Shown: positions 1 to 64,000 of the stretch, one piece after another
How the letters are laid out: every line of letters starts with the position of its first letter
Numbering within the stretch: the first letter of the stretch is position 1
Sequence record: OR228459.1
DNA length: 64,000 nt
Direction: 5' to 3' (one strand)
Translations under genes and position numbers: made by a program
Notes under the pieces: generated by a model
Told to the model about the DNA's origin: nothing
Databases searched by the model: none
The model's input: the letters and a program-made list of their open reading frames with translations, nothing else

Positions 1-2
1 TA

Positions 3-677
3 TATAACTTTGGTACTGATATCAATGATCGTGATCACATAGCTCTAGATGTGGATCAAGTAGATAGACCATCGGTGACATTCAACACACAAAAAGTAGA
101 TATGTTCACTACTAATAGCTCATATGTTACTAAACATAACTGGAATCCTATTGTACTAACAATTAGAGATTCGGTAGGTAATGAATCCGCAAAAGCACTA
201 TCAAGACAGCTTCAAAAACAATTAGATTTTCCACGTAGAATTACTTCTCGTTCTGAACAAAACTATTCGGGTTATAAATTTGGTTTAATCATTCAAATGC
301 TTAATGGTAGAAATTCTGAAGATACATTAACTAATTTAGGAAGAGATACAGCAGTTGATATTTCTTCCGCATTAACAAATAACGAAGGGTTGACTAATGC
401 AATTGATCAATTCATCGGTGGTTCTTCATATAATAGTGATGGTATCATGGAGTACTTTGTTTGTGTTGGATGTATTATTCAAGACATAAACTACGATTCT
501 CTTGATTATAGTTCTTCATCTCCAGTAACTATGAAAATTACAATTAAACCTGATAATGTAGTACAGTATGATACTATTGCTGAAATGTACAATAGTCGTA
601 TCAATTCTCTACTTCCTGATGAAGTTAACCAAGGGCTTGATATTATTGATAAAATTTTTGGACAAGCAGGACTATAA
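3..677 (+). CDS. Tail tube-fold protein (T4 gp19-like), 5' truncated by window edge
   Basis: Frame is open from base 3 (YNFGTDINDRDHIALDVDQVDRPSVTF). Motifs V.RP.V.F and W.PI.LTIRD resemble gp19-family tube proteins. Confidence 0.6.
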   Translation, partial: YNFGTDINDRDHIALDVDQVDRPSVTFNTQKVDMFTTNSSYVTKHNWNPIVLTIRDSVGNESAKALSRQLQKQLDFPRRITSRSEQNYSGYKFGLIIQMLNGRNSEDTLTNLGRDTAVDISSALTNNEGLTNAIDQFIGGSSYNSDGIMEYFVCVGCIIQDINYDSLDYSSSSPVTMKITIKPDNVVQYDTIAEMYNSRINSLLPDEVNQGLDIIDKIFGQAGL

Positions 678-686
678 GGAGATAGT

Positions 687-2799
<2,113 letters not shown>

Positions 2800-2827
2800 A
2801 TTAAACTACTGTGACACGGAGTTAACA

Positions 2828-3367
2828 ATGAATAAACTACAGACAATTTTAACATCTCTCACTCCTGAATTTGAGTACAGGGTGAAATTTGCAATGGAAC
2901 CAACCAAAGAAGATATGGCAAAGATTACTGCCCGTCTTATTGACCGTTATGACGCAGTTGAAGTTGGCCCATTAACTAAATTAATTTTCCAAGAAAAACC
3001 CCTAGACTTTTTTGAACTAGATTGTGGCGAAATTTGGATGTTCGATTTTACATGTAATCGTGGCGTACAACCAGAAGTTCTACGTTATGAAATTGGTAAC
3101 CTCTTAAAATGGACTGAGGCTTATATTAAAGTTCGTGGTAAAGGTGAACCCGTTGAGATGGCACAAGAAGAAGAACTTGATGATATAGATTTTGATGAAT
3201 ACGAAACTGTACTAGGTGAGCCATTCGGTGAACCGGAGCCAGATGGTCAGGAGTTAGCTGGACAAGAACGTGCTGAAGTAGCTGTTAAAGATGCTTTAGA
3301 TAATTTAGAAAAGAAAAGCGATAAATTTGCCAAGTACTTAGCTGCTGGCTTTAGTAAGAAGGATTAA
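2828..3367 (+). CDS. Hypothetical protein, probably virion-associated
   Basis: 179 aa; GGAG RBS and TAAATA (2793-2798) upstream. Confidence 0.75.
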   Translation: MNKLQTILTSLTPEFEYRVKFAMEPTKEDMAKITARLIDRYDAVEVGPLTKLIFQEKPLDFFELDCGEIWMFDFTCNRGVQPEVLRYEIGNLLKWTEAYIKVRGKGEPVEMAQEEELDDIDFDEYETVLGEPFGEPEPDGQELAGQERAEVAVKDALDNLEKKSDKFAKYLAAGFSKKD

Positions 3368-3369
3368 TT

Positions 3370-3924
3370 ATGAGTATGTTGGAAGAAATGTTTGAAGGTG
3401 CGAATGATAATCGTGAAACCTTAAACGAACGTCCATATTCGAGAACACAATCTGCTATTGATGCAGCTAAAGGAAAAGTAAAAGGTGCTTTCGGTTCTGG
3501 ACAAATTGAACAAGGTGCACAAGAAGTTGGTGCAGAAGCAAATAAATTATGGATGGATTTCAAACGTTATATTGGTCGTAAATATGGTAAAGCCCAGCAA
3601 ACTGTACCATATGGTGATGTTGTGGCTTTCTTTCAAGGAAATAAATTAGACCCAAAATTCTTGGGTAATAATCAACGTAGGAGTTTCACCCCAAAAGATG
3701 TTGGACAAGCTCTACTTGCAGCAGTGCGGGAATACATGAATGAATTTCCACAAGATAAGCAAGAAGAACCATCGCAGCAGAATGTTCAGCCACGTACTGA
3801 ACCACGGAATGACACAGAAGATTACGAAGATCAGCAGCCGAAAAGCAATCCCACTGGTATTTCAGATGTACTTTCTGGTCTAAGTTCAGCAGAGCGTGAA
3901 CAATTACTACGTCTACTAAGTTAA
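3370..3924 (+). CDS. Hypothetical protein
   Basis: 184 aa; AAGGA RBS; tightly packed in the operon. Confidence 0.75.
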   Translation: MSMLEEMFEGANDNRETLNERPYSRTQSAIDAAKGKVKGAFGSGQIEQGAQEVGAEANKLWMDFKRYIGRKYGKAQQTVPYGDVVAFFQGNKLDPKFLGNNQRRSFTPKDVGQALLAAVREYMNEFPQDKQEEPSQQNVQPRTEPRNDTEDYEDQQPKSNPTGISDVLSGLSSAEREQLLRLLS

Positions 3925-3937
3925 TAGGAGATACAAA

Positions 3938-4924
3938 ATGCTAAATTTTTTCGGTAACAATTCAGAAGTACCGAATGGCTATGTTTACACGTCATATACC
4001 GGATCAAAATATGTGTTTCTAGAAGGGTTATGGTTCAATGACTCTTCTATGAAAATGGTTGATCCTTCTAAGTACTCTAAAATGTATGTAAGTGCACAAC
4101 GTCAAATTGTTGAACAGAATTTACATTCCAAAATGAAAATTGGTAATACATATATTTGTGAAGGAAAAGAATACACTTTTATTGGTGAAGGTAAATTTAC
4201 CCAAAACGGTAATGTTATCGCTGAAAGCCTTAGCATTAGTCATTCTTTAATGGAAGCAGAAGATAATCAACAAATTGCACCAAATGGATATGTTTATACT
4301 TCAAATAAAGGTAAATCATATTATAAAAAAAATGGAGAATGGTATATTTCAGGAACAAAGGATAAAGTTAATTCTTCTGCTAGTAAGCCACTTGAGAAAG
4401 CTGCTATTCGAAAAATAGAACAAGAAAATAATTCTAATGAATTGAAAATTGGTAAAAGTACTTGGACTTCTAGTAAGGGTAAAGAATATACATATGTTGG
4501 TGGAGACCGCTTTATTTCGGAAGATGGAAAACTTTTACCAAAAGGGATGGCTGAAAAAGCTAAAGATGATATAGTCTCTAAGAAAGATGATCATCGAGAA
4601 GAAGATACTAAAGTTCGTGATGATGTAGATTCTAAAATTGATGATACCAGTACTGCTACACCTGAAGACCGCCATGAAGAAGAAAAGACAGACCAACAAA
4701 AAGCTGTTGATGAAATTGATGTAGATCGTGAAGCCCATCAAGAAGAAAAAGATGATATCAAAGGATTAGCAAATAAAATTAAAGCTAGCCCATATTCTCG
4801 TAAGATTACAGTACTTTTAACACGTGCTGATAAACTATCACTTATGGCTGCTGATATTCTTCTATCAGGAAAGGTAGACGAAGTTAAGAAGATTTTACAA
4901 TCATTAAATAATAGAGATGAGTAA
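3938..4924 (+). CDS. Hypothetical protein with two copies of a ~90-aa beta-rich domain
   Basis: NGYVYTS..G..Y....G.W followed by KIG.....GKEYT..G occurs twice; AGGAG RBS. Confidence 0.8.
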   Translation: MLNFFGNNSEVPNGYVYTSYTGSKYVFLEGLWFNDSSMKMVDPSKYSKMYVSAQRQIVEQNLHSKMKIGNTYICEGKEYTFIGEGKFTQNGNVIAESLSISHSLMEAEDNQQIAPNGYVYTSNKGKSYYKKNGEWYISGTKDKVNSSASKPLEKAAIRKIEQENNSNELKIGKSTWTSSKGKEYTYVGGDRFISEDGKLLPKGMAEKAKDDIVSKKDDHREEDTKVRDDVDSKIDDTSTATPEDRHEEEKTDQQKAVDEIDVDREAHQEEKDDIKGLANKIKASPYSRKITVLLTRADKLSLMAADILLSGKVDEVKKILQSLNNRDE

Positions 4925-4941
4925 TCACAAGGATTAATAAA

Positions 4942-5994
4942 ATGACTAAAAAAATTAACGAAGCATCAATTAAACTTGATGTAAATGGACTAGAATCTGA
5001 AGATTTTGAAACACTATCACGTATGCTTGCCCTAGCGGGGCAAGCAGAAACTAATACTGGTTCTGTCGGTACTGGTGGTCTTGCTCCCCTAAAACCAATG
5101 GATTTTGATAGTATTGGTGATGAAGAAGTTGGGGCAGAAACTCAACCTATTATGAATCCAGCAGATGCAATGGCACCTGTATCTCCTGCTGATGGAGCAG
5201 CGGATCTAGGTGATGCTATTGATGACCTAGCAGGTACTGTATCTGATTTCGGTGCAGATACCGAAGAAAGTGAAATGTCACTTGACATGGACGGTCAACC
5301 AAGTGTATCATCTGAATCAGAGTTTGAAGATGACGAAGAACTTGGCGATATTGTTGGTTTCGATGATGTAAGTATGGAACTTGACGATAATGGTGATGAC
5401 GAATTCGATATGAGTCGTATGTCAGAACTAGCTGGTTTAGGAGAATCTCTAATTACTGAAGATGATTCGGCAGCAGAAGAAGTTGTTGATACTGATGCTC
5501 GTGAAGATGAAGATCTTGTTGATGCCGAAGAAGATGCCGCGAATGAAGAATTAGATGAAAGTCAACGAATTCTACCGGATCTTTCACTAGAAGAAGATTC
5601 TAGTGAAGCTGAACAATCATATGGGCCGTTCAATACTGAACGTGAAGCGGTTGAAGATGGAATGCGTCAAACTAATGGTATTGAAGGTGATAACTTCATC
5701 ATAGTACCACAAGGTAACGCATACTACTGGAAACGTACTGTACATGAAGAACTACAGAACGAACCAGAACCCGAATTCTTTGATAATGATGGTATTGAAA
5801 ATTCTCGTCATAATTATCGCCACAAACGTACTGCATTAGGTGATAATCCACTACTTCATAATGTTCGTGAATCAGAAGAAGTAGATGCTGATAACGATAA
5901 AGAAGATGATAATGACGATGAAGATGTAGAACAAATCTACGAAAGCATTGCTGCACAATATGAGAAGTTTCTAGGTGGCTTAAATGGCAAATAA
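4942..5994 (+). CDS. Highly acidic hypothetical protein
   Basis: 350 aa, D/E-rich; AAGGA RBS; TAAATA at 4905-4910. Confidence 0.75.
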   Translation: MTKKINEASIKLDVNGLESEDFETLSRMLALAGQAETNTGSVGTGGLAPLKPMDFDSIGDEEVGAETQPIMNPADAMAPVSPADGAADLGDAIDDLAGTVSDFGADTEESEMSLDMDGQPSVSSESEFEDDEELGDIVGFDDVSMELDDNGDDEFDMSRMSELAGLGESLITEDDSAAEEVVDTDAREDEDLVDAEEDAANEELDESQRILPDLSLEEDSSEAEQSYGPFNTEREAVEDGMRQTNGIEGDNFIIVPQGNAYYWKRTVHEELQNEPEPEFFDNDGIENSRHNYRHKRTALGDNPLLHNVRESEEVDADNDKEDDNDDEDVEQIYESIAAQYEKFLGGLNGK

Positions 5995-6394
5995 TTACCG
6001 TGAAATCATGGAAAGCATTGATGCTATTCTTGATGACGAAACAGAAGTTGATAGGGATGAAGAATCCCTATCCCCACAAGAGCTTCTAAAAGACATTGTT
6101 GGCTGTCTAAGACATTGCATCGATAAGATGAGTTCTGAGGAAGTTGACGATTATGAAGATTTTGTGGAAAAGTTGAAAAAAGTACGTGACATTCTCCAGC
6201 AAGACGATTATAATGATGAACATCAACTAGATGATAATGAAGAACTAGTTGAAGAAAGTCCTTTTCCTGAAATTAAAGGTGATGAATACGGAACTGCTGG
6301 TATGGGGCCACGTATTGATAAAAGTGGTAAGCAACATTATGAAAACCCAAAAGGTCAATCATATGCTGCTAAACATGGGTTTGTAGGAATTTAA
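5984..6394 (+). CDS. Acidic hypothetical protein
   Basis: 136 aa, overlaps the previous stop; AGGTGG RBS. Confidence 0.7.
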   Translation: MANNYREIMESIDAILDDETEVDRDEESLSPQELLKDIVGCLRHCIDKMSSEEVDDYEDFVEKLKKVRDILQQDDYNDEHQLDDNEELVEESPFPEIKGDEYGTAGMGPRIDKSGKQHYENPKGQSYAAKHGFVGI

Positions 6395-6396
6395 AA

Positions 6397-6771
6397 ATGA
6401 TTCCAAAGACCAACAGCACTGAATATCAAAATGAAGTACTGGAAAAAGTTCGTGAAGTATATGAATCCGAAGCGGAGATTACTGACCGAATGCTCCTTAT
6501 GTCCATTTTCGAGAACTTCAGGACTGGTGGCGGTCTTCGTCTAAGTAAATTCGGATTCGAAATCTGTCAAGGTAACGGATTGTATGAATTTGTAAAAGTC
6601 CCATTAAAACGGGAAGATAGAAATTCGGTTGTTTATACATCTTTGGATCGCATATGCACTAGTCCGTATTATGTTTGTGGAACAGACATTTACATCTCGG
6701 ACATGATGGTTGTCACACAGCTTACATTTTGTTGTGACGACTTTCAAAAGCTCTTTGCGGTTTACATGTGA
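6397..6771 (+). CDS. Hypothetical protein
   Basis: 124 aa; AGGA RBS; last gene before an early-type promoter. Confidence 0.7.
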   Translation: MIPKTNSTEYQNEVLEKVREVYESEAEITDRMLLMSIFENFRTGGGLRLSKFGFEICQGNGLYEFVKVPLKREDRNSVVYTSLDRICTSPYYVCGTDIYISDMMVVTQLTFCCDDFQKLFAVYM

Positions 6772-6788
6772 AAAGATTTTAAAAAATC

Positions 6789-6819
6789 TTGGGACAAACC
6801 GAATAACATGTGATATAAT
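6789..6819 (+). promoter_or_regulatory. Early-type (sigma70-like) promoter TTGGGACAAA-N-TGTGATATAAT, copy 1
   Basis: GGGACA, 17-bp spacer, extended -10 TGnTATAAT; same motif at four other intergenic sites. Confidence 0.85.
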
Positions 6820-6855
6820 AAACGCATATTAAGAGACACAGTACGGAACACTAAC

Positions 6856-6895
6856 AAGGCACTGAAGTTAATGGTAACACAGTGCCTTCTCTTTT
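6856..6895 (+). terminator. Leader hairpin with U-rich tail (attenuator or small-RNA terminator)
   Basis: AAGGCACTG/CAGTGCCTT perfect stem, inner GTTA/TAAC stem, followed by CTCTTTT. Confidence 0.55.
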
Positions 6896-6955
6896 GCTTA
6901 TGGATTAGCGATAAACTGAGTATTACATTTTATAACCCAAATGAGGAATATACAT

Positions 6956-8278
6956 ATGAGCAACGATCTACTAAACCTAACTCTATCCCCAAAGAAAACT
7001 AAAATTGCAATGGCACTAGCTGACCGTGTAAAAGACAGTCTAATGATTTGGGGTGCACCCGGTATTGGTAAATCTGCTGTGGCACTACAGTACGCTAATG
7101 AAAAATATCCACTACGCAAAGACAATCTAGAAAAACTAGAATTCATGCGTAAACAAATTGAAGAAGAAACAGATGCAGCACAAAAAGCTCAACTTGAACG
7201 TGAATATAAAGCATTTGACGCTAAACTAATCGATCAAGACACTAACTTCATCGATTTCCGTCTATCTCAAATCGACCCAACTGATCTACGTGGTATTCCT
7301 GTACCAGAAAAAATCTTCCTAGATATGGATGGTAAATCTCTAATTGAGTCTGAACTAAAAGAAGTACAGGATTATATCGCAGAAACCGCAGTTATTTGGG
7401 CTGCACCAAAAGTACTAAAACTACCGTCTGATTGGAAAGGTGTTATTCTATTTGATGAAATTAACTCAGCCATGCCAATCGTACAGGCTGCTTCTTATCA
7501 GCTAATCCTAGACCGTTGTGTTGGCGAAATGAAGCTACCTAAAGACTGCCTAATCCTAGCAGCAGGTAACCGGGAAACTGATGGTGGTGTAACTTTCACA
7601 CTAGCAACTCCACTACGTGACCGCATGACCCACGTTGAAATGGAACCAAACCATCAAGATTGGATTGATGATTACGCAATTGGTAAGCGTCTAAACCCAG
7701 CTACTGTAGCATTCATCAACAACACTGGTACTAAGTTCTTCAACACGCTAAACCCTAATGACCCAAGTCATTCCGGTGGTACTTCCCCACGCTCATGGGA
7801 ACGTGTTGCACAATACGAAGACCTAAATGATGGTTCTCTAGATAAAGAAGTATATCGTGCAATGATTGCAGGACGTATTGGTGAAGCTGCTGCAATCTCT
7901 TACATCGAATACGTAGAAAACGTATCTAAACTACCTGATACTATGAAGATCCTAAATGGTGAAATCAAAGAACTAGATGGTAGCCTAGATATTTCTGCAA
8001 ACTACTTTATCTCTCTAAATCTAGTGTATAAGATTATTGACCTATATGCACAAAAACAAGAGAAGAAACTAGAAGTTGATGAATGGAGCCGCCTAGCAAA
8101 CAACTTCATCATCTTCCTAGAGAAGAACTTCTCCGAATATTCTGCTGAACTAGCTGTACTAGCAATTCGTACACTAACCCAAGCACGTGTTCAACTATCT
8201 TACAAAGAAGTCCCAGCATTCCAAGACTTCGTTAAACGTTATCAGGATCTAGTGCGTCGTGCACGTACCCTAAACTAA
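6956..8278 (+). CDS. MoxR-like AAA+ ATPase
   Basis: Walker A WGAPGIGKS; DFRLSQIDPTDLRGIP; Walker B ILFDEINSA; ILAAGNR; SPRSW. Start moved to ATG 6956 after the GAGGA RBS. Confidence 0.9.
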   Translation: MSNDLLNLTLSPKKTKIAMALADRVKDSLMIWGAPGIGKSAVALQYANEKYPLRKDNLEKLEFMRKQIEEETDAAQKAQLEREYKAFDAKLIDQDTNFIDFRLSQIDPTDLRGIPVPEKIFLDMDGKSLIESELKEVQDYIAETAVIWAAPKVLKLPSDWKGVILFDEINSAMPIVQAASYQLILDRCVGEMKLPKDCLILAAGNRETDGGVTFTLATPLRDRMTHVEMEPNHQDWIDDYAIGKRLNPATVAFINNTGTKFFNTLNPNDPSHSGGTSPRSWERVAQYEDLNDGSLDKEVYRAMIAGRIGEAAAISYIEYVENVSKLPDTMKILNGEIKELDGSLDISANYFISLNLVYKIIDLYAQKQEKKLEVDEWSRLANNFIIFLEKNFSEYSAELAVLAIRTLTQARVQLSYKEVPAFQDFVKRYQDLVRRARTLN

Positions 8279-8285
8279 GTATTAT

Positions 8286-8309
8286 GAGGACGGGTTACCG
8301 TCCTCTTTT
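8286..8309 (+). terminator. Intrinsic terminator between the ATPase and VWA genes
   Basis: GAGGACGG-GTTA-CCGTCCTC-TTTT. Confidence 0.7.
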
Positions 8310-8331
8310 AATCTAACAAGAGGATTATATA

Positions 8332-9753
8332 ATGGTAGAAAGAAATAGTGATGTATCGTCTGAAGTACTAAAAGAGTGTATCAACCGTATGATTCTTGCA
8401 CGTACATCTTTAATGCTAGGCCATCCATTCTTTGGTGTTCTTGCATCACGCCTACGTCCAGTACCTAATAATACTTGGTGTCGTACAATGGCTGTTGATG
8501 GTAAACATCTTTTTTATAATGTAGAATTCGTTATGGGTCTCCAAGACCAATCCAAGCGTGAAGAATATGCTGCAAAACTACGTGCTGCAATTCCTGATAT
8601 TACAGATGAACAAGTTGAAAGTTCATTAAATGGCCTAAGTGACCAGAACTTAATCGCAGTAATTTGTCACGAAATTTTGCACTGTGCATATGACCATTTC
8701 CTACGCCGTGGTAATCGTGATCCTAAAGCATGGAACGTAGCAGCAGACTATGCAATCAACCAAATTATTGTTCGTGATAAGATTGGACAAATTCAAGATT
8801 CATGGCTATTTGATAAGAAGTTCGATGGAATGACAGCAGAAGAAATCTATGCTATTCTACTAGAAGAAGCCCAAAAAAATAAAGGTGATGGTGAGGGCGA
8901 TGGTGACGGCGACGGCGACGATGGTCAAGGTCAAGGTCAGGGCGGTAGTGGCCCCGGTAAAGGTGAATTTCGTGGCACGTTCGGTGGTGGCACCGTAGAC
9001 CAACATGATATTCCAGATGAGGGCAAAGCTACTGATGCTGAAGGTAATCCAATTGACGGAGATAAACGCCGTGAGTATATGGAAGACTTCAAAACTGCTA
9101 TGATGAATGCTGCACGTGCAGGTAATGCACCAGCGGAAATTCAACGTATGATTAAAGACTTCCAAGAACCAAAAATTGATTGGAGATCTAAGTTACATCG
9201 CACACTCCGTTCTTGGATGAAGAGTGATGCATCTTTCACTAATCCTAATCGTCGCTCGTGGAGTACTGGTTTTGGTACTACCGGAACGTTCTATGGTAAC
9301 CCTATTTTCCCCGGACTAAAACCGGACGAGGACATTGATATTGCAATTGCACTAGATGCTTCCGGCTCTATTTCTGAAGCAATGCTAAAGGACTTTATCG
9401 GTGAAGTACTTGGGATTACTAAGCAATTCAAACAATACAAAATTCGTATCATGACATTTGATACACAAGTATACACCGTTCGTGATTACAAAACTGGTGA
9501 AGAGAAGAAAATTCTCGAATACCCAATTCACGGTGGCGGTGGTACTGACTTCCTAGCGGTATGGGAGCACATGAAGGAAGATAATTATAAGCCTAAACAG
9601 CTAATTATGTTCACTGATGGTGAACCTTGGAATTCATGGGGTGATCCAGATTATTGTAAAACATTATTTGTGATTCACTCTAACCCACGCAAAGAAGCAC
9701 CATTTGGTGAAACTGTTCACTATGAATGGGAAGCGAAAAAAGCTCGTGCATAA
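8332..9753 (+). CDS. Metallopeptidase-like (DUF2201-type) plus C-terminal VWA domain protein
   Basis: TMAVDGK; HEILH zincin motif; WNVAADYAIN; G/D/Q-rich linker; MIDAS DASGS...GGTDF...FTDG. Confidence 0.9.
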   Translation: MVERNSDVSSEVLKECINRMILARTSLMLGHPFFGVLASRLRPVPNNTWCRTMAVDGKHLFYNVEFVMGLQDQSKREEYAAKLRAAIPDITDEQVESSLNGLSDQNLIAVICHEILHCAYDHFLRRGNRDPKAWNVAADYAINQIIVRDKIGQIQDSWLFDKKFDGMTAEEIYAILLEEAQKNKGDGEGDGDGDGDDGQGQGQGGSGPGKGEFRGTFGGGTVDQHDIPDEGKATDAEGNPIDGDKRREYMEDFKTAMMNAARAGNAPAEIQRMIKDFQEPKIDWRSKLHRTLRSWMKSDASFTNPNRRSWSTGFGTTGTFYGNPIFPGLKPDEDIDIAIALDASGSISEAMLKDFIGEVLGITKQFKQYKIRIMTFDTQVYTVRDYKTGEEKKILEYPIHGGGGTDFLAVWEHMKEDNYKPKQLIMFTDGEPWNSWGDPDYCKTLFVIHSNPRKEAPFGETVHYEWEAKKARA

Positions 9754-9763
9754 CAAGCTAAAT

Positions 9764-9792
9764 AAAAGGCACAAATGGATGTGCCTTTTTTT
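9764..9792 (+). terminator. Intrinsic terminator
   Basis: AAAAGGCACA-AATGGA-TGTGCCTTTT followed by more T. Confidence 0.85.
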
Positions 9793-9799
9793 GTTTTTC

Positions 9800-9830
9800 T
9801 TGGGACAAACTGAGAAAAATGTGATATAAT
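9800..9830 (+). promoter_or_regulatory. Early-type promoter, copy 2
   Basis: TTGGGACAAACTGAGAAAAATGTGATATAAT. Confidence 0.85.
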
Positions 9831-9870
9831 AAGATGTAAGACAAATATAATACATGGAGTGTATAAAATT

Positions 9871-10125
9871 ATGAGTACTGAAAACCAAAACGCAATTTCT
9901 ATCGATATCGTTGATATTATCAATGCAGCGAAAATTATGGAACAAGCAGTTAAAAACAACGCATTCAGTGTTGAAGAACTAGTGGAAGTTTCCCCTGTGG
10001 TTGCTCGCTTCATCACCGTTGCAAACCAACTAATTGAACAACACAATGCAGCAGTTGAAGCAGCAGAAGCGGCTGAAGCTGGTGACACAGAAGGTGAAGT
10101 ACCATCTGAAAGTAAAGGGGAGTAA
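9871..10125 (+). CDS. Small acidic hypothetical protein
   Basis: Start placed at ATG 9871 after GGAG; first gene behind promoter copy 2. Confidence 0.75.
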   Translation: MSTENQNAISIDIVDIINAAKIMEQAVKNNAFSVEELVEVSPVVARFITVANQLIEQHNAAVEAAEAAEAGDTEGEVPSESKGE

Positions 10126-10130
10126 TCAAT

Positions 10131-10775
10131 ATGGCTATTACTCGACATTGTGGTGTAGTACGTAGTACTGGTTCTCGTGTTTTTGTTGTTTGGCGTCAGC
10201 TACCAGATGAGCCTAAAAGCTGTTTGGTAATTTATCAAGACTCACTTCCAGAACAATATGCTAATTTCGTTATCGATCTCGTCATGGGGCGTGGACAATC
10301 ATCCCTAGACCTATGGGACGTAATGGATAAAGTTGGTGTTCTAGATGGTCGTAAAATGTTAGATGTACTACACCGACTAGGTTATCTACGTCGCATTGAT
10401 ACTAGCAACGTTGATATGCATATTGGCAATGGTGCTAAAATTGCCCTAGATCTACTAAACGAACAGCTAGAAGCACAAACTCAACATACTGATGGTAAAG
10501 TAAAAGAATTCAATCCTTGGGACGATAAGCAAACAGAATTCCAAGAAGTAGGTGGGATTGTTTCAAAATTACTTTCCGAAGCAGCACAGTATGAACAACT
10601 AGCAAAAGAAACTTATGAACGTGCTTATAGTTTGGAACCTTCACTTCGTCCACAAGCACAAGTACAGGAATCAATTGAAACAAGTGATCTAGTACTAACC
10701 ATTCCTGAAGGTACATCCCAAACTAAAGCAATTGAGCTTCTAAAGAAAGCATTAAAAGAACGTAGTGAAAAATAA
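10131..10775 (+). CDS. Hypothetical phage protein
   Basis: 214 aa; GGGGAG RBS. Confidence 0.75.
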   Translation: MAITRHCGVVRSTGSRVFVVWRQLPDEPKSCLVIYQDSLPEQYANFVIDLVMGRGQSSLDLWDVMDKVGVLDGRKMLDVLHRLGYLRRIDTSNVDMHIGNGAKIALDLLNEQLEAQTQHTDGKVKEFNPWDDKQTEFQEVGGIVSKLLSEAAQYEQLAKETYERAYSLEPSLRPQAQVQESIETSDLVLTIPEGTSQTKAIELLKKALKERSEK

Positions 10776-11085
10776 GATATCAAGAGACGAAATTGTTAAC
10801 ATGATATTGGCTGAAAGGCAAAAGCAGGTAGAGTCACCAACGACTCTATCTGATTCAATGAAAACCAAAAATGATTGGACTGCACTAGCTGCTTACTATC
10901 TTTTTGAATCTGCTTCTCGTCCAGATAAACATGTAACTTTCAAAGAATTTCGGGAATCTCTTATTAAGGCATCTGCTGTTCTACTAGCTGCACTAGAAAC
11001 TAGCTTCTCACTGGAAGATGAGAAATTGCAAGATTTACTTAATAAATTGGATTCTAATGATGACAATAACGGAACTAGCAAATAG
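10765..11085 (+). CDS. Possible all-alpha NTP pyrophosphatase (MazG-like) fold protein
   Basis: Pattern ILAERQKQ...DW...FRESLIKASAVLLAALE; canonical acidic motif not evident. Confidence 0.4.
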   Translation: MKNKISRDEIVNMILAERQKQVESPTTLSDSMKTKNDWTALAAYYLFESASRPDKHVTFKEFRESLIKASAVLLAALETSFSLEDEKLQDLLNKLDSNDDNNGTSK

Positions 11086-11647
11086 TATTGCTGGATTCCA
11101 AAACGTATGTTATAGTGGCGGGGCAGCAGGTGCTGACCGCCTTTTTGGTTTGTGGGCTGCATTAAATGATCATGAACAAATTCATTTTTCATTTGCAAAA
11201 CATAAGTATCATGTTGACTGTAATACGGTTTTGGATATACCACAATATATATTATCTGATATATCAATACAAGAAAGATTGCATACTGCAAACAAGAAAC
11301 TAAAACGTAAAATTCCACCTGCTGGAAATTATGTTTATAACTTACTTGCTCGCAACTACTTTCAAATAATCAAGTCTGAACGAGTTTACTGTTTAGCAAA
11401 AATTACTTCACCTGATGAAATAGATGGTGGAACTGCATGGGCTGTGCAAATGTTCATTGACTCATGTGAAAACCCAGAAATATATGTCTATAATCTATTA
11501 GACAACAAACCCTATGTTTACGATTGCAGTACTAAAACATTTAAAGAAGTACTAGAAGTCCCGACACCACATGGTAGATGGACAGGTATTGGTTCTAGAA
11601 GTGCGACTAAACTAGATATGGATAGTTTTACTCAGTACTTCAAGTGA
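11057..11647 (+). CDS. SLOG-superfamily (YspA/DprA-like) nucleotide-binding protein
   Basis: CYSGGAAGAD, GGTAWA and TGIGSR motifs. Start placed at the internal ATG 11057. Confidence 0.55.
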   Translation: MMTITELANSIAGFQNVCYSGGAAGADRLFGLWAALNDHEQIHFSFAKHKYHVDCNTVLDIPQYILSDISIQERLHTANKKLKRKIPPAGNYVYNLLARNYFQIIKSERVYCLAKITSPDEIDGGTAWAVQMFIDSCENPEIYVYNLLDNKPYVYDCSTKTFKEVLEVPTPHGRWTGIGSRSATKLDMDSFTQYFK

Positions 11648-11655
11648 GGTATAAT

Positions 11656-11955
11656 ATGAGTGATGAATACAATGACGGTTATAATGACGGTTATGATGCC
11701 GCCAGAAACGAATGCTATAAGGATGCGTTCGAAGAAGGAAAAGATACTGGTCATTCTGAAGGATACGATGAAGGTCTTGAGGACGGAAAAGAAGAAGTAC
11801 GTAATGAATTAACCGCCCAAATTGATGATCTTCTATATAATTTTAGAGATAAATTACAAGAATACCGTTTTACCATTAAAACGTTGATGGAAGAAAATAG
11901 AAAGCTAAGGAAAGAGAATGCAACAATTACACGATCTATACAAAAAAGTACTTGA
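11656..11955 (+). CDS. GxxxG-repeat (FliH/Yae1-like) coiled-coil protein
   Basis: DGYNDGYDAA...EGKDTGHSEGYDEGLEDGKEE; GAGGT RBS before ATG 11656. Confidence 0.65.
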   Translation: MSDEYNDGYNDGYDAARNECYKDAFEEGKDTGHSEGYDEGLEDGKEEVRNELTAQIDDLLYNFRDKLQEYRFTIKTLMEENRKLRKENATITRSIQKST

Positions 11956-12850
11956 AACTGGTAGCTATAGTGAAGATCGAACTGGAACTGGCACAATTAA
12001 ACTAATTGGTCAACAGATGCGATTCAATCTACAAGACGGTTTTCCTGCGACGACTACAAAACGTCTAGCATGGAAAGCTATGTCGTCGGAACTACTTTGG
12101 TTCTTAGAAGGTTCCCAAGATGAACGTCGGCTATGTGAAATTCTACATGGAACACGCGATCCTGAAAAACGCACAATTTGGACAGATAACTTTGAAAACC
12201 AAGGTCGTGCATTAGGCTACATAGATGGCAATCTAGGGCCAGTCTATGGTAAACAATGGCGTGAATGGGAAGATGTTATTATTCTACCCGGAATTTACAA
12301 CGAAGTTACTAGACATACTGATATGGGATATTCTTTAGTAGAACGTACTATTAGTGGTATGTATGTAATGAAACGTGTAATTGATCAAATTGAAGTACTA
12401 ATTGATGGTTTAAAAAATGATCCATATGGTCGTCGCCACATTCTATCCGCATGGAATGTTGGTGAACTTGATAAAATGGCTCTACCCCCATGTCATAGTT
12501 TCTCTCAATTCTTTGTGGTTGATGGAAAACTATCTTGTACTTTATACCAAAGATCATCAGATCTATTCCTAGGAGTGCCATTTAATATCGCAAGCTATTC
12601 TCTATTAACTCACATGCTAGCACAAGTTTGTGATCTAGAAGTAGGTGAATTTGTTTGGATGGGTGGTGATTGTCACATCTATCAAAATCATGTAGAACAA
12701 GTTAAAGAGCAACTTTCTCGTACACCTAAAGAACTACCGACGCTATGGATGGATAAATCAATCACTGATATTGATTCGTTTACTATGAGTTCATTCAAAT
12801 TGGAAAATTACAACCCTGATGCTATTATCAAAGCACCAATGGCTGTATAA
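11918..12850 (+). CDS. thyA: Thymidylate synthase (ThyA type), no intron
   Basis: DRTGTGT, ELLWF, ALPPCH, YQRSSD.FLGVPFNIASY, GDCHIYQNH. Confidence 0.97.
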   Translation: MQQLHDLYKKVLETGSYSEDRTGTGTIKLIGQQMRFNLQDGFPATTTKRLAWKAMSSELLWFLEGSQDERRLCEILHGTRDPEKRTIWTDNFENQGRALGYIDGNLGPVYGKQWREWEDVIILPGIYNEVTRHTDMGYSLVERTISGMYVMKRVIDQIEVLIDGLKNDPYGRRHILSAWNVGELDKMALPPCHSFSQFFVVDGKLSCTLYQRSSDLFLGVPFNIASYSLLTHMLAQVCDLEVGEFVWMGGDCHIYQNHVEQVKEQLSRTPKELPTLWMDKSITDIDSFTMSSFKLENYNPDAIIKAPMAV

Positions 12851-12854
12851 AAAG

Positions 12855-12883
12855 AAAAAAAGGAGCCAAACGGCTCCTTTTTT
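12855..12883. terminator. Bidirectional terminator between convergent genes
   Basis: A7-GGAGCC-AAAC-GGCTCC-T6. Confidence 0.9.
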
Positions 12884-12884
12884 A

Positions 12885-14837
12885 TTATCTGTATGTGATG
12901 ATTAATCGTCCCTCGAAACGCCAATCTGGTGTTCTAGGGATTGAAACCGTTGCACTTGCAGTTCCAATAGATATACTATCAACTTCAACTTGACTATAAT
13001 TGCTTCCATTAAGTTCTTGTACTTGAATACTTTGAATATTAGCATTAGGTACGGTAATAGTATAATAATTACCATTTTCCACCCATGTAGAGGTTGTAAA
13101 TGCTTGTTCAACCCCACCACCACTAACTGTAGTCCATGCACCATTTGATTTCTGCATTACTGTATTACGTTGAGTACTATAAGCGATCATGCCATCTTCA
13201 CCGACTGCATTATCTACTGGATTAAGAATTGGTAGTTTAACACCGTACTGATTGAATTTCGTCCTTACCGTATCACCATCATTAATAGTAACGTCAGCCT
13301 TATTTGTTGGGTTAATATTAAGTACAGTTTCAGTTTGTGTAATGACAGTTGGTGATGTATTATTTTCAAATGTAAATGTACCAGCATTCATTAAAGAAAT
13401 ATTTTTTAATCTATTACTGGTTCCGTTAAACGTTGTATTTGCCTGAAAAGTACTAACAGAATTTATAGTTAATGTATTGGACGCATTTGTACCAATAATA
13501 ACATTACCTTTTAAGTTGGTATTTTTCTCAACAACTAAATCACCACCAATAGTAATAGTTCCGTCGATGTTCACTGCACCGTGGAATAAACTTAAAGAAT
13601 CTTTAAATTCAACTTGGTTTTTAGATTTAACACTAAAAGTAATAGTATCATTAATACCAGTAATTCCCGGATTAGAAGTATTACCAGCACCTTGGAATTG
13701 AAATGCTGGATTATTAGATGGATTTACATTAGTGGCTTCTAGAATAGTTAAACCTATATCATTAATACGTACTTTTTCTGTACCATTACTACTAAAACCA
13801 ATACTTCCTGCCGCTTGGCGGAAAATACCAGTCTTTGAATCAGTCCATTCGCTTGGAATCATCCCGCTATTTAAATCAGGATCACTATTACCATCATTAA
13901 ACGCAATAGACGGGGCTGTGGCGGTTCCGTATGTGATACCTAACCGACCTGAACCCACCGATCCATCGTTGGTCATGGAGTCTCCTGTGCGACGTAGACC
14001 ATATATAATCATGTTATCAACGACTGCTTGTGTTGATGCTGAGTTAGTAATGAATGGACGCTTTACAGAACGCATTACTGTACTATCAAATGATACAGAA
14101 GATGCCATAATACTAACGCGACTTTGACGTAGACGTTGAATACTAGTTGAAGTATAAATTACCCAATCTGAATCGGATAGAGCTAATTCTGCTGAAGGAT
14201 CATTGTTGTTATTAAATGCAGTAGTTAAATTTACATCACCATTAGCTAGTGCTAAAATGCCAGCATGTCCAGTACTAGGAATACTTGCAGTGATAAATCT
14301 GGCAAATGCATATGTTACTACAGTGTTTGTGCCGGTACTTGGATCTTTGCCGATATAGTACTTAATTTGTATCCAATTCCCACCTGCATTAGTTTGCGTA
14401 AAGATAACAAATGGTGCAGTTGTTGGGTTTTCTGCAAGGTGTTTAGATGCGTAATCTTGTATTGATCTAACAATAAAGTACTGACCACTTAAAGAACTTG
14501 CAGGGGCTGGTAACGCTGCGTAAGTAAATGGTGGATCGATATCATCCTGTATAGGGTCAAAAGTTCCTTTATATACCATTCCACTAGTAACTGATTCTGG
14601 AAGTTGGGATACTAATAGACGACCATTATCATCTAAATTAGCAAAGCGGCGATATGCAACTGTGCCATCGTCGAAATCTATGACACCTTCAAACGCTTTC
14701 CAACCTTTATTATAGCGAATCATACCACTACGAATAGCATCTTGTGTAGATTTTGTTTGTGCTTTTGGTAATTCAAGATATGCATTACTATCAATAATTA
14801 CACCATTGGCACCTTTTATTCTTTGTATACTAGTCAT
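12885..14837 (-). CDS. Virion structural / tail fibre-like protein
   Basis: 650 aa, T/S/G/N-rich, fibre-type motifs (APSIAF...TGIF...SIGFS.NG.E); GAGGA RBS; TAAATA upstream. Confidence 0.65.
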   Translation of the reverse strand: MTSIQRIKGANGVIIDSNAYLELPKAQTKSTQDAIRSGMIRYNKGWKAFEGVIDFDDGTVAYRRFANLDDNGRLLVSQLPESVTSGMVYKGTFDPIQDDIDPPFTYAALPAPASSLSGQYFIVRSIQDYASKHLAENPTTAPFVIFTQTNAGGNWIQIKYYIGKDPSTGTNTVVTYAFARFITASIPSTGHAGILALANGDVNLTTAFNNNNDPSAELALSDSDWVIYTSTSIQRLRQSRVSIMASSVSFDSTVMRSVKRPFITNSASTQAVVDNMIIYGLRRTGDSMTNDGSVGSGRLGITYGTATAPSIAFNDGNSDPDLNSGMIPSEWTDSKTGIFRQAAGSIGFSSNGTEKVRINDIGLTILEATNVNPSNNPAFQFQGAGNTSNPGITGINDTITFSVKSKNQVEFKDSLSLFHGAVNIDGTITIGGDLVVEKNTNLKGNVIIGTNASNTLTINSVSTFQANTTFNGTSNRLKNISLMNAGTFTFENNTSPTVITQTETVLNINPTNKADVTINDGDTVRTKFNQYGVKLPILNPVDNAVGEDGMIAYSTQRNTVMQKSNGAWTTVSGGGVEQAFTTSTWVENGNYYTITVPNANIQSIQVQELNGSNYSQVEVDSISIGTASATVSIPRTPDWRFEGRLIITYR

Positions 14838-14868
14838 TAAAAATTCCTCGGAATATGCTCATATTACT

Positions 14869-14874
14869 TATTTA
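14869..14874 (-). promoter_or_regulatory. T4-type late promoter TAAATA
   Basis: Intergenic, ~30 nt upstream of the start at 14837. Confidence 0.6.
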
Positions 14875-14894
14875 CCCAATTTATAAAAAAATAA

Positions 14895-14917
14895 AAGCCG
14901 ACAATTTATGTCGGCTT
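14895..14917 (-). terminator. Intrinsic terminator
   Basis: AAGCCGACA/TGTCGGCTT stem with a T-rich tail on the minus strand. Confidence 0.75.
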
Positions 14918-14924
14918 AATTAAG

Positions 14925-15041
14925 TTAAAATGCACGTTTTGTAGTCGTACCAACTAATAAAGTAACACCAAATGGAAAACTATTTAGTTCATTAGATGTA
15001 ATATCCCCATGAACCGTTACATCTGTCATAAAAGTATACAT
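14925..15041 (-). CDS. Unannotated 38-aa micro-ORF (MYTFMTDVTVHGDITSNELNSFPFGVTLLVGTTTKRAF)
   Basis: AAGGA RBS 7 nt upstream; fills the gap between two terminators; N-terminus resembles that of the 1560-aa fibre. Confidence 0.55.
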   Translation of the reverse strand: MYTFMTDVTVHGDITSNELNSFPFGVTLLVGTTTKRAF

Positions 15042-15053
15042 ATAGTTTTCCTT

Positions 15054-15078
15054 AAAAAAGTCGGCTATTACGCCGACT
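15054..15078 (-). terminator. Intrinsic terminator
   Basis: AGTCGGC/GCCGACT stem followed by T6 on the minus strand. Confidence 0.75.
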
Positions 15079-15086
15079 GTTATAAA

Positions 15087-15719
15087 TTATAGTTGGTGTT
15101 CATCCCACACAGCAGCAGAACGAATTGAGTCGTAATCATTTGCGGAATTGATTGAATCAATTAACTCAGCTTCTTTATCAAATAAGCCATCACGATAAGC
15201 AGCAATTGAAAGATAAAGTTCTTTAAGCTCTAACATCGACATATTTACATCTTCACCATTTGGTAATCGAATTGAAACAATTTCAATGGTCTGGTCTAAT
15301 AGTGATTCAATAATATATCCATGTAGTTCACATCGCCCATCATGAGAAATATCAAATACATGCTCACCGTGTTTATATTCACCGTTTGCAAGTTGACTTC
15401 GATAGGATCGAACACGATTTTTCATCTCTTCACGAATAACGTCCAAATCCATTAATTTGTATGTATAAGTATTAGTAACTTTACCTTCAACATCATCAAA
15501 CTTAACCTCTTTGGTGTCAAATTCGCGAAATTCGCCAGTGCCAATATATACGTCTTCCGATAACCAAAATCCATGTTCTAGACGCCCGGAGGCGTCTAGA
15601 TAAGAAATATTCCCAATAGTCACTTGAGTAATGGGGCTACGTTGGTTATATAGGCTAGTAAGATATTTAACAACTTCATACTGACCTTGTTCGTTTTTAA
15701 TTACAGCTACATAAGCCAT
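15087..15719 (-). CDS. Tail fibre assembly/chaperone-like protein (DUF4376-like C-terminus)
   Basis: Directly downstream of the long fibre gene; C-terminal helical pattern ending I..A...D.I....W. Confidence 0.55.
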   Translation of the reverse strand: MAYVAVIKNEQGQYEVVKYLTSLYNQRSPITQVTIGNISYLDASGRLEHGFWLSEDVYIGTGEFREFDTKEVKFDDVEGKVTNTYTYKLMDLDVIREEMKNRVRSYRSQLANGEYKHGEHVFDISHDGRCELHGYIIESLLDQTIEIVSIRLPNGEDVNMSMLELKELYLSIAAYRDGLFDKEAELIDSINSANDYDSIRSAAVWDEHQL

Positions 15720-15745
15720 TGATTTATTCCTCTTCTTGTGTTATA

Positions 15746-18700
15746 TTATAGATTACGTTGTGCAATGAACACATCGAGTTTATCACCAACACCACTGTAA
15801 ACTACTTGACAGATGGATACGGAGTTTGCTGCTTCGTTGATTTTAGAATCACCAATTAGACCAAACGGTGGAACCCAATTTATTGTGCAACCGCCCGCTG
15901 CTGGCTGAGTAACATAAATGAACCAAGAACCAGCATATCCTTGACGATATGGGAATGTTGGAATATCCAATGTTGGTTCAGATAAAGTAATGTTATACAC
16001 GTTACTAGAACCATCAGGTGTCCATGATGCACCAACAACTTCAGACGCTGCGGCTTTAACTTCGTATTTGCTAGTTGTTACAGAACTTGTTACTAGATCA
16101 GCAATATCAGTATTTAGAGTACCAGTAATGGTTACATCCTTAGCAGTAATAGAACCAGTACTTTCAAGATCTACAAACGTTGCTTTACCCGTAAATCCAC
16201 TTTCACCACTTACAGTTAGTGAACTAATAGTAGTTGCAGCTAATGTAGTTGCACCAGTAACTTCTAAAGTACCACCAACAGTAGTATCACCAGTAACACC
16301 AAGTGAAGTAGTTACTTTGGCAGAATCTAATGTTGCTAAACCGGTGGTAGTAATAGTATCTGAAGTTGTACCACCTGTTACACTAACACCAGCAGAAGCT
16401 GTCACTTTACCACCAAATGAAGATGTAGAAGTAATTTCAGCAGTTGCGGCTTTAACAAAAGTAGAAGCAGTAACAGACTGAGCAACAACGTCAGATGTTG
16501 ATTGGTCTAGTGTACCGATAATTTTACCTTGTACTGTGAAGTTACCAGTACATACTGTATTACCATTAATTTGTAGGTTGTTATTCTCAGAACCAACATC
16601 ACCAATGATAGCAGATGCCATAGTACTTTGACCGATAACATTTAAAGTTGTACCAACCGTTACATCAGCAGATGTTGTAACCTGACGTGGTGCAATAGAA
16701 CGACCAGTTAAGTCAAGGTCAGCAGTGATTAGACCATCAACATCGATATTACCACTAATATGGACGTCACCGCCAATTTCAGCAATATATTTCGCTTCAT
16801 CCCAAGTTAGAGTACCAACATGTAGATTATCAGTTTTAGTTTTCTTCAATGTGGTGTTTGCACCGTTTACTGTTAAGTTATCAGTTAGAGTAGTAGTACC
16901 CGTAACAGTTAAGTTATTACCAACGGAAACATCACTTAGTTTACTTTCACCAGAAACATTTAAAGTTCCAGTAATAGAATGATTACCTGAGTTAACACCA
17001 GCTAGTGTACTTAGACCTGTAACATTTAAGGTTGTGCCAATAGATGCACCAGATGCTAGTGTAATACTATTTGCTTCAATATCTGCACCAGTTAGGTCTA
17101 AACCACCTTGAGGTAGTAGGATACCTTCAATTGATAGATTTCCCTTAACTACCGCGTTTGTTGCAATTTCCGCAGAATTAAGAGTTGCTTTACCAGTTGT
17201 GCTTAGTGTACCCGCAGTTGCTGAAGTAGCTGATAGATCAGCAAGTGTAGTTGCACCAGATACATTTAATGTGGTAGTTACAGTTGCAGAATTTAGAGTA
17301 CTAGAACCAGCATTTAAACCAGCAAGCGTAGTTGCACCAGTTACATTTAATGTACCACTAATTTTCGGAGAACCAGTAATAATTCCGGTTGTTAGTACTA
17401 GATCTGCACCAACTGTAGTATTTCCGGTACTTGCTAGAGATGCAGCCTGTAGATTAGTTGCACTTAGATCGAATTGACCATCAACGGTTAAATCACCAGC
17501 AACGTGTGCATTACCTAGAGAATCTAGAGATTTAACAGATACATCAGTTGTACTTAAATCAATAACACCAGCAGTTAATGTACCAGACACGGCTAGATCG
17601 CCAGTTACTGAAGTATTTTTATCAATTGCAACAGTACTATTAGTTGATGTAATATTACCATTGATTGTTGCATCACCAGTTACAGTTGCAGATTCTAACA
17701 CACTTGCACCAGCGGTGAGACCAGCAAGAGTGGTATTACCAGTTGCAGTTAATGTTCCAACTTTAGAAGTTGTTGCATTCAAATCTGTGACAGTTGCATT
17801 TGCAATTGTTGCAGTAGTTGAAGATAATACAGGGAATGTGTTAGTCTTAACAGTATCAGATGCAGTGAAACTAATAGCTGTTACATCAGCACCAGTTAAG
17901 TCAACTGTTCCACCGACTGATAGGTTACCGTCGAATGATGCGTTTTCAGTTGTATGAATTGATTTTGCTTCAATATCTACTGAACTTAAATCAAGAGCAC
18001 CAGCTAAAACTAGAGTACCATTAACAGTTAGATCACCGGAAGCGGTAGTATTGTTTGATAATGTAATACCATCAGCATTTGTAATAGTTGCAGTCTGAAC
18101 TGAACCAGCAGTAACTTTACCACTTGCAGATAGATCTTTAACAACTGATTGACCAGTTACGGTAAGGTCTGTTGCATCAATTTCGGTTGCCGTTATTGTA
18201 TTAGAGTTTAATACAGGTAGTTTGCTAGCATTAACCAAATCAGTTGAAGTTACAATACCCGGAGTAGTTAAGGATTTAACACTAACATCAGCAGAAGATA
18301 AATCTACAGTACCAGTAACAACCAAATCGCCGCCGATATTTGCATTACCAGTAGTAGTAATAGATTGTGATGCAATATCAGTTTGTGATAGATCAAGATT
18401 GCCCGGAATGAGAGTTCCAGTTACTGTTAGATCACCTACAGTTGTTTTACCCGTTACATTTAACGTACCACCGATTGTTGCGTTATTTGTAACATCTAGT
18501 GCTACATCAGAACCAGTAAATTGTGCAGATGGTGCAGAAATGTTACCAGTTGCTGTAATAGTACCAGCGGAATTTAGTTTATTAACTTGAACCGCAGCCC
18601 CAGCGTCACCACTAATAGTACCTTTTACTGTCACGCCTTGTAATGTACTTGCACCTGAAACTTCTAGAGTTGCTGATTTAACATAAGTTGTAGAAGTTAC

Positions 18701-20428
18701 GGAATTAGGAGCAATATCTAGACCATCTACGTTAGCTTCAGCAGTTACACCAGTAACGGAACCAGTTACTACTAAATCTTTGACGGTTACAGTTTGACCA
18801 GTTACATTTACATCACCACCAAAAGAGGCATTTCCGGTTACAGATGCAGTACCACCTACAGTTAGGTCTGTTCCAACTTTAGTTGTAGTTTTAGATTCTA
18901 GAGTTTCACCAACAACACCAGCAACAGTTGTTACTGAGTTTGGTGTTAGGTCTTGACCAGAAACATCAACAGTTAGACCAGTTACAGTACCTGTGAAATC
19001 AACATCACCAAGAATTGACTTACCAGTTACTTCCAATTGTGGTGATGCAGTACCAATAGTACTATTACCAGCAATTTTTAAGTAATCAATAGTTGCTTTA
19101 CCAATAGCATGTAGACCTTCAGTACCACCAACAACACCTATTTCAGCGGAATTAGTTTTTAGATCTTTACCAAGGAAGTTGTTAGAACTAATTTGATATG
19201 GCTCAATACTAGATTTAATATCAGTTGGGCGATTCTCATCGGAATAAGCAAATTGAATAATACCGTGATTACCACCAGTGCCATCTCGAACAGTAATAGT
19301 ACTGAATGATGCGATAGAGGTTGTAGAACCAGTAATGTTTCCACCTACGGATACACCACCCTGTAGTTGAGATAAACCAGAAACAGTTAGAGAATCTACA
19401 TTTAGATCACTAAAGGATAGACCTGTTACAGAACCAGTAATTTCTAAATCACCAACAGTTGTTTTACCAGTGAAAACTGATTTACCAGCAACTTGTAGTT
19501 GGGTTTGATCACCAATAGTACTGTTACCAGTAATGTTTAGATAATCAATGTTTGCTCTACCGATAGCATGTAGACCTTCAGTGCCACCAACAACACCTAT
19601 TTCAGCAGCATTAGATTTGATATTTTTACTTAGGAAATAGTTAGAACTAATTTGATATGGTTCAACACTTGATTTAATATCAGTTGGACGAGATGGGTCA
19701 GCATAATCGAAATCGATAATAGCATCAGCACCACGCATATATAGGTGTTTTAGGTTCATAGTACTATTAGATGCGGTAATATTACCGGTAATAGTTGTAG
19801 TACCTTTAATGTTTACGTTGTTTAGATCACTTAATTGTGCTACTTTAATGCTGTTAAAGTTGCCAGCATCCATTGTGTAGTTACCTGAAAGTGTACCGTT
19901 AATAACAACATCACCAAAGGTACTTGCACCTGTAACATTTAGTGTTCCACCGATTACTGAATCACCATTTACTTTTAATATATCAGTTTCTAAATCTTTC
20001 ATCGTAGCTTTTGTACCAGTTCCCATTACTAGGTCACCGTTTAATTGAGATTCACCAGCTACGGTTAATGAATCAACGGAAGTTGCTTTAAATGCAGCAG
20101 TTCCGGTAGTTTGTGTGACGTTACCGTTTAAAGTCACAGGTGCATCAAATGTGCTTGTGGCTTTTACATTTAGTGTATCTGTACTTGCATCGCCTAATGT
20201 GGTATTACCGGATACTGAGACAGTAGTTAGTGCTGCTGTTCCAGTAGATGTAATATCTTTAAGGTTAGCTGTTCCAGAAACGTCAATTTGGGTAAACGTT
20301 GCATGAGCAAAGTCAACAGTACCTTCAACTTTAAGATCACCTTTAACGACAGCATTACCTTTAACAAGTAGATCTTTATTGATTGTACCATTCCCAGAAA
20401 CGTCTAGATCAGTTTTAATAGAATACAT
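15746..20428 (-). CDS. Long tail fibre-like protein with many short beta repeats
   Basis: 1560 aa, T/V/G/S-rich, dozens of T.GGTLNVTG-type repeats, distinct ~90-aa C-terminal domain. Confidence 0.75.
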   Translation of the reverse strand: MYSIKTDLDVSGNGTINKDLLVKGNAVVKGDLKVEGTVDFAHATFTQIDVSGTANLKDITSTGTAALTTVSVSGNTTLGDASTDTLNVKATSTFDAPVTLNGNVTQTTGTAAFKATSVDSLTVAGESQLNGDLVMGTGTKATMKDLETDILKVNGDSVIGGTLNVTGASTFGDVVINGTLSGNYTMDAGNFNSIKVAQLSDLNNVNIKGTTTITGNITASNSTMNLKHLYMRGADAIIDFDYADPSRPTDIKSSVEPYQISSNYFLSKNIKSNAAEIGVVGGTEGLHAIGRANIDYLNITGNSTIGDQTQLQVAGKSVFTGKTTVGDLEITGSVTGLSFSDLNVDSLTVSGLSQLQGGVSVGGNITGSTTSIASFSTITVRDGTGGNHGIIQFAYSDENRPTDIKSSIEPYQISSNNFLGKDLKTNSAEIGVVGGTEGLHAIGKATIDYLKIAGNSTIGTASPQLEVTGKSILGDVDFTGTVTGLTVDVSGQDLTPNSVTTVAGVVGETLESKTTTKVGTDLTVGGTASVTGNASFGGDVNVTGQTVTVKDLVVTGSVTGVTAEANVDGLDIAPNSVTSTTYVKSATLEVSGASTLQGVTVKGTISGDAGAAVQVNKLNSAGTITATGNISAPSAQFTGSDVALDVTNNATIGGTLNVTGKTTVGDLTVTGTLIPGNLDLSQTDIASQSITTTGNANIGGDLVVTGTVDLSSADVSVKSLTTPGIVTSTDLVNASKLPVLNSNTITATEIDATDLTVTGQSVVKDLSASGKVTAGSVQTATITNADGITLSNNTTASGDLTVNGTLVLAGALDLSSVDIEAKSIHTTENASFDGNLSVGGTVDLTGADVTAISFTASDTVKTNTFPVLSSTTATIANATVTDLNATTSKVGTLTATGNTTLAGLTAGASVLESATVTGDATINGNITSTNSTVAIDKNTSVTGDLAVSGTLTAGVIDLSTTDVSVKSLDSLGNAHVAGDLTVDGQFDLSATNLQAASLASTGNTTVGADLVLTTGIITGSPKISGTLNVTGATTLAGLNAGSSTLNSATVTTTLNVSGATTLADLSATSATAGTLSTTGKATLNSAEIATNAVVKGNLSIEGILLPQGGLDLTGADIEANSITLASGASIGTTLNVTGLSTLAGVNSGNHSITGTLNVSGESKLSDVSVGNNLTVTGTTTLTDNLTVNGANTTLKKTKTDNLHVGTLTWDEAKYIAEIGGDVHISGNIDVDGLITADLDLTGRSIAPRQVTTSADVTVGTTLNVIGQSTMASAIIGDVGSENNNLQINGNTVCTGNFTVQGKIIGTLDQSTSDVVAQSVTASTFVKAATAEITSTSSFGGKVTASAGVSVTGGTTSDTITTTGLATLDSAKVTTSLGVTGDTTVGGTLEVTGATTLAATTISSLTVSGESGFTGKATFVDLESTGSITAKDVTITGTLNTDIADLVTSSVTTSKYEVKAAASEVVGASWTPDGSSNVYNITLSEPTLDIPTFPYRQGYAGSWFIYVTQPAAGGCTINWVPPFGLIGDSKINEAANSVSICQVVYSGVGDKLDVFIAQRNL
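19077..19700. repeat. Degenerate direct repeat (~165 bp, 459 bp apart) within the fibre gene
   Basis: RPTDIKSS.EPYQISSN.FL.K..K.N.AEIGVVGGTEGLHAIG.A.IDYL occurs twice; DNA identity visible (GCATGTAGACCTTCAGT at 19107 and 19566). Confidence 0.9.
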
Positions 20429-20469
20429 GAAATCCCTCCGTTGGAATTGTTAACTATTATTGTTACGTG

Positions 20470-20475
20470 TATTTA
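20470..20475 (-). promoter_or_regulatory. T4-type late promoter TAAATA
   Basis: Intergenic, upstream of the fibre gene. Confidence 0.6.
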
Positions 20476-20494
20476 TTTTTTGTTTGGATAAAAT

Positions 20495-20520
20495 ATCCAG
20501 AACACGCTAATGTTCTGGAT
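20495..20520. terminator. Hairpin, probable terminator
   Basis: ATCCAGAACA-CGCTAA-TGTTCTGGAT, perfect 10-bp stem. Confidence 0.6.
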
Positions 20521-20527
20521 TTTTATT

Positions 20528-21409
20528 TTATTTCCCGCTTATTACAACTTTACCACTAAATGGTACGTATGATTTGAATGTAACGTTGCCACTAGAATCG
20601 ATAATACTATCTGTGGTTATTAAGGAATAAGGTGCGACACCAGTTGCTCCATCAACTACGTTTTCGTAAATTGCTAGATATAGTGGGCCGGACTCTTGTT
20701 GGTGAATACTTGAAGGTACGGATAGTACATACATATCTCCACTTTGCACCCATTGGGCTTTATTGATTGGATTACTATAAGGTGTAGTCATAGTAGTTGC
20801 TCCTATAAGTTTGATGGTGAGATATTCCATTGGTCGTTCAATAGTTTTTAAAGTTATATTACCGATATCATCAAGTAATACTTCAGTCTGGAAACTATTA
20901 CCAGTGGAATCTTGTAGCTGGACTAGAACACCAGCACCGCGATTATGAATATTCTCTGGAAGTACATAGGTATACGTATTGCCGGAGCCGTTGAAATCAG
21001 TAGGTGAAACAATATGAGATGTTACATAATCAGAATCAGTAGGCGGTACTGGTTCACTGAAAGGTTTCCACTTCCCTTCATCTTTGATGTATATTTGAAC
21101 GATATAGTCATCGTCTACTTGGATATATACATCACCGTCTTCACCTAAACTAATATCAGGTTCAGAACGTCCACGTAAAATTGGGTTGGCCCCGCCACCA
21201 CCGCCACCACCATGTGTATTAAAATACCCAAGGGTTACTGCATGGGAAGGTTCCACTGGATCAGCGACACTCATTGGAATTAGTCGCGTTCCTTGATAGT
21301 TTTGTACTTTGATAGTACTGATTGATTCGTCATACGTAAAACGTCCACCGTTTTTACCTAGTATGAACGACTTCTTCATAGTTCCATCTAAGTTTGAAAA
21401 AATTGCCAT
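20528..21409 (-). CDS. Virion structural protein
   Basis: 293 aa; DPVEPSHAVTLGY stalk-like motif, G6 linker, GRSEP...GEDGDVYI motif; AAGGAG RBS. Confidence 0.65.
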   Translation of the reverse strand: MAIFSNLDGTMKKSFILGKNGGRFTYDESISTIKVQNYQGTRLIPMSVADPVEPSHAVTLGYFNTHGGGGGGGANPILRGRSEPDISLGEDGDVYIQVDDDYIVQIYIKDEGKWKPFSEPVPPTDSDYVTSHIVSPTDFNGSGNTYTYVLPENIHNRGAGVLVQLQDSTGNSFQTEVLLDDIGNITLKTIERPMEYLTIKLIGATTMTTPYSNPINKAQWVQSGDMYVLSVPSSIHQQESGPLYLAIYENVVDGATGVAPYSLITTDSIIDSSGNVTFKSYVPFSGKVVISGK

Positions 21410-21422
21410 CTTCTATGTCTCC

Positions 21423-22538
21423 TTAGATATGATCTGAGATCGGTTCAATTGGAGATTGATATGCAATCGTGATGATGATATTAATCTTACCAGTTGTACT
21501 GTTGTTTACGGATTCGTTAAAAATACAAGAAAGGATCTCATCTTTGTCACTAACCTGATGATTTACTTCATTTACAATGTAACGTTGTGTTGTCTGAATG
21601 TCGAAGTAATCATAAGGTGCAATTACAGTACCATCGATTTCCGATTGAACCGTGCCACCGAAGCGAACTAGCATATCAGTAACATCATTGTTGTATGGCT
21701 GTAATACATCAACTTGAATATTAGTGACAACATACCCAGCAGGACATGTACCTACTACAAGTAATGCGTTAGTGTAGCTTGTATCGATGGTATTAACGAT
21801 AACTTTAATATCTTTACCATCCTTACCCGGATCACCTTTGATGCTATCACCTTTTTCACCTTTCTCACCACGGAAGAGAATCCCTTCACTCCATTGCTTC
21901 TGGTTGGTTACTTCGTTTTCTTCTACGTAGTATAAGTATCCAGTTTTTGAATTATAGAATGTATAATCAACTGGTAGATTACTAATTTGTGGAAAATCTT
22001 CACCTTGTGAATCGATAATAAATCTACCACGTAAACCCTGTGGCCCACGGAAAGGGAATGGCCCACGCCAATCAGTGGTATCTAAATCATAAATGTAGAT
22101 ATTCCCATCTTCTGTATTATAGAAGGTGTATTCGTCAAATAGATTTGTTGTTGGTAATGTAGTACCTGAATCGTCAATTGTAAATGGACGCCCAGAATCA
22201 CCTTTTGGCCCACGACCGAACTCTTCTATGTTCCAAGTTGCAGGACGGATACCCGGTTCTGAGGTTTTAAAGTAGAGTATTGCTTTACCATTAGCTAAAC
22301 TCAAATAAGTCCAACCAATTGGTTTGTCAACTTCAAACGAACCATCAGGAATCTCAAATCCAATTAGATTTGGATAAAAGTTAGTACCGTTAGTACCATC
22401 ATGACCAACAACAAGACCTAAGTCATCGATAGTGTTATCAGCGTAAGTTACAATTAAGTGACCCGCACTGTTAATGTGGAACTTTGCTCCAGCACTATTA
22501 CATGAACTAATTGACCCATTATTGAATGAAATTGTCAT
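21423..22538 (-). CDS. Collagen-repeat-containing virion protein
   Basis: GPKGDSG, GPQGLRG and GEKGEKGD..KGDPGKDG triplets separate repeated small modules. Start moved to ATG 22538 after AAGGA. Confidence 0.75.
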   Translation of the reverse strand: MTISFNNGSISSCNSAGAKFHINSAGHLIVTYADNTIDDLGLVVGHDGTNGTNFYPNLIGFEIPDGSFEVDKPIGWTYLSLANGKAILYFKTSEPGIRPATWNIEEFGRGPKGDSGRPFTIDDSGTTLPTTNLFDEYTFYNTEDGNIYIYDLDTTDWRGPFPFRGPQGLRGRFIIDSQGEDFPQISNLPVDYTFYNSKTGYLYYVEENEVTNQKQWSEGILFRGEKGEKGDSIKGDPGKDGKDIKVIVNTIDTSYTNALLVVGTCPAGYVVTNIQVDVLQPYNNDVTDMLVRFGGTVQSEIDGTVIAPYDYFDIQTTQRYIVNEVNHQVSDKDEILSCIFNESVNNSTTGKINIIITIAYQSPIEPISDHI

Positions 22539-22573
22539 ATATATTTCCTTATGAGTTATTGTCATATTATGAA

Positions 22574-22612
22574 TATTTATCACCTAAAATAACATTTGAC
22601 TTCCAATAAATA
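22574..22612. promoter_or_regulatory. Divergent pair of late promoters
   Basis: TAAATA on the minus strand (22574-22579) and the plus strand (22607-22612) between divergent structural genes. Confidence 0.65.
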
Positions 22613-22644
22613 CTTTAAAGTACATTTTATGAGGGCTAACTATA

Positions 22645-23142
22645 ATGGCTTTACGATCAAAGAATTTTCTTTTCAGAAGAAAGGATAAAGCAGGAGTTTG
22701 GACAGATTTTCAAGACTCTGATAGCTGGTATCCAAGCAACGACAACTACTACTGGAATGAAGTGACACTAAATATGCCAGCGGGTGGATATTGGGGAAGT
22801 ACTACAGGATTACATACAATTGCATTTACTCTACGCGAATTTGTAGGTAGAATATATGTAGAAGCTACTCTTGCAAGTGATCCGCAAGAAGAAGATTGGT
22901 TCCCAATTAAATTCACAGAAAGTTGTAAATATTATATGGAATTTACCGATACACGAATCTATAATTCAAATACTGGTGCTCTTATGACTAAGCACGGTGT
23001 AACTGGTACATTCGCAGAATCATTAACAGGTAACTTCACTTACCTACGTGTTGGAATTGATCGCAACTATATCAGTCACGATCCAACAGATTTTCAAAAA
23101 CGTATGGCTGGAAAAATTGAAGAAATCCAAATAAATTATTAA
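22645..23142 (+). CDS. Hypothetical structural protein
   Basis: 165 aa; GAGG RBS; late promoter upstream. Confidence 0.7.
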   Translation: MALRSKNFLFRRKDKAGVWTDFQDSDSWYPSNDNYYWNEVTLNMPAGGYWGSTTGLHTIAFTLREFVGRIYVEATLASDPQEEDWFPIKFTESCKYYMEFTDTRIYNSNTGALMTKHGVTGTFAESLTGNFTYLRVGIDRNYISHDPTDFQKRMAGKIEEIQINY

Positions 23143-23151
23143 GGAAATAAA

Positions 23152-23760
23152 ATGGAATCCAAAATTGAACAACCAAAATTGTTCGTTAAAGGTCACGTAC
23201 TAATCACGGATGTAACTGATCCAGAAAACACAAAAGTACTTCTAGATAAAGCAAACGCAATTCATCCAGAAAATATGAGCCGTGCTATCGCAGATGCGTT
23301 GGCTAATAATGTTGACAGCTTAGGTGTCAGTATTGGTGCTATTTCTGAAATGCGTTTTGGTAACGGTGGTACTGTAGTTTTAAGTACTGGACGTGTTACC
23401 TACAAAACTCCACGGGTAACATCCTTTGGTGGACTATATTCAGAAACTTATGCTAAGAAAATTAACCCACGAATTAACTCAGGAATTGATTCTCAGTATA
23501 ACAACATTACAACTATGCATATTCCCGGACAAGTATATACCGATATTATTTGTGTTTGTACATTAGGACTAGGTGAGCCATCTGATCAAAATACTAGTTC
23601 AAGTACTAATATGGATGGTACATATGTTTTTGATGAATTAGGACTTTATACTGATGGTACTAACGGTCTACCTTTAACACATATCATATTCCATCCTGTT
23701 GAAAAAAGTGCTAACCGTGTTCTTCAAGTAAAATACACAGTTCGTGTGCAACTACAATAA
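23152..23760 (+). CDS. Structural protein, baseplate/fibre attachment-like
   Basis: FDELGL...THIIFHPVEKS.NR.L.V.YT.R pattern; AAGGA RBS. Confidence 0.6.
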   Translation: MESKIEQPKLFVKGHVLITDVTDPENTKVLLDKANAIHPENMSRAIADALANNVDSLGVSIGAISEMRFGNGGTVVLSTGRVTYKTPRVTSFGGLYSETYAKKINPRINSGIDSQYNNITTMHIPGQVYTDIICVCTLGLGEPSDQNTSSSTNMDGTYVFDELGLYTDGTNGLPLTHIIFHPVEKSANRVLQVKYTVRVQLQ

Positions 23761-23769
23761 GGATGATAT

Positions 23770-24873
23770 ATGATTAACTATACAATTCATAGAAGTAATG
23801 GGAAGATATACGCATCTATCCCAAATAATACAGTTCTTGGCCCTAACCAACCGAATCAAAACCCAACTGCTATTAACCTAGTTGGGCGTAACAAAGTTGG
23901 ATATGGTCAAGCATGGAATGAAAACGCCCTTTGGCAAGCAGAAAACTTTGCAGGTCAATTGGCACCTAAAGGTTCAGTAACAGGTCAAATATGGTATAGA
24001 TATACTTCTGGTATTGGGGAACTACTAATTTCGTTGGTTGATAACGCAAGACAACCCGACGCTAGTAATCCAGAAACAGAAAGAGATTGGGCTGCAATCC
24101 CAATGATTACGTTGTTTAATACAGTGCCAGATGGCTCTAACTCAATCATGGGTAGAATGGTATTGACAAATAACGGTGATTCTCTTAAAGTACTGATGAA
24201 GGATAAGGAGTGGCGTGAAATTCAAACTACTCGTCCACAAAACAAACAGTATGAATCATTACTAGATATTAACTATGATATCGGAACTAAGTATATTGCC
24301 TTTACTCAATCTGCTAGTACTAAGCCAATTTCATATTTTAACGTTGGTGCAGCGAGTGATGTTACCACAGATGGATATACTATTTTCCAAAACGGCGATG
24401 GAGTTTTTCAATTCGGCTCTAACTATTTTTACGAATTGAAAATTATTGGACGCGAAGTTAGTTTGGTAAATGGGGAAGTTATTTCTATTCCACAAAATTA
24501 CAAAACATGGTTAATTAAAGGTTCTTTCTATGTTAATAATAAAGGAACTTTTATTCCGGGAACCACAACAGCATCACAGATTCCAGATCCTCGACAAGTT
24601 GCGAACTTAACACAAATTATTGACACGATTGATAGTACTCAAGATACTTGGAACGTTAGCGTTAATATTAATGGAATTGACGTCACATTACCGGGAGCTA
24701 ATGGTACAACACAAGCTGATTGTGAAAATTATGTATTGGCATCGCTAAACAGTAATAAACATTTGGGGATTCGAATTGATGGTAATGTTTCAGGTTTGAA
24801 CGTTGGTCAAACTACATTAACACAATGGTCAGTCTTTATTAAAATTACTGGTGTCCCACCGATTGGTGTATAA
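23770..24873 (+). CDS. Virion structural protein
   Basis: N-terminal LVGRNKVGYGQAWNEN...ENFA pattern of large-myovirus structural proteins. Confidence 0.6.
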   Translation: MINYTIHRSNGKIYASIPNNTVLGPNQPNQNPTAINLVGRNKVGYGQAWNENALWQAENFAGQLAPKGSVTGQIWYRYTSGIGELLISLVDNARQPDASNPETERDWAAIPMITLFNTVPDGSNSIMGRMVLTNNGDSLKVLMKDKEWREIQTTRPQNKQYESLLDINYDIGTKYIAFTQSASTKPISYFNVGAASDVTTDGYTIFQNGDGVFQFGSNYFYELKIIGREVSLVNGEVISIPQNYKTWLIKGSFYVNNKGTFIPGTTTASQIPDPRQVANLTQIIDTIDSTQDTWNVSVNINGIDVTLPGANGTTQADCENYVLASLNSNKHLGIRIDGNVSGLNVGQTTLTQWSVFIKITGVPPIGV

Positions 24874-24906
24874 AAAAAAGGTAGTCTGTTGACTACCTTT
24901 TCTTTT
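24872..24906. terminator. Bidirectional terminator
   Basis: A-tract-GGTAGTC-TGTT-GACTACC-T-tract. Confidence 0.85.
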
Positions 24907-25368
24907 TTATATTGGTAAGCAATTTAAGAACGGCTTGCCATTTTTAATTGAATCCCATAATGAATTGAAATCATGAACTATAGTTGGATTGTATAAAGTA
25001 CTTTTGGCTCCCGGATGTAATGGTTTAGGCCAGTTGCCGATTTTAACCCATGCGTATCCAGCACTTTCATCATTTAGTTCAGGAATAAACTCATCAGGTA
25101 CTACAATAACAAATGAATAGTACTTAAACTTTCCATTCTTAGTACAGAAAACATCAAAAGGAATGATATCTTCAATATCAGGAACAGATGTTCCGAGTTC
25201 TTCTTCTATTTCTCTATGTAGTGCTTTTAGGGGGCTTTCATGATATTCAATCTTTCCACCAACGAAGCCCCAATTGTTAGAGTACGTCACGGTGTCAGAA
25301 CGAAGATTAAGCATCATTCTACCCGTACTTTTAGCTAAAAATATAGCACCGACAGCTTCGTTTGTCAT
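24907..25368 (-). CDS. NUDIX hydrolase
   Basis: Nudix box GGKIEYHESPLKALHREIEEELG. Confidence 0.93.
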   Translation of the reverse strand: MTNEAVGAIFLAKSTGRMMLNLRSDTVTYSNNWGFVGGKIEYHESPLKALHREIEEELGTSVPDIEDIIPFDVFCTKNGKFKYYSFVIVVPDEFIPELNDESAGYAWVKIGNWPKPLHPGAKSTLYNPTIVHDFNSLWDSIKNGKPFLNCLPI

Positions 25369-25377
25369 AAGTTCTCC

Positions 25378-26715
25378 TTATTCTTTAAAACCAATTCTCC
25401 AATATCCAGCACGATACTTGTTCATAATAACACGGTGCCAACCAAACTCGCGATTAAAGCGATAATAATTCTCATCGTCCATATTATAAACATATCCTTC
25501 AATACTGGATGGTTCTAGTAGTGTTGCACCTTCATTTGTGATGATAGCTGCATAGTTTGGTGGTATTACACTATTCTTATAGTGAATGTTCCTTTCTGAA
25601 ACATTGATATATATTTCTTCAGGAAGTGCATTTTCCAGTTGATTGTCTTCAACTATAAATGTTTGTATACCAAATTTTGATGTATAGATTGATGAATCAA
25701 CTTGAACTAATAATTTATTAGCACTTTCATCATGACCAATACTGAGCACTTCACTTTTTATTGGAGTTGGGTCTTCTAAAGATGTTAAGAATCGAATTTG
25801 TTTCTGTTTACCCTTGTGTGACTTATCCAAATAATCAAAATATACTTCCCATGAATAGATTCTACCATTAGCTGATATAGTATTTAATCCTTGACCAACA
25901 AGTGTTAATTCATACACTTCAGTACTCTTGTCAGTACTCTCGATTTTATCAACTAGTATTCCCATATTCTTTGGTGTGAACACATCAACCACAATATCAT
26001 TGTAATCACTCAAGATAAAATCTTGTTCAGTATTTGCGATTTGCATATTTGTAACAATTTGTTCAATCAATTTGGGTTTTGAGACCTTTGCGGGTAGACT
26101 CATCCATATTTGACATTTGAAAGTCATTGTGGCAATATCTAAATCAGTGTCAGTACCTTGCGGAACAGCACGAGAACTGAATTGTGTGTCGATTAACTCC
26201 ACATCTGTGAGAGAACACCAATCAAGTGGATTCTCTGAGGTCTGTAAAGTTACTGCTGGAGCAAAAAGACATGCTAATTGCTCTAGAATTTCCATTTTAG
26301 TAGTAAGAAGTGTTGTCCAGATGTTAACACTAAAGGTCAAATCCCAAGGTACAGGGTTAAAACGCTCCACTAAATGCTGTTCAGCCAACTTATTAGTGTA
26401 TTCGTTCTGTGTAGGTGATACATTTGTACCCAAAACTATCTTTTGTGACCAGTGTGAGCGTACATCCTTACGTGCCATAGTGAAAGAATCAACACTAATA
26501 GTCATCATAGGTGAACTTTTAGCGACGTTTTCACTATTACCATTGATAATGTACTGTGCCATACGAGAAATGTCTGCGTAACGGCATGGAACTTTACGAT
26601 ATTTTGGATTTCCATCTTCATCTGAGCCAAAACGCACTTGAAAATCACCAAAAAGTCTGATAAGATGCATTAAAACTCGGTGAAATTGACCATCGTAGTA
26701 ATATTCTACTTTCAT
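25378..26715 (-). CDS. gp15: Tail sheath stabiliser / tail completion protein (T4 gp15-like)
   Basis: YYYDGQ...F..F.V..G...Y.KVP..YAD.SR, PVPWDLTF.V.IWT, K..ILEQL..LF.P. Confidence 0.75.
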   Translation of the reverse strand: MKVEYYYDGQFHRVLMHLIRLFGDFQVRFGSDEDGNPKYRKVPCRYADISRMAQYIINGNSENVAKSSPMMTISVDSFTMARKDVRSHWSQKIVLGTNVSPTQNEYTNKLAEQHLVERFNPVPWDLTFSVNIWTTLLTTKMEILEQLACLFAPAVTLQTSENPLDWCSLTDVELIDTQFSSRAVPQGTDTDLDIATMTFKCQIWMSLPAKVSKPKLIEQIVTNMQIANTEQDFILSDYNDIVVDVFTPKNMGILVDKIESTDKSTEVYELTLVGQGLNTISANGRIYSWEVYFDYLDKSHKGKQKQIRFLTSLEDPTPIKSEVLSIGHDESANKLLVQVDSSIYTSKFGIQTFIVEDNQLENALPEEIYINVSERNIHYKNSVIPPNYAAIITNEGATLLEPSSIEGYVYNMDDENYYRFNREFGWHRVIMNKYRAGYWRIGFKE

Positions 26716-28208
26716 TATTTGTTATCCTTATGTACTCGGTATACAATGTTAGGTTTAACCGCATCTTGTAATGGAACACGGTCTGGTGAGTTGAGGAATC
26801 CGGTCATATACTGGTCTGCACCAGTCCAAGGTAAGCGACCACCGTATTTAAACTGTCTCCACGATTTAGTTTCATCAGAAAACTTCCATAATGTAACAGG
26901 TGTGTAGTCAGTACGGTAGAAGTATTCACCATCTTGTGGATCACTTGGGAAATTAGTACCTTCGCCAACTGTTCCACGTGCTGGTGGAATTTCCTCACGA
27001 CTATCTTCAGGATTATAAATGTTTTCAATGACTTCTTTCGAAGTAAATGATTTTTGATGCTCTTGTGGTGCAACAACCCATGTTTTATTATCATCTAATA
27101 CTTGATAAAGTACAGGTATTGTGTAAAATACATAGAAATCCTCGTTTTCTTCGGGTACAGTGTCTTCTTTTGTGTAAGGAAGATCACAAACTAGCCATCG
27201 TTTTTCAGATTTTAAGTATTGATATAATGTATAACCACACACGGACGAATCATCCTCTTTCATAAAAAAATCGCCATCTTTTGGACGCTTAGGAAATTCC
27301 GCACCATGTTTTGTTGGTACTTCTTCCCATGAAGTGTTGACTTTTTCAAATAGAACTGGTAAAGTTTCCTTCCAAAAGAACATATTTTTCGATGGTTTCT
27401 TTGGAAATGAAGTTCCGCTGAAGATTTCACGGGCTTCACTATACAGATCAACTCGGTCATTGTATAAATGTTCGTTTGTGTAATGAATATATGGCACTTC
27501 ATCATCAGCTTTCATAATAATTCTATTCATTATATCAATTTCGTTATTGTAATCGCCTTGTTGACTACCATCACCAGTACTATTTCCGTTTCCATTATTT
27601 GGGTCATCTGGATTGTCTGGGTAATCATTATTATTAAGTATGTCTGCGTATTCTGGACTGTCAGTAAGGGGCTTCACACGTATTTTAAAGATGTGATGTT
27701 GCCAAGTGACTGAGTACCCTTCTGATGTTCTAAAGGCGTCCTGAACGGTGTAGAAGCGGTTTAAACCACTATCTTTACCCATTACATCGAAGTCGCGTAG
27801 GTTAGGTAGTTCTATTACATCACCGGGCATGATTTTTCTTCCCACACGCTGCATCATAGTGTTATAATGCATCGTAATGTCCATAGTGTTAAAGTTAAAG
27901 AACAATCCGGGAATTTTTAAGTCGGGTGTTGCTTCTTGAATTTGATATACTACTGGAATGGTGATGGCTTCTAGGTTGTAAGCACGATCTGGTGATTCAC
28001 CAAAAATTAGATCTCCGATACTTGACACATCAATAGTGTTTCCGCTATAATCAGGTAATGAGGGGTCGCTAGATGTACTAGCATTTTTCGGGCCAATGTA
28101 ACAGTACAACCACATATCGGTTCCACCCATGTTGTATTGGTCTGCAATGGCACCATCGATGAACTTATAATCATCGGTTCTGCCTTTTTTCCACATGCTA
28201 TATGCCAT
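26715..28208 (-). CDS. Neck / head-closure protein (T4 gp14-like) with C-terminal repeats
   Basis: Adjacent to gp15-like gene; GG.D..LY.Y and GRKIMPGDVIELP motifs; four FP..P..G.FF...W repeats. Confidence 0.6.
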   Translation of the reverse strand: MAYSMWKKGRTDDYKFIDGAIADQYNMGGTDMWLYCYIGPKNASTSSDPSLPDYSGNTIDVSSIGDLIFGESPDRAYNLEAITIPVVYQIQEATPDLKIPGLFFNFNTMDITMHYNTMMQRVGRKIMPGDVIELPNLRDFDVMGKDSGLNRFYTVQDAFRTSEGYSVTWQHHIFKIRVKPLTDSPEYADILNNNDYPDNPDDPNNGNGNSTGDGSQQGDYNNEIDIMNRIIMKADDEVPYIHYTNEHLYNDRVDLYSEAREIFSGTSFPKKPSKNMFFWKETLPVLFEKVNTSWEEVPTKHGAEFPKRPKDGDFFMKEDDSSVCGYTLYQYLKSEKRWLVCDLPYTKEDTVPEENEDFYVFYTIPVLYQVLDDNKTWVVAPQEHQKSFTSKEVIENIYNPEDSREEIPPARGTVGEGTNFPSDPQDGEYFYRTDYTPVTLWKFSDETKSWRQFKYGGRLPWTGADQYMTGFLNSPDRVPLQDAVKPNIVYRVHKDNK

Positions 28209-28237
28209 TTGTTGTCTCCAAAATGTTTATATATTGG

Positions 28238-28243
28238 TATTTA
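28238..28243 (-). promoter_or_regulatory. Late promoter TAAATA
   Basis: 30 nt upstream of the neck gene start. Confidence 0.6.
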
Positions 28244-28248
28244 TTTTT

Positions 28249-28279
28249 TTGGGACAAATGAGATTTTATGTGATATAAT
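28249..28279 (+). promoter_or_regulatory. Early-type promoter, copy 3
   Basis: TTGGGACAAATGAGATTTTATGTGATATAAT. Confidence 0.85.
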
Positions 28280-28318
28280 TGATTATGTCGTGCAAAATTC
28301 AACGAAGGAGAAGCACTT

Positions 28319-30589
28319 ATGAGTTACAGTTTTCAAGATTTATACAATGATAGTAAAACACTTGCTCTAAGCCTAGGCCATGAGTTCATGACAATTGACC
28401 ATCTAAGTGCAGTTGCTCTTAAAGTTCCAAGTGTTAAAGAAGCACTAGAATCTTTCGCGATTGACACGGATAAACTAAGTCAACGTATCGAAACTTATCT
28501 ACGTGAAGTACCGCCGCCACAACTTCCAGTTTCGGTGAAAGAAGCTATTGCTTCACATCAAGTTCCAGTGTCAGTACTAGTGACACGTGTTATGTACGAA
28601 CTAGAAAAACAATCAGTACTCGAACAATTAAAAAATGATGATTTTACGATTGAAGGTTTCTTTGTTCTATTTGAATGTTTATCATTCTCCAACACGGCAC
28701 TAGAAGTTGCACTAAAAGAACAATCAATGTCCCGTACTGAAGTTGCACGGTCTCTTCAGAATTATGTATCAGAACAACGTTCTGATGTAGATTTAACAAA
28801 AAGTGTTAAAACTGAACAAAAAGGAGGCCGTGTGGCTCAACAGCAACCATCTTCTGGTAAGAAATCTATTGAAGATTACACTACCAACCTAACCGAGCTA
28901 GCTCGTGAAGGTAAACTCGATCCAATGATTGGTCGTGAAAAAGAACTAGTTGCTCTAATTGAAACACTATCTCGTCGTACTAAGAAAAATCCATGCCTTA
29001 CTGGTGAAGCAGGTGTTGGTAAAACACAGATTATCGATGGTCTAGCACAAGCTATCGTTGATGGTAATGTACCTGAGCACATGAAAGAACTAGAGATTCT
29101 TTCTCTTAACATGGGTTCATTCACTGCTGGTACTAAGTATCGTGGTGAGTTTGAAGAACGTGTTGATAATTTCCTAAAAGAAATTAAAAAGCGTGAGAAC
29201 ACCATTGTATTCATTGATGAGATTCACACTATCATGGGTGCTGGTTCCTCATCTTCCGGTACTATGGATATGAGCAATCTAATTAAACCAGCACTATCTC
29301 GTGGTGAAATTAGTGTTATTGGTGCAACTACATACGATGAATATCGTCAACATATCGAGAAAGATGGTGCACTATCTCGTCGTTTCATGAAAATTGACGT
29401 AGTTGAACCAACGTTTGAAGAAACTACTGAAATCGTAAAAGGTATCAAATCCAAATACGAAGAGTTCCACGGCGTAACTTATGCTGAAGATGCTGTAGAT
29501 GCAATCATGGAACTATCTAGTAAGTTCCTACAGAACCGCCGTTATCCTGATAAAGCTATCGACCTACTAGATGCGTCAGCAGCTAAAAACCGTACTAAAT
29601 CAGGTACTGATTTAGTAGTTACCCGTAAAGATATTGAAGAAGTTGTTGCTGGTATTGCAAACCTAGAACTTTCTGTAGTTGCTTGTACTGAAAGTACTCG
29701 TATGCTAGAATTACCAGAACTACTACGTAAACGTGTGTTCGGTCAGGAAGAAGCAGTACAAAAACTTGTCGATAACGTAATGGTAGCTCGTGCTGGCCTA
29801 CGTGATGCTGCAAGCGTACAAGGTGCATTCATGTTTGTCGGCCCATCCGGTACTGGTAAAACTGAAATCACCAAAGCTCTAGCTGATTCAATGGGTTCTA
29901 AACTAATTCGTTTCGATATGTCTGAGTTCTCTCAAGAACATACTGTTGCAAAACTAATTGGTTCACCTCCCGGCTATGTTGGTCATGACACTGGTAACGG
30001 TCTACTACTAGACCAAGTAGAGCAACATCCAAATGCTGTACTACTACTAGACGAGATTGAAAAGGCACATCCTAAAGTACTACTAACCTTCCTTCAGGTT
30101 CTAGATGAGGGTCGTCTAACTGGTTCTAAAGGTAAAACTGTGTTCTTCAATAATGTAACAGTTATTATGACTACTAACCTAGGGGCAGCAGATTCCGAGA
30201 AACGTAGCATGAATATGGGTTCGAGTGAAACTGGTCAGGATAAAGCTATTAAAGAATTCCTACCACCAGAATTCATCAACCGCATTGACGCAATTGTGAA
30301 GTTCAAAGAACTATCATCTGAAGCAATCGATAGTGTCATTGACAAATTCATGTCACAAGTTTCTTCTGCTGTTGCATCACGTAATGTAACTGTAGTTCTA
30401 AATGATGATGCACGTGCATGGTTAGCGAAGAATGGCGTTCAACGTGGGATGGGTGCACGTCCTATGAAACGGACTATTGAACAGAATATCCGTCTACCAC
30501 TAGCAAAAGAAATGCTTTGTGGTTCACTACAAAATGGTGGAGTTATCAAGTTCGGAGTTGAAGATAACAAAATCGTTATCGTAAAATAA
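28319..30589 (+). CDS. clpA: ClpA-type Hsp100 ATPase (two AAA modules, no M-domain)
   Basis: KLDPMIGRE, GEAGVGKT, AGTKYRGEFEER, FIDEIH, GPSGTGKT, FDMSEF, GSPPGYVGH, LLDEIEKAHP, MGARP. Confidence 0.93.
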   Translation: MSYSFQDLYNDSKTLALSLGHEFMTIDHLSAVALKVPSVKEALESFAIDTDKLSQRIETYLREVPPPQLPVSVKEAIASHQVPVSVLVTRVMYELEKQSVLEQLKNDDFTIEGFFVLFECLSFSNTALEVALKEQSMSRTEVARSLQNYVSEQRSDVDLTKSVKTEQKGGRVAQQQPSSGKKSIEDYTTNLTELAREGKLDPMIGREKELVALIETLSRRTKKNPCLTGEAGVGKTQIIDGLAQAIVDGNVPEHMKELEILSLNMGSFTAGTKYRGEFEERVDNFLKEIKKRENTIVFIDEIHTIMGAGSSSSGTMDMSNLIKPALSRGEISVIGATTYDEYRQHIEKDGALSRRFMKIDVVEPTFEETTEIVKGIKSKYEEFHGVTYAEDAVDAIMELSSKFLQNRRYPDKAIDLLDASAAKNRTKSGTDLVVTRKDIEEVVAGIANLELSVVACTESTRMLELPELLRKRVFGQEEAVQKLVDNVMVARAGLRDAASVQGAFMFVGPSGTGKTEITKALADSMGSKLIRFDMSEFSQEHTVAKLIGSPPGYVGHDTGNGLLLDQVEQHPNAVLLLDEIEKAHPKVLLTFLQVLDEGRLTGSKGKTVFFNNVTVIMTTNLGAADSEKRSMNMGSSETGQDKAIKEFLPPEFINRIDAIVKFKELSSEAIDSVIDKFMSQVSSAVASRNVTVVLNDDARAWLAKNGVQRGMGARPMKRTIEQNIRLPLAKEMLCGSLQNGGVIKFGVEDNKIVIVK

Positions 30590-30590
30590 A

Positions 30591-30616
30591 AAAAAGAGGG
30601 CTTTCGCCCTCTTTTT
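30591..30616. terminator. Bidirectional terminator
   Basis: AAAAAGAGGGC-TTTC-GCCCTCTTTTT. Confidence 0.9.
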
Positions 30617-30624
30617 GTTTTTTA

Positions 30625-33600
30625 TCATTTAAGTAATGATGATAGTAATGTACCAGACACCTGTAACGATGAACTGAAAGTACTTAAAGGTATAACAGGA
30701 TAGTTATTTGCATACATATACAATTTATCCTCTTTTCCTAAGTTTATCCCAACATCAGTGATTGGTGTAGGATAATAGATTTCAGCACTTCCCTTGTATC
30801 CTCTTACTGCATTGCCATTTCGACGAATAAGTAGTAATTCTGAATTCAATGAAACAATATCACCCTCAGAACTAGAAACCCCATTCACAACGTTTCCAGT
30901 AATTGATGCTTGACCAACTGCTTTAGGTTGTGAAACGTAAGTAATATTCTCGATACTATCGTTAACAATTACCGTACAACGACTATTGGTTTGAATGAAT
31001 ACATTATCAACTAATGGTAAACCATAAGTCCAATGCCCTTCATCTTCATCCCCAACAGATGGAACAAATACAGGTTTAATTGTAGATGTGTTGTACTCGT
31101 ATACATAAATCTGTAATGAATCTTCTAGCTTAGAGCGAACAAGTTCGCTTAACACACCTTCACCGTAGATTGGTTGATAGTATCCGTGGTCGATTTCTAC
31201 ACCATTTTCCTCAAACACTTCGTTGGAGATATACCACACATCATAGTCGTCTACGTCATATCCATCATTATATGAGCCACCATCCAACATAACATCGTAG
31301 AACACGTCATAATCCATCGCATCGACCGCATAGGAGCGATCTGCTGAGTACTTGACATATTTGCTTGTCTTGAATTCGGCGTCGTTAAACGAGGTTACAC
31401 GCACGATATTGATGCTAGTATACGGAGCACCACGTAACCAATCAGTACTTGAGTGAGTATATGTATTACTGAAAACTAGTCCAGCTACAGTTACTACATC
31501 ACCATTTACCGCACTAACCGTGAACACACGTGGTCTGTTACCAGTACGAATGTTTGAAGCTGTTAGAATAGTTACGAACGAACCATCTACAGCGTTAGCT
31601 GCGTAATCTTCACCGTCTGGGGTGAACACGGCTACACTATCACCAACTTTCAAACCATGATTACTGTCTAGACGAACACGACCATTTACGTTAATTACAT
31701 CGTACACATGGCTTGAGTACTTAACTTCGTTATGGTATATTTGTGTTCTGTCCATTAATGCAATTGCCTCATCATAACGTGGAATACTGACTAGAGCTTC
31801 CGCTTTATTATAAGGGTTTAGGGTTATATAACCTTCAACTTGGAAGTTGCCTTGATTTTTCAATTGAGGCATATTTTCTTCGTCGTAGGAATATCCATCA
31901 ACTGTGAATCTAATTTGAGACATATCTTGTTTATTAGGGTTTAAATCCGAAATATCAATAAAATATGAGTCTTGTGTTGGATCAACAGTATCTTTTGCAT
32001 TTAGTTCAATACGTTTGGTTTGAGATTCAAATGCTAAGTTATCAAATGCATTCATATCATCGTAGTATGATTTGTCATTTGATGAAGTCATTAGTTTCTG
32101 ATAATCAGAATATAATGGATTGTTTTCATCATTTGGTAAATCATCTAGATTTATTTCAGCAACGTAAACGTTATTCTGTCTTACAATGAATTCTTCTTCC
32201 ATAAAGTCATCTAGACTTTGGTCGAATGGAACATCGAAATATTGACCAGCATCATTACGAACTTGAACTAGTTTACGTGGAGCCATTACCATACAATAAG
32301 CATCAATATCACGATTATCTAAAATTGCTTTTGCGAATTCGTAATGGTCAGCACTATCTGGGTCATATGAATTTCTCATAGCCGTTAGTACATAAAGTGC
32401 ATCACGATAGAATGAATCTTCCTGATTACCATCTTCATCTGGTGAAGTTAGTTCGTTCCAACAATATAAACCATATTCATATTGTAGATAGAAGTAGATT
32501 TCATCATGAGTGTAATTAGGGTGTTCATCTTTAACCAAATCCACAATTGTTTCAAATAGATCACGAGAATGCATTATATAACCAAAGTTTTCTCCATTAC
32601 TTCCAGCAAAGCCGAATGGTAATCTAGTGTTTGGGTTATCATCAATTGCAACACCTTTGAACGGGCAATCAACTTGTTCTTCAATAGAATCAACATCTAG
32701 ATTAGTATAAAGTTTCAAACGATTAGAAAGAGTATTATACATTCTGTACTGTTGCATTGTAGTTGTAGATTCGTCGTTTGCTAACACATTCGTAGTTATT
32801 TCAAGAAGATCTTTGGTAAATTGTTCAGTTGCAGGAACATCATCATTTAATTTCATATACATCATACCGACACCAGTTTCAAAACCTAGACCAATATCAA
32901 ATGAAGGATATTTCTTCATTAATTCTGTACCAATTTTGATTTGGATTAATGCAATGTCAGCTTCTGGTTGTGTATATACATAACGCTGTAGTTTATAATG
33001 ACTTCCTTTAGTTAAAAAGTCTTGCTCATTACTTTGGTAACTGTTATTAACATTTTCCAAAACATTTACGTTAGGCATATTTTCATCAGGAACACATTGA
33101 ACATTATCGTAATGCATCATGATATCAATTTCTTGGAATCTTCTATTCGGTAATTCAAAATCACTTGGAAGAGAACCCTTCACTTCCCACTTGTTAGTAG
33201 TAGTATTATATTGTGCATATTCATAATCCCAAATATCTGCTTGTGATTTAACCCACTGTCCATCACGATAAATGTATCCGTTAGGATCTAAATCGTTTAG
33301 TAATCCGTTGATTTCATCAGAATCAGATGTTTTCTGTTCAATTTGGGAGCGAATCTTAGTTCTATAAGGTTTTACTTCTTCAAAGTACGTAACAATCTGA
33401 CTAATCAAATCTTCACTATTTGAATAGTTCTGTTTAAGAGACTGATCCAAACCAACAATATAGATGTAAGATGTTTTGAATACCCAATCAACAACCGTCT
33501 GTTCAACATGTACATATTTCACCATATCGAATACGATTTGACTTTGATATCCATCAAATGAATTCTTTAGTAGAGCAAGTGCTTTACGAACGTTTATTTC

Positions 33601-36600
33601 AACGTTACTTAGAGAACCATCTTCTTTATATTGAGTGTAGTTGTTGTACAATTGGTTGTTTAACTCTACCGTACTATTCTGGCGACCAATGGCAGTCCAG
33701 ATTAATAGATTACGTGAGCTATCTCTACGATATAGAGTCCACACACCATCAGCATCAGTTACGCGAATAATATCACCAACTTGATAGTTCTTAGAATTCG
33801 CAACTTCTAGAGATGCTTCAGCAGTATATTCAGTATCTTCGTTATATCCAACATCATACCAATCAGCTAATTTCCAATATTGAGTCATATCCAAGGAAGT
33901 TCCTAATGATTCAATATAGTCGGATTGTCTGATCATACTTTGCTGACCTTCACCTTTGTTTTCTAGCGTAATTGTTACCGCAGTACCAGATGTACTTGGG
34001 TTATTCATTAGACGAATATAACCATTTTCGTCATAGTGTACAAAATACACGTTAGTACTAGTCAATGGAGCGGGTAGTGTTCCGTTTGAACTTACTAATA
34101 CAGCATCATTCTCAAGGAATTTGTCTTCATTAGTTGCAATTACCAATTCATTGTTAAAGGTTAGTACTTTAAAGCCAACTTCATTTGGATTTACTTCGGT
34201 TGTTTTGACATTAAACACATCATTCATTACAACTGTGTTAGTTGTGATGTTTAAGTGACGATATACATCATTAGCTGCGTCAACAAATGTTCTACGAGCT
34301 TCAATAATATCTTTAAACCACACTTTGGATGACCCTAGACCCAATTCCGATTCAGGATAATGCAACTCTTGAACTTTACCATTACTTAATGGTTCTTGAC
34401 CAATTAGTGAGTTCCATAGGGAATTCCAAATTGATGGGTTAAAGTTATAATTATCACCTTCTTTACAAAGTTGATACTGTTCATGCTTAATTACATCGTC
34501 ATGATCTTCTTTATAGGTAATTGTTAGAATACTCTTATCATCTGTTACTTCATATTGCATGTCAGACATGATAAATGAGGTTTCAGAAATTGGGGAATAC
34601 CAAGGAATACTTAAAGTCAATGGATTCTTGATAATACGAGAAATTTCTTGACAAGATTTATCACGATTTTTAACTTGTGGAACATAGATACTGTTTTTAA
34701 CCCAGAAATAGTACTTATTCATATAAGACTGAGTAGCAGTGTCATATTCAACAAATTGACAGTAGTTTTCTTCTATCGCTTCACCACTTGGAACATAAGA
34801 GTTTTCAGTTTTGTTCAATTTAGATTGCTCATCGCAATATCTTTCCCAATCGAAAGGTTCAACTGGTGAACAAACCCATTCATAAATGTTAATTTCAGAA
34901 TGTGGTAGTAATTTACCCCAATTCACACGTTTGTACTCAAGAGTAGCAGTATTATCAACATTACCGTTATTATCATAGATAGGACGGGTATAGTCTAAGA
35001 AATATGCCTCTCTAGTATCCCACCAAACAGTACCCACTTTATCACTAGCCCATGCCATTTCCTCTTCACCATTGCTATTATACAATGCTGGGTCATGAGA
35101 ACCAATGAAACTTACGTTTGTCATCGCTGGCCCCGGTAGAACACCGTTGATTGGGTCATAAATGTTGATGTACAATTCAGTAATGTTAGTTTGTGAATTA
35201 TAAGTCGTTGCTTTATCGAATAACTTAGTTTCTGGTGCATTATAACTATATTTTTTGTTAATATAATCATTCTTAGCAGAAGTATTTGCAAAACGTGACA
35301 CATAACGATATAATACAGGCTGTGGAGCAGAGAATGTCATGTCAATCGAAATATCAACTGGTACAATTAATTCATTAGCTGCTGTTCCAGCATTGAAGTA
35401 CTGCATTTCTGATGCTAATAGGTCAGGCATGAAGTTCGTTTCATCTACGAAGTAGAAGTAATCACCATCTTTCATTCCATGTGCTGCACTAAGAATTAAT
35501 TTACAATGAGTTGTTGGTAAACCATTCTCACTTTCAATTGCTTCAATAGCAACTAGTTTAACACCAGTAGATACTAGGTTAAAAATATTCCAAGTATCGG
35601 TCATGTCGTGGAACATCCAAACGGAGTTCGGTACTTCCCCGGTTTTAGCCATATAAGCTAAACGGTCAGCGTATGCCGTTTCGTAATCACGAGTTACGTA
35701 ATCAATTTCATCCAATGTTACTGGCCCAATATCAGGTAGATTGATATTTTCACTTCTTCCACTACGAGTAGGGAAGGAAATAATACCTTTTGGACGAGTA
35801 ATCCAACGAGAATCATCACCATGTTTACCAAAGTACACAATGTTGTTATCGCCAATATTTTCAGGAGCATTTACATCGAAAGTTACTAGTTGTGGTTGTT
35901 GTTTAAATTCATTGTTTATTAATTGGAATTGTAATGCTTTAGTTCCGTAGATATTACCATAAACACCAATTTTAAACGCCCATTCCTGTAATGCTTTATA
36001 CTCATCGGTATTATAAGACTTAGATACACGTAGTACACGTTCTAGTACTTGGTTGGAACCTTTATCACGAATATATCCTTTATAGAAGTTCACACGTGCT
36101 GGTTCGCTTGTAATCATCTGTAATAGATATTCACGAGATTGATAACCAATTAAGTGACGACCTAAATCACGAAGATTAACGTTTGAAACAGGATCATCCA
36201 AATCATAGTAACGATGGAAATCAGTTACTAGAGTTTCGAAATCTGGTAATGTTCCAGCTTCTAGAACAATAAAGCCCGGTGCTTCCAAACGACCATTCCA
36301 GTTTCCAGTTACATAACCATACATACGAATTAGTTCTTGAACTGAACCGTATACTGGAATATAAATTGAATCACCAAAAATGGTTACATCATCAAACACT
36401 ACCGCATGTTCATACGATACTAGGCTCAAACGAATTAGGGCCATGCGTTTATCAATATCATCACTAACACGAACGGTGAACACACTACCTAAACGAGTTG
36501 TTTCAATTTCATATGGACGAATACCGCTATTCTCATCATCTAGTAGTGACCAAACACCACCATTAAATTGCGTTACTGATTGTACTGAACCAAATTCAGA

Positions 36601-39600
36601 ACCAAATTTAGCACTTGCCGTACTTGGTGATACTGAGATATATTCACCACGTGATAGTGCTTCTTGGCTCCAAGCAAGGAAATCTTTACCGATTTGTTCC
36701 CAATCTTGAATAACACCATCTTCATTTTGGTCTTCAAAAATCCAACCTTTAGATTCTAGGTATTGTCCATAAGAGCATAAGAAAGTATATACTTCTTGGA
36801 ACGAATTGAATACTGTTCCGTATTCATATTCTTTAGTTTCTTTTAAGTACTCAACATATGTTACTACACTGCGATTACCAACTTGAGTTGTAACTTTCTT
36901 GCCATTTTTATTTGGCATCTGAACTGTGAATTTAGCACCAACTAAATCATATCCATCAATCTGATATGCAGAGCCATTCCAAGTGATTTTCACAGCACTT
37001 AAAACTTCGTTGCGAATAGCAGAACTTCTTACTAAACCAATGTGCTGACTTTCAGTACTGATTAGACCGAAAGATTCAGAATAGAAGCTAAGTTGATCTT
37101 GCTTAGTGAATCCACCAAGTTTATGACCAATATTAATATAAGAAGAACGTAATACATCACCATATTTGGTAGTAACGTTTTTATTCTGATATAGTAAGTT
37201 ATCAGTGATTGCCATTTGATAACCAAGTACACGGTTATTATTTTCACCATTCACTAGAGTTTGTGAATTGAAGTTTAAACGCTTGTTAGTATCACCATAT
37301 AGGAACTGGTAATCATCAGACACTACTTTCTTGAGAGTACTTCCGCGAGTATCGTAGAAATAGTTCGCAAACTGTGCTGGTTTAGCACGATATAGCAATA
37401 GAGCTTGGTCATAAGGGAACATGCCAGTGTTCATGTAAGTGAATTCCATGTCACCCATGTCACCATAAGCCCAAGGTTCTGAACGATGGTTTAAAGCACC
37501 ACTTACTAGCCCTAGAACTTCAGGGGCAATTAATTCAAAATCGTAAATTGTTTCACCTGATGATGTTTGACCATTTGGTGTTAGTTTAAATGGTTGTTTA
37601 CCACAACGTTTGTATTTGTCATACTGACCAGCACGAGAACCGAATAGAATCGTACCAGTACTTGCATCACCTTTAATACTACCAACATCCCATAGTCCAC
37701 TAGGAACTAGGTCACCATTCTCATCAACTACTTCAGCAGTGTATACAGTTACAAAATCAGTTGCACCATCACCAATACGAACGATAGTCGGTTCGTATTC
37801 TTGGTTCCACCAAGCAGGACGTTGAGCAAAGCCAAACATTTCCCACGGATGAGTTGCAGGACGGTAAGTACCGTACATGTCAGTGTAAATTCCACGCCAT
37901 GAACCACGAGCAGGATAATCAGTTACTTTCCCATCAACAACATAAGTAGTTCCGGTGTAGTTCCAAGTCATCCAATTACTTTGGTCATAGTTGTTAGTAC
38001 TGTTACTAATACCATTAGTTGCGATGAAGTTAATGTAACCACGTAGTAATAGAGTATTATATTCAGAAGAATCATAATCAGTATTAGGGTTAAATGGAGT
38101 AGGGAATAGATCACTAGAATCCATTGGTGGTTCATAATCAACAACTTTAAATGAGTTATCAATACTATTAAAAATACGGTTTTCTAATTCATAAATTACA
38201 TCATCCATCTTATCGATGCCGTTAATAACTTTGTATGCTTTAGAAATAATACCAGTGTGGCTTACGTTGTAGCAGCCCAATTCTTTACCAGCATAAAGGT
38301 ACGTTGCTTTTTGCGGTGTATATGCTTTTAGAATCCCCATAAATTGTGGTGTAGGTGGAATAAAAGTACGATTAGTACCGACGCTACTACCTACAGCATC
38401 TAAGAAGAATGGGAATGTATTATTTTTACCAACATTGATAGTACTGAAAATAGCATCAACAATATTAGAAGCACTATTCGCAAGGAAAGATGCTTTATCA
38501 TCATTGTACATATTAACCATTTGAGTATTGAATTTATTCAAGAAGCGGAAATATTCTGATTGTAAGAACATAAATGCTTCGAATAGGTCAATATCTTCAT
38601 TAGCAGTGTTTAGCATTAATGGTAGCATTGATGCTTCGTTCTGAATGATTTGAGTACCAACAGAGTTGTCAACTAGGCCAGCTTCTAGACGTTCTTCATA
38701 GTTGTTGAAATCATCTACTGCACCTTTTGTAATATTTTTACGTACAATTTCTCGGAAATGTGGAGTATAATCACCTTGGTGAATATACTTGATATTTTCA
38801 TTGTACGGGTTGTTTTTTAGGTTTATTGGAATCTCATAAGCACCGAGATTAAAATCAGGAGTTACTTCTTTACTATATGTACGAATACAAATAACAGTAT
38901 CTTCATCGATATCTACTTCATTATCGATTGTTACATAATCAATCATACCATCAGTGTTTAGCTGGACAGTATAGTTTTCAGTTTTTACACCGTTGATATC
39001 AATTTCAATAGTTTCATTTGGGTTATTTGGGTTAATTTTTTGTGCTACTTCATATTTGTGATTATACACATCATAAGAAGCTGCTTGTTCATTAGTACGG
39101 TGCCAATCCATGAAAGTACTGTTTTCGGCTTTGTAATAACGATAGGTTGCATCAACGCTACGAACATATGCAAACATATTTGCTAGTGGTGATTCAAAGT
39201 TTTCCATTTCGTCAACAGTGTCGAATACACGATACATTGCTGTTTTTGTTACTTCTGGAACTTGAAATACATATTGTTTGGAATTCTCTTTAGAACGAAC
39301 CCAATCCGTTTTTAGAGTGCCAACCATTTCACCATCAACTTCATTGATAACGTTATAGTAATACAAACCTTGAATTTCAGTTGTTACACCTAGTTTATCA
39401 AACTCATAGCGAATACTTTGTAGGAAGTTTTCAAATACATAATAGTTGTATGAGCTTAGTTCTACATTAGTGTCGTAAATGCTACTGTAGTTGTAATCAA
39501 AGTTAACTTTTAAACCAAATAATGAAGAACCATTGAAGTTAGAGCTTGGGTAAATTTGACCATCACTTAATTTAACACCATTACGATCATATAATTGAAA

Positions 39601-40653
39601 TAGTGGGAATGTATTTGTACTTGGCTTGGCTTGTGCACGAATCCATGCAGAACCGTTCCAGTACATTGCAGTATTTGCATATACATTACCGGATTTAATT
39701 AGTATCACGTCACCAATATGTGGTTCACCACTTGGGCGTTCGGAGGTTTCTTCATCTTCATCTAATGCTAGACCATAAACACGTGATCCATCTTCCATAG
39801 ATTTGATGTATACTTTATAGATACGATTGTTTTCGCCGGGGTTACCAATACTAGTGAATAGTACACGGTCACCAGCTTTTAGTACATATCCATCAATACG
39901 GATGTTATCAGCTTGGCTTTTGTTAACAATATCTTCTGGCTTTACGGAATCCGAGAGATAGTTAACCACACCACGGAACTTAGTTCCATAATCTAGTAGT
40001 TCAATATTTTTGTTATATTCAATAATTGGTGCTTGTGCACGAGCGAAACGAGTACTTTGAGCCAATTCATCAGTTAAAATTGTTCCATCAGCAAGAGTTT
40101 GACCTACAGTGTACCAAAAGTTTTGCAATGACCAAGTATTGCCATTTAAGGCACCTCTTTCCATTACAACATAATCTGGAGAAATACCATATTCGTTTTG
40201 GGTGTCCCAAAGATATGTACTAAAGTTAATTAATTTATTTGGGTTAATAGGTGGTGTCCAAGAATAAAATTTACCGTTGAATAGACGGTCTTGGTTTTCC
40301 GTTAGACAGCCGTAATGCTCTAGATAACCAACTAGATCTTCATAAAATTGTAGACTGCGAATGCTTTGATCTTCATTGCGAGATACATACGCAGGACTTA
40401 ATTGATACGCCTGTCTTTGTTCTGTTAATTCTTTAATGAAAATCTTACCGGAAGCCGCAGGGGAGCTACTATCACCGATATAGCCGTCTACGATTTCTTG
40501 TTCAGCAGGATTAAACCACTGTTGAATAATATCATCACAAAAAGTTTGGATCTGCTCTAAGCCTTGCATCCATTCTGGAAGTCTTTTTATGAATAATTTT
40601 TTATTAACAGCTTCAGCTACTTCTGTGGGCTGGAATTTAAATTCATTAGCCAT
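30625..40653 (-). CDS. Giant (3342 aa) virion structural protein, probably baseplate wedge (gp7-position)
   Basis: Single uninterrupted 10-kb ORF directly downstream of the gp6-like gene; TATAAATA upstream. Function inferred from synteny only. Confidence 0.7.
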   Translation of the reverse strand: MANEFKFQPTEVAEAVNKKLFIKRLPEWMQGLEQIQTFCDDIIQQWFNPAEQEIVDGYIGDSSSPAASGKIFIKELTEQRQAYQLSPAYVSRNEDQSIRSLQFYEDLVGYLEHYGCLTENQDRLFNGKFYSWTPPINPNKLINFSTYLWDTQNEYGISPDYVVMERGALNGNTWSLQNFWYTVGQTLADGTILTDELAQSTRFARAQAPIIEYNKNIELLDYGTKFRGVVNYLSDSVKPEDIVNKSQADNIRIDGYVLKAGDRVLFTSIGNPGENNRIYKVYIKSMEDGSRVYGLALDEDEETSERPSGEPHIGDVILIKSGNVYANTAMYWNGSAWIRAQAKPSTNTFPLFQLYDRNGVKLSDGQIYPSSNFNGSSLFGLKVNFDYNYSSIYDTNVELSSYNYYVFENFLQSIRYEFDKLGVTTEIQGLYYYNVINEVDGEMVGTLKTDWVRSKENSKQYVFQVPEVTKTAMYRVFDTVDEMENFESPLANMFAYVRSVDATYRYYKAENSTFMDWHRTNEQAASYDVYNHKYEVAQKINPNNPNETIEIDINGVKTENYTVQLNTDGMIDYVTIDNEVDIDEDTVICIRTYSKEVTPDFNLGAYEIPINLKNNPYNENIKYIHQGDYTPHFREIVRKNITKGAVDDFNNYEERLEAGLVDNSVGTQIIQNEASMLPLMLNTANEDIDLFEAFMFLQSEYFRFLNKFNTQMVNMYNDDKASFLANSASNIVDAIFSTINVGKNNTFPFFLDAVGSSVGTNRTFIPPTPQFMGILKAYTPQKATYLYAGKELGCYNVSHTGIISKAYKVINGIDKMDDVIYELENRIFNSIDNSFKVVDYEPPMDSSDLFPTPFNPNTDYDSSEYNTLLLRGYINFIATNGISNSTNNYDQSNWMTWNYTGTTYVVDGKVTDYPARGSWRGIYTDMYGTYRPATHPWEMFGFAQRPAWWNQEYEPTIVRIGDGATDFVTVYTAEVVDENGDLVPSGLWDVGSIKGDASTGTILFGSRAGQYDKYKRCGKQPFKLTPNGQTSSGETIYDFELIAPEVLGLVSGALNHRSEPWAYGDMGDMEFTYMNTGMFPYDQALLLYRAKPAQFANYFYDTRGSTLKKVVSDDYQFLYGDTNKRLNFNSQTLVNGENNNRVLGYQMAITDNLLYQNKNVTTKYGDVLRSSYINIGHKLGGFTKQDQLSFYSESFGLISTESQHIGLVRSSAIRNEVLSAVKITWNGSAYQIDGYDLVGAKFTVQMPNKNGKKVTTQVGNRSVVTYVEYLKETKEYEYGTVFNSFQEVYTFLCSYGQYLESKGWIFEDQNEDGVIQDWEQIGKDFLAWSQEALSRGEYISVSPSTASAKFGSEFGSVQSVTQFNGGVWSLLDDENSGIRPYEIETTRLGSVFTVRVSDDIDKRMALIRLSLVSYEHAVVFDDVTIFGDSIYIPVYGSVQELIRMYGYVTGNWNGRLEAPGFIVLEAGTLPDFETLVTDFHRYYDLDDPVSNVNLRDLGRHLIGYQSREYLLQMITSEPARVNFYKGYIRDKGSNQVLERVLRVSKSYNTDEYKALQEWAFKIGVYGNIYGTKALQFQLINNEFKQQPQLVTFDVNAPENIGDNNIVYFGKHGDDSRWITRPKGIISFPTRSGRSENINLPDIGPVTLDEIDYVTRDYETAYADRLAYMAKTGEVPNSVWMFHDMTDTWNIFNLVSTGVKLVAIEAIESENGLPTTHCKLILSAAHGMKDGDYFYFVDETNFMPDLLASEMQYFNAGTAANELIVPVDISIDMTFSAPQPVLYRYVSRFANTSAKNDYINKKYSYNAPETKLFDKATTYNSQTNITELYINIYDPINGVLPGPAMTNVSFIGSHDPALYNSNGEEEMAWASDKVGTVWWDTREAYFLDYTRPIYDNNGNVDNTATLEYKRVNWGKLLPHSEINIYEWVCSPVEPFDWERYCDEQSKLNKTENSYVPSGEAIEENYCQFVEYDTATQSYMNKYYFWVKNSIYVPQVKNRDKSCQEISRIIKNPLTLSIPWYSPISETSFIMSDMQYEVTDDKSILTITYKEDHDDVIKHEQYQLCKEGDNYNFNPSIWNSLWNSLIGQEPLSNGKVQELHYPESELGLGSSKVWFKDIIEARRTFVDAANDVYRHLNITTNTVVMNDVFNVKTTEVNPNEVGFKVLTFNNELVIATNEDKFLENDAVLVSSNGTLPAPLTSTNVYFVHYDENGYIRLMNNPSTSGTAVTITLENKGEGQQSMIRQSDYIESLGTSLDMTQYWKLADWYDVGYNEDTEYTAEASLEVANSKNYQVGDIIRVTDADGVWTLYRRDSSRNLLIWTAIGRQNSTVELNNQLYNNYTQYKEDGSLSNVEINVRKALALLKNSFDGYQSQIVFDMVKYVHVEQTVVDWVFKTSYIYIVGLDQSLKQNYSNSEDLISQIVTYFEEVKPYRTKIRSQIEQKTSDSDEINGLLNDLDPNGYIYRDGQWVKSQADIWDYEYAQYNTTTNKWEVKGSLPSDFELPNRRFQEIDIMMHYDNVQCVPDENMPNVNVLENVNNSYQSNEQDFLTKGSHYKLQRYVYTQPEADIALIQIKIGTELMKKYPSFDIGLGFETGVGMMYMKLNDDVPATEQFTKDLLEITTNVLANDESTTTMQQYRMYNTLSNRLKLYTNLDVDSIEEQVDCPFKGVAIDDNPNTRLPFGFAGSNGENFGYIMHSRDLFETIVDLVKDEHPNYTHDEIYFYLQYEYGLYCWNELTSPDEDGNQEDSFYRDALYVLTAMRNSYDPDSADHYEFAKAILDNRDIDAYCMVMAPRKLVQVRNDAGQYFDVPFDQSLDDFMEEEFIVRQNNVYVAEINLDDLPNDENNPLYSDYQKLMTSSNDKSYYDDMNAFDNLAFESQTKRIELNAKDTVDPTQDSYFIDISDLNPNKQDMSQIRFTVDGYSYDEENMPQLKNQGNFQVEGYITLNPYNKAEALVSIPRYDEAIALMDRTQIYHNEVKYSSHVYDVINVNGRVRLDSNHGLKVGDSVAVFTPDGEDYAANAVDGSFVTILTASNIRTGNRPRVFTVSAVNGDVVTVAGLVFSNTYTHSSTDWLRGAPYTSINIVRVTSFNDAEFKTSKYVKYSADRSYAVDAMDYDVFYDVMLDGGSYNDGYDVDDYDVWYISNEVFEENGVEIDHGYYQPIYGEGVLSELVRSKLEDSLQIYVYEYNTSTIKPVFVPSVGDEDEGHWTYGLPLVDNVFIQTNSRCTVIVNDSIENITYVSQPKAVGQASITGNVVNGVSSSEGDIVSLNSELLLIRRNGNAVRGYKGSAEIYYPTPITDVGINLGKEDKLYMYANNYPVIPLSTFSSSLQVSGTLLSSLLK

Positions 40654-40688
40654 TTATATCTCCGTAAAATTCATTTCATCATTTGGTT

Positions 40689-40696
40689 TATTTATA
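40689..40696 (-). promoter_or_regulatory. Late promoter TATAAATA
   Basis: Full T4 late consensus upstream of the 3342-aa gene. Confidence 0.75.
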
Positions 40697-40699
40697 AAA

Positions 40700-40722
40700 A
40701 AATAAAGGCATCCGAAGATGCC
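40700..40722 (-). terminator. Intrinsic terminator with cUUCGg loop
   Basis: Minus strand GGCATC-TTCG-GATGCC-TTTATTTTT. Confidence 0.85.
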
Positions 40723-40729
40723 CTTAAAA

Positions 40730-43700
40730 TTAGTTACCAATATTGATGTTACTCTTAGCAAGTGAGCTAATAATTGATACATTATCAACAGTCGCAGTAC
40801 TAACAAAGAGTTGATCTGGTAAGCATGGGATTTCAAATAATTCACCAAACTTACTATTAGGGTTGTTAGGAACTAACACAACAGTACTAATTTCAGTACT
40901 CAATTGCATATGAATATATGCACATAATTCAGTAAAGAAGAATGTATCACCAAAGTTCCAGTTCTCAACTTTAAAGAAGTCGTTGGTAATACTTATTACT
41001 CGTTGACGAATTTCATCATCACTTAAAGTACTGTTTGGAACCTTAACAACTTTGATATCAGCTTGATATGCTGGATCTGCACTATTTCCAAATAGCGGTA
41101 CATAGTTGGCACTGTGCCAAATAATACTATCACTGATTACAATCTTAGCTTCAACATCCTTAAACATATCTTTTAGTTCAACACTTGTTGGTGGTTTAGG
41201 GAAAATACCCTGTGCACCATTTTTAATCCACAAATCAATATTAGATTTATATGAATTAGTTAGAACATACATGTCAATTAAGTTAGTTTTACTTGGGTCA
41301 ATACGATTATCGTCTGGTGCATAGTGTTTCCAGTGGAACATAATTCCAGTACGAGCATTTGATACGAAATAATATTGACTAGTCACATCTTTATATCCAT
41401 AGAACGAAAGTTTCTTGTTATCGTCAACATTATTTTTACCTTCATTCATGATAGCACGATAAAATGCAAGTTCTGGTGTCATTTCTATTGTATCATCTGG
41501 ATCTGATAGATTTGCAAGCAATGTGTTCAAGCGGTCATTATTATTTCCAACAGTTTGTTCAATAAAATAAGATTTACCATTATATTTGAAACCAATTGTA
41601 AATCCAGAACCTTTACCAAATAAATCACTTAATGATGTACTTCTAATTTGCACGTTTCTAAGAAATTCTTGTCGTTTGTATGTGTTTACTTCAGCCTGTG
41701 CATCAGATTCAGTATAATTCCATGTGGTATCGAGTAATGTGAATGATGAAGAAGGTAAATTTAATATATCAATTGTAAAATCTTCATTTTCACGGAATAC
41801 TAACACTCCACCAAATTTTACTGCATCTTCACCAGTGAAATTAGGTACAACTGAAGAAAATTGATTCGGTTCCAAAGGAATTCCATTACTATCAATGTCA
41901 GTACTAGTAATAATTACACGAGACCCGTCTAAATATCCATTTTCCTGTTGGATAGTATCTAGAATTTGGAAATCAACTGACCTTCCTATACCTAAATTAC
42001 TGTCAGGGGTACTGTTACATGGTAGAATATCAATTTTATCTGATTGAACAGTACCAGTACTAATATCTGAAATCTTTTTAGTACTTACAAAGTAGAATTT
42101 AACTTTATCTCCACCAACAAACACGTAGTTTATACCATATCCGTCAAATTCCCATGATTCAGCCGTGTATTGTACGCGAACTAATATTGGATATATTACA
42201 TTGTTATATTGTATTGTATCATCATCAGTACTACCTTCAATTGGAATCCATGAAAGTGTTGCCGTATCGTAAATGATGACGAAATCAGTTTTCTTACTCA
42301 TCATTGCCGAAATAGCTTGCAATTCAACAGTATTAAACTGCACACGATATGGTTTAATGTAAGAATAGATTGTCATTTCAGGTGGAATAGGTTGTGATAG
42401 TACATAATAACCATCATCAGTTCTACCAATAATACTCGTCCAGTTCCCAGATGAAGTATTACTTCTAAAATTAATTAATGTACCAACTTCAAAAGTGGTT
42501 TTTGATTCATCGTTGACTACAATTCTACCATATGTATTTTTGGAATACAACGAATTATATTCAGGTCTCCAGTATTCATTATCAGTTGGATAAACAGTGT
42601 TTGCATCCCATTCTTGGAATGTTTGGATGACAGATGTTTGACCGATGATAGGTTGAATAGAATCAACAATAATGGTTTCATTTGATTTAGTTGTTGGGAG
42701 TAAAACACCATTTCTAATAGTGGTTTTTTCACGATACATCGCACCATCATCTGCGAACACATCTGTATTTTGATATTTCCCGGTTGGGTCATTAATATCA
42801 ATAAATCTCGACTGACCAGAGTAAATGCGGTTAATTGCTTTAGCTTTTAGTACTGTATTACCCAACATCAAAGGTGCAATATTATAATCTTCACCATTCA
42901 CGAATCGGTTTTGAGTATAATACATTTGTGGAGCACGATCTTTTATTTGTTCAATAGTTTCTGCACTTTGTGCTAGACCAGTTTCATATTGCAATGAAAA
43001 TTTAATATCTAGTGTACTATTTTCATAATCGGTTTGTGATTTAGTACGGTAAACGTATTTGATACCTTTGTTTTGAATATCAGATGTTTTAATTGTATAT
43101 GTTTCACCATTACTAACACGATACCACATACGGAATGTACCACGTGGAACAACACCACTACGTTGATCAGGGAATTTAATACTAATTTGGTCATTATCAC
43201 GAGTTGTTACTGAGAAAATAGTTTTTAACTGTCTTTGTACTGAGTTATATGCAATTGATTCCATTGAAGGAACTTTTGTCCATTTTGTACGTACAATACC
43301 ATCTTCGTTAATTTCCTGTACCCAAACATCGGTTTCGTTAATGTTGTTTGTGTTAATATCCTGAATACGGTTCTCAATACGAACATCATATTGATAATCC
43401 GTGTATGATAACGTACCCTGTTTGAAATAAACAAAGAAACCAGTGTTAGGTGAAGCAAATCCATTACCGTCATTACGATATATAATGAATTTTTGTTCTT
43501 GTGGTTCTGGATGACGTTCATCAGCACCGATACTATTAATGTCAGGGTTAACGACTTCAAATGTAGTTGATGTACCATTAATTACCGCAGTAAATGGAAT
43601 ACTAGGAGCACTCATTGGAAGAGTATTCATGCGATATAGTTGGTTGGATACACCATTAATAGAATTCTTTTTAACTGGATTGCCAAATTGATTGGAAGAA

Positions 43701-44194
43701 ATGAACGCACTGTTCATTACTAGAATAAAGTTTTCATACCAGTTATTATCCGCTGGGTCATTCCAACGAATTGTTTTATTTTTAAGAGATTCGTTGTAAC
43801 TGTTACGAATATCTTGGTTAGTTTTAATTTCAGTTAACTTAGCTAGGCCACGACCCGGATAAGCACGTTTTGGTGCATAAGAAATCATCTTAGCAAGTTT
43901 AAGTACGGAAGCTCTACGTTCAGCCGTATCTAAAAAGTTTTCACGACTGTTTAAATCCATACGGAATGCCAAGTTCTGGCCTAGCATGGAGATTGTATCT
44001 AGAATAAAGATAAATTCAGAGTTTTCAATCCAGTCATTAAATGAATCAGGATAGGTAAGACGCAAGTAGTTAATCATACTCTCACGAATTGTGTCAAAAT
44101 CATACGCAGTTAGGTTGATCTTGAAGAAACTTTCGTATACCTGTTTCCAGTTCTCCGCAGCGTATAGATTAGATTGTCGTTTTTGTTGTGTCAT
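40730..44194 (-). CDS. gp6: Baseplate wedge subunit (T4 gp6-like)
   Basis: DFDTIRESMINYL...FNDWIENSE...ENFLDTAERRASVL.LAKMISY.PKR; Q.R.V..EDY. Confidence 0.85.
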   Translation of the reverse strand: MTQQKRQSNLYAAENWKQVYESFFKINLTAYDFDTIRESMINYLRLTYPDSFNDWIENSEFIFILDTISMLGQNLAFRMDLNSRENFLDTAERRASVLKLAKMISYAPKRAYPGRGLAKLTEIKTNQDIRNSYNESLKNKTIRWNDPADNNWYENFILVMNSAFISSNQFGNPVKKNSINGVSNQLYRMNTLPMSAPSIPFTAVINGTSTTFEVVNPDINSIGADERHPEPQEQKFIIYRNDGNGFASPNTGFFVYFKQGTLSYTDYQYDVRIENRIQDINTNNINETDVWVQEINEDGIVRTKWTKVPSMESIAYNSVQRQLKTIFSVTTRDNDQISIKFPDQRSGVVPRGTFRMWYRVSNGETYTIKTSDIQNKGIKYVYRTKSQTDYENSTLDIKFSLQYETGLAQSAETIEQIKDRAPQMYYTQNRFVNGEDYNIAPLMLGNTVLKAKAINRIYSGQSRFIDINDPTGKYQNTDVFADDGAMYREKTTIRNGVLLPTTKSNETIIVDSIQPIIGQTSVIQTFQEWDANTVYPTDNEYWRPEYNSLYSKNTYGRIVVNDESKTTFEVGTLINFRSNTSSGNWTSIIGRTDDGYYVLSQPIPPEMTIYSYIKPYRVQFNTVELQAISAMMSKKTDFVIIYDTATLSWIPIEGSTDDDTIQYNNVIYPILVRVQYTAESWEFDGYGINYVFVGGDKVKFYFVSTKKISDISTGTVQSDKIDILPCNSTPDSNLGIGRSVDFQILDTIQQENGYLDGSRVIITSTDIDSNGIPLEPNQFSSVVPNFTGEDAVKFGGVLVFRENEDFTIDILNLPSSSFTLLDTTWNYTESDAQAEVNTYKRQEFLRNVQIRSTSLSDLFGKGSGFTIGFKYNGKSYFIEQTVGNNNDRLNTLLANLSDPDDTIEMTPELAFYRAIMNEGKNNVDDNKKLSFYGYKDVTSQYYFVSNARTGIMFHWKHYAPDDNRIDPSKTNLIDMYVLTNSYKSNIDLWIKNGAQGIFPKPPTSVELKDMFKDVEAKIVISDSIIWHSANYVPLFGNSADPAYQADIKVVKVPNSTLSDDEIRQRVISITNDFFKVENWNFGDTFFFTELCAYIHMQLSTEISTVVLVPNNPNSKFGELFEIPCLPDQLFVSTATVDNVSIISSLAKSNINIGN

Positions 44195-44224
44195 ATCGTT
44201 ATACCTCGAATATTAGTATAGAAA

Positions 44225-44230
44225 TATTTA
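44225..44230 (-). promoter_or_regulatory. Late promoter TAAATA
   Basis: Upstream of the gp6-like start. Confidence 0.6.
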
Positions 44231-44232
44231 TC

Positions 44233-44260
44233 AAAAAGAAAGGCACCCCGAAGGATGCCT
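44233..44260 (-). terminator. Intrinsic terminator with cUUCGg loop
   Basis: Minus strand AGGCATCC-TTCG-GGGTGCCT-TTCTTTTT. Confidence 0.8.
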
Positions 44261-44264
44261 AATA

Positions 44265-44657
44265 TTAAAAGTTTGATGCGATCGCTATCATTTTTTCGTT
44301 AGTTCGTCTGTCAAATACAATCTGCAAATCTTCAACTGTTTCCAATTCAACATAGTGCAGAGAAATATCAATAATATATCCATATTCTGTATTTGAAACT
44401 TCTAAGTACTCAAGTTCAACACGAGGTTCTTGGGCGATTATACGTCTAGCGTCATCATCTAGTGCTTGTTTTACACTTGGTTCGTCTAATTCGAAAACTA
44501 GATCCCATCCAATGAATCCGTACTCAGCATCGAATGCCCTTTCACCCTTACGAGTATTGAAATGATTAAGTAAATCTTGTTTTACAAGTTCTTCATCATA
44601 TAGTACTTTAGTTCGACCAACAACAGGAGATGAAAACCCTTTGAATATAACTGCCAT
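44265..44657 (-). CDS. gp25: Baseplate wedge / sheath initiator (gp25/GpW family)
   Basis: LVKQDLLNHFNTRKGER.FD.EYG...W.L.FE...II..EPRV.L. Confidence 0.9.
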   Translation of the reverse strand: MAVIFKGFSSPVVGRTKVLYDEELVKQDLLNHFNTRKGERAFDAEYGFIGWDLVFELDEPSVKQALDDDARRIIAQEPRVELEYLEVSNTEYGYIIDISLHYVELETVEDLQIVFDRRTNEKMIAIASNF

Positions 44658-44666
44658 TTATTATCC

Positions 44667-45155
44667 TTACTGTAAAGACTCTACAATACGAGCTAGTTTC
44701 TCGGCACGTGAAGTAGTTTGCCTGTACCACTTAGAATCACGCATTTCTTTACCAGCAGTTCGGTAATCACCTTTCCCCATTGCAATTAATGCTTTGCGGA
44801 AGTTGAGTACAGAAGGTTTACCCATTTGGAAAACCATCTGCCATAGAACACGTTGTAATTCAACTGGCCCAGACATTTTATATTGTTCGTAAATTGATTT
44901 AGCATCGTTGTATGCATTACGAGCATCTTTAAGTAGCAAAGCGTCTGCCTCGGCTTCGGTTAGACCATTTGAGAAGTTTTCACCCGGACGAATTAAGTGT
45001 CCGTAGCCGATTGTTGGTAGTCCTAAGCTATCTTTATATGTCCAGAACTTGCCATTCTTGAACATGCCTTTAGCGGTTTGAAACTCTTTCGATCCTTCAT
45101 AGATTTTTACATCACTGAAAAATTGAGCGTCATCTGCGGTTAAAGTCCAACTCAT
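44667..45155 (-). CDS. T4-lysozyme-like muramidase (GH24), endolysin or tail lysozyme
   Basis: YEG...YKDSLGLPTIGYGHL (E-D-T triad), QMVFQMG, DSKWYRQT..RA. Confidence 0.9.
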   Translation of the reverse strand: MSWTLTADDAQFFSDVKIYEGSKEFQTAKGMFKNGKFWTYKDSLGLPTIGYGHLIRPGENFSNGLTEAEADALLLKDARNAYNDAKSIYEQYKMSGPVELQRVLWQMVFQMGKPSVLNFRKALIAMGKGDYRTAGKEMRDSKWYRQTTSRAEKLARIVESLQ

Positions 45156-45188
45156 ACTTATTCTCCTTTATTTAGTCGCCTAAATTAT

Positions 45189-47858
45189 TTATTGACAAGC
45201 CTCCATATATAGAGCCATTGTCTCAGCACGACGAGTTGTTTGTCTGTACCATAGAGAATCACGTATATGATGTGCTGCTAACTTATAATTACCTTGTTGC
45301 AATGCTTTGAACATACCTTTAAATTTGCCAAGTGCTCCTGCACCCATTTGATATGCCATTTCAACTAAAACGATCTGACACAAATAAGGTGTTTGTAAAC
45401 TATATTGTGCATATAATCTTTTAGCACCATCAACTGAACGTTGTAAATCTTTAATTAATATTTGCTTCGCTTGTTCTGGTGTGATACCATTGTTGAATAC
45501 ACCACTAGCACGTTCACTGGCGGTTACCAAGTGACCATATCCAATGTCCTGTCCTTTAACTGGATCTGGGAAGACCCAGAATTTACCATTACGGAAGTGT
45601 CCTACTTTAGTTTGGTACGCAATAGTACCTTCAAAGTTAATGGTATCGTTAACAAGTTTTTCGTCAGTTGCTAGTACTTTCCATCCTACCGCAGTTTTAT
45701 CAACAGGGCCAAGTGAAATAGCAGGTGTATCATCATTAACCGAAACTTGTCGTTTTGCAGTTTTTCTACGCGGAACATGTCGAGAACCACGTTGTGAATA
45801 TCCACTACCAATACTCTTAACTTTAGTCATTACAACTAATTCATCACTGTTTTCCGAATAGGTTGTTGCATCCATTTGTGGAGCATTAGGGTTACTAGGC
45901 TGACCACCAGTTAATCCTTTATTTGCTGCATCTGCACCTTCACCCGTTACAGTTGCGTAGAATTTACCCGGATCAACAGTTCCGCTGAAACCATATAGAT
46001 TTGCAGATACACGGCGAATTTCAAATTGGATAACACCTTTACCAGTACCAATAACATCACCTTTCTGTACTCTAACACCATTACGTACACTAACATTCAA
46101 TCCATAGAATACTGACTTATAACCTGTCATGTGAGCTACTATCACACCATCAGTACCAATTGTAGTTATAGTACCAAAATCTGGTGCTACCACTTCACCT
46201 TTAGTTTGAATTGTCCAACCATACCTATCAGAAGTTTTACCTTCTTGTGTTGGAACACTCTTACCCCAATATCCAAATTCACGAATAGTACCAGTACAAG
46301 GCATAAACATATACAATCCTTCGAAAGTTTGTGTATATGTCATACTGTCACTAGAATATAGTAAATCTTGAGTTACAACTTGAGAAACTTCTTGAGTACT
46401 GTTAATGTACTGAACAGCTTCGTATTCAGCTTCTTCCGGTATCACTGGTTCAACATCATTAGCGGGTTGTGCGGGTTGTGCTTGTGATGCACTACTTGAT
46501 CCGCCGCCACCTTGAGGTGGTTTCATTGCATCACTGTGATTTTCTGCGTTAGAGAACTGTGCGTGATAGTGAATGTGATCATTTAATCCAACTTGTGGTG
46601 ATTTAAAATCTGGAGCACCCATAACGGCAGTGCTTGCAGTACTTCCACTTTTGACAGTTAAGCTATTACCACCACCCGATAAGTTTACAACACTACCTGA
46701 AATATCAACGTTAGATCCAGCAGTAATTGCAGTATTACTTCCAGAAGTAATATCCACACTAGAGCCAGCTTGTGCACGTAATGAAGAACCAGCAACTATG
46801 CGAATATCTGCACCACCATTAATTACTACTTGTCCACCAATTTTACTATCTAATGAACCGACTAAATTCAATTTAGTATTTCCGGCAACACTACATTGCA
46901 TATCAGCCCCAGCTTGTAAGTTAATATTACGTCCAGCTACCAAGTTAATATCTAAACCCATCCGAGCATTTAGACTTTTATCTCCATGTATCATAATATC
47001 ACCGTCAGGTGTCATTTCAATACGAGCAGTACCATCTCGGTTAATGATAAAAACAGAACCAGTAGCTTCTGAAAGAAGTAGTTGTGCACCACTACGAGTT
47101 CGTAGGACAATACCTTCGTTTTTACGAGTTCCTATAGCAGTATCGTTTACCGGGTTGTTAACTTGTGTATCTTGATACCCATCTGGATCTTGGTTCCAGT
47201 TTTGTTTGTTTAATTCTGCTTCGGTATATCCATCATCAAGAACAAAACTATTTCCACGTGGGGTACTCATTCCATATACTGTACTAGTTAATGTTCTAGT
47301 ACTAGAACGGTTTGCCGCACCTTTTTCCTCATCATATAGTAGGTTTTGTTTTTTGAGACCTTCGATTGTAGGTACGTTTGGATATTTCTCTTGAATGTTG
47401 GTTTGGATTGTGTTACGATCATAATCAGTTACTGGTACTGGCATATCATAACCGCTATTTGGTAAGTTTTCGGTTGCCATGCCCGGAACCATTGTATTCA
47501 TACGGTCATCGTAAACACACCCAATCCAATACGCATCAAACTGACGACCTTGAATGAAAATTACGGCGACTGTACAACCAACATCTGGCGGTACAGCCCA
47601 AAATCCATAACCTTTTGGATATTGTTGGTATGAGTTAGCTCCCGGTACTCCGGGAGTTCTACCTGCAAATGGAGAAAGGTAAGATGCCTCTATCCACGAA
47701 TCTTTGGAATCACGATCACTTTGTGAACCTTGAATCCAAACTTTTAATTTACCCGAATGTGTAGGGTCTCGGTTATCCATAACTGTTGCAAGTTGTGGAA
47801 AATTAGGATTAAATCTTGTTAATTGATCCTGTGCGAACTGTTTACTAGTATCAGCCAT
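45189..47858 (-). CDS. gp5: gp5-like baseplate spike: OB-fold, beta-helix, degenerate M23-like domain, C-terminal lysozyme domain
   Basis: V.DN.DP...G.LKVW, GFWAVPPDVG..V.V.F..G....YWIG, beta-helix repeats, HIHYH zinc-tip motif, lysozyme C-terminus. Start moved to ATG 47858. Confidence 0.8.
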   Translation of the reverse strand: MADTSKQFAQDQLTRFNPNFPQLATVMDNRDPTHSGKLKVWIQGSQSDRDSKDSWIEASYLSPFAGRTPGVPGANSYQQYPKGYGFWAVPPDVGCTVAVIFIQGRQFDAYWIGCVYDDRMNTMVPGMATENLPNSGYDMPVPVTDYDRNTIQTNIQEKYPNVPTIEGLKKQNLLYDEEKGAANRSSTRTLTSTVYGMSTPRGNSFVLDDGYTEAELNKQNWNQDPDGYQDTQVNNPVNDTAIGTRKNEGIVLRTRSGAQLLLSEATGSVFIINRDGTARIEMTPDGDIMIHGDKSLNARMGLDINLVAGRNINLQAGADMQCSVAGNTKLNLVGSLDSKIGGQVVINGGADIRIVAGSSLRAQAGSSVDITSGSNTAITAGSNVDISGSVVNLSGGGNSLTVKSGSTASTAVMGAPDFKSPQVGLNDHIHYHAQFSNAENHSDAMKPPQGGGGSSSASQAQPAQPANDVEPVIPEEAEYEAVQYINSTQEVSQVVTQDLLYSSDSMTYTQTFEGLYMFMPCTGTIREFGYWGKSVPTQEGKTSDRYGWTIQTKGEVVAPDFGTITTIGTDGVIVAHMTGYKSVFYGLNVSVRNGVRVQKGDVIGTGKGVIQFEIRRVSANLYGFSGTVDPGKFYATVTGEGADAANKGLTGGQPSNPNAPQMDATTYSENSDELVVMTKVKSIGSGYSQRGSRHVPRRKTAKRQVSVNDDTPAISLGPVDKTAVGWKVLATDEKLVNDTINFEGTIAYQTKVGHFRNGKFWVFPDPVKGQDIGYGHLVTASERASGVFNNGITPEQAKQILIKDLQRSVDGAKRLYAQYSLQTPYLCQIVLVEMAYQMGAGALGKFKGMFKALQQGNYKLAAHHIRDSLWYRQTTRRAETMALYMEACQ

Positions 47859-50193
47859 TGCTTGCGGTTCCTTCATCATCATCGGTTAATTGGTCACGTC
47901 TACGTAGAGAACGTATTACTAATCCACCTGTTAATTGTTGTGTAAATGAACCATTTGGCCCGAAATCACTAACAACTTTGTTTACACGGTAGATAGTTTG
48001 TGAAAATATTGTTGGAGTATCATAATCCAAGATACCAGTTTTATCACTAATCGAAACAACAGGTTTGATATTCAAAAGTAAGTACGCTTCGCTGTTAATC
48101 CAGTTAGCAAAGTGAATGTCAGTAGTATCTATTTCCATATCTTCACCAGCAACTGCTTTTTTGAGATAATTCATGTAAGAAATGTCACTCCATCCTAACC
48201 AAAATGGGTCACCTATTACTTTCATGTCTAATTTACTCAAGAAAGTACGGTTGTAGTAGTTATCACGCATCAAGCGGCGATCCATTTCGTAACTACCACT
48301 GTTATCATTAGCCGAACCTGATGTTGCAGTCTTTATGTTTTCTGGTTCTACAGGAACAGCATCAATTGTGCCATTTTTTCCACCAATACCTTCAGTACCA
48401 GCATATGTCATATCATATTCATTACGGTAATCTTCAATGTATTGTGGGCCAGAACTTTGATAGCCAAACAATTCGTTTTGTTCATCTTCTTGGCCTACTT
48501 TCATTTGTTGTGATGCTACGGCTTCGGAATCACGAATGAAACGTTCTTCTTCTTCTGTTAGAACACGGCCTTTACTTTGTTCATCTTTTAAGTCTTGTGA
48601 TTTACTCCACATATCCTGTACATTCGTGCGGATAGATGTATCATACACGGTATCACCCAATTGAATGTACTCAGCAGCGTGAGTACCAGTGCGGTTTTCA
48701 ATATCACGTTGTGTATCAGGGTTACGAGTAACAGCTACGTTAAATCCTTGATCGAATTTAAGCTCTAATTGAAGTATTTCGGTGTTTAGACCAGTAAATT
48801 GATAGTCATAGCGTTTGATATTCAATTTAGGCTCATTGTTTCCGGGTTCAGCATACTTTTCAGCATTCTCGAAGAAGTATTCAAAGTTGAATTTGTCATG
48901 TTTTAGGTCTTCTTCACTAACAACATCACCAATATTATATTTTACAATATAAAAATGGTTCTTATAGGCCAAATTAGCCCGGATTGGATCATAACCAACA
49001 TATTTCTGTACTGGAATGATGTTGACGAACTGGCGGCGACGATCAGTACTGGATTGAATTGGTATACAACAGTCCAATACATCATCGAACGCACGAGAAA
49101 CAGGAACATCAGCACCCCATGAGAAGTTTTTAGCACCATCAGAGCCGTTTACTGTGTTTCCAACTTCTTTTGATTGTTTCATATCATAGTTAATAGACAT
49201 TCCAGCTAATTCATCTGGAACGTGAATCTCATAATACAATCCATTTGCAAATTCATCATACCTGTACTGCAAATATCCGTATTGTTTTTGAGCCATTTGA
49301 TTAAGTTTATCTTGGATTTGTTGAACAAAGTCACCAAAGGTTGCTGAAGTACAAGTATAAGGTTCTTTCAACATCCAGTCTTTGTTATCAACCAATCCAG
49401 CACGTGCACGTGTCATTTGTAGGTCATACATCATAGTACCACCGCTATCGGATGCTCGTGCTTTAATAGTATTAATACGAACCGCCCATTTTCGGTTTAA
49501 ACCGGGAATTCGTTCTGGCTTACCAGTAATTGGATGGAAACCAATAAAGTCCATTTCCATTATTAGTGGTAAGTCCATAAATTTATTATATCCTAAGTCA
49601 TTTGCCAAAACAACAAGGTCGTTGAATAAACTCATGCCATTGTTTTCGGAAATCGACATAACACAGTTGTTAAATGAGAAGTTTGATGTTAGTCCGGGGG
49701 AAGCAGGGCCAGCAGTAGTGATTTGGACACTATCAATGCTGAAACGTCCTGTTACACCACTTTCAGCAATGACGTTTCTTGACACTTCAGTGTCTGGATT
49801 ATCCCAAAATAATTTATATTCTGGTGAACTTAAAGCAAATAAAGTAAAGTGATACGTGTAATTATCATATTTTAATAGAACGTTATCATATGGTACAACG
49901 AAATCATTTAAATTTGCGTCTGAATAAACACCCTCAGCACTGTTCCAGTTTTTTGGGCGTTCGCCAGTGACTTTAGCTTTATATGGGTTGGCTGAATTTG
50001 GATTCATTCCGGGAACCACACCTTCCCCCACTTCTTTTGCTTTGTTTACATCAGAAATATTAACCACTGTTTCCTGTTTAGTACTTTCTGCTGCTTGTGC
50101 CGCCTTGTATGTTAGTTCATTTGCTTGAGCACCTAATCCAGATGTTAGATCATTAAGAGTATTTGATGCTGCATTTGAAATCGTATTTGCCAC
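47851..50193 (-). CDS. Baseplate hub protein (gp27/VgrG-hub position)
   Basis: Upstream of gp5-like gene; V.GDPFWLG and YRV..V.S.F...G.FTQ.L patterns; GTG start with AGGAGG RBS. Confidence 0.55.
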   Translation of the reverse strand: MANTISNAASNTLNDLTSGLGAQANELTYKAAQAAESTKQETVVNISDVNKAKEVGEGVVPGMNPNSANPYKAKVTGERPKNWNSAEGVYSDANLNDFVVPYDNVLLKYDNYTYHFTLFALSSPEYKLFWDNPDTEVSRNVIAESGVTGRFSIDSVQITTAGPASPGLTSNFSFNNCVMSISENNGMSLFNDLVVLANDLGYNKFMDLPLIMEMDFIGFHPITGKPERIPGLNRKWAVRINTIKARASDSGGTMMYDLQMTRARAGLVDNKDWMLKEPYTCTSATFGDFVQQIQDKLNQMAQKQYGYLQYRYDEFANGLYYEIHVPDELAGMSINYDMKQSKEVGNTVNGSDGAKNFSWGADVPVSRAFDDVLDCCIPIQSSTDRRRQFVNIIPVQKYVGYDPIRANLAYKNHFYIVKYNIGDVVSEEDLKHDKFNFEYFFENAEKYAEPGNNEPKLNIKRYDYQFTGLNTEILQLELKFDQGFNVAVTRNPDTQRDIENRTGTHAAEYIQLGDTVYDTSIRTNVQDMWSKSQDLKDEQSKGRVLTEEEERFIRDSEAVASQQMKVGQEDEQNELFGYQSSGPQYIEDYRNEYDMTYAGTEGIGGKNGTIDAVPVEPENIKTATSGSANDNSGSYEMDRRLMRDNYYNRTFLSKLDMKVIGDPFWLGWSDISYMNYLKKAVAGEDMEIDTTDIHFANWINSEAYLLLNIKPVVSISDKTGILDYDTPTIFSQTIYRVNKVVSDFGPNGSFTQQLTGGLVIRSLRRRDQLTDDDEGTASNG

Positions 50194-50205
50194 AAAACCC
50201 TCCTA

Positions 50206-50520
50206 TTATTTGACTCTACGTGGACTACTTAAGTAGGTTTGAATTCGTTGCAATGAAGGAATTCGAATTACTGTTCCTGCTTTAAAATCGTATATTGGGT
50301 CTACTAAAATATTTGGATTTAGTAGAGCAAAAACGTAATATAAACGCTCATTACCATATAATTCATAAGATAAACGCCAAGGTTGTTCATCATACTTGGT
50401 TGGAATTGTATAATTAATATCGGAATCAGCAGGTACAATTCCGATTGGTAAGTTGTATGCTAAGTACCATGTCTGACGTACTTTTGCATACGGAGAGTAC
50501 TGACTGTATGTAGAAGCCAT
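50206..50520 (-). CDS. Baseplate wedge protein (gp53/LysM-like)
   Basis: Y.EQPWRLSYELYG...LYYVFA.LNP...G..I.IP. Confidence 0.75.
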   Translation of the reverse strand: MASTYSQYSPYAKVRQTWYLAYNLPIGIVPADSDINYTIPTKYDEQPWRLSYELYGNERLYYVFALLNPNILVDPIYDFKAGTVIRIPSLQRIQTYLSSPRRVK

Positions 50521-51251
50521 TAAATGAATCCTCCTTTTCTCATTAATGCACCACGTTTAAACGCATTCAAGTTGAATTCCTTCGTCATATAATCAGACGT
50601 TGGTTGTTCTTCGAGTTGAATTGTTACTGGTAGTTTTTGTGGAATCCAAACTTCATTTTCTTTGTTCATTAAACCACGTGCTCTTAGGTTATTAAAAAAT
50701 GCACGAGAATCTTTATCGGTTATATTGAACTTAGCTGTTATAGAATCCACTGGTACTTGAATGTATGGTACATCATTTTGGAAACTAAAGTTATAGGATT
50801 TGATAATAACTGGAATGTCATTATACATATATCGTCCGTAACCACTAAACAATAGAATTGGTGGTGGAGCACCAACAACCGCAACATCTGGGTTGTTTGC
50901 TACTGCTGCTTGACGACCAAAGTCCATTAGAGAAGATGCACGGATGAAGTTCATACATGCTAAGGTATACATCGCTTCAGTTGCAGTGCTGGAGTAGAAA
51001 TCTCCTTGTACTGAAATAATGGCATTAGATGTATTTTTGTAGTTGTTGTAGTTACTGTTACTATGCATCGTTTGTTGTGTTTCATAGCTTACAGAACGTT
51101 GTTCGCTAATAGTAGGTGTATAGTTCCAGACCATCCCATTAGTACTGCGAAGTATAGAGAGTAATGTTGGCTTACTTAAGTTACCACTATCACCATATAC
51201 GTAATTTTGAGCCGCTGGGCGTGGTCTCAATCTGATTCGACGGTCTATCAT
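50520..51251 (-). CDS. Baseplate/tube initiator protein (gp48/54-position)
   Basis: APPP.L.FSGYG.YMY..IPV.I.S.......DV.YI pattern; first gene of the baseplate operon. Confidence 0.55.
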   Translation of the reverse strand: MIDRRIRLRPRPAAQNYVYGDSGNLSKPTLLSILRSTNGMVWNYTPTISEQRSVSYETQQTMHSNSNYNNYKNTSNAIISVQGDFYSSTATEAMYTLACMNFIRASSLMDFGRQAAVANNPDVAVVGAPPPILLFSGYGRYMYNDIPVIIKSYNFSFQNDVPYIQVPVDSITAKFNITDKDSRAFFNNLRARGLMNKENEVWIPQKLPVTIQLEEQPTSDYMTKEFNLNAFKRGALMRKGGFI

Positions 51252-51280
51252 AAAAATTCTCCATAAAAAGACTTATAATA

Positions 51281-51288
51281 TATTTATA
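51281..51288 (-). promoter_or_regulatory. Late promoter TATAAATA
   Basis: Full T4 late consensus heading the baseplate operon. Confidence 0.75.
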
Positions 51289-51291
51289 AAT

Positions 51292-51321
51292 TTGGGACAA
51301 ACTGGAAAAATGTGATATAAT
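51292..51321 (+). promoter_or_regulatory. Early-type promoter, copy 4 (16-bp spacer)
   Basis: TTGGGACAAACTGGAAAAATGTGATATAAT. Confidence 0.8.
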
Positions 51322-51372
51322 AGTGAGGTGGGACACGGATCGTCTCATGAAATTTACATGGAGTGTTACAAT

Positions 51373-52218
51373 ATGATAACTAAACCGAAGCGTAAGAAGT
51401 ACTTGAATAACGCTGACTTACTAAGAGAGATACATCTCAGTAAAATGTCGTACTGCTGGCTTATTGATGAGTGTTACAGTATGTATGATTATATCGTTTT
51501 TGATGTAGAAGAGATTGATGAGGAACTACTAGAAAAAGCTAGTGCCGCACGAATCAAACGTCTAAACAATGAAACAGTGGAAGAGATTAGGGCAAAAGAA
51601 GGGCTATCAACGAAGAAAGCCAAAGAAGCTGCTGATGCACGTGGTCTTATCCTTACATCCGTTCCCATTGATGAAGTTGTTATACGGGTCATCACCGATG
51701 AGCATATCCCGGAAGAAAAAGGCGTCAAAATTCGTGTCAACTTCGAACCATTCAAACATTACATCGTAGACGAAGATTCCACGTTATATGAAGTTGCTCG
51801 TTCTCACTGGATCGGTGATACCGATAGCGGTGAATTCTGTATGACACACGGACGAATGACTAATGAACTTGGAAAGATGTTCATCAAACTTGCAGAAGAA
51901 ATATCCCATAAAACTAACTACCGAAATTATACGTACTTAGATGAAATGATGGGTGATGCAAGAATCCAACTAGTTAAAAATGCTTTACTCTTTAAAGAAA
52001 GTATTTTATACAAAAAAGATAAACCTGCCGTTCAACTAAATCCTTTTTCTTACTATACATCATTTGTTAATAACGCATTCCGTTCAGTATTAAACACTGA
52101 AAAGAATGTACGCAATATTCGTGATGACTTACTCGAATTAAACGGGTTTACACCTAGTCATACACGACAAATTGAAATTGAAATGAAAATGATGGAAGGT
52201 AAAAATGGCTCTATTTGA
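51373..52218 (+). CDS. gp55: Late-transcription sigma factor (T4 gp55-like)
   Basis: YLNNADLL.EI, ELG.MF.KLAE..S...NY.NYTY.DEM..DA, NPFSYYT....NAF. Start placed at ATG 51373 after GGAG, since GTG 51328 lies at the predicted TSS. Confidence 0.85.
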   Translation: MITKPKRKKYLNNADLLREIHLSKMSYCWLIDECYSMYDYIVFDVEEIDEELLEKASAARIKRLNNETVEEIRAKEGLSTKKAKEAADARGLILTSVPIDEVVIRVITDEHIPEEKGVKIRVNFEPFKHYIVDEDSTLYEVARSHWIGDTDSGEFCMTHGRMTNELGKMFIKLAEEISHKTNYRNYTYLDEMMGDARIQLVKNALLFKESILYKKDKPAVQLNPFSYYTSFVNNAFRSVLNTEKNVRNIRDDLLELNGFTPSHTRQIEIEMKMMEGKNGSI

Positions 52219-53236
52219 TAAAGCAGTAACTTTTACTGATATTCATCTAGGATTGAAGAATAATAGTAAAGAACATAATATAGATTGCGTTAACTTCATA
52301 AAATTCATGATCAATGAAGCCAAAGAACGTGATATTAAAGTTTGCATTTTTATGGGAGACTTTTTCCATAATAGAAGTAATGTCAATATTAGTACACTAA
52401 ACTACGGTTTAGAAATAATGAACTTACTAAATGACAACTTCGAACAAACATACTTTCTAGTAGGCAACCATGATATGTATCACAAGAATAAACGTGATAT
52501 TACAAGCATTAACATGGCAAAGTCTTTTGCAAATATAAATTTTATTAACAAAATGACAACAATAGATGATTGTACTTTCATCCCTTTTATGATAGACGAT
52601 GAGTATTTGCAATTACCGAAACTAACCAGCAAATATGTTTTTGGTCACCTCGAATTACCCGGTTACCTACTAAACAAAATGGTTGAAATGCCAAATCATG
52701 GTAAAGAAACACAAGAATCTTTCAATGGTTGTGAATATGTCTTTAGTGGTCACTTCCACAAACGACAATCAAAAATCACACCAACTGGTACACGAATTAT
52801 CTATACTGGTAACTGTTTCCCACATAACTTCTCAGATACATGGGATGATGCACGTGGTATCATGTTTTTAGAACATAACAAAGAACCACAATTCAAAGCA
52901 TGGGATAATGCACCAAAGTATAGAACTTTCACTCTTTCGGAAATGCTAAATGAACCGTCATACTACATTCAAGATAATGTAATTGCTAAAGTTCAAATAG
53001 ATATTCCAGTAACAATGAATGAAATTGGCTACATTCGTGAAGTATTCAGTAAGCTATACAATATTCGTGAATTCAATATTGTGAATAGTAAGAAAGCTCT
53101 ACAAGAAAGTTTAGAATATGGTGAAGTGGAAACCTCCACAGAATCAGTAGATGAAATTGTACTAAAACAAATTCAAGAGATCGATTCACCTATGTTTGAC
53201 AAAAATCTACTAATGCAAATTTATACATCACTTTAA
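52205..53236 (+). CDS. gp47: Recombination nuclease subunit (T4 gp47, Mre11/SbcD-like)
   Basis: FTDIHLG, GDFFHNR, VGNHD, FGHLEL, SGHFHKR. Confidence 0.93.
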   Translation: MALFDKAVTFTDIHLGLKNNSKEHNIDCVNFIKFMINEAKERDIKVCIFMGDFFHNRSNVNISTLNYGLEIMNLLNDNFEQTYFLVGNHDMYHKNKRDITSINMAKSFANINFINKMTTIDDCTFIPFMIDDEYLQLPKLTSKYVFGHLELPGYLLNKMVEMPNHGKETQESFNGCEYVFSGHFHKRQSKITPTGTRIIYTGNCFPHNFSDTWDDARGIMFLEHNKEPQFKAWDNAPKYRTFTLSEMLNEPSYYIQDNVIAKVQIDIPVTMNEIGYIREVFSKLYNIREFNIVNSKKALQESLEYGEVETSTESVDEIVLKQIQEIDSPMFDKNLLMQIYTSL

Positions 53237-53247
53237 TGGAGTAAAGA

Positions 53248-55404
53248 ATGTTAACCATCAAAAAAATAACAATGAGAAACTTCTTCTCATTCGGGAATGC
53301 CCCACAAGAACTTGAATTTCAAGGAAAAGATATCTCACTTGTACTAGGACAGAATAACGATGTTGTAGTTGATGGTGGTGATAGTACTGGTAGACGTAAC
53401 GGTGTTGGTAAATCAGCACTTATTCAAGGTCTTGTATTTGGTTTGTATGGTAAAAGCATTGGTAATGATATTAAAATACCTAACCTAGTAAACAAAATTA
53501 ATACCAAATACTGTGAAGTTACGGTAGAATTTGAAAAGAACGGTGTTGAGTACAGAATTGAACGTGGGAGAAGTCCCACGTATTTTAATTTTCTTACACT
53601 AAAGGATGGAGTCGTCGTAGAAGATGATTCTAGAGGTGAAAAGAAAGATACTCAAGAAGAACTAAATGAAATTCTAGGTATTTCTCAAACTCTTTTCGAA
53701 CACATTGTAGTACTAAATGCTAACGTAGACCCTTTCCTATCACTAAGTGCACAAAAGCAACGTGATATGATTGAAGAACTACTTGGTATTACACAATTGA
53801 CAGAAAAAGCTGAACTTCTAAAGGATATGCAAAAGGATTCTAAGAAATTAGCAGAGCAAGAGAAGTTTAAAATCGATACATTACTTGCATCCAACGAAAG
53901 AATCCAAAAAAGTATTGAGAATCTTCAAGTACAAGCAAATACATTTGAAACTAATAAGCAAAATAAGATTGGTAGTCTTAAAACACAGCTTAAAGAGTTT
54001 GATTTTGCAGATAAATTTGGGTTTGAAGCACTCTATGAGAGTGCTAAAGAAATGGAAGATGCAATTGAGCATAATAACAAGCGTTCTGTACTAGAAAATC
54101 GTTTGAATAGTCTAATGCAAAAGCGTGAACAATATGATCAACAACTATCAACAAACAAAAGCCTAATTCTACAGAAGATTAATGAGCTAAAAGCCATTGA
54201 TATTGAAGCGGAGTTGAAACAACACGACGAACTAGAAATGTGGCATCAGTTAGAAGATATTCTAAAGACCAATATGAATACTAAAATGTTCAAAGAGCAG
54301 TCTATAAGACAAAGTAAGTCTGAATTGGAACGTCTCAAAAACTCATTGACGAAAGAAAATGAGAAATTATCTACAATTGAAGATAGTAAGTGTCCAATGT
54401 GTAATAGTACTTTAGAAAATGACCATAATCATTCAGAAATGGTCTCTAAAATTAATAACACAATTGAAGAACTAACTTCACAGATTTTACAGACCGAATA
54501 TAAGATTTCTACAACACTAGAAGAGATTGATGAACTCGAAATATTCGAAATGCCACCAAAACCTACCACGAAATATGCGACTCAAGCAGAAGCTAAACTT
54601 CACGAGCATAAACTATCTGAATATTTGAAAAAGTATGAAGAAGATGAAGTGAATATCTATGATGATGAGCTAGTCAGTACTTATACTGAATTGGAAGGTA
54701 TGGAATTAAAAGAGTATGATGTAGTATTCAGTACTCAAGAAGTTCAACAACTTGAAATGACATACAAATCTTTAAAAGAACAATTGGCACGTGAAGAATC
54801 TAATGATAACCCATATATTACACAAATAGAGACGTTAAAGACGGATTCTCTACAAGTGGTGGACTATAATCAATATAATGAGTTAGAAAAACTATCAACT
54901 CACCAAGATTTCCTAGTAAAACTACTACTTAATAAAGATTCTTATGTCCGTAAACGTATCATTGAGCAAAATATCTCGTATCTTAATAACAGATTGCAAT
55001 TTTACATTGAGCAATGTGACTCGGAGCACTTTGTGAAGTTCATGAATGACCTAAGCGTGGAGATTACACTCAATGATCAGTCCTATGACTACAAACAATT
55101 GTCTCGTGGTGAGCGTACACGTGTAAACGTGGCCTTGTCATTGGCATTTAGGGACACCTATGAGTCATTATATCAAGGAATAAACCTAATTATGATTGAT
55201 GAGATGATTGATGTGGGTCTAGATCCATCTGGTGTATACCGTATGTGGACTATTTTCTCGGATTTAGCAGTAATTCAACGTAAAAACGTGTTTGTTATTT
55301 CCCACAAAGAAGAACTACTCAGTAAAACAGACAATATTCTTAAGATTGTCAAAGAAGATGGTTTTAGTACTATCGAATTAGCGTCACTCGATGACCTTTA
55401 TTAA
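53248..55404 (+). CDS. gp46: Recombination ATPase subunit (T4 gp46, Rad50/SbcC-like)
   Basis: Walker A NGVGKS, coiled coils, zinc hook CPMC, signature LSRGE, Walker B IDE, VISH. Confidence 0.93.
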   Translation: MLTIKKITMRNFFSFGNAPQELEFQGKDISLVLGQNNDVVVDGGDSTGRRNGVGKSALIQGLVFGLYGKSIGNDIKIPNLVNKINTKYCEVTVEFEKNGVEYRIERGRSPTYFNFLTLKDGVVVEDDSRGEKKDTQEELNEILGISQTLFEHIVVLNANVDPFLSLSAQKQRDMIEELLGITQLTEKAELLKDMQKDSKKLAEQEKFKIDTLLASNERIQKSIENLQVQANTFETNKQNKIGSLKTQLKEFDFADKFGFEALYESAKEMEDAIEHNNKRSVLENRLNSLMQKREQYDQQLSTNKSLILQKINELKAIDIEAELKQHDELEMWHQLEDILKTNMNTKMFKEQSIRQSKSELERLKNSLTKENEKLSTIEDSKCPMCNSTLENDHNHSEMVSKINNTIEELTSQILQTEYKISTTLEEIDELEIFEMPPKPTTKYATQAEAKLHEHKLSEYLKKYEEDEVNIYDDELVSTYTELEGMELKEYDVVFSTQEVQQLEMTYKSLKEQLAREESNDNPYITQIETLKTDSLQVVDYNQYNELEKLSTHQDFLVKLLLNKDSYVRKRIIEQNISYLNNRLQFYIEQCDSEHFVKFMNDLSVEITLNDQSYDYKQLSRGERTRVNVALSLAFRDTYESLYQGINLIMIDEMIDVGLDPSGVYRMWTIFSDLAVIQRKNVFVISHKEELLSKTDNILKIVKEDGFSTIELASLDDLY

Positions 55405-55408
55405 CACT

Positions 55409-55435
55409 AAAGGGAGCTATTAGCTCCCTTTTTTT
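55409..55435. terminator. Bidirectional terminator overlapping the endonuclease VII stop
   Basis: AAAGGGAGCTA-T-TAGCTCCCTTTTTTT. Confidence 0.8.
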
Positions 55436-55911
55436 ATATTAAGCATTTTTAACTCACCAGATTTAATAAGTTTTCTGGCCTGATTACATCTTTTTTTAAC
55501 ATTACTCTCAGGAATAATATTAAAAGATTCTAAAATTTCACATTGTTGCTTTGCTGGTAAATTTTTAAACTTTTTAACATCAACTGATAATGCAGTGTGG
55601 TGAATAACTTGTTCACTTTCTGGTATATTATCATTTGATTCAATGTAGTCTGCTAAATTTCTCAGTACTTCATAAATTGGTTTATCAGTAAGATGACCCA
55701 AACAACGTTTAAAACTATTGACCACACGACCTTCCCACCCATTGACCTCATTTTGTAAAACTTGACGACAATGTTGATTGCCCCCATGATAGTGATCAAG
55801 AACGGGTTTAGTAATTTTGATACCAATAATAGGATCTATGTGTTTTTGTAATTTTAAAAGCTCATTTCGGTAATTAGCTGCATCCTTACTGTCTTTCAAT
55901 CGTCTTTTCAT
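55420..55911 (-). CDS. gp49: Recombination endonuclease VII (Holliday junction resolvase, T4 gp49-like)
   Basis: LDHYH and N..EG catalytic pattern, overall layout like T4 EndoVII, L.NL..Y; Zn-binding cysteines absent. Confidence 0.75.
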   Translation of the reverse strand: MKRRLKDSKDAANYRNELLKLQKHIDPIIGIKITKPVLDHYHGGNQHCRQVLQNEVNGWEGRVVNSFKRCLGHLTDKPIYEVLRNLADYIESNDNIPESEQVIHHTALSVDVKKFKNLPAKQQCEILESFNIIPESNVKKRCNQARKLIKSGELKMLNIKKGS

Positions 55912-55919
55912 ATATACCT

Positions 55920-55968
55920 TATAAATATCTTAGTATGAAATCAATAAAATAGATTTACAAGGTATTTA
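55920..55968. promoter_or_regulatory. Face-to-face late promoters
   Basis: TATAAATA on plus (55920-55927) and TAAATA on minus (55963-55968). Confidence 0.55.
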
Positions 55969-56924
55969 TGATGAAAACTAAAACTCAAAACTTTATAGAA
56001 AAATCACAAAAGATACATGGGAGATTATATGACTATACCAAAGTTGTTTATGAAAATGCTAAAAGTAAAGTATTGATAGGATGCAAAAAACACGGATATT
56101 ATTATATAACACCCAATAAACATTTAAATGGGGCGGGTTGTCAGTCTTGTTCAAAAGAAAATAGAGTTAAATTGAAGACTAAATCTAAAAAAGATTTCGT
56201 AAATGATGCCAACATAAAACATGAACAAAAATATGATTACAGTTTAGTATCTGAAAATATTAAAAGAAGTGATCGTGTTGAGATAATTTGTGCCAAACAT
56301 GGAATATTTGAACAAACTGCACAAAATCATTTACAAGGTCAAGGTTGTCCACAATGTGGTTTAAAAACGAGAATTTCTAAACGAACTTTAAGTTCTGAAG
56401 AATTTATAAATCGTGCATCATCATTACATGACAATTTTTATGATTATTCAAAAACAATATATACTGGAATGTATAATGAAATAGAAGTTATATGTCCAAA
56501 TCATGGGAATTATCATATTCTTCCAGTAAAGCACTTACATCGTAAACAAGGTTGTCCAGAATGTTCGAAAGTAATGACTAAATCAAAAGCCGTAATTGAA
56601 ATTTGTAAGTTTTTTGATTCTAATGGGATACGCTACATTGAAGAATATAAAATCAACGAATGTAGAAATATTCACCCGTTGCCTTTTGATTTTTATCTAA
56701 TAGATTATGATATACTTATTGAATATGATGGAATACAACATTTTAAACCTATAGAATATTTTGGTGGACAACAAGGATTAGATGAACAGCAATATAATGA
56801 TAATATAAAAAATGAATATTGTAAAAGTACAGATAAGATTCTACTTAGAATAAGGTATGATGAAAACTATCTTGAAAAAATAAAAGAGTTTCTTGATTCT
56901 TGGGACAAACAGCAAAAAGTGTGA
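55968..56924 (+). mobile_element. Putative free-standing (homing-type) endonuclease: three CxxHG...GCxxC zinc-ribbon repeats plus DUF559/Vsr-like PD-(D/E)xK domain
   Basis: Three YDY...C..HG...H...GC..C repeats; LPFDFY...LIEYDG.QHF; very low GC and TTA-rich codons unlike neighbours. Confidence 0.8.
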
Positions 56925-56930
56925 TATAAT
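56900..56930 (+). promoter_or_regulatory. Early-type promoter, copy 5, overlapping the endonuclease stop codon
   Basis: TTGGGACAAACAGCAAAAAGTGTGATATAAT; no protein gene follows. Confidence 0.85.
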
Positions 56931-56936
56931 ATAGAT

Positions 56937-57388
56937 ACAACTCAGTGTGGATGTGAAAGCATACAAATCAAACCTGATTCACTCGAAAATGTAGAGGACA
57001 GATGAGCAGACCACACGTGCGAAGTGCAAATGAGACCCGTTAGGAGATGGCATAGTTAGTACCACCCACGGCAATGCGGCACTATAAACAAGCGTGTTAA
57101 GCAGATTGACGCTTGCTAGATAGACATATGAGGGACGACCTTACCACATTGCTAAGGGAGTTCAATTTAAGGCTGGCTTTAGATCCGTCTTGAATTTGAA
57201 CAACATTAAGATTCGATTGTATGGATTTTAATGTATGCGTACTAAGACTACGACCGTTGCACATGACCGTGATAGAGAGAAACAGAGCAACCCGCTTTCG
57301 TTCTGACTTGTTCAGAAATTCACGATACAATAATTCCGATGCTATCAGCGTCAAGCAATATTCAGATCCTTAATTGGGTCTTTTTTAT
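56937..57388 (+). ncRNA. Candidate large structured non-coding RNA (~450 nt), family not recognised
   Basis: Strong promoter, ~43% GC by hand count, at least ten stems including GNRA loops and long-range helices, ends in hairpin plus T6, no plausible long ORF. Confidence 0.65.
57364..57388 (+). terminator. Intrinsic terminator closing the ncRNA candidate
   Basis: AGATCC-TTAATT-GGGTCT-TTTTTATT. Confidence 0.65.
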
Positions 57389-57392
57389 TGTC

Positions 57393-57570
57393 TTCATTCC
57401 CCGATGGGGGGATGAAATTGCCTCAACAAATCTCGTCAAGATATAAAAGTACAAATAATAAAATTCAATCATTAAAATGAATTGAAATTATGAATAACGA
57501 ATGAAATGAGTTATTCATAATTGAAAATTCTTAGACAATCGAAGATTGGCTAATCAACATAAATGATTAG
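57393..57570. repeat. Array of inverted repeats in AT-rich DNA
   Basis: TTCATTCCCC/GGGGGATGAA; TTCAAT/ATTGAA; perfect 13-bp AATTATGAATAAC/GTTATTCATAATT; CAATC-GAA-GATTG; CTAATCA/TGATTAG. Confidence 0.85.
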
Positions 57571-57582
57571 AAATTTAGATAC

Positions 57583-57616
57583 AAAAAAAACCAGCAATAA
57601 ATGCTGGTTAGTTTTT
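57583..57616. terminator. Bidirectional terminator
   Basis: A-tract-AACCAGCA-ATAAA-TGCTGGTT followed by T-rich sequence. Confidence 0.75.
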
Positions 57617-57778
57617 ATTTTCTTTTGAAACTTTTTTGTTATATGCACGAACCAGAAGATCCCTTTCATTTGTTGGCATATTAAGTAGCATCTCATAGGA
57701 AGTGTTAGTGATATAGACAGATATTTCCATTAGAGCCGCTTTGATCTCTTTAACATTCAGTTCCATATCACTAAGCAC
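57608..57778 (-). CDS. Unannotated 56-aa ORF, T4 gp51-position; frame extends to 57826 and may be reached by -1 frameshift
   Basis: GTG-LSDMELNVKEIKAALMEISVYITNTSYEMLLNMPTNERDLLVRAYNKKVSKENKN; below the ORF track cutoff. Confidence 0.7.
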   Translation of the reverse strand: MLSDMELNVKEIKAALMEISVYITNTSYEMLLNMPTNERDLLVRAYNKKVSKENKN

Positions 57779-57783
57779 TTGTC

Positions 57784-58659
57784 TTATTTCTTCTGGTTTG
57801 GCAATGAGAAGCTGAATCCGAAAAAATTAGATGGATCATAACGTAGTTTGTCAATTTCCCATTGATGGTGACACTCAGAGCATTCAACATCCATTTTATG
57901 ACTAATACCAATTTCTTGTAACTCATCTGAAGTTTCACGTACTTCTTTAAGTGTATTTTTTGGTAAAGAACTTACCCATTCCGTGATAAATTCATCTTCA
58001 TTAACGATTTCACCATCAGGGGTTTCAATTTTATCAATACTTTTAACAATCATGTCAAAGTTCAATTGTGTCATTGCTTCAAACACTTCAGCAAACATTT
58101 TCTTCTTCTCTTCAAGAATTTCTTCTTCATCACCTTCCATAAAGTCAATCATTTCTGCTTTCTTTTGTTCTTGAAACATACGTTGACCGAAATCACTGTA
58201 TTCTTCCCAAGTATAAGGTTTAAAGTACACTTTAAGACCATTTGAAAGTTCAACTATTGGTTGTTTTTCAAAATATGTCATAGTGTCTAGAAGATTTTGT
58301 AGATTACGGTGGAACGCACCTTCATGACCGCATTCAGGGCAAGTAGTTTGAATTTCATAATCTTCTTCTTTGGAAGCTACTTTAATAGCGATCATTAATT
58401 GTTCTACGTCATTAACAAAAAGTTTACCTGCGTCATTAACACCGGGAACACAGTTCTCAATCACTTTAATTATTGCATCACCACCAATTAGTGCATCTGG
58501 TGTATTAAGCATAATTTCATCACGTGCAGAACGTGCACATACTCCTAACTTAATACTTTCTAGTACTTCTTTATCGTACTTAATTACATTGTTACTTGAA
58601 AGTTTAACAAAGATTTCTTCAATCTTAGTATATTTCGATAGTGGGTTCATTTTACTCAT
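57784..58659 (-). CDS. gp26: Baseplate hub assembly protein (T4 gp26-like)
   Basis: NPL.KY, RDEI.L.TPDAL..G......CVP, DV..L..AI..AS, CP.CG and C..C.H zinc motifs, D..NFF near the end. Confidence 0.75.
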   Translation of the reverse strand: MSKMNPLSKYTKIEEIFVKLSSNNVIKYDKEVLESIKLGVCARSARDEIMLNTPDALIGGDAIIKVIENCVPGVNDAGKLFVNDVEQLMIAIKVASKEEDYEIQTTCPECGHEGAFHRNLQNLLDTMTYFEKQPIVELSNGLKVYFKPYTWEEYSDFGQRMFQEQKKAEMIDFMEGDEEEILEEKKKMFAEVFEAMTQLNFDMIVKSIDKIETPDGEIVNEDEFITEWVSSLPKNTLKEVRETSDELQEIGISHKMDVECSECHHQWEIDKLRYDPSNFFGFSFSLPNQKK

Positions 58660-58674
58660 AAGGACTCCATATAA

Positions 58675-58702
58675 TAAATAATTCTATATAATTTTATTTA
58701 TA
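58675..58702. promoter_or_regulatory. Overlapping divergent late promoters
   Basis: TAAATA on plus (58675-58680) and TATAAATA on minus (58695-58702). Confidence 0.65.
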
Positions 58703-58712
58703 AGGAATGTAT

Positions 58713-60941
58713 ATGGCAATTGATAACAGTTATGTCTTGACGCAAATACTTCAAGAACAAACAAAAGCAAATGACCATTTATCAACCATGCGTGAACTAT
58801 TGGCAGATAGTTTAAAAATACAACAGAAACAGTCCAAAAAAGGAAATAATGGCTCCGGTGATAACGGAAGTAGTGATGATTCTAGTGGAAGCGGTGGTGG
58901 TAGTGGTGGAGATAGACGCCGAAGAGGTGGAAGACGAGATCCACAACCAAACTCTAAAAAACTATTTAAGCAATTATTCGGTGAAATGAAAAATTTCACA
59001 AGAACCACACTTGGTAATAGTGCCACTGCATCAAACGTAGTAGGCTCTCTAGGGACTAGCTTAGGATCTTTGGGTAGTTCCCTTAAAATGATCCCCGGCC
59101 CCGTAGGAGCGGCAGCAACAGCGTTCACTGCTATTGTTGATGTTGGTATGAAAGTCTATGATTACATGAATGAACAACTTAACATGTATAACCAATTAAA
59201 CAGTGCCGGGTTAACACTTAGGGATGGTATGTTAACTGCTCGTGCTGCTTCATCTAAGTCTTTTATGAGTTTAAATGAATTTAACGAAGCAATTCAACGT
59301 AACAGTACAACAATTGCTGCTATGGATGGTCAATACGGTGATGGTGTTGTGCATTTTGCTGATTTAATGAATTCTGTACAACAATTACAGCAAGTTAATG
59401 GTCTTTATGGTGTATCCCAACAACAATTAGCAGACATTACGGCTAAAAACTTTAAATTCCAAAAACTATATGAATCACAGAACGCCTTAAGAAGTATTAA
59501 TCAGTCTCAAAGTACTTCGGAATTTGTAAACCAAATGACATATCTAAGTAAAACTGTTGGTAAATCAGTAGATGAATTATTAGGTAAATTTGATTCAATG
59601 GGTGAAACACTTGATAGTACTGTAACACAGTTTGCAATGACTGATAATTGGGGATTTGACCCAGATAAAGCCGCAGAAGTGACAAAAACTATGAATAGTG
59701 TATATTCGAGCATGGGTGAAACTGGACAAATTCTACAAAAAATTAATGCTTCTAGAATTTCATTATTCCAATTACCTGATGAATATAATAACCAGTTTAT
59801 GCAAGGTTATGCAGATATGATGGAAAGTTTGCAACGATCTGGAGTTACTGATGCTAAAGTTGTTCGTGAAACAATGGCAAAATACGTCAAAGAGCATGAA
59901 GAACAATTGAGATTGGAATTAATTGCACAACAACGATCTGGAAATGTTCAAGCAGCAGCACTATTAACTCAAATACGAAACCAAGAAAAATTATTCAATG
60001 ATAGTAACACCACAACCAATGCACAATTAGAACAGTACACAAATAATTTTAATATGTGGATTAGTAAAACATTTACTCAACCATTTAACGAAATGTATAC
60101 TAAAATGCAGTTGGGAGCTATGAAGTACTTAAGTGACCTAGCTGATCGTTCTGATGGAGCTTTTGATTTTCTTGCTAATATTGTCAAAGATGGTTATATG
60201 TATTTTAATTCATCAATGTCTGGTATGTTTGGTGTTTTATTGGATATTCCAGCAGAGTTGAGTAAAATAATTTTGGGTGACCAATATGATAAGATAAAAG
60301 GTGCTTTTGATAATATGATGGGGGATATTATTCAAATTCCTGCCAGAATTGGTTCCCTAATATGGGATTGGTTAACTGGTAGTGATATGGATAAATCAAA
60401 AGAGCAACTTCAAGGTACAATTCATAATGTATTTTCTGATTTTAATAATTTTTGGGACAAACTCTCCAATGTTAAATTAAACGCAGATGATATTAAGAAA
60501 CGCATGAAGGATGTTTTCGATAGCGTTAAAAAATCTCTAACTGGATGGTGGGATACCGCTAAAAGTTGGTTCAGTAGTGATGATCCAATTCCAAAAGAGG
60601 CACAAAAACAAGGAAAAAACACTCCACCAACAGCGTTGATAAATACAAATGCTACACAGGCACAGCAAACAGTTGTTGCATCAAATAAACCGCAACAACC
60701 ACCAGTACTAGCGGAACCACCGCAGTCCAAGCCTGAACGTATTTCTGAAGAAGCTAAAAAATCCGAAGAGAAAAGCCAACAACCACAAGTACAAGCTCCA
60801 TTATTCAATTATGATGAAGCTATGCTTGCTCAATTAAAAGCAATATCCAGTGCATTGGATGCAACTAATAGTGGCAATCAGCAAGTGGCACAGCTTCTTC
60901 GTCAAATTTCCGAAAATACTGAAGTAGGAAGACAAACTTAA
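58713..60941 (+). CDS. Tape-measure-like helical protein
   Basis: ~742 aa, predominantly helical, S/G/Q-rich, W/F-spaced C-terminal repeats, next to the gp26-like gene. Start placed at ATG 58713 after AAGGA. Confidence 0.5.
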   Translation: MAIDNSYVLTQILQEQTKANDHLSTMRELLADSLKIQQKQSKKGNNGSGDNGSSDDSSGSGGGSGGDRRRRGGRRDPQPNSKKLFKQLFGEMKNFTRTTLGNSATASNVVGSLGTSLGSLGSSLKMIPGPVGAAATAFTAIVDVGMKVYDYMNEQLNMYNQLNSAGLTLRDGMLTARAASSKSFMSLNEFNEAIQRNSTTIAAMDGQYGDGVVHFADLMNSVQQLQQVNGLYGVSQQQLADITAKNFKFQKLYESQNALRSINQSQSTSEFVNQMTYLSKTVGKSVDELLGKFDSMGETLDSTVTQFAMTDNWGFDPDKAAEVTKTMNSVYSSMGETGQILQKINASRISLFQLPDEYNNQFMQGYADMMESLQRSGVTDAKVVRETMAKYVKEHEEQLRLELIAQQRSGNVQAAALLTQIRNQEKLFNDSNTTTNAQLEQYTNNFNMWISKTFTQPFNEMYTKMQLGAMKYLSDLADRSDGAFDFLANIVKDGYMYFNSSMSGMFGVLLDIPAELSKIILGDQYDKIKGAFDNMMGDIIQIPARIGSLIWDWLTGSDMDKSKEQLQGTIHNVFSDFNNFWDKLSNVKLNADDIKKRMKDVFDSVKKSLTGWWDTAKSWFSSDDPIPKEAQKQGKNTPPTALINTNATQAQQTVVASNKPQQPPVLAEPPQSKPERISEEAKKSEEKSQQPQVQAPLFNYDEAMLAQLKAISSALDATNSGNQQVAQLLRQISENTEVGRQT

Positions 60942-60957
60942 TTGGAGACTTATATTA

Positions 60958-62703
60958 ATGAGTTGGAGAAGACAGATGACAACTGCGAGGTCGAAAGTAT
61001 CTACCTCCAGTATAGAACAAAATAAAGCCAGTACTGCTAAAAGTACTGGTTCTAAATCTAACTATGCTTCGTACTTACCAGTTGTTTATACTGGTTTGTC
61101 AAACCGCACAGATAGATATCGTCAATATGAACAAATGGATCAAGACCCTGAAATAAGAACATCACTAGATATTATTGCAGACTTTTGTACTCAAAGTACT
61201 GAAGATTTTGGTCTACCATTTAAAATTAGATATAAAGATAAAATAGGTGATTCAGAAGTAACAACTTTAGAAGATCGTTTGGAATCGTGGGCTGAACAAA
61301 ACGATTTTAAAACCAGAATTTATGAAATTGTTCGTGGTCTACTAAAATACGGAGATCAGTTCTTTGTACGTGACCCAGAAACAATGGAATGGATTTGGGT
61401 AAACCCTGCAAACGTTGAAGGTGTTTTTGTTAACGAAGAAACAGGTAAAAATCCAGTAGCTTATTTTATCCGGGATATTTCTTTTAATATGCGTGATAAA
61501 GTAATGTCAAACTTGCAAATTGGTTTTGATAAAATGGCATATCCGGGATCATTACCTAATGCATTGAGTGGTTCTGCTAGTCAATTCGGTGGAATGGGTG
61601 GTGGTTATGCTAATGCTGGGAATGCACAAAGTGCTGATCCGTTTAGTATGGCTGCTGGTCGTAAAGATGTTCTTCCTGTAGCGGCAGAACACGTAGTTCA
61701 CCTAACACTAAATACAGGACAAGATCCAGTGTGGCCTTTTGGTACTAGTATTCTTGAATATGTCTTTAAAGTTTATAAACAAAAGGAACTTCTAGAAGAT
61801 AGTATCATCATCTATCGTGTACAACGTGCTCCAGAACGCCGTGTATTTAAAATTGATGTTGGTGAAATGCAAACTCACCAAGCAATGGCATATGTTGAAA
61901 GATTTAAAAATGAAATCCACCAGCGTCGTATACCTTCTAATAAAGGTGGTAGTACTTCATTGATGGATGCAGCTTATAACCCATTAAGTATTTTAGAAGA
62001 CTATTTCTTCCCTCAATCTTCGGAAGGTCGTGGTAGTTCAGTAGAAACTCTACCGGGTGGTGATAACTTGGGTCAAATTGACGACTTGCGTTATTTTAAC
62101 AATAAATTGATTCGTGGTCTACAAATTCCAGCTTCATATCTACCACAGGGGCCAGATGATGGCGGTGTGGCTTTATTTGGAGATGGTGCAACCCAAGCAA
62201 TGACCAGTGAATTGCGTTTTAACAACCAATGTATGCGTTATCAGCGTTTAATCGCCAAAGTTTTCGATATGGAATTTAAACGTTATATGGTTAAGAATGG
62301 TTATAGTATTAGTGCTTCATCTTTTGAAGTAATCTTTAATCCACCAATTAACTTCGCTTCATATCGTAAAGCAGAATTGGATGCAAAACTAATTAGTACT
62401 TACATGTCGCTAGACGGACTTCCATATATTGCTAAACAAACAATTCTCAAGAAAATGGGCTTTGAACAAAGTGATATTGTTGAGAACGAACAAAACTGGC
62501 TCATGGAAAATCCTGATGCATTATCATCAGCACAGGGTGGTGAACAGGCAGGATTGAAATCGGTCGGCATCGATGCTCCTAATGATCCGGGAATGGATTT
62601 AGGTATGGATGAAGAAGGTAATATGGAAAGTGCTGATAAAGAATTCCAAGATATGGTTCAAAACGATGATTTTAACCCTAATAATTTAGGCAATTCTTTC
62701 TAA
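60958..62703 (+). CDS. gp20: Portal vertex protein (T4 gp20-like)
   Basis: MDQDPEI..SLDII, LLED...IYR..RAPERRVF.IDVG.M, EDYFFP...GRG..V.TLPGG.NLG.I.D..YF..KL. Confidence 0.95.
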   Translation: MSWRRQMTTARSKVSTSSIEQNKASTAKSTGSKSNYASYLPVVYTGLSNRTDRYRQYEQMDQDPEIRTSLDIIADFCTQSTEDFGLPFKIRYKDKIGDSEVTTLEDRLESWAEQNDFKTRIYEIVRGLLKYGDQFFVRDPETMEWIWVNPANVEGVFVNEETGKNPVAYFIRDISFNMRDKVMSNLQIGFDKMAYPGSLPNALSGSASQFGGMGGGYANAGNAQSADPFSMAAGRKDVLPVAAEHVVHLTLNTGQDPVWPFGTSILEYVFKVYKQKELLEDSIIIYRVQRAPERRVFKIDVGEMQTHQAMAYVERFKNEIHQRRIPSNKGGSTSLMDAAYNPLSILEDYFFPQSSEGRGSSVETLPGGDNLGQIDDLRYFNNKLIRGLQIPASYLPQGPDDGGVALFGDGATQAMTSELRFNNQCMRYQRLIAKVFDMEFKRYMVKNGYSISASSFEVIFNPPINFASYRKAELDAKLISTYMSLDGLPYIAKQTILKKMGFEQSDIVENEQNWLMENPDALSSAQGGEQAGLKSVGIDAPNDPGMDLGMDEEGNMESADKEFQDMVQNDDFNPNNLGNSF

Positions 62704-62706
62704 GAC

Positions 62707-62746
62707 TAAATAACAATGATGAGTTCACTTCGACTAAGAAGTGAAC
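62707..62746 (+). promoter_or_regulatory. Late promoter TAAATA followed by leader hairpin
   Basis: TAAATA at 62707-62712; GTTCACTTC/GAAGTGAAC stem at 62723-62746. Confidence 0.55.
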
Positions 62747-62762
62747 ACATTAGGAGATGTAT

Positions 62763-62999
62763 ATGTTAAATGAACTTTTTGAATCGAGAAATGATTCAAT
62801 GTACGATCCAGAAGATGATCAAACTGTGTATAAGCTAACTGATACACGTAAACCAAAATTAACTTTAAAAGTACTAAACAATTTACGAAAGTATCGTGAA
62901 TTTAAAGCTAATGAAGAAGAGAAACGTGCTCAGGTTGTAGCAGTAGTATATGCACCTGCACCTTCTGATGACGGCGGCGATATGGGCGGCTTAATGTAA
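62763..62999 (+). CDS. Small head-region protein
   Basis: AGGAG RBS spacing favours ATG 62763; lies between portal and scaffold-like gene. Confidence 0.7.
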   Translation: MLNELFESRNDSMYDPEDDQTVYKLTDTRKPKLTLKVLNNLRKYREFKANEEEKRAQVVAVVYAPAPSDDGGDMGGLM

Positions 63000-63038
63000 A
63001 AAATCCGTTTTTAAAGCTCTTTTTGAAAACGGATTTTT
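62999..63038. repeat. 13-bp perfect inverted repeat
   Basis: AAAAATCCGTTTT ... AAAACGGATTTTT. Confidence 0.85.
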
Positions 63039-63044
63039 AGTACG

Positions 63045-63052
63045 TATAAATA
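63045..63052 (+). promoter_or_regulatory. Late promoter TATAAATA
   Basis: Full T4 late consensus upstream of the scaffold-like gene. Confidence 0.75.
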
Positions 63053-63098
63053 ATGACATACTTAATTTAAAAAATTTGTATATCTATTGGAGGATATA

Positions 63099-63965
63099 AT
63101 GGCAAATAAAAAACTATTGCAAGAAGCAATTCAGGCTTTTGCTAACAACGAACAAGACCTAGCTGCTAAGAAAATGCGTAAGTATTTCCTCGAAGCCGCA
63201 CAGGAAATTAATAAAAAACTAGAAGAAGAAATGGAAGAAGAATGCGATCTAAATGAAGCAGACGAAACCGAAGAAGAATGTGAAGAAGTTATCGAAGAAG
63301 ATATCGACGGAAACATGGATTCTGGTCTAACTTCCGAAGTACAATATCAACTAGGCGAAGAAGATGAATCTGATGAAGAAGAAGTTGACGTTCAAGACCA
63401 CGATGGTGAAGAAGAAGTTGATTTTGATTCCGAAGAAGAAGTTGGCGGTGAAGATGTAAATCTATCCGGTGACGAATGGGAATCCATCAAAGATGCATTT
63501 GCTGATCTAGAAGCTATGTTTGACCGCATTGAAGACGGCGGTGATTTCGAAGTTGATGCTGAAGGTGACGAAATGGGTGATGCTGAAGCAGAAGTTGATT
63601 TTGATGCAGGTGCTGATGGTGAAGATGAATTTGCTGACATTAGTTTCGGTGACGAAAAAGTTGGCGAAGGTTACAAAATGAAACCAGTTAGCAAACCAGC
63701 TAATGATGCAGCTAAATCCAAATCTCCTGTTGCTCCAAACGCAAAATCTCCAGTAGATGGCGTTGCACCAGTTAAGATCAAAGACGGTACTGTAGTAACT
63801 AATGATGGCGAATTGCTAAAAAATAAAGATGCTGAAACTGCTAAAGTTGAAGACATGAACAACGTAATGGACAGTGCTAAAGGCATGATGAAAGACGCGA
63901 AGAAACCAAAAAATACTGCGGAAAAATCTCGTTCTCCACTACCTAAATCACAACCAAAATTTTAA
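63099..63965 (+). CDS. Acidic prohead core / scaffold-like protein
   Basis: Very D/E-rich N-terminal two thirds, K/P-rich tail, downstream of portal; GGAGG RBS before ATG 63099. Confidence 0.6.
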   Translation: MANKKLLQEAIQAFANNEQDLAAKKMRKYFLEAAQEINKKLEEEMEEECDLNEADETEEECEEVIEEDIDGNMDSGLTSEVQYQLGEEDESDEEEVDVQDHDGEEEVDFDSEEEVGGEDVNLSGDEWESIKDAFADLEAMFDRIEDGGDFEVDAEGDEMGDAEAEVDFDAGADGEDEFADISFGDEKVGEGYKMKPVSKPANDAAKSKSPVAPNAKSPVDGVAPVKIKDGTVVTNDGELLKNKDAETAKVEDMNNVMDSAKGMMKDAKKPKNTAEKSRSPLPKSQPKF

Positions 63966-63968
63966 TCA

Positions 63969-63974
63969 TAAATA
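63969..63974 (+). promoter_or_regulatory. Late promoter TAAATA for the next gene (beyond window)
   Basis: Followed by AAGGAG RBS at the window end. Confidence 0.55.
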
Positions 63975-64000
63975 AAAGAAAGAAGGAGATCATACACTAT

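Follow-up and report, generated by a model that had tools for sequence, protein, structure and literature searches.

A large structured RNA family of Rak2-like jumbo phages

To determine whether a G+C-rich, gene-free interval flagged in an initial annotation represents a genuine RNA, we analyzed positions 56937-57388 (+ strand) of a 64,000-nucleotide stretch of sequence record OR228459.1 (referred to here as the window). This stretch is a real non-coding RNA gene, one copy of a previously undescribed family of intricately folded RNAs of approximately 450 nt that Rak2-like jumbo phages carry as four or five diverged paralogues per genome and that small bacterial defence islands have also captured. 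The window matches Salmonella phage Munch, a Rak2-like jumbo phage, and the element is conserved in Asteriusvirus, Mimasvirus, Eneladusvirus and Alcyoneusvirus, as well as in Erwinia, Serratia and Xanthomonas relatives. We hold this identification with high confidence; that the RNA is probably a key control handle of these phages is inferred. The initial observation of a promoter-driven, highly structured stretch without a protein gene holds, while the interpretation attached to it is partly supported, as detailed below.

The element lies behind a phage-specific promoter at 56902-56930 (GGGACA-17 nt-TATAAT; 10 of 12 consensus matches), comprising the box TTGGGACAAA (56900-09), an upstream TG (56922-23) and a -10 TATAAT (56925-30), with an inferred start near 56937. 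The 11-mer TGTGATATAAT occurs exactly five times on the + strand of the window (6809, 9820, 28269, 51311 and 56920), each time preceded by TTGGGACAAA, and the other four copies lead into protein genes within 40 to 170 nt. The same promoter type stands upstream of nearly all paralogues and of the island copies. This promoter class is described for phages CBB and GAP32, and the CBB paper links the class, termed "divergent RpoD-like," mainly to DNA-synthesis genes (PMC5259590). The interval ends at a 6-bp hairpin (57364-57381) followed by T6. G+C content is 0.42 to 0.465 over 56900-57299 and 0.235 to 0.31 in the flanks, for which the initial estimate of 20 to 25% was slightly low.

Several GenBank records annotate short hypothetical ORFs at this location. 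However, only short, unconserved ORFs are present in the window copy, and across 27 family members the longest ATG-initiated ORF is 26 to 79 amino acids, on changing strands and at changing positions. Only the + strand folds more stably than its shuffles (minimum free energy z-score of -3.15, against -0.90 for the - strand), substitutions are compensatory and include G-U pairs, and a promoter and terminator flank the element. It is therefore very unlikely that the element is a decayed gene or a DNA-level repeat such as a recombination or packaging site, although one hairpin of the downstream leader (the second, described below) could be read equally well as a palindromic operator.

The element matches no known RNA family in the collections searched. 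A scan of the whole window against Rfam 15 at gathering thresholds returned no hits, a scan of the 1-kb region at E ≤ 10 returned only chance-level hits, none of them to a family of large structured RNAs, and scans of 11 paralogue loci returned nothing inside the element. ARAGORN found no tRNA or tmRNA gene in the window, and literature searches found no description of this RNA. A covariance model, R1, scores the window copy at 153 bits and yields exactly four hits in a 350-kb genome. A genome-wide pattern scan gave about 120 hits, of which only one (locus L156) was real; nine of 43 IMG/VR hits were likewise chance matches, and plasmids gave no match. We also considered ncRNA002 of phage PA5oct, a 451-nt RNA defined by RNA sequencing in a distant relative, but this RNA shares no motifs with the family and is not hit by model R1.

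Covariation supports about 17 helices, including four pseudoknot or kissing contacts; pseudoknotted pairs were scored with a dedicated script. The 5' domain of the core (56937-57160) contains helices a (56943-50/57011-17), h1 (56951-54/56959-62), s (56974-76/56999-57001), h2 (56979-84/56994-98, with the conserved loop GAAAAUGUA), b (57006-08/57018-20, which forms a pseudoknot with a), c (57023-27/57079-83), c2 (57037-40/57068-71), d (57089-94/57110-15) and f (57129-33/57139-43), together with the kissing contact e (57100-04/57149-53). In this domain, 34 of 47 pairs show changes on both sides; helix d is 94% paired, against 56% after shuffling, helix e is 86% paired, against 57%, and helices b and c are 100% paired. 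A variable peripheral hairpin follows (57160-57201), which is a short tetraloop hairpin in some copies and an arm of about 110 nt in others. The 3' domain (57203-57355) contains helices g (57203-15/57222-34), i (57238-41/57249-52), j (57256-60/57287-91, a pseudoknot into the loop of m), l (57268-72/57320-24), m (57275-79/57295-99), o (57302-05/57313-16) and k (57216-22/57325-31, a pseudoknot from the g loop), and then runs into the conserved AUCAGCGUCAA. Across 36 distinct sequences, 97.8% of cells in this domain pair, against 82.5% after shuffling (0 of 500 shuffles as high), 20 of 28 pairs are changed on both sides, and slid controls pair at 37 to 47%.

About half of the stems initially drawn by eye are right. 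Covariation confirms GTGTGG/CCACAC (helix a), ATGT-GAAA-GCAT (h1), the irregular hairpin at 57160-57201 (the variable-length arm), the 13-bp hairpin at 57203-57234 (g, with 11 covarying pairs), GTTGC/GCAAC (j) and TTCTGA/TCAGAA (o). In contrast, CTCA/TGAG is not supported, and AATCA/TGATT is displaced, as 56974-76 pairs with 56999-57001 instead. For CCGT/ATGG, RNAalifold instead pairs 57037-40 with 57068-71, although those pairs are nearly invariant and cannot be judged by covariation. In the case of ATAGT/ACTAT, 57079-83 pairs with 57023-27, and in the case of CCTTA/TAAGG, CCUUA pairs with UGAGG at 57129-33. The proposed long-range helix TTGACGCT+GATAG/CTATC-AGCGTCAA is likewise displaced, since 57110-15 belongs to helix d and GATAG/CTATC variants would give A-C mismatches.

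This fold does not carry the defining features of several known classes. For group I introns, there is no RF00028 hit at E ≤ 10, the order of helices (j, l, m, o) does not fit P3-P8-P7, and a promoter rather than an exon lies upstream. For group II introns, including class C introns, which insert after terminators, a 5' GUGUG occurs only in the window copy and in its close relatives, loci L048 and L050, while other copies have CUGAAUG, CUGCUUG and the like at that position; we saw no domain-V-like hairpin, and no group II family appeared in the Rfam scans. The hammerhead ribozyme requires an invariant CUGAUGA ... GAAA core, whereas the motif here is CAGAUGAG, of which only (A/U)UGAG is conserved.

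The 3' boundary at 57388 is only one possible end. The terminator hairpin t plus U6 (57364-57388) is modest in strength (-7.5 kcal/mol); 5 of its 6 pairs covary, but it is optional in the family, being absent in 8 of 27 copies. It lies about 30 nt from the last core helix, and we saw no alternative pairing between the core and t, which together with its absence from 8 copies argues against a riboswitch with a terminator expression platform. Conservation continues about 200 nt past t, to about position 57555. Hairpin u (UUCAUUCCCC/GGGGGAUGAA, 57393-57416; -16.5 kcal/mol) and a tail box ending CAAAUCUCGUCA (57427-57438) are present in every copy, whether or not t is there, and G471-G474 and CGTCA are invariant. 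We found no covariation to support pairing of the tail box with the 5' end or with core motifs. A conserved leader module follows (57476-57555), consisting of a stem GAAUU/AAUUC enclosing a 13-bp hairpin with a loop of the type GAACG(N)AGUGA (z = -6.2) and then a second hairpin, UUAGACAAUC-GAAG-GAUUGGCUAA. This module is present with compensatory changes in paralogues, in XaC1, in K64-1 and in the island copies, and conservation extends through u, the tail box and the leader in every copy, including copies with no adjacent gene. The window element is the promoter-proximal part of a conserved non-coding unit of about 620 nt (core, optional terminator t, G-rich hairpin u, tail box and leader hairpins). 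A bidirectional intrinsic terminator (57589-57609) separates this unit from the convergent baseplate-hub gene block (57608-58659, - strand).

The window copy belongs to class A, the copy that sits syntenically between endonuclease VII and the baseplate hub gene. In the non-A copies examined, a same-strand gene starts about 40 to 160 nt after the unit; these genes are phrog_16210 in three paralogue classes, an ADP-ribosylglycohydrolase, a DNA methylase and an HNH endonuclease, and XaC1 and K64-1 show the same arrangement. Terminator t lies between the core and those genes in 19 of 27 copies. Each of the 11 copies examined upstream has a phage-type -10 immediately upstream, with a hairpin plus U-run between that -10 and the core in classes B, C and X. 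No protein is a constant partner, as phrog_16210 follows only three of the paralogue classes and the island proteins have no phage counterpart in PHROGs or Pfam.

The whole unit, with its phage-type promoter, also sits in integrase-bearing defence islands in Enterobacteriaceae chromosomes, aimed at the island's CI repressor gene. These islands have an integrase, defence cargo of four unrelated types, no transfer genes, no recognizable replication genes and one integration site next to a small-RNA gene (ffs). The island copies keep the promoter, all core motifs and new compensatory pairs and have diverged to 78% identity among themselves, and so the RNA is under selection there too. One layout, in which the unit is followed by a short opposite-strand gene and then a co-directional operon, is seen both in the window and in the CI-type islands.

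The structure, its copy number and breadth, the absence of a known match, the upstream and downstream arrangement and the island copies are established by this analysis, whereas the function of the RNA, including any read-through, polymerase binding, catalysis, oligomerization, R-loop formation or island mobilization, is inferred from sequence. Our preferred but tentative explanation is that the unit acts in cis, as it is transcribed, at the head of a transcription unit. In this view, some polymerases would stop at t and release a discrete RNA of about 450 nt, while the folded core, made before the polymerase reaches t, would allow or regulate read-through of t and of later terminators into the genes beyond, as a processive-antitermination or attenuation-type leader. 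In the window, read-through would cross the short opposite-strand baseplate block and enter the + strand virion genes from 58707; in the islands, the unit points through the CI gene into the co-directional Cro-like operon, which would make island expression respond to the transcription program of the jumbo phage. The weak terminator, the same-strand genes beyond it, the conserved extension and the recurring layout are consistent with this model. However, known antiterminator RNAs (put, EAR) are 70 to 120 nt rather than 450 nt with four pseudoknots, a degree of complexity more typical of ribozymes or RNP scaffolds. In addition, the core could not help the polymerase pass the terminator-like hairpin that precedes it in classes B, C and X, class A has no adjacent same-strand gene in several genera yet is fully conserved, and some copies have sigma70-like hexamers inside the leader (by our reading, TTGACA-18 nt-TAGTAT in copy L016) that could drive the downstream genes on their own.

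A rival explanation is a trans-acting RNA, a possibility we rate only slightly below the cis model and which remains doubtful. The approximately 450-nt species, released at t or processed from longer transcripts, could itself be the product, as a ribozyme, the RNA subunit or scaffold of a phage RNP or a self-assembling "ornate" RNA; several copies would raise dosage, and the islands would make their own version to hijack or poison the phage partner. The size and complexity of the RNA, its long invariant single-stranded motifs, the discrete promoter-to-terminator gene of class A (conserved across genera with no adjacent downstream gene) and the retention of the invariant motifs in the islands favor this view, and the covarying loop-loop contacts e and k could be intermolecular, as in the ornate RNA homo-oligomers (PMC12286853). 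On the other hand, the 8 copies without a terminator must be co-transcribed with the downstream genes, the conserved extension past t would be unexplained, most copies head an operon, and no protein partner is consistently adjacent. A ring built from different paralogues through the kissing loops, as in phi29 pRNA, was rejected, because in the copies we read in the alignments each copy's loops are complementary to each other.

It is less likely that the transcript marks its own DNA as a replication origin, through an R-loop or primer as at T4 oriF/oriG or with ColE1 RNA II, such that the four or five copies would be the origins of a 350-kb genome and the islands would carry the unit in order to be amplified by the replisome of the helper phage. 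Copies are dispersed 55 to 112 kb apart and all point the same way within a genome, the promoter class is associated with DNA-synthesis genes (PMC5259590), a conserved G6 run in hairpin u is followed by an AT-rich hairpin region, and the unit has been captured by islands that have no recognizable replication genes. T4 origin plasmids are reportedly replicated, packaged and transduced (Kreuzer and Alberts), and jumbo-phage satellites whose replication and packaging mechanisms are unknown do exist (PMC12595487, PMC12772148). However, cumulative GC skew in a full genome follows gene orientation and shows no feature at three of the four copies, the GC skew of the RNA itself is weak, a terminator before the AT-rich region would release the primer, T4 origins need no structured RNA, and operon heads explain the dispersal and common orientation just as well.

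An anti-defence or host-takeover decoy, in which an abundant RNA would bind and block a host factor such as a nuclease, a sensor, Hfq or RNase E, is improbable. The strong promoters, several copies and neighboring anti-restriction-type methylases and ADP-ribosylglycohydrolase are compatible with this reading, but the same unit is a core part of islands whose cargo is defence systems of four unrelated types, no repeated protein-binding motif of the CsrB or 6S kind was noticed, and the structure is far more elaborate than known sponges. Of the initial annotation's proposals, that of a promoter-driven, highly structured RNA outside Rfam, tRNA and tmRNA is supported, and the conservation and compensatory changes it had named in advance as a test were found in relatives. 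That the RNA is abundant and early is not established, and the picture of a free-standing 450-nt RNA is incomplete. Among its suggested roles, replication primer stays a live rival and sponge or scaffold cannot be excluded, while a guide role has no support, as we saw no variable, guide-like segment and the covarying loop sequences that we checked pair within the molecule.

A more speculative and unlikely, though not excluded, reading is that the unit is an RNA-based recognition handle, a new class of large catalytic or polymerase/replisome-binding RNA that marks its own locus for the phage's transcription or replication machinery and that integrase-bearing defence islands captured in order to sense their helper jumbo phage or to be amplified or mobilized by it. 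If so, it would be the first RNA module found to be shared between a virulent jumbo phage and its satellites.

Large, intricately folded bacterial and phage RNAs are rare, and each one found so far has opened a field (RNase P, group I and II introns, tmRNA, OLE, GOLLD/ROOL and the HEARO omega-RNAs). This one is notable in being conserved across a whole clade of 350-kb phages, in its four or five diverged copies per genome, in its placement behind a phage-specific promoter and in matching no known family. The capture of the present RNA, with its aim at the island's repressor gene, offers a concrete and testable answer to questions raised in 2025 about how jumbo-phage satellites sense their helper, replicate and are selected for packaging (PMC12772148). 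Should the RNA control read-through, it would also bear on the long-standing question of how T4-like phages extend early transcription.

Among known systems, the islands resemble jumbo-phage satellites, i.e., integrase-plus-defence islands such as I55/JPTI55 (PMC12595487), in their integrase, variable cargo, lack of transfer genes and single integration site; those satellites belong to a different host and helper lineage (Pseudomonas), and a text search of that paper found no mention of a non-coding element shared with the helper. Bacterial RNase P RNA is similar in size, and the motif ACAGAGCAACCCGCUUUCG is reminiscent of its CR-V region, but there was no Rfam hit even at E ≤ 10, the motif lies in a local hairpin (helix m) knotted to j rather than in a long-range P4 helix, and no CR-I-like element was recognized by inspection. 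T4 oriF/oriG and ColE1 RNA II share a promoter-driven non-coding transcript next to replication and recombination genes, several per genome, and RNA II is about 550 nt and depends on its structure; T4 origin transcripts are not conserved structured RNAs, and there is no evidence here for an R-loop and no signal in the skew. GOLLD, ROOL and OLE (PMC12286853) are likewise very large, intricately folded and of unknown function, GOLLD and ROOL are phage-borne, and covarying loop-loop contacts could mediate assembly. Their covariance models do not match, and the present family differs in its host range (Gram-negative jumbo phages), its four or five diverged paralogues per genome and its fixed position behind a specific promoter and ahead of genes. 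The nearest analogies for the proposed cis action are the put RNA of phage HK022 and the promoter-nut-terminator layout of lambda, processive antitermination elements at the start of early operons. The put RNA is about 70 nt with two stems, whereas this core is about 420 nt with pseudoknots and has no sequence or fold similarity to it, and the likeness of the tail box to boxA is weak, as its invariant positions do not match the boxA core. In common with these elements, the unit is promoter-proximal in its transcript and is followed by a terminator and then genes, with a proposed action in cis on the transcribing polymerase, and its tail box and conserved-loop hairpins loosely recall boxA and boxB.

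The window matches Salmonella phage Munch, a Rak2-like jumbo phage, and positions 56930-57395 are identical to MK268344 182014-182479. At 56902-56930 we identified a sigma70-type promoter (GGGACA, 17 nt, TATAAT) with an upstream TG. The 11-mer TGTGATATAAT occurs exactly five times on the + strand of the window (6809, 9820, 28269, 51311, and 56920), and each copy is preceded by the box TTGGGACAAA; the five promoters share about 30 nt (TTGGGACAAA, N10, TGTGATATAAT). The box in place of a -35 element suggests dependence on a phage activator, as at a middle promoter. These sequences correspond to the "divergent RpoD-like" promoter class, with TGAAACG in place of TTGACA, which was described for the relatives CBB and GAP32 and was found mostly upstream of DNA-synthesis genes (PMC5259590). 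Four of the copies lead into protein genes within 40-170 nt; downstream of the fifth there is no credible gene.

To assess whether this region encodes a structured RNA, we examined its composition and folding. G+C content rises to 0.42-0.465, against 0.235-0.31 in the flanks, and the + strand folds better than its shuffles (z = -3.15), while the - strand does not (z = -0.90). A 6-bp hairpin with T6 lies at 57364-57387 (-7.5 kcal/mol; terminator t). The observation made in the initial annotation, that a strong promoter fires into a structured region without a protein gene, is therefore confirmed. Immediately upstream, at 55968-56924 (+), lies a 318-aa gene with DUF723 and treble-clef zinc-finger repeats and what looks by eye like a Vsr/PD-(D/E)XK-type C terminus (no Pfam hit for that part), which makes it a homing-endonuclease-like gene. 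It is inserted between endonuclease VII and the RNA promoter in Munch and fENko-Kae01 and is absent at that site in EJP2, PBECO4, GAP32, and the others; its stop codon overlaps the extended -10 of the RNA promoter.

The element belongs to a multicopy family. BLASTN against 50,697 phage records found 62 records with 264 places, or 4-5 places per genome, and the matches are all jumbo phages of about 320-385 kb from Escherichia, Salmonella, Klebsiella, Cronobacter, Pectobacterium, Erwinia, Serratia, Yersinia, and Xanthomonas. In one unannotated genome (OR844650, of which 350 kb of 352 kb was examined), there are four full-length copies, at about 18, 129, 208, and 262 kb, all on the same strand, and a covariance model of the 3' domain finds exactly those four and nothing else. 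Munch has a second copy at 40.5-41.0 kb, in an unannotated gap. The window copy ("class A") is syntenic, lying after endonuclease VII (gp49) and before the baseplate hub in EJP2, PBECO4, GAP32, CBB, and fHe-Yen9-03; in Xanthomonas phage XaC1 it also follows endonuclease VII, but there + strand genes come after it rather than the baseplate hub. A divergent copy exists in Klebsiella phage K64-1 of Alcyoneusvirus, where the order is terminator, then promoter, then RNA. A pattern scan of IMG/VR added 34 true copies, and a metagenome scan added 68 more loci. Paralogues within one genome are only about 60-70% identical, so the duplications are old. The dispersal of the copies and their promoter class would favor a role as an origin or primer RNA in the manner of T4 oriF/G or ColE1 RNA II, but cumulative GC skew gives no origin signal and a terminator lies upstream of the AT-rich part; although capture by chromosomal islands that lack replication genes (see below) also favors it, we consider this explanation unlikely.

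Alignment of the copies shows strictly conserved blocks separated by variable hairpins. A blind scan for stacked, covarying column pairs recovered a set of helices that do not contradict one another apart from the pseudoknots, and RNAalifold on 27 copies predicted 67 pairs, 40 of them with compensatory changes. We next scored each helix with shuffle and slide controls, expressing pairing as the share of cells that pair, observed against the shuffled mean. In the 5' part, helix a (56943-50/57011-17) has 6-7 covarying pairs; helix b (57006-08/57018-20) is 100% paired and forms with a a compact H-type pseudoknot; helix c (57023-27/57079-83) is 100% paired; helix d (57089-94/57110-15) is paired in 94% against 56%; and helix e (57100-04/57149-53), a loop-to-strand (kissing) contact, in 86% against 57%. 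In the 3' part, helix g (57203-15/57222-34) has 11 covarying pairs, and its loop pairs with a strand ~100 nt downstream to form helix k (57216-22/57325-31; 99.5% against 78%). Helix j (57256-60/57287-91; 100% paired) is knotted into the loop of hairpin m (57275-79/57295-99; 100% paired), helix l (57268-72/57320-24) is 100% paired, and helix o (57302-05/57313-16) is 94% paired. On a model-based alignment of 38 copies (36 distinct), 97.8% of cells in the nested part of the 3' domain are paired, against 82.5% after shuffling (0 of 500 shuffles as high), 20 of 28 pairs changed on both sides, and 37-47% are paired when the partners are slid by 1-3 columns. About half of the stems drawn by hand in the initial annotation are right; its long-range helix and four local stems are replaced by covarying alternatives. 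No open reading frame is conserved, and the possibility that the element is not an RNA at all is remote.

Two further features are typical of large functional RNAs. One peripheral arm (57160-57201) ranges from a tetraloop hairpin to about 110 nt. One module (57040-57066; about columns 123-183 of our alignment A1) exists in two unrelated forms, a hairpin with an 11-nt loop, CAUAGUUAGUA, or a longer irregular hairpin, and the forms differ between otherwise near-identical copies (copy L017 against L037 and copy L025 against L026), which implies modular exchange by recombination. In addition, a module of about 30 nt, of the form UUUU-(A/G)GUACAA-N-GAUCCGUC-CAAAAUU, recurs at two different positions in the fold, at window 57170-57195 and as insertions in hairpin o of copies L016, L023, L043, L052, L058, ECO103_D, and XaC1; it behaves like a transposable tertiary-contact module.

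Conservation does not stop at the T6. Every copy continues with a stable hairpin (u) with an invariant G run (57393-57416), a box ending CAAAUCUCGUCA (to 57438), and a leader module (57476-57555) made of hairpins with loops of the type GAACG(N)AGUGA. The leader has a GAAUU/AAUUC stem, a 13-bp hairpin with the GAACG(N)AGUGA-type loop, and a second hairpin that contains TAGACA (TTGACA in other copies); it is conserved with compensatory changes even where no gene follows and could be a protein-binding site, a processing site, or an operator. Terminator t itself is missing in 8 of 27 copies (classes B, C, and X, and XaC1). In the non-A copies examined, a gene starts on the same strand about 40-160 nt after the unit. 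These genes are phrog_16210, in three paralogue classes and followed in some genomes by a DNA methylase; an ADP-ribosylglycohydrolase; an N6/N4 DNA methylase; and an HNH endonuclease. Class A instead faces a bidirectional terminator (57589-57609) and a 1-kb block of - strand genes, after which the + strand virion genes resume at 58707. The interpretation of the region as a free-standing ~450-nt structured RNA of unrecognized class is partly supported: the structured RNA is real, but the unit is longer and usually heads an operon. The class A gene layout and the complexity of the fold favor a trans-acting ribozyme, RNP, or ornate RNA, while the copies without a terminator and the conserved extension count against this explanation, which we regard as doubtful, though only slightly less probable than the cis-acting model outlined below.

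The same unit was unexpectedly found in small integrase-bearing defense islands in Enterobacteriaceae chromosomes. Only one hit of a bacterial-genome scan was real, a 212-kb Enterobacteriaceae MAG contig of 51% G+C in which the complete unit lies in an AT-rich island between thiM/thiD and a CI/LexA-type repressor gene. The unit is intact, with a phage-type promoter of the form CATGAAACA...TATACT, all core motifs, t, u, the tail box, and the leader hairpins. Looking up that repressor returned 14 contigs that share one backbone: the RNA unit, convergent on the CI gene; then, codirectional with the unit, a Cro-like HTH_35 gene, a 233-aa protein, and LprI; an invertase; a variable defense cargo (TIR plus nSTAND NTPase, nSTAND3, or the Hachiman pair HamA plus helicase); and a tyrosine integrase. 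Metagenome contigs show the same backbone at other chromosomal sites and carry a 398-399-aa putative integrase, assigned without a Pfam search, or what looks from its N terminus like a large serine recombinase.

A second island type sits next to ffs in E. coli LR-29-1. It carries a unit with a TTTTTGGGATGAA...TGTGATATAAT promoter, followed by three same-strand genes; its cargo is a DuOB/DUF488/DUF4326 set, it has a recombinase, and its integrase is cut by an IS3 element. Over both types (our loci L156:6380-7170; L182-L187, about 10.65-11.9 kb, - strand; L188:10900-11700; and L195, L214, L217, L251, and L252), the known insertion sites are thiM, guaC/ppdD, and ffs; in the CI-type islands the unit is convergent on a CI/S24 repressor gene and codirectional with the Cro-like operon beyond it. 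Only 2 of 5,426 complete E. coli genomes, and no plasmid, have the unit. Island copies score 103-139 bits with the covariance model and carry their own compensatory variants; by our reading of the sequence, helix b is GUU/AAC there. The CI-type island copies placed in the tree form a clade that has itself diverged to 78% identity and is sister to the XaC1 copy. So the RNA fold, and not just a stretch of shared DNA, has been maintained in the islands.

Together, our analyses establish a conserved, pseudoknotted RNA fold, a fixed position behind a phage-type promoter, an optional, weak terminator, a conserved extension past that terminator, codirectional genes beyond the unit, and capture of the complete unit by the islands, whereas its function is inferred and unproven. 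We tentatively propose that the unit works in cis at the head of a transcription unit. In this view, some polymerases would stop at t, giving the discrete ~450-nt RNA predicted in the initial annotation, while the folded core, made before t is reached, would permit or regulate read-through of t and of later terminators. In the islands, this would drive transcription antisense through CI and into the Cro-like operon, which would tie island activation to the phage's transcription programme. Several features argue against this model. In paralogue classes B, C, and X (e.g., L002:40500-40560, L008 [ECO103 copy C], and L015:1440-1500), the order is -10 element, then a terminator-like hairpin with a U-run, and then the RNA core, such that transcripts would have to pass a hairpin and U-run only about 10-40 nt from their start. 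Some leaders also contain possible promoters of their own, and known antiterminator RNAs are six times smaller. A decoy or sponge appears very unlikely.

We conclude that this is a new RNA class, with a new link between phages and chromosomal islands. Rfam 15 gives nothing at gathering thresholds for the window, nothing meaningful at E<=10 for the region, and nothing inside the element in 11 paralogue loci; ARAGORN finds no tRNA or tmRNA; and literature searches found no description of this RNA. The resemblances we considered, to RNase P CR-V, group I introns, group II introns including class C, hammerhead ribozymes, and a riboswitch plus terminator, each fail a defining feature. Islands of the same general kind (integrase plus defense genes, no transfer genes, inserted beside small-RNA genes) were recently shown in Pseudomonas to be satellites transduced by a jumbo phage, although how they sense, replicate, and get packaged is unknown (PMC12595487, PMC12772148). 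The RNA-seq-defined ncRNA002 of the distantly related jumbo phage PA5oct (L059, PA5oct 21951-22401; PMC7318152) is, at 451 nt, the same length as the RNA described here but is unrelated, sharing no motif and getting no model hit; large noncoding RNAs may have arisen more than once in this phage group.

Follow-up and report, generated by a model that had tools for sequence, protein, structure and literature searches.

A giant Klebsiella phage, fENko-Kae01, and about 90 relatives probably use a programmed -1 ribosomal slip to make a short and a long version of one baseplate-hub assembly protein, the pair that phage T4 encodes as two separate genes (gp26 and gp51), although there is as yet no direct evidence for a transframe protein. 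The finding bears on why T4 is cited as the exception to the tail-assembly frameshift of long-tailed phages. No description of it was found in the literature searched or in 12 GenBank annotations, and the Kae01 paper does not mention a frameshift.

The proposed frameshift site and its surroundings

The sequence analysed (the window) is a stretch of 64,000 nucleotides from record OR228459.1, belonging to the Rak2-like jumbo myophage fENko-Kae01. The relevant features are as follows.

57784-58659, minus strand: 0-frame gene (ENKO_279c), a gp26/gp51-family baseplate hub assembly protein of 291 aa.
57820-57826, minus strand: slippery heptamer T_TTT_TTC (U_UUU_UUC), in register with the 0 frame (AAT TTT TTC = N F F).
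57608-57826, minus strand: -1 frame ORF of 72 codons plus TAA, encoding the gp51-like C-terminal helical extension; the predicted transframe product is 350 aa (278 residues + 72).
57764-57778, minus strand: internal GTG (57778-57776) and ATG (57766-57764) of the -1 ORF.
57790-57811, minus strand: weak 5-bp hairpin (CUUCU/AGAAG), 8 nt after the heptamer.
57583-57609, minus strand: intrinsic terminator (8-bp stem, then T8) that overlaps the stop of the -1 ORF, ends the transcription unit and is bidirectional in form.
58665-58668, minus strand: GGAG Shine-Dalgarno sequence, 5 nt before the ATG of the gp26-like gene.
58695-58702, minus strand: TATAAATA, 36 nt upstream of the ATG.
58707-60941, plus strand: divergent neighbour, a 744-aa virion protein, the putative tape measure/gp29 analogue.
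60958-62703, plus strand: T4-type portal protein (gp20; Pfam Portal_T4, E 1.9e-115).

The earlier note, which proposed a -1 frameshift joining a gp26-like gene to a hidden gp51-like ORF, is correct in its observation. The 0 frame reads YDPSNFF, then GFSFSLPNQKK and a stop (0-frame peptide YDPSNFFGFSFSLPNQK), so that the heptamer lies 11 codons before the stop. The -1 frame reads ATC TAA TTT TTT CGG, with a TAA directly before the T-run, and is then open (FFRIQLLIAKPEEI...KENKN) to the TAA at 57610-57608. The note counted 73 codons; the count from the first TTT is 72. The only start codons inside the -1 ORF are the GTG at codon 16 and the ATG at codon 20, followed by three further ATGs from codon 32. 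No GGAG-like Shine-Dalgarno sequence precedes either of the first two, which are the starts used by gene callers and by some GenBank annotations of relatives for a separate small protein of 52-56 aa.

Chance is excluded in two ways. Within the window, ORFs of at least 100 aa hold 95 in-frame X_XXY_YYZ heptamers, whose -1 frame stays open for a median of 5 codons, and this is the only one open for 60 or more. Secondly, the feature is invariant across relatives.

A hairpin similar to that of the terminator, CCAGCA...TGCTGG, follows the -1 stop in EJP2 and Hallingskeid and lies a few bases further down in 121Q. A search of Rfam found no known family, only sub-threshold hits on the terminator. The sequence TATAAATA, which appears to correspond to the T4 late-promoter consensus, is no more than a lead, since the window holds 5 copies against 8.9 expected.

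The 0-frame protein matches the Pfam family T4_baseplate (PF12322) over residues 16-280 (E 2e-29; 103.3 bits against a cutoff of 24.5) and phrog_150 ‘baseplate hub’, and the top Foldseek hits in BFVD are T4-like hub assembly proteins. It holds a four-cysteine site (C107/C110/C260/C263), in which C260 is invariant and the other three are at least 90% conserved in 64 sequences; all four are invariant in a 7-sequence alignment. The AlphaFold model has a pLDDT of 89.8, but residues 279-291 (FF plus the 0-frame tail) fall below 50, and this tail is predicted to be disordered. A profile search of the whole Kae01 genome found only one member of the family, whereas the controls found both paralogs in T4 and in L094 (an uncultured phage locus with a short and a long copy, see below). 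ENKO_371 was a weak HMM hit (E 0.002) but is phrog_1383, so it is not a second paralog.

Conservation of the heptamer and the -1 ORF

All 72 distinct sequence contexts, drawn from 12 GenBank phages and 79 analysable IMG/VR loci with protein identity down to 27%, carry an in-frame X_XXY_YYZ heptamer at this spot: TTTTTTC in 38, AAATTTT in 30 and TTTTTTT in 4. The variants thus keep the slippery pattern, and all three belong to the H_HH.U_UU.Y class, listed among the most efficient -1 motifs in E. coli (PMC4066793). The 12 GenBank phages, from Klebsiella, Escherichia, Erwinia, Pectobacterium, Cronobacter, Xanthomonas, Agrobacterium, Vibrio and Pseudomonas hosts and with gp26-like identity down to 30%, all keep TTTTTTC; in each, the 0-frame stop lies 1-11 codons on and the -1 frame is open for 71-78 codons. 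FF is also a conserved protein motif, which explains part of the T-richness. However, in the 42 distinct TTTTTTY contexts the preceding codon encodes 8 different amino acids yet always ends in T, against a background frequency of 38% for T at third positions.

The -1 peptide is conserved from its first residues (FFRxxLL..PEEI), upstream of any start codon. PA5oct has no ATG, GTG or TTG in 75 codons and in RaK2 the first start is at codon 32, so independent initiation cannot explain the ORF in many lineages. The argument is weaker for Kae01 itself because of its internal GTG and ATG, although the 15-19 codons before them are conserved as protein in all relatives.

The evidence from RNA structure is inconclusive. 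The weak hairpin in Kae01 (-3.2 kcal/mol) is no better than shuffles, with z = +1.2 for the Kae01 clade, and is not a convincing stimulator; nor do Kae01 and its close relatives have an upstream Shine-Dalgarno-like element. In the AAATTTT clade, a hairpin of roughly 13 bp lies 5 nt downstream, with 84% of cells paired against 22-57% when slid, and 5 pairs with compensatory changes. The RNAalifold consensus for this clade was minimal, at 7 pairs, and the fuller hairpin had to be specified by hand and its covariation is modest. In Atu_ph07, the downstream structure reaches -33 kcal/mol (z -6.2).

In-frame long forms and the relationship to T4 gp51

The description of the hidden ORF in the earlier note as gp51-like holds up, with moderate rather than decisive support. 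The ORF matches phrog_18291 (E 2.6e-28). A protein search with the 72-aa piece gave only 11 truncated products, because gene callers rarely call this ORF whole, but a profile of 62 such pieces finds 625 proteins. About 20 of the top 150 hits are T4_baseplate proteins of 319-351 aa that carry the piece in frame at their C-terminus, and their junction has a single F and no heptamer. In four of four such loci, from uncultured phages (L094, L102, L103 and L105; profile E about 1e-15), a short paralog sits immediately upstream, and L105 has the same portal/tape-measure-like/gp46-47 synteny as Kae01. Three of the four short paralogs have lost the heptamer.

Alignment of the -1 pieces with a single T4 gp51 sequence was not significant (E 0.13) and family profiles were needed. 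Full-length long forms against the gp51 family give E 3.6e-5 and are colinear to the end. Profile comparison restricted to the extension aligns it over 56 columns with the 48-residue C-terminal extension that T4 gp51 has and gp26 lacks (P 4.7e-5, against 0.3 for the reversed control). T4 gp26 (208 aa) ends 3 residues after the FF motif, as the 0-frame product does, and gp51 (249 aa) continues with its extension, which is about 14 residues shorter. T4 uses two divergent genes and no frameshift, and its gp26 encodes FF as TTC TTT. T4 gp26 and gp51 group together in the tree, so the T4 duplication appears to be independent of the one in the environmental short/long lineages.

A model for two products from one gene

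In the favoured model, most ribosomes terminate normally to give the 291-aa short form, the T4_baseplate domain followed by a disordered 11-residue tail. A minority slip back one base at U_UUU_UUC, with the two tRNA-Phe re-pairing on UUU UUU, and read 70 more codons in the -1 frame to give a 350-aa long form carrying a helical C-terminal extension. The short form would correspond to T4 gp26 and the long form to T4 gp51, the ‘hub assembly catalyst’, both listed in T4 reviews as hub assembly chaperones (PMC3004832), and frameshifting would fix their ratio from a single mRNA. That slippage occurs, that it is ribosomal and a minority event, and what the two products do in hub and tape-measure assembly are inferences.

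The earlier note drew an equivalence with the tail assembly chaperones G and GT of phage lambda, made by a -1 frameshift at G_GGA_AAG that is conserved in long-tailed phages (Xu, Hendrix & Duda 2004; reviewed in PMC5009743). Every comparative test that it named came out in favour of its interpretation, but the equivalence is an analogy of logic, not homology. In both systems a -1 tandem-slippage site near the 3' end of a morphogenesis gene yields (in Kae01, by inference) a major short product and a minor C-terminally extended one, and the gene is adjacent to the putative tape measure gene. However, the Kae01 protein has no Pfam tail-assembly-chaperone hit, no sequence hit in the PDB and no PDB fold match (best Foldseek match E 0.15), and its heptamer is U/A-rich. 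The gene is divergent from the tape-measure-like gene rather than between the tube and tape measure genes, the tube and sheath genes lying about 55 kb away, and its role is probably in hub assembly. The identity of the 744-aa neighbour is itself not firm: it matches phrog_14121 ‘virion structural protein’, was detected by LC-MS/MS according to the GenBank note, and tape-measure similarity was noted by the RaK2 annotators, but its only similarity to T4 gp29 is a weak C-terminal BLASTP match (E 0.002). To judge from annotation notes alone, the gp26-like protein carries no mass-spectrometry note in the Kae01 and PA5oct records, but its homolog is labelled ‘structural protein’ in CBB.

Alternative explanations

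It is possible, but unlikely, that there are two separate genes, with the small ORF translated on its own from GTG 57778 or ATG 57766, or by termination-reinitiation, and the heptamer a by-product of the conserved FF motif in an AT-rich genome. Several GenBank records of relatives annotate a separate gene, and gene callers produce products of 52-98 aa. 121Q (TAATG) and XbC2 have an ATG that overlaps or closely follows the 0-frame stop, about a quarter of database representatives have the -1 frame open from an ATG 11-15 codons upstream, and FF is conserved as protein even in T4 gp26. Independent or coupled initiation may therefore add to or replace frameshifting in some lineages. Against this as a general explanation are the absence of early start codons in PA5oct and RaK2, the conservation as protein of the 15-30 residues upstream of the first start, the T in 42 of 42 preceding codons, the natural in-frame fusions, the lack of a good Shine-Dalgarno sequence at either Kae01 start, and the fact that in the AAATTTT clade the second F exists only after the shift.

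Transcriptional slippage, in which RNA polymerase adds one U in the T-run, would give the same protein outcome but also seems improbable. Homopolymer runs can cause RNA polymerase stuttering, and U7 runs are avoided in E. coli genes partly for that reason (PMC4066793). However, what is conserved is the X_XXY_YYZ register rather than the run length, the AAATTTT clade having only five T's, and a run of 6 is probably short for efficient slippage. The hairpin conserved in that clade is at the spacing typical of ribosomal stimulators. A homopolymer sequencing or assembly error, or a recent pseudogene, can be all but dismissed, since the same frame structure occurs in 72 distinct contexts from independent isolates and metagenomes sequenced by many groups, including variants without a long homopolymer.

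Implications for T4-related phages

It is about as likely as not that T4 is no true exception to the conserved tail-assembly frameshift. On this view, the short/long chaperone pair is general in the T4 superfamily, is made by -1 frameshifting from a single gp26/gp51-family gene in jumbo relatives (Rak2-like, PA5oct-like, Atu_ph07-like and many uncultured phages), and has been resolved into two genes by duplication at least twice, once in the T4 lineage and once in an environmental lineage.

The finding corrects the annotation of at least 76 phage genomes, where the extension is either called as an orphan small ORF or missed. In a very large group of T4-related jumbo phages, the gp26-like and gp51-like proteins are probably the 0-frame and transframe products of one gene, and this offers a testable model for what gp26 and gp51 do, as a fixed-ratio chaperone pair that shares one domain. 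It also gives a case where frameshifting and gene duplication are alternative solutions to the same requirement, and the tree suggests that this was resolved more than once.

Genomic context and confirmation of the slippery heptamer

The region is 100% identical to Klebsiella phage fENko-Kae01 (OR228459.1), a 360-kb Rak2-like jumbo myophage, with the window corresponding to record positions 124001-188000. In that record the gene at 57784-58659 (-) is annotated as a hypothetical ‘putative baseplate protein’ (ENKO_279c), whilst the downstream -1 ORF is not annotated at all. Reading of the minus strand and translation in all frames confirmed each element of the arrangement that had been put forward in the earlier note as a probable -1 programmed frameshift. 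The features of the locus are as follows.

57784-58659 (-), 0-frame gp26-like gene, with a GGAG 5 nt before its ATG and ending ...YDPSNFF GFSFSLPNQKK and then a stop
57826-57820 (-), heptamer T_TTT_TTC in X_XXY_YYZ register
57610-57608 (-), TAA that closes the -1 frame, which has a TAA directly before the T-run and is then open for 72 codons
57609-57589 (-), stem of an intrinsic terminator, followed by T8, overlapping the stop of the -1 ORF; the hairpin reads as a terminator on both strands
58707-60941 (+), divergent 744-aa virion protein, putative tape measure protein
56925-57607, about 680 bp between ENKO_277 and the terminator with no convincing ORF, in which only a 50-aa CDS (ENKO_278) is annotated
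55968-56924 (+), 318-aa ORF (ENKO_277), annotated as hypothetical

ORFs of at least 100 aa in the window contain 95 in-frame heptamers of this type. Their -1 frame stays open for a median of 5 codons, and only the one described here is open for 60 or more.

The 0-frame product matches Pfam T4_baseplate (PF12322, the family containing T4 gp26 and gp51) over residues 16-280, and the family domain therefore ends exactly at the FF encoded by the heptamer. The -1 piece matches phrog_18291, a family of small proteins of unknown function. The neighbours on one side are the divergent 744-aa virion protein and the T4-type portal. The 744-aa protein is a tape measure candidate that has an N-terminal Gly/Ser/Asp/Arg-rich low-complexity stretch and a Gln/Pro-rich C-terminal region, but only the latter shows a weak colinear match to the C-terminus of T4 gp29 (E 0.002). 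On the other side, ENKO_277 lies between an endonuclease gene and the frameshift locus and has three or four repeats of a roughly 65-residue module, each containing GC..C motifs (for example ...GAGCQSCSKEN, ...GQGCPQCGLK, ...KQGCPECSK), followed by a distinct C-terminal domain.

Conservation of the heptamer and the -1 ORF

A tblastn search finds the -1 piece in 76 phage records, with the match covering at least 80% of the query in every record. Twelve diverged representatives were compared: Kae01, EJP2, Hallingskeid, 121Q, RaK2, CBB, GAP32, XbC2, XaC1, Agrobacterium Atu_ph07, Vibrio 2.275.O and Pseudomonas PA5oct, whose gp26-like identity to Kae01 falls as low as 30%. In all 12, the nucleotide heptamer TTTTTTC is present and in register, the 0 frame stops 1-11 codons later, with tails that are not conserved in length, and the -1 frame runs for 71-78 codons. 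The -1 frame is closed 0-3 codons upstream in 11 of the 12, and 14 codons upstream in EJP2. The -1 peptide is conserved from its first residues (FFRxxLL..PEEI), yet PA5oct has no ATG, GTG or TTG anywhere in its 75 codons, and in RaK2 the first start is at codon 32. None of the 12 records annotates a joined CDS; they list either a short separate ORF or nothing. In many database representatives (P0107, P0110 and others) the conserved (E/Q)-W motif of the 0 frame (GAA/CAA TGG) creates an ATG in the -1 frame 11-15 codons upstream of the heptamer. In about a quarter of representative small ORFs the -1 frame is open from that ATG, so that gene callers report proteins of 87-98 aa, but in Kae01, where the equivalent QW codons are at about 57858-57862, three stop codons intervene.

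The same arrangement was found in metagenomic viral contigs. A search of IMG/VR returned 80 related loci with 27-86% identity. All 79 analysable loci have an in-frame X_XXY_YYZ heptamer 1-11 codons before the 0-frame stop: TTTTTTC in 39, AAATTTT in 36 and TTTTTTT in 4. The -1 ORFs are 72-93 codons long, two being cut short by contig ends. Removal of duplicates and addition of the GenBank loci leaves 72 distinct contexts. In the 42 TTTTTTY contexts the preceding codon encodes N, S, D, H, R, Y, A or T, but always ends in T, against a background frequency of T at third positions of 38%, or 70% for two-fold codons. The first Phe codon is always TTT, against 72% in the background. In the AAATTTT clade the 0-frame product ends ...VNFS, and the FF motif is completed only by the shifted reading (NF|FIRSL), which a protein-level constraint on the 0 frame cannot explain. 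All three variants fall within H_HH.U_UU.Y, which Sharma et al. list among the most efficient -1 motifs in E. coli (PMC4066793).

Natural in-frame fusions

A profile built from 62 of the -1 pieces was searched against 1.84 billion representative proteins and gave 625 hits at E of 1e-3 or better. Most of these are small called ORFs. However, about 20 of the top 150 are proteins of 319-351 aa with the match at their extreme C-terminus, and the eight that were scanned all carry T4_baseplate N-terminally. Their junction reads ...DLDxSxxFRxKLIxxxEEEI, with one F and no slippery site.

In four of four such loci with enough flanking sequence, a short T4_baseplate paralogue (276-312 aa) lies immediately upstream. 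One of these loci, L105, has the same neighbourhood as Kae01: portal, a 775-aa protein, the divergent hub genes and gp46/47-like genes. Three of the four short paralogues have lost the heptamer. The fourth, on L094 (Logan SRR5080639 contig, 1680-1710), still carries an in-register TCT TTT TTC just before its stop, but its -1 frame closes after three codons (FFQ, then a stop), and the long gene starts at an ATG that overlaps the stop (TAATG). This looks like a relic slip site left behind after the duplication. These lineages therefore encode both a short and a long form, which suggests that both are required. The -1 ORF of Kae01 is the C-terminal domain of the long form.

Relation to T4 gp26 and gp51

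T4 gp26 ends three residues after FF (...KEFFELL), and that FF is encoded TTC TTT, which is not slippery. In T4 gp51 the Pfam domain ends at residue 201 and a further 48 residues follow. Profile comparison of the long forms against 92 gp51 homologues gives a colinear alignment through the extension (E 3.6e-5). Restricted to the extensions alone, P is 4.7e-5 over 56 columns, against 0.3 for a reversed control, whilst the -1 pieces alone against the gp51 family give P 0.007. The -1 ORF is thus regarded as the counterpart of the gp51-specific extension, with moderate support. Almost all gp51 homologues carry a second precomputed Pfam family, PF28602.1, alongside PF12322, and this may be a model of the gp51 C-terminal extension. 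The Pfam-A copy searched returned no such hit for T4 gp51, and so appears to lack this family, and the frameshift-type small ORFs and the long forms show no PF28602 hit on record.

The complete Kae01 genome (the window plus loci L095-L101) contains only one family member, although the same HMMs recover both paralogues in T4 and in L094. A maximum-likelihood tree groups T4 gp26 with the gp51 family (support 100/99) and nests the environmental short and long genes inside the frameshift-type clade (96/89). This indicates at least two independent duplications, although the root is at the midpoint only, so the direction of change for T4 is open.

RNA signals and predicted structure

Kae01 and its close relatives have no convincing stimulator, there being only a 5-bp hairpin of -3.2 kcal/mol, with z above 0. 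Other clades do have structure. In the AAATTTT clade a hairpin of about 13 bp starts 5 nt after the heptamer, with MFE z-scores that reach -5. On 28 sequences 84% of cells are paired, against 22-57% when the partners are slid, five pairs show compensatory changes, and the covariation score was reached by only 7 of 500 shuffles. In Agrobacterium phage Atu_ph07 (locus L010, 1316-1402) a very stable predicted structure (-33.4 kcal/mol, z -6.2) begins 2 nt after the heptamer, in which a long outer stem encloses an 11-bp GC-rich hairpin; it is far stronger than anything in the enterobacterial relatives. Both arms of these hairpins lie in coding sequence, so this evidence is supportive only. Rfam has no match.

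The natural long form from L094 models at pLDDT 90.9, and its extension is predicted to form four helices. The Kae01 0-frame product models at 89.8, except for residues 279-291, the FF plus the 0-frame tail, which fall below 50. That fits a tail with no structural role. Foldseek finds no PDB relative, and in BFVD it finds only T4-like hub assembly proteins.

Alternative explanations

Independent initiation of the -1 ORF, on its own, fails in lineages without start codons and does not explain the nucleotide-level conservation, but it may still contribute in Kae01 or 121Q. Transcriptional slippage is unlikely, because what is conserved is the register rather than the run length, and the AAATTTT clade has only five T's. 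Sequencing error is excluded by the 72 independent contexts.

Mechanism and function

The recoding signature is strongly supported by comparative evidence, and from it tandem -1 slippage of two tRNA-Phe on U_UUU_UUC can be inferred, although not yet tested at the protein level. This would give a minority 350-aa product, with junction ...SNFF|RIQLL, beside the 291-aa product. Frameshifting of the G-T type is already known, and the Atkins review names T4 as the exception to it (PMC5009743); no mention of the frameshift described here was found in the literature searched, in the Kae01 paper or in a 2026 jumbo-phage review.

Three observations fit a low-abundance long form. T4 reviews list gp26 and gp51 as hub assembly chaperones, with gp51 absent from the particle (PMC3004832), and database names call gp51 a ‘hub assembly catalyst’. 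The Kae01 and PA5oct records also carry no mass-spectrometry note for this protein, although their neighbours do. However, many clearly non-structural proteins of Kae01 (DNA polymerase, ligase, RNR, RecA-like and others) are flagged ‘identified with LC-MS/MS’, which fits the remark in the Kae01 paper that the phage was purified only by ultrafiltration. The absence of ENKO_279c from that list is therefore weak evidence about whether it is in the virion, and the CBB homologue, by contrast, is labelled structural. Although the family, fold and gene position do not match those of lambda G/GT, the logic of the inferred minority long form beside a short one does (PMC5009743).
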